Source of the DNA: Octopus sinensis | Lineage: Eukaryota | Length of the DNA stretch: 22,964 bases | Assembly: GCF_006345805.1 (NCBI RefSeq) | Contig: NW_021824914.1 | Coordinates: 1-22,964, forward strand | Direction of reading: 5' to 3' | Notes under the pieces: model-generated | The model's input: only the letters and a program-made list of their open reading frames with translations | Told to the model about the DNA's origin: nothing | Databases searched by the model: none | Part shown: in pieces, positions 1 through 22,964 of the stretch | Layout of the letters: each line of letters opens with the position of its first letter | Numbering within the stretch: position 1 is the first letter of the stretch | Translations under genes and position numbers: made by a program

Positions 1-60
1 AGTGACTTCGAAGTTTCGGTCTGTTAAGCCATCCCCGAAACTTCGAAGTCACTGTCAATA
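1..60. repeat. Fold-back (palindromic) element, left part cut by the window edge
   Basis: AGTGACTTCGAAGTTTCGG (1-19) is the exact reverse complement of CCGAAACTTCGAAGTCACT (35-53); a second copy lies at 1943-2056. Confidence 0.85.
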
Positions 61-103
61 ATATTCCTGTATATATGTATATATATATATATATATTACA
101 AGC

Positions 104-240
104 ACGATGGGTTTCTTTCAGTTTGAGTTCACCAAATCCACTCAAAAGCCTTTGGTCGGCCCTGTGCTGCAGTTGCAGACAATTACAGAAGGTGCTGTGC
201 CCTGTGACTGACCTCAAGGCCACGTAATTCAGAACCTTGC
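104..240 (-). mobile_element. Degenerate partial SINE, family A (head/body)
   Basis: TTCTTTCAGTT..CCAAATCCACTCA.AAG.CTTTGGTCGGCCC matches the other family A copies; heavily diverged. Confidence 0.65.
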
Positions 241-308
241 TCCGCAACAACTAAAAATCGTATTCTTGGATTGTTTGGATTTAGAGTAATATATATATGT
301 TTGTATTT

Positions 309-712
<404 letters not shown>

Positions 713-751
713 TGTATGTGCATATATATAATATATTATATATATAATGAA

Positions 752-853
752 AGAATGGAGTTGAACGACGAATTAACAAAATTCCTTCAACCGTGTTTTT
801 TCTGACGTGAATTAACCGAATTATCCATAATAAGATAATTCATTCAACTACTC

Positions 854-857
<4 letters not shown>
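752..857. repeat. Imperfect fold-back element in (TA)n
   Basis: AATGGAGTTGAACGACGAATTA is an imperfect inverted repeat of TAATTCATTCAACTACTCATT; flanked by (TA)n. Confidence 0.5.
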
Positions 858-892
<35 letters not shown>

Positions 893-994
893 TAGATATA
901 TATATATATATATATATAATATATAAATGGTAAGACAACAAAAGAATGAAAGAGACCTCGATATTATGTAAATAGAGGAATTTATGTGTAAATG

Positions 995-1077
995 TAATAT
1001 GTACAATTATTTGGATTTCCACCCCCCGACTCCGAAACTCGGAGTTTTATCATGGCTACCGAATAATTGTCATATTA
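995..1077. repeat. Nested fold-back element in (TA)n
   Basis: Outer arms TAATATGTACAATTATTTGG (995-1014) and CCGAATAATTGTCATATTA (1059-1077); inner hairpin ACTCCGA-AAC-TCGGAGT (1029-1045). Confidence 0.7.
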
Positions 1078-1166
1078 TATATATATACATATAGATTCAG
1101 ATGAATATGGTACTTAAGTTGAGGTACCCCTGGATATCCTTGTTGCTTATTTTTTTTTGATATATA

Positions 1167-1223
<57 letters not shown>

Positions 1224-1514
1224 GCGTGTGAGAGAAGAGCAGAGAGTGCGTGAGCGTGTGTGTTTGTTACCTTTTTGAATTATGGTTGAATTATGTGTAG
1301 TTTATTAAAAGTTATTAAAAAGATTTTTTAATCTGTAAACTGCACTAACCTACGGTGCATACATATGTTCCATTTTGAAAATTAAACAGAGGTTATTGTG
1401 GATGACCTTGCTATATCCCTGTGACGGACATCACAATCACCAATCACTAAATGAAACGGACATTAATTATCATTTTTAAAGGATTTGATTTAAAGAATCT
1501 TGACGAATACATAT

Positions 1515-1751
1515 ACTCTTGTACTCTTTTACTTGTTTCAGTCATTTGACTGCGGCCATGCTGGAGCACCGCCCTTAGTCGAGCAAATCGACCCCAGGAC
1601 TTATTCTTTGTAAGCCAAGTACTCATTCTAATAGTATCTTTTACCGAACCGCTAAGTTACGGGGACGTAAACACACCAGCATCGGTTGTCAAGCGATGTT
1701 GGTGGGGGGACAAACACAGGCACACAAACACACACACACACACACACACAT

Positions 1752-1786
<35 letters not shown>

Positions 1787-1910
1787 CGACGGGCTTCTTT
1801 CAGTTTCCGTCTACCAAATCCACTCACAAGGCTTTGGTCAGCCCGTGGGACTGAACCCGGAACCATGTGGTTCGTAAGCAAGCTACTTACCACACACCCA
1901 CTCCTACGCC
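1515..1910 (-). mobile_element. tRNA-derived SINE, family A
   Basis: Minus strand starts GGCGTAGGAGTGGGTGTGTGGTAAGTAGCTTGCTTAC (A-box-like) with GGTTCAGTCCC (B-box-like); tail ends GCTCCAGCATGGCCGCAGTCAAATGACTGAAACAAGTAAAAGAG. Confidence 0.9.
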
Positions 1911-1942
1911 TATAAATTTACATTATTGGAGAAATATATATA

Positions 1943-2056
1943 TATTTATTATTCTTAAACGGGAATTGACTGTGACTTCGAAGTTTCGGCGAAAGCTTAA
2001 CTGGCTGAAACTTCGAAGTCACTGTCAATAATACTCTTCCCTAAGAATAATAAATA
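1943..2056. repeat. Fold-back element, second copy of the 1-60 family
   Basis: Outer arms TATTTATTATTCTTA / TAAGAATAATAAATA; inner arms GTGACTTCGAAGTTTC / GAAACTTCGAAGTCAC; loop shares GCTTAAC with the reverse complement of the first copy's loop. Confidence 0.85.
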
Positions 2057-2259
2057 CCATGAATCTAAACACAAGCAAACGGGATTACAGGAAATCTGTA
2101 AATGCCTTATTTAGTGACATTGAGCTAAGCTAGTCCGTCATCTCTATAAACTCACATTGTAGTAGATCTCTGTTTCCTTTCTTTCTTTCTTTCTTGTGTA
2201 ATCTAAGTTGAATGTCGATGTCTAGGACAAATACAGTAGTGATCCTTCAGGAAAACATG

Positions 2260-2386
2260 TTCATCATCATGATCGTCATCATCATTATCTTCATCATCAT
2301 CATCACCACCACCACCACCACCACCACTATCATCTTCATCATCATCATCATCATCATCATCGTCGTCATCATCATCATCATCGTCG

Positions 2387-2432
<46 letters not shown>

Positions 2433-3292
2433 TACCACTATTACGCTATCTCTACTATCACCATCACCACCACTACCAACACCATCACTGGTACCACTAA
2501 CACGATCAATTCCATAACCACTACCACTGCCACCATCAGAACAACAAATATTACCATTATCCTCACGAGTACCACTAACATCATCATCTTCATCATCGCC
2601 GTCATCGTCATCATCATATCATCATCAAAACCAGATACATCAGCACAAACACCGATTATAACTTCTTCACAACCACCATCATCACCATCACCATGGTCAT
2701 CATTACTACACCAACTATCACCACAACCTCAACCGTAGTCACTACCACCAGCACCAACACCAATACAATCAACAACAGCACAATTACAACTACAACACAA
2801 CTACCACCACCCACGCCATTATCATAATGACTTTCCATTATAACTGCGACCGCCATCACCCACCACCACTACAACAGCTACTACACCCACCATCACTACA
2901 GCCACCACCACAGCCATCACCATCACCACCACTTTCACAACCATCATCACAACCACTACCATTGTCGCCACCACCAACATCATAATCACCACCATCACCA
3001 CCACCACCATCGCGCTCACCATCGTCACCACCACGACTACCACTCCTGCCACCACCACCACCACCACCACTACTACTACTACTACTACCACCACCACCCA
3101 TACTACTACTACTACCACCACCACCACCACCACCACCCCTACTACTACTACTACAACAGCCACCACCGTCGCCAACCCAAACCTTCGTCACCAGCATCGT
3201 TACTACAACCACCATCACCACAAGCACCTCTACCACCACCGTCACAGACACCTCCACCATCGCGACCACTCTCACCAGAATCACCCACCATC
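2260..3292. repeat. Degenerate compound trinucleotide tract (ATC)n/(ACC)n/(ACT)n
   Basis: About 1 kb of CAT/CAC/ACT triplets seen directly; source of the poly-I/V/G/M ORFs. Confidence 0.9.
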
Positions 3293-3424
3293 TTATCCCC
3301 CCGCGTATGACTAGAAATACGTTAATCTGTGTGTTTATCGTTATATCTTTCCGCCAAAGCAGACAAGATGGCTGTGAGATCTTTATAGCTTGAGATACAA
3401 CACAGATAGGAGTGTGCCTCTGCC

Positions 3425-3631
3425 TCTGTGTGTGTGTGTGTCGTTGTATGTGTGTGTGTGTTTATGTACATATATTTACATATATATATATATGTGTATA
3501 TGTGTGTGTGTGCAGAGACACGCCACGTCCATATATATATATTTATATATATACACACACGCACATATATATATAACATACATAGATGCACACGTCGGCA
3601 TATATCATTTATATATATATTATATATATAT

Positions 3632-3689
<58 letters not shown>

Positions 3690-3785
3690 AACATCCATAC
3701 ACACATATTTATGTCTCCCTTTTTATATATGTATGTAATGTATATGTATGGACAAATATATACATATGTCCATATACATACAAAT

Positions 3786-3821
<36 letters not shown>

Positions 3822-4086
3822 TATATATATATATATGTCCATATACATACATATACATATATGTACGTATATGTGTGTGTACATGTATTTGTACGTACAT
3901 ATGTGTACATACATATATTATATATATATATATATATATTCTATATATGTATACACACATACATAAGCGTATGAATGTCATATATGAACACACGCATCTA
4001 CGGATTTTGTTTATTTTATATAAGCATAAATATGCTCATTAAAAACTTGCGTTAGAAGTTTGTTCAGCCTAATGAATATCACACAC

Positions 4087-4134
<48 letters not shown>

Positions 4135-4425
4135 GTATGTATGCGTTTACGCCAATGGGACAGCGTGTCTGCATATATTGCGAACGATCACAGAGATGAA
4201 ATACATACAGTTTTGTGTGATGTCATACCAAGTTGATATTAGCAATAATCCCGTATATCGTAGGGTATTGAATTGAAACAAACACAAGAAGACATGCAAG
4301 CTGTGATGAAGAGTTGGTATGTGTGTGGCTATGTATATATACATATGCATACATTCATACACACATATGCAGGCATACAAGCACACACACACGCACGCAA
4401 ATACACACACCCATGTATGTAAATA

Positions 4426-4457
<32 letters not shown>

Positions 4458-5140
4458 GAATATATATATATATATATTATATATATGCAGAGACAGAAAG
4501 AGAGATACATCTATATATACATGTGCATATCTATAAATATATGTACATGTATAGATGTACATATTCATATGTGTGTGTGTCTGTGTATGTGCGAGTCTGT
4601 GTGCACATGTATAGATCTGTATATATATATATATATATATATATAATACATACATATATAAATACACATATATACACACATATATGTATATATATACATA
4701 TATATATATATACACACATATATATATATATACATACATATATATATATATATACACATACATATGTATATATACACATGCATATATATATATACACGTA
4801 TATATACATGCATATTCATATGTATGTGTTTATATATATATATACTTATCTTCCTATCTATTTATATAGCTCTCTCTCCTTCTCTTTCTCTCTCTGTCTC
4901 TCTGTATGTATGCATTTATCTATACATATGTATGTATATATCTATGTATGTATGTATATATCTATGCATGTATGTATATATCTATGCATGTATGTATGTA
5001 TGTATGTATGTATGTATGTATGTATGTATGTATGTATGCATGTATGTATGTATGTATGCATGTATGTATGTATGTATGTATGTATGTATGTATGTATATA
5101 TGTATGTATGTATGTTTGTATGTATGGATGCATATATATC
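3425..5140. repeat. Compound (TA)n/(CA)n/(TC)n/(TATG)n microsatellite field
   Basis: Seen directly; clean (TATG)n at about 4990-5125; a short unique interruption at about 4145-4320. Confidence 0.9.
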
Positions 5141-5604
5141 TAAATTATTTGAAACCACGATTCGGCTCCAAGGTCCTATTTGTTTCAGGACGAACAAACG
5201 GAACATTTTTATTAGTGACTTGTAATTTCCCTGCTTGGAATTATTGGATAAGTATTCCTATTCATATATCGAATAACTGTTTCTTTTGCTGGAATGTTTA
5301 AATACACACACACACACACACATACACACACGCACACATACTAACACACACATAAGCACACACTTACAGGTTCACACGCAGTTTCTGCCAATATTAATGT
5401 CATAAACGTCCTACCCATCACAGTAGAATTGACCACAAACTAGCAACATCTTTATGATTCTGTCAGAAGCTGACGAAACTTCAAGTCACAAAGAGTCGAA
5501 TCAAACTGCTTTAAATAATAACTGCTACTAAACGTGTTGAGTGTCTTCTTTTGTTAGTCCACTTATTTGTATATGTATGTATATTATACACACACACAAA
5601 CACA

Positions 5605-5665
<61 letters not shown>

Positions 5666-6128
5666 GTTATTTTTCTTTTCTTTTACATGTTTCACTCATT
5701 TGACTGCGGCCATACTGGAGTACCACCTTTAGTCGAGCAAATCGACCCCAGGGTTTATTCTTTGTAAGCCTAGTATTTATTCTATCGGTCTCTATTGCCG
5801 AACCGCTAGGTTACGGGGACGTGAAGACACACCAGCATCGGTTGTCAAGCGATGTTGGGGGGGGGGAGCAAACACATACACACATGCATACATAATACAT
5901 ATATATATATGTATATGTATGTATATGTATATGTATATATATATATATATTATATATATATATATATATTATATATATACATGTATACGACGGGCTTCTT
6001 TCAGTTTCCGTCTACCAAATCCATTCACAAGGCTTTGGTCGGCCCGAGGCTATAGTAGAAGACACTTGCCCAAGGTGCCACGCCGTGGAACTGAACCCAG
6101 AACTATGTGGTTGGTAAGCAAGCTACTT

Positions 6129-6786
6129 TATTTCATTTCATTGGCCATGAAGGCCGTATACAGAGGGAGTAGCTTGCTGGCTGGACAAAAAACATTAATG
6201 AGATGAGTGATGAAAAGGATGGTATAAATGGGAGAAGGCAGAAGATGCCCGCCGATCTTCTGCTTCTCTAAAACATTGTTCCTTTTTTATTTTTTCAAAA
6301 CAAAAAACAACAAAACGAGGTATTAAACCTCTTACCCCATTTCTACAATTGCTGGACTAAATAGTCCATTACAAATTGAGGCGCAGAGCCTCTTATAAAT
6401 AATAAACATTCAGGCACTAAAGCCTCTTTATCCTTCCTCCCCGACCAGGCCGTATGCCTCCTGCAGGCAATGCTCCAGCTCCAGATCGGGGGCCCAGAAG
6501 GCGAACCTAAACTGGTCCTTCGGAAAGGAGCCCATCACCCTGAACAAACCGACGTCCGTAGTCACCTGCGGAGGCCAATCCGGGTCTTCAGTCCAAGGTA
6601 TGGTCTCCTCCCTCCGGCCTTCTAGCTTCCTCAAAAAGCTCTGAATTGCCCCTCCCTTATGAAAGAAGATAACAAAATCATCTATCGTGGCTCTGGGAGG
6701 GGGCCATAGTTTCCTCTGTCGGCACACTTCCCACCAACGAGGTTTCAGGACACGCTGGCAGTGTACCAACAACCGCCGGCAATGCC
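6129..6786 (-). mobile_element. 5'-truncated retroposed insert with a 16-bp TSD and a Tx1-like 3' terminus
   Basis: Flanked by GGTAAGCAAGCTACTT (6113-6128) and GGTAAGCAAGATACTT (6787-6802); intact SINE copies have this 16-mer once. Minus strand ends GGCC-TTCAT-GGCC-AATGAAATGAAATAAA. Confidence 0.85.
6428..6786 (-). CDS. C-terminal fragment (about 119 aa) of an unrecognised element-encoded protein
   Basis: GC-rich, non-repetitive frame open from the 5' junction (..HCRRLLVHCQRVLKPRWWEVC..) to TAA at 6428-6430; no RT, endonuclease or zf-RVT motif; the track's TTG start is not a true start. Confidence 0.55.
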
Positions 6787-6866
6787 GGTAAGCAAGATAC
6801 TTACCACACAGCCACTCTGTGGAACACCAATGTTTTACTGGAAGTAGCAGCCGATAGTTTTACGAC

Positions 6867-6928
6867 GCTATAGATAGATCGATTGATCGATAGATAGACA
6901 GGCCGGTAGATAGATAGATAGATAGATA
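6867..6928. repeat. Degenerate (GATA)n tract at the 3' end of Tx1 copy 1
   Basis: Seen directly. Confidence 0.85.
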
Positions 6929-9571
6929 TGTTTCTTTATTAGCCACACAGGGCTGCACACAGATAGAACAAATTACAAGGTAGAGCTTTTCTTTTGAAGG
7001 TTTAAAAAAAAAAAAAAGGAAGGGGGAGTTTCGATCAAAAGGGATCGTAAAAGGAGAGAAAGAGGACAAAAAAAGGGGGGTTAAAAAAAAAGGGGGAGGT
7101 TAAAAAAAAAAAATTTGATCAATAGGGATCGTTATCACAGAAATGTCAATATGAAGTGTAAAGGGGAGGACAGGTGAGGTTTACCCGTGGAAAGAAAAGC
7201 CTACGGAAAAGACCACGGTAACCTCGGTCAATGGAGTCACATGTTATATTTCTTTTTTTTTTTTTTTTTTCACGAATAAGCAACTCTCTGTTTTCAATTT
7301 CTGGGTTCATAGGATCATGCTCAAGGTGGCTTCGTCATTCATACGTGCCATTCTTGCTACATTCACCCATCTTTTTTTTAAACATTCGCTAGACAAAACT
7401 TGCCTCGCTACTCTCACTTTCCTTTTCAAGTGGTACTTGAAGAAGTTGATGAGAGATTGACCAGAGAGGAAAGTGTTTGTCTCCAATCCTTTCAGACGCG
7501 TCCACCAGATACATTCTTTCGCCATAGCCACAAGGATGATGAAAATAGCTCTTCCTTCCCGTTTGAAGGAAGGAGGCGTGACAATATTGACGATAGACTC
7601 AGCTGATAAACCGACTCGTCCCACACGTGACAGCAGTTGTTAGACATAAACCCACAGGTCGGAAATTGTTGGACACTGCACGAGTGCGTGCAGAACGGTT
7701 TCGTCGCTCTGACCGCATCTCGGGCAGGTCGGCCCCGTGTTTCTCGAGCCGTGTCTGTAGAGCTTATCCCGAACGGGTAGCGCTTCTCGGTAGCACTGCC
7801 AGGCCAGGGATCTCTGGAAGTTGTCCATGGGCCCTGGCCCGAAAGTCGTCCCTGAACAGGGGGTCAGGTACTCCTCGTCGACGTACAGGTTCGCCCCGAG
7901 CTCGTCGTCGTACCTCCCACCTCCCTCTCCACTAAACCCTATAGAATGCTTTGGTTGTGTTGAAGTCACGCAAGGTCGACCCAGGACGGCAGAGTTGCTT
8001 GAGAGCAACGCGACACTCGCGGTGCCATTCGCCCTTCCTCGGCCTCTTTTTGATCCACGACTGCAGTTCGGTCATGGAGACGAGCTGCGGGAAAGCGTGC
8101 CTCACAAACGGCGACCTCACCTGTTCACCGTCGTCTACGAAGAGCCAGAGATGTCGCAGTCTCAGCGCGTGTCTGCGCATCATCAACCACGGCATGCCCA
8201 GCCCTCCTTTTAACGGGTGTTGACAGCAAATGGATCGCCTGACCATCGGGACGCATCCTTTCCACAAGAAGCGAAAGAGAATGCGTTCTAGTTTGGTGAT
8301 GGTAGGGTCGGAACAAGGTACGACGGTCAGGCGTTAGTAGATGACGGACGCGATGTACGTTTTCGCCACCTCCGCCCGACCTTTTAGGTCCTCTCGGCCC
8401 ATTGCCGGGCGAGAGTGACCAACCTACTCGTTATCTCGTTCCAGTTCTTCTCCACTTGGAGGTCCGGACCAAACCAGACCCCGAGCAACTCAACCGGGCC
8501 GTCGGTCCAGCGTCCCACGACGGAGGCGCTGGTGGACGGCATGGGCTTTTCTCTCCAGGTGCCTAGTCGCAAGCCCACTGACTTTTCCCGGTTGATTTTC
8601 GCTCCTGTCACCCTTCGTAGTTTTTCAGTGTCTCGCCGACCTGCTCGATGTGCTCGTGGCTAGACACTATGACGATGACGTCGTCCGCGTATGCAGACAC
8701 GCTCGTCCCGCATCCCAGTTCTCGCGGGATGCCTCTCAAGGTTGCCAGCTTCCGCAATAATGGCTCGAGAGTCAATACGTATAGAAGCGACGAGAGGGGG
8801 CATCCTTGACGGACCGAACGTGCGATGTCGAAGGGTCTCGATAATGTCCATTCACGCGAATAACCGAACGGATGCCTCTGTACAAAGCGGCTATCCAGCC
8901 GCGGAAGACGGGACGAAGCCAGCCGCTCCGAGGACCGCCTCCAAGTATCGATGGTCCACCCTATCGAAAGCTTTCGATTGATCCAAATTGATCAGCGCCC
9001 CACCCATGCCAGGTTCGTTAACTACCCTGTCTATGATGTAGCGCATCAGGTGGAGGTTGTCATGGATGGTCCGGCCTGGCACGGCCATGTTTGCGCCTTG
9101 TCGACCAGTTTTCTCGATGACAAGCGCCAACCTCTTGGCTAGCACCTTGGCCAAAATTTTCTTTCTGCATTAAGCAGAGTGATGGCCTAAAGTTATCTAT
9201 TACATTTCCCTTGTTTAGATCTTTCTTCAGCAGTGTTACAGCTCCTCGGCTCACAAAACCAGGAATGCTCCCGTTTTGCTGCCAGTTGCTGTACACTGCC
9301 GCCAAGAGATCTCCAAACAAGTCTGGCATACAATTGTAAAGCTCGTAGGGTAGACCATCCAAACCCGGTGATTTGTCCCTCGAGCATTCTGCCATCGCTT
9401 CCTGCACTTCCGCCGCCGTGATGGCACCTTCGCAGCACCCTGCCTTTCTTGTCGAGAGTCGTGGTAGGCTATGTAGGTAGGCACTGAAGTCCACCTACGT
9501 TCTTGCCCTCCACTCGTTCCGAACAGTCGGGCAAAATGCTGCTGAAAGGCCTCACACATTTTACTTGGCTC
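6929..9571 (-). mobile_element. Tx1-like (L1 superfamily) non-LTR retrotransposon, copy 1, 5'-truncated
   Basis: RT motifs KSPGLDGLPYELY, LDQSKAFDRVDHRYL, RQGCPLS and YADD (8680-8691), then C-terminal CPRC..ETVLHALVQC (zf-RVT-type), a U-rich 3' UTR and AATAAA; no endonuclease or ORF1. Confidence 0.9.
7307..9571 (-). pseudogene. Frameshifted ORF2 (reverse transcriptase plus zf-RVT) of Tx1-like copy 1
   Basis: Coding similarity is split over minus-strand ORFs 9251-9559, 9060-9494, 8891-9154, 8384-8611, 7932-8267, 7640-8008 and 7307-7624. Confidence 0.9.

Positions 9572-9644
<73 letters not shown>
9572..9644. repeat. Perfect (GATA)n tract at the 5' truncation point of Tx1 copy 1
   Basis: About 18 perfect units directly adjoining coding sequence (EPSKMCEAFQQHF on the minus strand). 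Confidence 0.95.
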
Positions 9645-9673
9645 TTTACTTATTGGTATATATATTCCATTAT

Positions 9674-9948
9674 TCTTTTACTTGTTTCAGTCATTTCACT
9701 GCGGCCAAGCTGTAGCACCGCCTCAAACTTTTTTTTATCGAAGAAATCGACAGTAGGATTTATTCTTTGTAAGCCTAATCGTTATTCTGTCGAATCTCTT
9801 TTGCCGAACCGATAATTTACGGGCACATAAACTCTCCAACATCTGTTGTCATGCGACGAAGGGTGGGGACGAACACACACATACACACACGCAAATATAT
9901 AAATAAATATATACACACACACACATACACATACTTACATATATATAT

Positions 9949-9988
<40 letters not shown>

Positions 9989-10213
9989 ACACACACACAC
10001 ACACATACACACACACACACACACGCACACACATATATATATATACATACGATGGGCTTCTTTCAGTTTCCGTCTACCAAGTCCACCTACACGGTATTGG
10101 TCGGCCCGAGGCTAGAGTAGAAGACACTTGCCCAAAGTGCAACGCAGTGGGATTGAACCCGTAACCATGTAGTTAGAAAGGAAGCTTCTTACTGCGCAGC
10201 CACGCCATCGCCT
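9674..10213 (-). mobile_element. tRNA-derived SINE, family A (diverged)
   Basis: Same tail, microsatellite and head order as the other copies. Confidence 0.85.
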
Positions 10214-10494
10214 ATGTATATACATATATATGTGTGTGTGTGTGTGTGTTGTGTGTGTGTGTGTGTGTGTCTGAGTGTGTGTATATTTGTGTGTGCGTTT
10301 GTGTGTATTTGTGTGCATGTGTGTGTATGAGTGTGTGTGTGTACAAAATAGCTTTCTAGACAATAGAAATGGAACGATATTAATTTATTAGTCTACAAAA
10401 ATAATCCACCAATTTACTGGTCTGGTGCAATGCCGCTGTATTTAGGAACGTTTATAAATGAATGCTCATTCAAATGGAACAATATGCAAAACAT

Positions 10495-10600
10495 TAAGAA
10501 AATACAAAGGAAAATGCAAAGATAGCGACAGCAATGTGATCTGGTATAATCCTCCATATACGATTAGTGTATCACAAGACGTCCAGAGCAAAACGTTTAC
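10495..10600 (+). mobile_element. Possible Penelope-like element RT relic
   Basis: Translates to ..SNVIWYNPPYTISVSQDV.. (from 10530), resembling the IIWFNPPY/F motif of Penelope-like elements; short, with no other motif visible. Confidence 0.45.
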
Positions 10601-11309
10601 AGTTAAAACGACTTGCTCATAAACCAACTCACTACATCATGCACGATTACTACACAACTTTAACAATACACTTTAATTATCACTGGGCATCACGCCTTTA
10701 ACCCTGGTTATCGCATCTTAATTAATTTCGGGAATTATGGGTTCAAAAGAAGACTGTCAAGCCACTTGAAATAAAAAAAATAAATTCGTAGTAACAAGTC
10801 TCAATGTCAAGATTTTAATCTGAAACCGTAACGTAATGGATACATACATACATACATACATACAAATACCACACACACACCACATCATATATATATATAT
10901 ATATATATATTATATTATATATATATATATACGTATATGTATAATATATATGTGTATATATGCGTCTATATAGATATACTTACAATATATTATATATACA
11001 CAGATGTGATTATATGTGCTACAGAGTATTGATTTTATCTTCATATATTTTATACGAACTCGTCAAAATTAAATTATTGTAAATTTTAATTTAGATTGCA
11101 TTATTGAATTGAACAAAACTTAATTAAATTTTCGAAATAATAATTTCTCACACATACACACACACGCGCACACAGAGACTTGCACATACACACAAGCAAG
11201 CACACACACACACACACACACACACACTTTCTCTCTCTCTCTCTCTCTCTCTCATGTGTGTATAAACGCTTGTATCTATGTGCGTCATGTATTTATTTAT
11301 ATATATGTA

Positions 11310-11720
11310 TATGTGGCTGTGTGGAAAGTAGTTTGCTTAGGAACCATATGGTTCTAGGTTCAGTCACACTGCGTGGCAATTTGGGCAAGTGTCTTCTACT
11401 ATAACCTCGGGCCGACCAAAGCCTTGCGAGTGGATTTGGTAGAAGGAAACTGAAAGAAGCCTGTCGTATATATGTATACATGTATATACATGTGTGTGTG
11501 TGTATATGTTTGTGTGTCTGTGTTTGTCCCCCCCCCCCAATATCGTTTGACAACCGATGGTGGTGTGTTTACGTCCCCGTAACTTAGCGGTTCGGCAAAA
11601 GAACCGATGGAATAAGTACTAGGCTTACAAAGAATAAGTCCTGGGGTGGATTTGCTCGACTAAAGGCGGTGCTCCAGCATGGCCGCAGTCAAATGACTGA
11701 AACAAGTAAAAGTAAAAGAG
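11310..11720 (+). mobile_element. tRNA-derived SINE, family A
   Basis: TGGCTGTGTGG (A-box-like), GGTTCAGTCAC (B-box-like), TTGGGCAAGTGTCTT (CORE-like), internal (TA)/(TG), tail ending GAAACAAGTAAAAGTAAAAGAG. Confidence 0.9.
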
Positions 11721-11788
11721 TATATATATATATTAAGTTAGACATGGCCTGGACCAATCTTTGGTCGAAACATATCTAAGTTTATCTA

Positions 11789-11829
<41 letters not shown>

Positions 11830-12293
11830 TTGTTTGCGTGTGTGCACGAGTATATGCTTACAATTTAGTTCTCAATTCATCAATAGGCGACGAGAGAGAA
11901 ATTGTTTAATCCGTTACTTTAAGAGAATCTCTTTCTCTTTTCCTTCTACTTCTTCACAATAGTTACTGCCATATCTCAACAAACATCACCTCTGCCACAG
12001 CAACGGTATATTCTTATTCCTATGATGTCATCAGCAAATTCTTCTCGCTGGTGACAGTTAAGGTATCGAAAACGGATAATGAAAGATGACTTTGGTCTAA
12101 TGACAGAACGTCTGTCAAGTTTACTGAAAATTTGGACTCCAGTCTCCTGAGCAGCCTTTGTCTTTTTATATATACGAAGGATTTTTCAATACAAGATATA
12201 GATGCCACTTTTTATTGGTTTATCTGCTTCCAAAAAAGACAAATCTATGTGTGTGTTGTGTGTTTCTCTCTCCCTCTCTCTCTCTCCTATTAT

Positions 12294-12360
<67 letters not shown>

Positions 12361-12362
12361 GT

Positions 12363-12411
<49 letters not shown>

Positions 12412-12412
<1 letters not shown>

Positions 12413-12768
12413 CTCTTTTACTCTTTTATTCTTGTAAGCCGGGACTATTCTTTGTAAGCCCAGTACTTATTCTATCGGTCTATTTTTGCCGAATCGCTAA
12501 GTGACGGGGACATAAACACACAAGCATCGGTTGTCAAGCAATGCTAGGGGGACAAACACAAACACACAAACACACACACATACATATATATATATACATA
12601 TATACGACGGACTTCTTTCAGTTTCCGTCTACCAAATCCACTCACAAGGCTTTGGTCGGCCCGAGGCTATAGTAGAAGACACTTGCCCAAGGTGCCACGC
12701 AGTGGGACTGAACCCGGAACCATGTGGTTGGTAAACAAGCTACTTACCCCACAGCCACTCCTGCGCCT
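12412..12768 (-). mobile_element. tRNA-derived SINE, family A (intact head, tail partly deleted)
   Basis: Head GGCGCAGGAGTGGCTGTG.GGTAAGTAGCTTG on the minus strand; matches the other copies. Confidence 0.9.
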
Positions 12769-12886
12769 ATTGATTATTTATATATATACATATATACATA
12801 TATATATATAATAATAATATAAATAATATATAAATATATGTATATATACATACATATATGTACATACCTACATCTATATGTGTGAA

Positions 12887-13207
12887 GGCGCGTGGCTCAG
12901 TGGTTAGAGCGTCGAGCTTACGATCGTGAGGTTGTGAGCTCGAATCCCGGACCGGGCTGCGTGTTGTGTTCTTGAGCAAGACACTTCATTTCACGTTGCT
13001 CCAGTTCACTCAGCTGTAGAAATGATTTGCGACGTCACAGGTGCCAAGCTGTATCGGCCCTTGCCTTTCCCTTGGACAACATCGGTGACGTGGAGAGGGG
13101 AGGCCGGTATGCATGGGCGACTGCTGGTCTTCCATAAAACAACCTTGCCCAGACTTGTGCCTTAGAGGGTAACTAACCCATGGTCAGTGTCTGACCGAAG
13201 GGGGTCA
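12887..13207 (+). mobile_element. tRNA-derived SINE, family B
   Basis: GGCGCGTGGCTCAGTGGTTAGAGCG (A box), GCTCGAATCCC (B-box-like), then CTTGAGCAAGACACTT body; second copy at 22815-22951. Confidence 0.85.
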
Positions 13208-13389
13208 CCACATCTATATGTATATATACATGCATATATGGGTACAGGACATAAAAAAAAAACGTTGAACACAATGAGAGACGAAAACATAAAAGCAAAA
13301 ACTATTTTTCAAACAACGGAAAACCAGAGTACACGACACAACACAAGGAATATTCCCTTCTCAGTTGTCTCTGTTTCGCTTACTCGCGT

Positions 13390-13481
<92 letters not shown>

Positions 13482-13844
13482 GTATGTATGTATGTATATG
13501 TTGTGTGGATGTGTTGTTCGTGTGTGCGTGTGTATGTATGCGTGTATATGTGTGCGTGTGTATGTTTATATCCATATCAGAGTTATCCATCTCCTAAATA
13601 ATCAAGAGTAAAGAGCAGCCATTTGACAATGGGGTAAGTTATTCCGCGTCAGACACCATTTCACTAATCACCCGGCGGCAAACGCCATATTTTCTGTTCT
13701 ACAACCCCATGATGGATTCATTCTTCTTTTTGGCAGAAAATCTTATCTTCCGTTTGTATAGTTTCTAGAAAACCACATTCTGGATCAACCGGTTTAGCCA
13801 CTGATGACCCGATCATGCAACAGGTTGTACTCGCTTACATTTTA

Positions 13845-13951
13845 TAAATGTATATGTATGTATGTATTTATGTATATATGCATGTATGTATGTATGTATG
13901 TATGTATGTATGTATGTATGTATGTATGTATGTATGTATGTATGTAGTATG

Positions 13952-13994
<43 letters not shown>

Positions 13995-14242
13995 ACATAT
14001 ATATGTGTGGTAGTTATATATATATATTATATAAATATATATATATATATATAATATATATAATATATATTAATCTAAATAAAAACATGATTCAAGGATA
14101 TATATATACATATGTGCACACATATACATACAAAGATATGTTACATTCAACAAGCAATTCCATGTGTACACACATTATCTATTATTTATATACATATGAT
14201 TATATATACTATATGTGTGTGTGTTGTAACATATATATAGTA

Positions 14243-14275
<33 letters not shown>

Positions 14276-14281
14276 CATAAT

Positions 14282-14320
<39 letters not shown>

Positions 14321-14550
14321 TATTATATATATATATATATATATATTATACAAATATATATGTGTATATATAGATATATATATATATATATATATATCTT
14401 CTGTACATCTTTTATATATATGTTATATATATTTAGTATAGACTATAATCTATAATGAATATAAATATATATATATGTATGTATGTATGTATGTATATAT
14501 AATGCATGCATATACACACACCAACACATACACATATTACTATATATATA
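13845..14550. repeat. (TATG)n/(TA)n microsatellite field
   Basis: Seen directly. Confidence 0.9.
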
Positions 14551-14937
14551 CTAGCAGTATCGCCGGCGTGCTCAGGTTTGTAAGGAAATAACTATAAAGC
14601 ATTTTTAGAGAGTATAGCCAAAAAAATAGCAAAAAACATGGAAAAAAAATGATGGGAAATTTTTTTGAGAGTTAAAAAAGTTGGAGTTGCGTCCCCATGA
14701 CAATTTTGGTTTGTGTTTCTGATTCTCGACCCCATGTCGAATTTATCGGTTTTTTTCAGAACTGGGGGGAACTTTTCAAAATTTTCGCTGCGTTAGTTTT
14801 GAATTACTGACATTGGGCTATGTGTGTGTCAAGTTCATCAGAATCGGTGAATTTGAAAGCCGTGGTCAGGGTGAGGGTACAAGCAAACAGACACACAGAA
14901 ACACGCACAGACAAAATGCCGTTTATATAGAGAGAGA
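14551..14937 (-). mobile_element. Non-autonomous Helitron (Lep1-like architecture)
   Basis: Minus strand starts TC after an A (TCTCTCTCTATATAAA, then a TGTC-type microsatellite) and ends with GC-rich CACGCCGGCG followed by CTAG before a T; no TSD. Confidence 0.75.
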
Positions 14938-15029
14938 TATATGTTCATTATACATATGTATGTAAGCACACATGCTGATTCTGTCACGAACACATAAATA
15001 CATAAATATGCAACGCAAATAGAGATAGC

Positions 15030-15071
<42 letters not shown>

Positions 15072-15769
15072 AGAGGTGGGGAAAGACTGAAAGAGTGATT
15101 ATGTGAAAAAAAGAGAGATGAGTAGCCAGAGAGGGGGAAACAAAAATGTGTGGCGGGAGAGTCGACATCGGTCGATATCGAGTTTAACCTGGTGGAACCC
15201 ATAAAACTTATTAAAACTCAGCTGAAGCATATCTCATATCTCATCAATGTTAATCCATGATGTCAGCCATCTTGGAACCGATCATTATAGAATCGCCTAT
15301 CCCTCCATACTCCTACTCCTCCGCAACACACGCATTGGCACCCTATCCCTGCGATTATTCACCATATTAACTACCACATACAACTATCCTATTATTCAAC
15401 TTCCGGTAACAATCAAAAACATATAGACAGATGGCGTGTAATGTTAACAGGTTCAGTAGTGATATTACTGGCTTCTCTTGCTTTACGGAGACTCTCGTTA
15501 CGGAATCTGCACTTACGGAAATGTTATGTGCGATCACACGTTTCGGAATTCGGTCAGTGATCCTATCCATAGAAAAATTAACAATTTTAAAAACTGAATT
15601 TATGATAGATATATAGGGTGTAGTGAATAAACTGTCGTATAAATTACGCAAAAATGAAAATAACGCTGACATCTCATTTTAACTGATATATTTACCAAAA
15701 TTACACAAAAATATCTTGAAATACTAACGAGTAAATTTTTCAATAAAATCGCCTTTGGCTTTAATCACT

Positions 15770-16068
15770 GTCTCCAGATAATTGATTTTACAGTCCCAAA
15801 TGAAGAAAAAATCAATATGAGAGGTACAGAAAAAATATCAAAGTGCCAGGACCTAGCCATTGAATTACAGAGACTATGGAAAGTGCGGGTAAAATGTATC
15901 CCAGTAGTTATAGGTGCATTAGGGACTGTCCCTAAAGATTTGAAGAAATGGATAAAGGAAATAGGCATAAGACCCAGTTTTGTACAGCTCCAGAAAACAG
16001 TGTTATAAGGGATAGCTAGGATACTTAGAAGGATTTTGGCATCTAAGGTTACTTGTTGTAGTCCGATG
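15770..16068 (+). mobile_element. R4/Dong-like LINE 3' fragment (C-terminus of the restriction-like endonuclease)
   Basis: IIDFTVP..EKISKCQDLAIELQRLW..IPVVIGALG..LQKTVL*GIARILRRIL is the typical C-terminus of RLE-type R4-clade ORFs; in-frame stop present. Confidence 0.85.
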
Positions 16069-16593
16069 TTAGCTTCTGATTTTAACTGATTGGAAGTATT
16101 ATCATGTACATTGTTTTGTCTTGGTATAAAATATGGGCTACAGCAAATATTCTGTTCAGTACCATGGAATTTCTTGTCCATTGTTTGACCGTAACCAGTT
16201 GAGCATGTCCCTTAGTGGCTGACGATGTGTGCATCTCTGACCACGAGCAGAAGTAGTGGGGGAGCATCATAGCCGTGTGCTGAGAGGAATTCTTTGGGGG
16301 TTGGATAATTTACTTCTGGCAAGGTGGGTGTTTCGTTCAACATCCTTAAACACCCTTTATTCAGGGACCTTTAGAGCGGAATGGGTTACTTGACCAGAAG
16401 AAAATTCTAACTGGTCCCCCAGCTGCAAGGTCATGCGCTGTGCATTTTTATATGAGATCACCATGTCGTGCACACATGGTTGTGATGCATGTGCCTAGTG
16501 TACCCTTATCAGACGGGTAGTCATGATGGGTATACTGGGCTTCGTATATTTTACCCCAGTGTCACTTCGATGGCATGCACTGCTCTCTCGTTC
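16069..16593 (+). mobile_element. Long 3' UTR of the Dong-like fragment, or a separate non-autonomous element ending at (AAT)n
   Basis: Non-coding complex sequence running from the RLE fragment to the (AAT)n tract, with several stems near its 3' end. Confidence 0.5.
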
Positions 16594-16632
16594 AATAATA
16601 ATAATAATAATAATAACAACAACAACAACAAC

Positions 16633-16694
<62 letters not shown>

Positions 16695-16712
16695 TAATAA
16701 TAATAATATAAT
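16594..16712. repeat. (AAT)n/(AAC)n tract between two R4/Dong-like fragments
   Basis: Seen directly. Confidence 0.95.
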
Positions 16713-18176
16713 TTGAAACTATGTGAGAAGGATGAGACACAAGTGAGTTCCTTGGTGAATACGGACCACTGTTTTAGTACTGATATTGGAATGGAGTTTG
16801 GACTCAAGTAGTGCAGAATAATCTATTTAAAAAGAGGAAAGGTACAGTCCCAAGTAGGAATAGAATTACCGAATAGAGACTTGATTAAACAAATTGAAAC
16901 AGAAGGCTACAAATACCTTGGTGTACTAGAGTTCAATGTGATAATGGGAAAAGAAATGAAAGATCAACTGAGGGTGGAACATTTCTGAAGACTAAGGTTG
17001 GCATTGCACTCAAAATTGACTGGACGGAATAAAATCCAAGCAGTTAATATGTGGGCGATAGCATCACTTCGGTATGGAGCAGGAATTATAAAATGACAAA
17101 AGGGAGAATTATGAAAAGGGATACCAAGACTAGAAAAATATTGATAGTACACGGAGCCTTCCACCCTAAGAGTCATACCGATAGGCTGTACTTGTCCAAG
17201 AGAAAGGGTGGAAAAAGTCTGATCAGTTGCCAGGATTGTATCGAAGCAGAAGTAAACAGCTCAGGGTGGTATATAAAAAAACGCCGTGGAACCATTGTTG
17301 AAATATACAAAGCAGGCCGGCGTCATCAAAACTGAAAATTGTGTAATGAAAGAAAAATTTAAACAAGAAATGAACAGCAGAAAAAAAAAAAAAAATGTAC
17401 GGTCAGTTTGCAAGAGATGTGAACGCGAAGACAAATATAGAAGACCGGATGAGGAGGAGTGACCTGAAAATAGAGACAGAAGCACTCATTTGCGCACCTC
17501 AAGAACAAGCGTTAAGAACCAACTATGTTAAGTGCAAAATAGACAACACTACCGACAGCGACAAATGCAGAATTAGGTGAGAGGAGTGAAACGGTATGGC
17601 ACATCGTTAGCGAATACCCGAAATTGGTGCAAGTCGAATACAATAGACGCCATGACAATGTGGCAAGAATGATCCATTGGGAGCTCTGTGGAAATCAGGG
17701 CCAACAAAGAGCAAATACATGGTATGAACAAACCCCAGAAGGATTCAACGAAAATGAGAGCTGCAAAATCCTGTGGGATGCAACAATCCAGCGCAATCAC
17801 ATGACCAGATATCGAAAACCGGATATTGCTATAGTGAATAAGAAAGAAAGAAAAAATACCATGCTCCAGTGATAACAGGATCAATATGAAAGAAGAAAAA
17901 CTAAACAACCAGGACGAGTTAAAGGGGGAAATACGAAGAGTTGACGTAATACCAATAGTAATTTGTGCACTTGAACTACCAACATGGCTAAAAAAAGATT
18001 ATGGCAAGTGTTGAAGTAGAAGACCTTCAAAATTCAGCATTGCTTGGAACTGCAAGAATTCTTTACAGGGTTTTTAAAGCATAACCAGTAAACAAGTGTC
18101 CCCTTAGTGCTGCTGGCTGTAGACAGTTGACACTTTCCATCATACCCAACAAAATAAGCCGTGAGTTTTCATCAAA
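16713..18176 (+). mobile_element. R4/Dong-like non-LTR retrotransposon, 5'-truncated and degenerate
   Basis: Starts just after the RT catalytic DD (LKL..DIGMEFGLK..YKYLG..SKLTGRNKIQAVN), then ETEALICAPQEQALRTNY, a zinc-knuckle remnant, RRHDNVARMIHWELC, KILWD..RKPDI (RLE) and LQNSALLGTARIL; many stops and frameshifts. Confidence 0.9.
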
Positions 18177-18382
18177 CCTTTGTACTAAAGGCACAAGCCC
18201 TGAATTTGGGGGGAAGAGGACTAGTAGATTACATTGAAGCCAGTGTTTCACTGGCGCTTACTTTATCGACCCCGAAAGGATGGAAGGTAAAGGCGATTTA
18301 GGCGGAACTTGAACGCAGAACGTAAAGACAGACGAAATGCCGCTAAGCATTTTGTCCGGCGTACTAACAATTCTGCCAGCTC
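18177..18382 (-). mobile_element. tRNA-derived SINE, family C (Deu/Nin-like central domain)
   Basis: Minus strand: GTGAGCTGGCAGAATTGTTAG (A-box-like), GTTCAAGTTCC (B-box-like), CCTTCCATCCTTTCGGGGTCGATAAAGTAAG resembling the Deu/Nin domain; second copy at 18805-19017. Confidence 0.8.
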
Positions 18383-18389
18383 ACAGATA

Positions 18390-18458
18390 AAAATAAATAT
18401 AATAAAAATAATAATAATAATAATATAATGAATAATAATATAATGATGATGATGATGA

Positions 18459-18521
<63 letters not shown>

Positions 18522-18591
18522 AATAATGATATAATATTATTATTCTCATCATCATTCATCATCTCTATTATATTATTATTTTATTATTATA

Positions 18592-18629
<38 letters not shown>

Positions 18630-18739
18630 TATTATTATTATTATTATTATTATTTCAATTTTAGCCCAATAATAATAATAATGATGGTGATGATGATGAT
18701 GATAATAATGATATAATATTATTATTATCATCATCATCA

Positions 18740-18802
<63 letters not shown>

Positions 18803-18805
18803 CAT
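18390..18805. repeat. Compound (AAT)n(GAT)n-(ATC)n(ATT)n tract, duplicated in tandem
   Basis: Seen directly; the unique marker TTTCAA(A)TTTTAGCCCAA occurs at about 18653-18669 and 18805-18822. Confidence 0.85.
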
Positions 18806-19017
18806 TTCAAATTTTAGCCCAAAGCCCGCAAAGTCGGGAGATGGGGTGAGTCGATTACACGAAACCCACTGTTTGACTGGTACTTCTTTCATCGACCCCA
18901 AAATTATGAAAGGCAAAGTCCATGTCGGCGGAATTTGAACTCAAAAATGTAAAGATGAACGAAATGCCACTACGCATTTTACCCGGCGTGCTAACATTTG
19001 TGCCAGCTCACCACCTT
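18805..19017 (-). mobile_element. tRNA-derived SINE, family C
   Basis: Collinear with 18177-18382 (GGTGAGCTGGCACAAATGTTAG..GAGTTCAAATTCC..CCTTTCATAATTTTGGGGTCGATGAA). Confidence 0.8.
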
Positions 19018-19544
19018 AGTAGTAGTAGTAGTAGTAGTAAGTAGTAGCAGCAGCAGCAGCAGCAGTATGAAGATTATTAGTAATACATAATAGCTGATAA
19101 AAAAATGAGGACTTTGATGCGATTGGCTACAGTTGCCGGACACGTGATGCAATGTGAGCATGCTGTGTCATGATGAGATTAATCTTTCCACTTTCATGTC
19201 GGCCATGATGCTATCAATATAACAGACGGCATCATGGCGTCTTTAACCTGATCAATTGAGCTCAGTGGTCGATAACGGAAATGTGCGGTCAGAGTTCAAA
19301 TATGATCTGACGTACTTTCAGTTCATAGCATCTCCTGGTCACGTACACACGCTCAGTCACATAAACATATACATATACACATATTCACATATACACATAC
19401 AAACATACACATAAGTATATACATATACACATGCAAACATACGTGCACACAAATAGATATATGCATACAAATACATAAACGTATACACAATTACATATGT
19501 ACACACGTACGTTCGTACGTATATGCGTGTATGAATATATGTAT

Positions 19545-19577
19545 CTCTGTCTATCTATCTCTCTATATATCTGTCTA

Positions 19578-19648
<71 letters not shown>

Positions 19649-19716
19649 GTCTATCAATCTACTTGTCTGTCTGTCAGTCAGTCTGTATGTCTATCTATCT
19701 ATCTGCCTGTCGTCTG

Positions 19717-19770
<54 letters not shown>

Positions 19771-19777
19771 CATCTAT
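19545..19777. repeat. (TATC)n/(TGTC)n tract
   Basis: Seen directly. Confidence 0.9.
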
Positions 19778-19837
19778 AAGCTCTACTTTGTATTTTGTCC
19801 CCTCGGTGTTCAGCCCTGTGTGGCTAATAAAGATACA
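19778..19837 (+). mobile_element. Tx1-like element copy 3, terminal ~60 bp only
   Basis: AAGCTCTACTTTGTATTTTGTCC..CAGCCCTGTGTGGCTAATAAAGATACA matches the 3' ends of copies 1 and 2; (TATC)n on both sides. Confidence 0.85.
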
Positions 19838-20188
19838 TATCTATCTATCTCTGCATACACATATAAATATTTATACAAATATATATGGGTGTAGATGTAC
19901 ACGTAAGTATATGTGAGTGTGAGAGTGTGTACGCGTGTGAGAGTGTGCATGTATAGATGTATATTTGGTTGTGCATGCGTATATATGTGTTGTTTGTGCG
20001 TGTGTGTATTTGTGTGTGTGTATGTGTGTGCGCGTGAAAACAAATCGCCGTTATCTTACAGCACAGCCTCAATACTACGTAAGATAAAGACATGGGGAGA
20101 AATGTTACTTGATGTTGTTAGGATATAGGGTAATGCAATGACCCAGTCTTCGAAAAATAGGATAATACTACAATTAATGAAACATTGC

Positions 20189-20214
20189 CTTCTATCTCCT
20201 ATCTATATACATTA

Positions 20215-20277
<63 letters not shown>

Positions 20278-20278
20278 A

Positions 20279-20360
<82 letters not shown>

Positions 20361-20365
20361 GTCTG

Positions 20366-20398
<33 letters not shown>
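20189..20398. repeat. (TATC)n tract at the 5' truncation point of Tx1 copy 2
   Basis: Seen directly. Confidence 0.95.
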
Positions 20399-20399
<1 letters not shown>

Positions 20400-21554
20400 A
20401 ATGGGCCGAGAGGAAACTGTCCCTAAAAGGTCGGGCGGAGGTGGTGAACACGTACATCGCGTCCGTCATCTACTACCGCCTGACCGTCGTGCCTTGTCCC
20501 AACCCTACCATCACCAAACTAGAACGCATTCTCTTTCGCTTCTTGTGGAAAGGATGCGTCCCGATGGTCAGGCGAACCTGTACGTCGATGAGGAGTACCT
20601 GACCCGCCTGTTCGGGACGACTTTCGGGCCAGGGCCCATGGACAACTTCCAGAGATCCCTGGCCTGGCAGTGCTACCGAGAAGCGCTACCCGTTCGGGAT
20701 AAGCTCTGCAGACACGGCTCGAGAAACACGGGGCCGACCTGCCCGAGATGCGGTCAGAGCGACAAAACCGTTCTGCACGCACTCGTGCAGTGTCCAACCA
20801 TTTCCGACCTGTGGGCTTATGTCGAACAACTGCTGTCACGTGTGGAACGAGTTGGTTTATCAGCTGAGTCTATCGTCAATATTGTCACGCCTCCTTCCTT
20901 CAAACGGGAAGGAAGAGCTATTTTCATCATCCTTGTGGCTATGGCGAAAGAATGTATCTGGTGGACGCGTCTGAAAGGATTGGAGACAAACACTTTCCTC
21001 TCTGGTCAATCTCTCATCAACTTCTTCAAGTACCACTTGAAAAAGAAAGTGAGAGTAGAGAGGCAAGTTTTGTCTAGTGAATGTTTTAAAAAAAGATGGG
21101 TGAATGTGGCAAGGATGGCACGTATGAATGACGAAGCCACCTTGAGCATAATCCTATGAACCCAGAAATTGAAAACAGAGGGTTACCCACTTGCAAACAA
21201 ATGTGGTAACATATAACAATATTGACCGAGATTACCGTGGTTTTTTTCGTAGGCTTTTCTTCCCACGGATAAACCTTATCTGCTTCCAACCTTTACACCG
21301 TTCATCATGACACTGTGATACACGATCCCTATTGATCGTTTTTTTTCCTCTTCCCCTTTTTTCCTCTTTTTTCTTCTTTTTCTCTTTTTTCTTTTCTTTT
21401 GTTTCGTTTCCTTTTTTTCTTTTTTTTCCTTTTTCCCTTTTACGATCACTTTTGATCGAAAACCTACGCCACTTTTTTTTCATCCCCCAAAAGAAAAGCT
21501 CTACCTTGTAATTTGTCCCATCTGTGTGCAGCCCTGTGTGGCCAATAAAGAAAC

Positions 21555-21555
<1 letters not shown>
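20399..21555 (+). mobile_element. Tx1-like LINE copy 2, 5'-truncated with an internal deletion
   Basis: QWAERKLSLKGRAEVVNTYIASVIYY.., then NLYVDEEYL..CPRCGQSDKTVLHALVQC..ATLSIIL* (stop ends at 21159); nearly identical to copy 1 in ORF2; AATAAA at 21544-21549. Confidence 0.9.
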
Positions 21556-21637
<82 letters not shown>

Positions 21638-21750
21638 AGTCTGTCTTTGTGTGTCAGTGTGTCTGCCTACCGTCTGTCTCACTGTATGTATGCATGTATG
21701 TATGTATGTATGTATGTATGTATGTATGTATGTATGTATGAATCTATGTA
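21556..21750. repeat. (TATC)n then (TATG)n tract after the 3' end of Tx1 copy 2
   Basis: Seen directly. Confidence 0.9.
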
Positions 21751-21759
21751 TGTATGTAT

Positions 21760-22221
21760 GCGCATGTGCTCCTAACCACATGCTTACGGGTTCAATTGCA
21801 CTGCATGGCATATGCATGTATTTATGTTTGTATGTGTATGTCTGTATGTATGTCTGTCTGTATGTATGTATGCATGCATGTATTTATGCATGCATGTGTA
21901 TGTATGTATGTATGTATGTATGTATGTGTGTGTGTGTATGTATGTATGTGTGTGTATGTATGCATGTATGTATGTATATGTGTGTATGTATGTATGCATA
22001 TATCTCTGTGTGTGTCCCTGTGCATGTGCTTGTCCCGCCACCATCTCCTCACAGCCGGTTTTCGTGCGCTTACATCCCCATAACTTAGCAATTCAGCAAA
22101 AGAATCTGATGCAATAAGTACTAGGCTCAAAAATAAGTCCTGGGATCGATTTGATTTACTAACTCCACCCCAGGGTGGTACTCAAGCACTTATTTCAGTC
22201 AAATGACTGAAATAAGTAAAA
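21760..22221 (+). mobile_element. Old degenerate SINE, family A-related
   Basis: Head remnant AACCACATG..GGGTTCAATTGCACTGCATGGCA, an expanded microsatellite, and a tail ending CAGTCAAATGACTGAAATAAGTAAAAG. Confidence 0.7.
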
Positions 22222-22271
22222 GCCTATATATATATATATATATATACAGTGTATATATGCATACATCATAC

Positions 22272-22302
<31 letters not shown>

Positions 22303-22304
22303 AT

Positions 22305-22397
<93 letters not shown>

Positions 22398-22399
<2 letters not shown>

Positions 22400-22786
22400 C
22401 GCAAGAGTGGCTGTGTGGTAAGTAGCTTGTCTACCAACCACATGGTTCCGGGTTCAGTCTCACTGCGTGCACCTGGGTAAGTGTCTTCTACTATAACTCG
22501 GGCTACCAAAGCTTGTGAGTGGATTTGGTAGACGGAACTGAAAGAAGCCCGTCGTATATATGTATATACATATATGCCGTGTGTGTGTTTGTGTATCCCC
22601 TAGCATTGCTTGACAACGGATGCTGGTGTGTTTTATGTCCCCGTCACTTAGCTGTTCGGCAAAAGAGACCGATAGAATAAGTACTGGGCTTACAAAAGAA
22701 TAAGTCCCGGGGTCGAGTTGCTCGATCAAAGGCGGTGCTCCAGCATGGCCGTAGTCAAATGAATGAAACAATTAAAGAATAAAGAG
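22398..22786 (+). mobile_element. tRNA-derived SINE, family A (near full length)
   Basis: GGCGCAAGAGTGGCTGTGTGGTAAGTAGCTTG..GGTTCAGTCTC, internal microsatellite, then GGCGGTGCTCCAGCATGGCCG tail. Confidence 0.9.
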
Positions 22787-22814
22787 TATATGTGTGCGTA
22801 TGTTTGTGTGTGAA

Positions 22815-22951
22815 GGCGCATAGCTCAGTGGCTAGAGTGTCGAGCTTACGATCGTGAGCTTGTGATTTCGATTCCCTTGGATTACATCGGAAGCCCGAAA
22901 AGGGGAGGCTGGTATGCATGGGTGAATGTTGGTCTTCTATAAAAACAACCC
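22815..22951 (+). mobile_element. tRNA-derived SINE, family B, internally deleted
   Basis: Head matches about 12887-12947, then jumps to TTCCCTTGG..ACATCGG..GGGGAGGC.GGTATGCATGGG. Confidence 0.8.
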
Positions 22952-22964
22952 TATGTAATGTGTT

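What the first reader, a model, noticed from the sequence alone, without database searches (positions are those of the whole stretch)
6113..6200. Retroelement 3' tail carries a perfect match to its own target site: candidate guide-like targeting
Seen: AGTAGCTTGCT (6168-6178, inside the insert) is the exact reverse complement of AGCAAGCTACT (6117-6127, inside the TSD). Aligned to the Tx1 tails in this window (TGTAWTTTGTCC-CMTCKGTGT.CAGCC..TGGCYAATAAA), the insert reads TGTTTTTTGTCC-[AGCCAGCAAGCTACTC]-CCTCTGTATACGGCC..TGGCCAATGAAA. The match is thus a discrete 16-nt extra block (6167-6182) in an otherwise shared tail. Established: TPRT primes from the nicked strand, here the plus strand ending ..AGCAAGCTACTT-3', and several Tx1 families are target-specific through their endonuclease. 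Inference: the RNA block has the primer-strand sequence, so it could pair with the opposite DNA strand and free the primer end, pair with SINE RNA, or fold onto read-through flank. Any of these would be RNA-assisted targeting of a SINE. Caveats: one copy only; the (TATC)n-associated Tx1 tail has no analogous GATA block; chance or a local template switch remain possible.
Basis: partly seen in the sequence, partly recalled or inferred. Interest (0 to 1): 0.85.

Follow-up and report, generated by a model that had tools for sequence, protein, structure and literature searches.

The report
LINE tail mirrors its target site
Many retrotransposon families in this animal genome insert at one spot of an abundant SINE and carry in their 3' tail a short antisense copy of that spot that changes in step with the target's two sequence variants, so their RNA likely base-pairs with target sequence (most likely its own read-through end, possibly the DNA itself), a link not found in the papers searched.

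Summary
The match is real and family-wide. The 658-nt insert (6129-6786, minus strand, 16-nt TSD) is the 3' part of a ~2-kb ORF1-only, RT-less Tx1-like element. At least 1,005 Tx1-like 3' junctions sit at this same site of a tRNA-like SINE. The SINE has two variants, AAGTAGC and AAGAAGC, and the tail motif follows them. In 140 loci picked by flank alone, AGCTAC went with T-sites 46:4 and AGCTTC with A-sites 29:0; 61 had neither exact motif. The switch recurs in several lineages (too few independent pairs for significance) and at two tail positions. Private flank mutations are not mirrored in the block (0 of 10). So the block is inherited and most likely selected to pair with target sequence. 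It is not an obligatory guide: the conserved core is 5-7 nt, blockless families hit the same site, and mismatched insertions exist. Best reading: AAUAAA lies at the junction, so the RNA would run into the SINE and the block closes a stem over that read-through, which then anneals to the nicked primer strand. Pairing with top-strand DNA stays open (~25%).

The parts
6129..6786 (-). 5'-truncated insertion (658 nt) of an ORF1-only, RT-less Tx1-like retroelement
   Evidence: Bounded by TSD; 72-92% identical to the 29 other loci; longer copies hold ORF1 then 3'UTR with no ORF2; full-length example about 2.0 kb between TSDs in L045
6168..6178 (-). Antisense block AGCAAGCTACT (core GCTAC 6173-6169; covarying base at 6170 faces flank base 6125)
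6143..6155 (-). Terminal 4-bp hairpin of the 3' tail
   Evidence: 91.6% of cells paired, 29 double-sided changes, 0 of 500 shuffles as high, best of 7 registers; coordinates
6127..6132 (-). AATAAA straddling the element/target junction; no poly(A) follows
   Evidence: sequence; same in all 140 flank-sampled junctions by construction of the pattern
6113..6128 (-). Target-site duplication, 3' copy (first 16 nt of downstream SINE; predicted read-through arm)
   Evidence: predicted stem with block, -22.8 kcal/mol, z -2.95
6787..6802 (-). Target-site duplication, 5' copy (one mismatch)
6428..6785 (-). Frameshifted C-terminal remnant of ORF1 (stop at 6428-6430)
   Evidence: translation matches the ORF1 C-terminus of L045/L047
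5988..6112 (-). 3' part of the interrupted tRNA-like SINE (T variant)
   Evidence: matches intact SINE copies in the window at 12748, 22417, 1891; 27,490 exact heads in G000
6803..6817 (-). 5' head of the interrupted SINE

Best explanation
The block is an inherited antisense copy of the insertion site that changes in step with the target variant, and it likely works as the 5' arm of an RNA stem whose 3' arm is the target-derived read-through end of the element's own transcript. Shown: a radiation of autonomous (ORF1 + APE-RT) and ORF1-only Tx1-like families inserts at one site of a SINE; the tails carry GCT[A/T]C at about -45 (ORF1-only) or about -70 (autonomous); the middle base follows the SINE variant. 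Inferred steps: (1) because AAUAAA overlaps the junction, Pol II cleavage 10-30 nt downstream (general knowledge) leaves the whole TSD sequence at the RNA 3' end; (2) the block pairs with it and closes the structured tail that ORF2 binds, so a master copy whose block mismatches its own flank is penalised, which makes blocks follow the target lineage by lineage; (3) the APE endonuclease nicks the bottom strand at an AAGWAG-like motif; (4) the read-through swaps from the block to the nicked primer strand, as 3' flank does in R2Ol, which would favour sites of the master's own variant; (5) the freed block may pair briefly with the displaced top strand (strand exchange; speculative).
For: Covariation: 46:4 and 29:0 in 140 flank-picked loci; flank-blind samples 42 T-block/T-site, 0 T-block/A-site, 8 A-block/A-site, 0 A-block/T-site. 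Repeated switches: 5 on an ORF1 tree, 7 on a block-free UTR tree, 2 among ORF2 carriers; independent pairs never went the opposite way. ORF1-only lineages have no endonuclease of their own, yet switch in parallel. The predicted fold pairs block with flank (P>0.5) in 74 of 101 ORF1-type and 36 of 40 ORF2-type tails against 4 of 16 blockless tails; the matched variant folds better 68:30 and 36:2, against 8:8 for blockless. The tail is a conserved RNA structure. The block tolerates 1-3 A and bulges, and a 5-7-nt core is too short to invade duplex DNA alone (general knowledge). In R2Ol read-through flank anneals to target and raises efficiency (PMC6530143, passages).
Against: No transcript end was seen. 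Extension of the duplex beyond the shared core is no better than shuffled controls for either own end (15 better, 74 worse of 101) or target DNA (34 better, 53 worse), so cis and trans pairing are not separated. The fold result is partly built in: any complement 40-70 nt away will fold. Sign tests cannot reach 0.05 with 4 supported pairs (p 0.125), and tails seem to recombine between ORF1 lineages, which can inflate switch counts. 61 of 140 tails lack the exact motif. A-type insertions are older (flank mismatch 12.6% vs 7.1%), so time is a confounder. RNAalifold on a MAFFT alignment found no consensus structure because the block misaligned.
Confidence: 0.5

Rival explanations
1. Guide-like role: the block pairs with the top (non-primer) DNA strand of the target, helps open the site and frees the primer end, so the RNA itself helps choose the SINE variant.
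For: Each insertion is an independent event and T-block elements avoid A-sites: 0 of 42 against a 8-10% background share (P 0.01-0.03). TSD-confirmed off-target sites of T-type copies start AAGTAG, AGTAG, AAGTTAG, AACTATG, AACTAGG, AAGTAGC, and the one A-type case starts AAGAAG. T-block copies use the rare T..C SINE hybrid (5 loci) but seldom the commoner A..C type, so position 4, the base facing the block, is the one read. In R2 the target is melted over 11 bp and one 3'UTR base contacts the top strand (PMC10499050, passages).
Against: The same data follow from endonuclease preference or from read-through/primer annealing. Blockless subfamilies hit the same site. One T-block subfamily occurs in both variants. 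An A-block copy sits in a T-site (L308). No extension into upstream target beyond chance. GATA- and SINE-2-targeting relatives are site-specific with no such block (0 of 31 tails).
Confidence: 0.22
2. The motif is a protein-binding tag: ORF2 recognises GCUAC or GCUUC, and ORF1-only elements copied the tag of whichever partner was active, so the match to the target is a relic of one old inverted capture plus timing.
For: A-type insertions are older than T-type. The GATA family keeps AAGCTCTAC at the homologous place with no matching flank. Only 2 weakly supported switches among ORF2 carriers.
Against: It needs the tag to change to exactly the complement of the new target base, twice in autonomous lineages, and to work at two positions about 25 nt apart.
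Confidence: 0.12
3. The block pairs in trans with SINE RNA (same sense as the top strand), tethering the particle to transcribed SINE loci or co-packaging SINE RNA.
For: The element is co-oriented with the SINE in the loci read, so the block is antisense to SINE RNA; the SINE has 27,490 exact heads.
Against: A 5-10-nt trans duplex would lose to the cis arm 40-70 nt away; no expression data.
Confidence: 0.08
4. No function: quasi-palindrome template switching keeps rewriting the block from the flank.
For: Block and flank form a short-spaced inverted repeat; fold-back products exist at this site (L155/L156).
Against: 0 of 10 private flank mutations are mirrored in the block (one further row, L271, dropped as a false junction in a GATA locus). 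The inverted repeat stays bulged and imperfect in most families.
Confidence: 0.08

Closest known systems
Target-specific Tx1 clade LINEs (Tx1L, Keno/U2, Kibi, Koshi, Tx1-Mar; Mutsu/5S, Dewa/tRNA spacer)
   Same: Site-specific insertion into a multicopy sequence or another transposon, tandem arrays at the site, APE-RT architecture. Targets as listed in PMC4494074 and PMC3706591 (passages).
   Different: PMC4494074 attributes target choice mainly to the endonuclease; the passages read describe no antisense 3'UTR motif or tail/target covariation. Target here is the head of a SINE.
R2 / R1Bm 3' homology (read-through flank annealing to the primer strand)
   Same: Target-derived sequence at the RNA 3' end assists priming (PMC6530143, PMC10499050, passages; R1Bm only as cited there, the original paper was not held). 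Inferred here from AATAAA at the junction.
   Different: Those are sense-strand extensions outside the element. Here there is in addition an element-encoded antisense copy that covaries with the target.
SART1 internal telomere-like GGUU/AGG motifs
   Same: Short target-related motifs inside the 3'UTR (PMC7265360, passages).
   Different: SART1 motifs are sense and anneal to the primer strand, causing internal starts; this block has the primer's own sequence and cannot.
Dada DNA transposons
   Same: Small-RNA-gene targets; 7-9-bp subterminal inverted repeats also found in the target, proposed to aid recognition (PMC3706591, passages).
   Different: DDE DNA transposons, DNA-level motif; no RNA intermediate.
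HAL1, HeT-A, Ag-Sponge (ORF1-only non-autonomous LINEs)
   Same: ORF1 plus 3'UTR, no RT (PMC5786205, passage; here).
   Different: That passage lists L1-, Jockey- and CR1-derived cases, not Tx1-derived or site-specific ones.
IS110 bridge RNA and other RNA-guided mobile elements (recalled, no call)
   Same: Element RNA holds sequence that covaries with the target.
   Different: Guides there are longer and obligatory; here the core is 5-7 nt, dispensable in some subfamilies, and DNA pairing is untested.

Membership tests
Tx1 clade non-LTR retrotransposon (autonomous partner, L058 type) | ORF2 with APE endonuclease, RT and C-terminal zinc finger | tested here: met
   L058: Exo_endo_phos E 1e-4 (just under Pfam's cut-off), RVT_1 E 1e-16; zf-RVT E 3e-7 in the window's related GATA-type ORF2; homologues of about 1150 aa carry all three
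Tx1 clade non-LTR retrotransposon (autonomous partner, L058 type) | ORF1 with CCHC knuckle | tested here: inconclusive
   zf-CCHC E 0.066 in L058 ORF1; E 6e-6 in a related ORF1 in L045
Tx1 clade non-LTR retrotransposon (autonomous partner, L058 type) | RT phylogeny groups with named Tx1 elements | not tested
No named Tx1 reference was on hand; none of the 120 listed homologues bears the name; PDB hits to L1 and R2 are equally weak.
Tx1 clade non-LTR retrotransposon (autonomous partner, L058 type) | Target-site preference with TSD | tested here: met
   About 25 of 30 relatives at the same SINE junction; TSD 7-20, mostly 13-17 nt, in 32 resolved loci
ORF1-only non-autonomous LINE (HAL1-like) | ORF1 directly followed by 3'UTR, no RT, bounded by TSD | tested here: met
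   L045 about 2.0 kb; L161, L236, L239 1.9 kb between TSDs
RNA-guided mobile element | Element RNA sequence covaries with target sequence | tested here: met
   One base, many lineages
RNA-guided mobile element | Guide is required for and dictates the site | tested here: not met
   Blockless subfamilies at the same site and mismatched insertions
RNA-guided mobile element | RNA pairs with target DNA; swapping it reprograms insertion | not testable with these tools
   Needs an assay; the in silico extension test was inconclusive
tRNA-derived octopus SINE (OR/OK type) | tRNA-derived head with A and B boxes | tested here: inconclusive
   Box-like motifs read by eye; ARAGORN 0 genes, no tRNA hit in Rfam; family name recalled; Ohshima and Okada 1994 seen only as a citation

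The most novel reading that the evidence does not exclude
An APE-type LINE lineage uses RNA-assisted strand exchange to pick its site: its 3' hairpin (antisense block plus read-through) swaps partners with the nicked target so that one arm holds the primer strand and the other the top strand, and a single-base change in the RNA retargets even endonuclease-less ORF1-only elements to a new SINE variant.
Probability: 0.25. Interest if true: 0.92.

Novelty: new variant of a known kind. Interest (0 to 1): 0.72.

Why it matters
Target choice in APE-type LINEs is credited to the endonuclease. Here dozens of families, most without their own endonuclease, changed one tail base each time they moved to a new variant of their target. 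That is natural compensatory evidence that the element RNA pairs with target sequence through an element-encoded antisense motif. At the least it gives a two-variant natural system in which the RNA's share in LINE site choice and 3'-end formation can be tested with single-base swaps. If the partner is DNA, it would be a rudimentary RNA guide in a eukaryotic retrotransposon, of interest for programmable gene insertion.

Tried and rejected
Single-copy accident: rejected. Flank overwritten by RNA: rejected, 5' TSD variant equals 3' flank variant in 32 of 32; an apparent exception, L263, was a separate intact SINE. RNA-added AAGTA at off-target sites: rejected where a TSD resolved, since the bases are in both copies (7 T-type loci; most other off-target loci gave no TSD). 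Own-end versus target-upstream duplex energies: biased by G/U content (the blockless control shows the same shift) and null after shuffling. RNAalifold: no structure, block misaligned. General rule for Tx1-like tails: not supported; 12 GATA-family and 19 SINE-2-family tails lack the motif (0 of 31; longest complement 4-7 nt; 1 of 20 fetched SINE-2 loci gave no tail). A possible downstream-matching motif in the blockless G subfamily: no preference (8:8). Other organisms: 80 distant metagenome loci (25-37% identity); of 29 examined 8 had a usable AATAAA and none a significant inverted match, uninformative as targets are unknown. Expression: no RNA holder listed; contigs of runs guessed to be RNA cross the junction but show neither strand nor 3' end, so no evidence either way. 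The 541 count did not exceed its reversed-pattern control (888), so it is used only as a sample of blocks. Earlier findings: none. Literature: ten searches found no description of an antisense 3'UTR motif in Tx1; Kojima and Fujiwara 2004 and Repbase reports, where it could be described, are not in the library, and no supplements were read.

Full report
OBSERVATION. Positions 6168-6178 are the exact reverse complement of 6117-6127, and the insert 6129-6786 (minus strand) is bounded by a 16-nt duplication with one mismatch. Shuffling the tail 20,000 times gave no 11-nt match to the flank and five 10-nt matches. The interrupted sequence is a SINE head, also present intact in the window. G000 is a 2.7-Gb animal genome. 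I take it to be an octopus from the recalled SINE type and from an Argonauta protein as the closest named homologue; this is inference.

WHAT THE ELEMENT IS. The insert is not an ORF2 end. Longer copies hold an ORF1 followed directly by the 3'UTR, with no RT. Complete examples between TSDs are 1.9-2.0 kb. It is an ORF1-only non-autonomous LINE, of the kind that PMC5786205 (passage) lists for L1, Jockey and CR1. An autonomous relative (ORF1, APE, RT) lies in tandem at the same site in L058, and about 25 of its 30 closest relatives share the junction. The Tx1 label fits the architecture but was not tested by phylogeny.

FAMILY. Of the 30 loci closest to the window's tail, 17 have the exact 10-nt block, 2 the 11-nt form, and 17 sit at the same SINE position (one search read by eye; the script also counts 17, differing by one locus each way). 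Genome-wide there are 670 exact junctions to the T variant of the SINE and 335 to the A variant. The SINE has 27,490 exact heads; of the first 100 listed, 91 are T..A, 7 A..C and 2 hybrids.

COVARIATION. I took 70 A-site and 70 T-site junctions from the head of the two lists, blind to the block (30 loci cut by each search plus the next 40 listed, skipping two already held and one lying inside another region). Exact AGCTTC / AGCTAC in the tail: A-sites 29 / 4 with 37 neither; T-sites 0 / 46 with 24 neither. Two of the 46 are fold-back artefacts, one of the 4 is a stray match in a blockless tail, and two loci are duplicates. Fisher's P of 1e-17 overstates the case because copies are related. In 32 of 32 loci with both TSDs the variant agrees, so the flank is true target DNA. 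Samples picked by tail instead of flank gave T-block 42 T-site / 0 A-site and A-block 8 A-site / 0 T-site. ORF2-bearing families lack the block at -45 but carry AGCT[A/T]CT at about -70, with the same covariation.

INDEPENDENCE. On a tree of ORF1 DNA (59 rows) block and flank each change at least 5 times; 4 supported independent pairs go the same way 3.7 times on average and never the opposite way. On a 3'UTR tree with the block removed (99 rows) the block changes 7 times and the flank 12, with 4 supported pairs (7 on all branches), 3.9 same and 0 opposite; its bootstrap had not settled. Among 27 ORF2 carriers there are 2 changes with weak support (7 rows skipped for low cover or insertions). 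No sign test can reach 0.05 with so few pairs (p 0.125), and tails appear to move between ORF1 lineages. I wrote predictions for 20 further loci before fetching them. T-block: 7 of 7 on-target correct, 3 off-target. A-block: 4 of 7 correct; of the misses L307 and L310 look like private mutations in T families and L308 is a real mismatch. The three copies of the ambivalent subfamily gave one A-site, one T-site and one off-target.

NOT AN ARTEFACT, NOT OBLIGATORY. None of 10 private flank mutations is mirrored in the block (an eleventh row was a false junction), so the block is inherited, not rewritten at each locus. But the conserved core is only GCT[A/T]C with variable A runs, blockless subfamilies use the same site, and two other site-specific relatives, the GATA family (7,464 tails) and a family in a second SINE (19 of 20 fetched loci readable, all at one site), have no such motif (0 of 31). 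A-type insertions are older, so the history is probably an A-type SINE followed by a T-type burst, with several lineages moving over and changing the block as they did.

MECHANISM. AATAAA (6127-6132) overlaps the junction and no poly(A) follows, so a Pol II transcript would end inside the SINE (general knowledge; no RNA end observed). The window's tail plus read-through folds into an 11-bp block-flank stem around the terminal hairpin (-22.8 kcal/mol, z -2.95). The same pairing is predicted in 74 of 101 and 36 of 40 block-type tails against 4 of 16 blockless ones. The terminal hairpin shows compensatory changes, so the tail is a selected RNA structure. A cis stem explains lineage-level tracking with occasional mismatched insertions. 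Insertion-level choice is also real: 0 of 42 T-block copies in A-sites against 8-10% background (P 0.01-0.03), and off-target TSDs keep the AAGWAG start of their own type. This can come from the endonuclease, from read-through annealing to the primer strand as in R2Ol (PMC6530143, passages), or from the block pairing with the top strand. The in silico attempt to separate these failed. I put 0.5 on the cis stem, 0.22 on DNA pairing, 0.12 on a protein tag, 0.08 on SINE RNA and 0.08 on no function.

KNOWN COMPARISONS. Tx1 target specificity is established and credited mainly to the endonuclease (PMC4494074, passages). Sense-strand 3' homology is known for R2 and SART1. Dada transposons share short motifs with their targets (PMC3706591, passages). 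A recent Octopus vulgaris repeat annotation mentions L1-Tx1 once, in a table, and has no occurrence of 'target' (PMC13282606, passages). Ten searches found no antisense, covarying 3'UTR motif; the original Tx1 target survey and Repbase entries were not searchable, and no supplements were read. All papers were seen as search listings or passages only.

VERDICT. A real, family-wide, covarying feature: a new variant of target-specific LINE biology. It is not shown to be a guide. Interest 0.72; the guide or strand-exchange reading has probability 0.25 and would deserve 0.92.

Noticed in passing
window 6929-9500 (-), about 19780-19835 (+), 20400-21552 (+): Related LINE family inserted in (TATC)n; 7,464 exact tail matches in G000; ends AATAAAGAAAC[A/T] and keeps AAGCTCTAC where SINE-targeting ORF2 families have their antisense motif, perhaps a relic of a SINE-targeting ancestor
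   Followed up: partly
L062:1-1535, L283-L302: Another site-specific Tx1-like family in a second tRNA-like SINE; its tail has a perfect 6-bp hairpin and a possible basal stem over its own end; that SINE itself ends in a Tx1-like tail, so it may be mobilised by these LINEs
   Followed up: partly
L101-L240: ORF1-only elements outnumber ORF2 carriers at the SINE site: 80 ORF1, 15 ORF2, 45 unclassified of 140
   Followed up: partly
L058, L059, L072, L076, L090, L109, L124, L130, L132, L308: Tandem insertions of different families at the same SINE site, separated by the TSD
   Followed up: no
L155/L156: Fold-back insertion: inverted copies of a short tail and SINE head at the site
   Followed up: no
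L201, L227 versus L137, L160: Same 3' tail on different ORF1 lineages, suggesting tail exchange by recombination
   Followed up: no
L103, L106, L114, L115, L117, L124, L127, L133: Blockless ORF1-only subfamilies with a distant ORF1 (about 25% identity), nearly all in A-type SINEs (15 of 16)
   Followed up: partly
window 15000-16600 and 17000-18400: Fragments of another RT-type element family (translations), not classified
   Followed up: no

What the first reader, a model, noticed from the sequence alone, without database searches (positions are those of the whole stretch)
6129..6786. Retroposed element whose terminal ORF is not a reverse transcriptase, nested between a SINE's A and B boxes
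Seen: a 658-bp insert with a 16-bp TSD (one mismatch), 5'-truncated mid-ORF, in the same orientation as the host SINE and just downstream of its A box. The ~119-aa C-terminus (WWEVCRQRKLWPPP..IPWTEDPDWPP..FRFAFWAPDLELEHCLQEAYGL) is unlike the zf-RVT end of the neighbouring Tx1 ORF2, yet the terminal hairpin and AATRAA resemble the Tx1 tail. Established: ORF1-only non-autonomous L1 relatives (HAL1) exist, and Xenopus Tx1/Tx2 insert into other transposons. Inference: an ORF1-only or cargo-carrying element mobilised by Tx1 machinery that parasitises an abundant SINE.
Basis: partly seen in the sequence, partly recalled or inferred. Interest (0 to 1): 0.75.

Follow-up and report, generated by a model that had tools for sequence, protein, structure and literature searches.

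The report
SINE-targeting retroposon with orphan protein
This is a broken-off copy of a repeated jumping-gene family that, with related elements, has landed repeatedly at one spot inside the genome's very common short repeat; it encodes an unidentified small protein and likely borrows its copying enzyme from a Tx1-type retrotransposon.

Summary
A 658-bp insert (6129-6786, minus strand) with a 16-bp target duplication splits a SINE between A-box-like and B-box-like motifs. Contigs from four runs show a multicopy family, mostly 90-99% alike. Other copies run on past this 5' end. Elements with different bodies but related tails occupy the same SINE nick site, including a 29-nt tail-only insert. 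The tail matches the neighbouring Tx1 tails, and its hairpin's closing pair differs compensatorily between families.

The 118-codon ORF looks coding but is unassigned. It does not match octopod-type Tx1 ORF2 ends or any searched protein. However, a true Tx1 end also fails Pfam and fold search, so those blanks prove little. A weak, non-significant likeness to a dead half-endonuclease is a lead.

The neighbouring Tx1 sits in (ATCT)n, so it is probably not the mobiliser. Non-autonomy is unproven because nothing beyond about 30 nt upstream could be read. Verdict: a target-specific Tx1-type retroposon guild with a new target and an unassigned last ORF; a new variant of a known kind.

The parts
6129..6786 (-). 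5'-truncated copy of a multicopy retroposon family
   Evidence: TSD-bounded. Many diverged copies; records 6, 7 and 15 stop aligning at 6784 and continue in other letters.
6787..6802 (-). 5' copy of the 16-bp target site duplication (1 mismatch)
6113..6128 (-). 3' copy of the TSD; 6128/6129 is the nick site shared with other inserts
   Evidence: tables 5, 5c, 7
6428..6784 (-). Unassigned terminal ORF, 118 codons plus stop
   Evidence: Other copies show in-frame +3 and +12 nt differences. No significant homologue.
6129..6427 (-). 3' UTR, 299 nt, 38% GC
6143..6155 (-). Terminal stem-loop (4-bp stem, 5-nt loop); closing pair G-C here, likely U-A in most laid tails, A-U in 2 of 3 Tx1 tails
   Evidence: (table 3)
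6129..6142 (-). A-rich tail with two ATGAA units, ending at the TSD; no poly(A)
   Evidence: sequence
6168..6178 (-). 11-nt stretch of the 3' UTR complementary to the target top strand, 39 nt from the 3' end
   Evidence: p 0.0014-0.0019, post hoc; 10 nt in most copies because of a majority change at 6178
6803..6817 (-). 5' piece of host SINE head with A-box-like motif 6815-6804
5700..6112 (-). 3' remainder of host SINE with B-box-like motif 6097-6088
   Evidence: (94% to the SINE copy at 12745-12580)
6929..9572 (-). Neighbouring 5'-truncated Tx1-type LINE (RT, zf-RVT) in (ATCT)n; context and comparison, a separate insertion

Best explanation
The insert is a 5'-truncated copy of a multicopy retroposon family that, together with related elements, has inserted repeatedly at one position in the head of an abundant SINE; it is likely non-autonomous and likely copied by the reverse transcriptase and site-specific endonuclease of a separate Tx1-type LINE. 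Shown: the TSD, the split SINE, many diverged copies, 5' truncation, other tail-sharing inserts at the same base, a Tx1-like tail, and a coding-like last ORF that does not match the known Tx1 ORF2 end. Inferred: the partner's ORF2 protein binds the 3' stem-loop, nicks the SINE just after the A box, and reverse transcribes from that nick; the second-strand cut about 16 nt away makes the TSD. The likely partner is among the roughly tenfold more abundant tail-sharing families, not the (ATCT)n-targeting neighbour. The roughly 10^5-copy SINE would be a nearly harmless target. The last ORF is likely an ORF1 end or a decayed piece of a Tx1 protein; the best lead, weak, is a catalytically dead N-terminal half of the endonuclease.
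For: TSD and SINE continuity. laid 1843, 2615, 1502 and 2654 contigs from 4 runs (SINE-flank contigs included), with depth in all 30 bins. Summed depth over the body is about 20-100 times single-contig depth, over the last 30 nt about 160-1000 times, and over the SINE about 10^5 times (rough, as the tool says depth is no copy number). Contigs anchored on SINE, TSD and tail end diverge after 6136 into a related tail in 4 of 4 runs (8, 15, 12, 17 contigs). A 29-nt tail-only insert joins 6128 to 6790 in run X2. Tail similarity and closing-pair changes. No match to Tx1 ORF2 profiles: hhalign E 0.46 and 0.33, hmmsearch none, ungapped p 0.37-0.56. AlphaFold predicts alpha/beta for the insert and all-helix for a true Tx1 end (both low confidence). 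Precedent: Tx1 families target other transposons and mobilise SINEU-3, whose expected TSD is 16 nt (PMC4494074, passages); ORF1-only HAL1 exists (PMC5753468, passages); LINE ORF2 binds a 3' stem-loop (PMC4176376, abstract).
Against: The 5' part of the family was never read, so absence of RT is not shown. No partner LINE was recovered. The tail motif also occurs in 6 of 6 metagenome hits that lack a Tx1 ORF and this SINE. What share of family copies sit at the SINE site is unknown; records 8 and 24 could be an orthologous locus rather than a new insertion. Selection on the ORF is only suggestive: 9 of 21 shown variants synonymous (p 0.03-0.11), 11 of 21 at third positions (p 0.056), with 421 variants not shown; frameshifting joints exist too. 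The endonuclease likeness is not significant (p 0.07-0.37 against the whole ORF2).
Confidence: 0.45

Rival explanations
1. The family is an autonomous, SINE-targeting Tx1-type LINE. The 118 codons are an unusual C-terminal extension of ORF2, or an extra small ORF after it, and the RT lies upstream of the truncation.
For: Tx1-like tail, 16-bp TSD, 299-nt UTR similar in size and GC to the Tx1 UTRs of 378 and 397 nt. In-frame indels between copies fit an ORF under selection. A true Tx1 end is equally invisible to Pfam and Foldseek. An Atlas search of residues 22-112 gave one weak cluster, score 0.76, 15% of members carrying RVT_1 (lead only).
Against: 9 of 11 octopod-type relatives end 120 aa after the knuckle and the other 2 at 149, with no similarity to this ORF. 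The loose end upstream of 6784 reads as a basic or A-rich run without a knuckle (8 contigs, median 10 nt, weak). Predicted secondary structure differs from the true end.
Confidence: 0.3
2. It is the 3' end of a LINE of another clade (L2/CR1 group or similar) with a stem-loop plus short-repeat tail, whose ORF2 end has diverged beyond recognition.
For: The tail is a 5-nt repeat rather than poly(A), as recalled for L2/CR1-type LINEs. The stem-loop motif occurs in unrelated animal repeats. The weak Atlas lead points to mostly cnidarian RT-associated proteins.
Against: No hit among 1.84 billion representatives apart from one bacterial protein. A long TSD and a fixed target are recalled as atypical of L2/CR1. 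The closest tail in the window belongs to Tx1.
Confidence: 0.12
3. It is a retrocopy of an ordinary host or foreign gene (for example a cupredoxin).
For: The single phmmer hit is a bacterial multi-cupredoxin protein, E 4e-7 summed over 3 stretches.
Against: Multicopy family with subfamilies and a LINE-type tail, no poly(A). No octopod host protein hit although octopod proteins are in the collection. No Pfam cupredoxin hit. Several aligned residues are private to this copy (codons 61, 77, 79, 80, 85).
Confidence: 0.03

Closest known systems
Tx1-clade target-specific LINEs (Xenopus Tx1 in Tx1D; crocodilian Tx1-Mar in Mariner-N4; Keno, Kibi, Koshi), PMC4494074 passages
   Same: Repeated insertion at a fixed position in another repeat; long TSD; tail shared with a Tx1 family in the same window.
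   Different: The target is a tRNA-like SINE head, which was not among the targets in the passages read. The last ORF is not the known ORF2 end, and RT and endonuclease are not shown.
SINEU-3 with its Tx1-Mar partner (PMC4494074 passages)
   Same: A passenger sharing a Tx1 target; expected TSD of 16 nt.
   Different: SINEU has an snRNA-derived head and a poly(A) tail; this element has a coding-like ORF and a stem-loop tail.
HAL1, half-L1 (PMC5753468 passages)
   Same: Would be a protein-coding non-autonomous relative of the L1/Tx1 group.
   Different: HAL1 is described from mammals and encodes ORF1p; here no ORF1 domain was detected and non-autonomy is not shown.
Dada DNA transposons (PMC8869645 passages)
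   Same: Target the A-box and anticodon regions of tRNA genes, the same neighbourhood as this site.
   Different: DNA transposons with short TSDs in true tRNA genes, not retroposed elements in a SINE.

Membership tests
Retroposed non-LTR element | TSD, 5' truncation, intact 3' tail, multicopy | tested here: met
Tx1 clade (autonomous) | ORF2 with APE endonuclease and RT grouping with Tx1 | not testable with these tools
   No genome held; upstream part not recovered.
Tx1 clade (autonomous) | Last ORF ends in the zf-RVT knuckle plus about 120 conserved residues | tested here: not met
   No match to octopod-type profiles. The test covers that lineage only, and the knuckle itself would lie just outside the insert.
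Tx1 clade (autonomous) | Fixed target in a repeat, with long TSD | tested here: met
   Independent tail-sharing inserts at the same base in 4 of 4 runs; the share of all copies at this site is unknown.
Tx1 clade (autonomous) | 3' tail shared with a Tx1 family | tested here: met
   motif not exclusive to Tx1
HAL1-like ORF1-only element | Sole ORF homologous to ORF1p (RRM, knuckles) | tested here: inconclusive
   No Pfam hit; one RRM chain at E 0.59; no CCHC pattern; no Tx1 ORF1 was available to compare.
HAL1-like ORF1-only element | Full-length element lacks RT | not testable with these tools
   5' part unread
APE endonuclease domain | Significant similarity and catalytic E, Y, D, N, H residues | tested here: inconclusive
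   Colinear but weak match to P0012 residues 17-108. In that register the catalytic residues are not kept and the ORF stops at the strand before the D/N motif.
Processed retrocopy | Parent gene and poly(A) tail | tested here: not met
   No poly(A) tail; no host protein hit; multicopy family. No genome was available to search for a parent.

The most novel reading that the evidence does not exclude
A guild of retroposons parasitises one site in the octopod's dominant SINE, and this member is a passenger that keeps a catalytically dead half-endonuclease under selection and carries a 3' UTR stretch that pairs with the displaced target strand, so that its own RNA helps choose the site.
Probability: 0.08. 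Interest if true: 0.78.

Novelty: new variant of a known kind. Interest (0 to 1): 0.42.

Why it matters
Tx1 elements are known to hide in other transposons, snRNA genes and microsatellites. A set of elements sharing one nick site in a roughly 10^5-copy SINE would add a new safe-haven target, split the SINE's promoter boxes, and give a new site-specific endonuclease to characterise. A selected, non-RT last ORF would be a new type of LINE passenger or an unknown LINE domain. It also matters for octopus repeat annotation: PMC13282606 lists 80 L1-Tx1 families, and the part read describes no targets.

Tried and rejected
No whole genome was held, so no full-length copy, site table or dN/dS could be made.

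Protein searches, blank or chance level: Pfam, PHROGs, NCBIfam, word-index searches for longer and near-length proteins, phmmer on 1.84 billion (one cupredoxin hit, rejected), PDB sequences (one RRM at E 0.59), Atlas (dynein clusters with low recognition; score 0.76).

Folds: AlphaFold pLDDT 52. Foldseek PDB and viral gave no E below 0.001; VIA-align best Z 3.3 and 2.4. The control, a true Tx1 last 118 aa, also failed Pfam and Foldseek, so these blanks are uninformative.

Locus scans for relatives: metagenomes, viral contigs, GTDB and plasmids found nothing. Tail-motif scans gave 6 unrelated animal-like repeats and 1 bacterial chance hit. Rfam gave nothing above gathering score. No RNA holder was listed, which is no evidence on expression.

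An endonuclease profile could not be built. The endonuclease-only p values used the score of a different alignment and were redone. An eye-fit of the ORF start to the Tx1 ORF2 end was not significant.

Motif search in PMC9115989 supplements found nothing, but 4 of 8 files were skipped and the transcriptome archive gave 84 characters; unseen files may hold the family. PMC85248 was not held. Four look-ups of earlier findings returned nothing. Ten paper searches were run; no listing, and no passage read, described a SINE-targeting Tx1 in cephalopods. Repbase and subscription journals were not searchable.

Full report
Setting. The window is microsatellite-rich animal DNA with many copies of one SINE. 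The neighbouring LINE's closest named relatives are from Octopus bimaculoides (95% over 20% of the query) and Argonauta hians (61%), so an octopod host is inferred. No whole genome was held.

Observation. A search for near-exact repeats at both ends gave a 16-bp duplication at 6113-6128 and 6787-6802 with one mismatch, bounding 658 bp. Six other SINE copies in the window carry this 16-mer once, so it is a true target duplication. It lies between an A-box-like motif (6815-6804) and a B-box-like motif (6097-6088), all on the minus strand (box consensus recalled). One frame is open for 118 codons to a stop at 6430-6428. Such a frame arose in 0.64% of shuffles, and GC by codon position (0.60/0.44/0.66) resembles the Tx1 ORF2 piece at 7935-8330 (0.53/0.46/0.68), against 0.38 in the UTR.

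It is a family. Thirteen of 24 listed runs hold part of the insert, none half or more of its words. Four were laid on 6100-6812. All 30 bins have depth in every run, most contigs are 90-99% alike, and the long pieces differ at about 10-17% of letters. Summed depth over the body is about 20-100 times single-contig depth, about 160-1000 times over the last 30 nt, and about 10^5 times over the SINE. These are orders of magnitude only; the tool warns that depth is no copy number. Three listed pieces stop aligning at 6784 and continue in other letters, so this copy is 5'-truncated. A loose end in run X3 (8 contigs, median 10 nt) continues the frame as Arg-Arg-Met-Gly after an A-rich run. The ORF may therefore be nearly whole (about 120 aa) or may follow a basic stretch; the data do not decide.

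The site is reused. In 4 of 4 runs, contigs anchored on the SINE, the TSD and the last 8 nt of the tail diverge after 6136 into a related but different tail (8, 15, 12 and 17 contigs; 652 loose ends not shown). Joints from 6123 to 6790 appear in all four runs, and run X2 shows 29 tail-like letters between 6128 and 6790, a tail-only insert at the same base with a shorter duplication. Records 8 and 24 carry this family's body from 6105 to 6530 with 44-45 differences and 39 gap letters; they may be another insertion or an orthologue. What fraction of all copies sit at this site is not known.

The tail. The last 45 nt align to both Tx1 3' UTRs in the window (p 0.022 and 0.0003); the rest of the UTR aligns only weakly (p 0.012 and 0.064). 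A pattern made after the fact matches these three tails and 0 times in 100 shuffles. The hairpin is not unusually stable. Its closing pair is G-C here; both letters are changed in 68-93% of laid depth, giving U-A if linked (linkage not shown); and it is A-U in 2 of 3 Tx1 tails. That fits a recognised stem-loop, as shown for zebrafish LINEs (PMC4176376, abstract and passages). Against Tx1 exclusivity, a narrower form of the motif also hit 6 metagenome loci with neither Tx1 nor this SINE. The neighbouring Tx1 copies lie in (ATCT)n. Since the endonuclease mainly sets the target (PMC4494074, passage), a different family probably cuts the SINE site.

The ORF. Among the 40 variants shown (421 not shown), 21 fall in the ORF: 11 at third positions (p 0.056) and 9 synonymous (p 0.03-0.11). 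Of 12 indels shown (98 not shown), 1 is in the ORF and is 3 nt. One joint is net +12 nt, another shifts the frame, and 5 of 8 gapped pieces lying mainly in the ORF have gap totals divisible by three (some may be the same copy in two runs). Selection is suggested, not shown. Library and fold searches gave nothing significant, but a true Tx1 last 118 aa also failed Pfam and Foldseek. The informative negative is the direct comparison with octopod-type ORF2 profiles, backed weakly by alpha/beta versus all-helix predictions (pLDDT 52 and 42). The sole phmmer hit, a bacterial cupredoxin, rests on summed repeats and partly on letters private to this copy.

A lead. Residues 25-114 align colinearly with the N-terminal half of the endonuclease of a near-complete octopod-type Tx1 ORF2, P0012. 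BLASTP gives E 0.03. Shuffles give p 0.005-0.08 against the endonuclease alone (chosen after the fact) and 0.07-0.37 against the whole protein, and 64 of 3000 shuffles scored as well by phmmer. The +12-nt subfamily insertion falls in the gap where the endonuclease is longer (loose end before 6551). Catalytic residues are not kept in this register. This is not significant. A second oddity is an 11-nt UTR stretch (6168-6178) complementary to the target top strand (p about 0.002 in 20,000 shuffles, post hoc; 5-7 nt in the Tx1 controls). It is 10 nt in most copies, and the abundant tails diverge before it, so it is probably not required.

Mechanism and comparison. The most likely reading is target-primed reverse transcription by a SINE-site-specific Tx1-type ORF2 acting on several tail-sharing RNAs, with this family as a passenger (0.45). 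An autonomous element with an unusual end is close behind (0.3). Known Tx1 targets include piggyBac, Mariner, Harbinger and LTR elements, snRNA genes and microsatellites, and SINEU-3 rides on Tx1-Mar with an expected 16-nt TSD (PMC4494074, passages and section 20). HAL1 is the ORF1-only precedent (PMC5753468, passages). Dada DNA transposons target the same region of true tRNA genes (PMC8869645, passages). Octopus repeat papers were read in part: PMC13282606 (first third of text and a supplement term search), PMC8967140 and PMC9115989 (passages); none of what was read describes this target. Repbase could not be checked. The element works like a target-specific Tx1-type retroposon; membership of Tx1 or HAL1 is not established.

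Verdict. Real, a new variant of a known kind, interest 0.42. The SINE-site guild is the best-supported new point; the nature of the ORF is open.

Noticed in passing
window 6129-6164, from contigs: Tail-sharing families about ten times more abundant than this one diverge after 6164 or 6136; the likely autonomous partner is among them.
   Followed up: partly
window 6929-9572 (-), 20400-21556 (+), 19778-19841 (+): Three copies of a Tx1-type family, all ending in (ATCT)n: an apparently microsatellite-specific family.
   Followed up: partly
window about 15300-16010 and 17050-17900 (+): Decayed LINE pieces with motifs recalled as typical of restriction-like endonuclease elements (Dong/R4 type), near TAA-rich repeats; no supporting Pfam hit.
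   Followed up: no
L001-L006: A repeat in metagenome contigs, apparently from another animal, carries the same stem-loop plus AATAAA motif without Tx1 or SINE similarity.
   Followed up: partly
P0007, P0016: Octopod-type Tx1 ORF2 pieces are labelled as Herbaspirillum proteins in public databases, likely host contamination of a metagenome bin.
   Followed up: no
P0009: An Octopus bimaculoides gene model starts with a Tx1 ORF2 end fused to a sequence that looks by eye like a LINE ORF1; no Pfam hit.
   Followed up: no
table 5c, joints 6812 to 6100/6105: Contigs with tandem repeats of the SINE head segment around the same target region, one at depth 442 in run X5.
   Followed up: no
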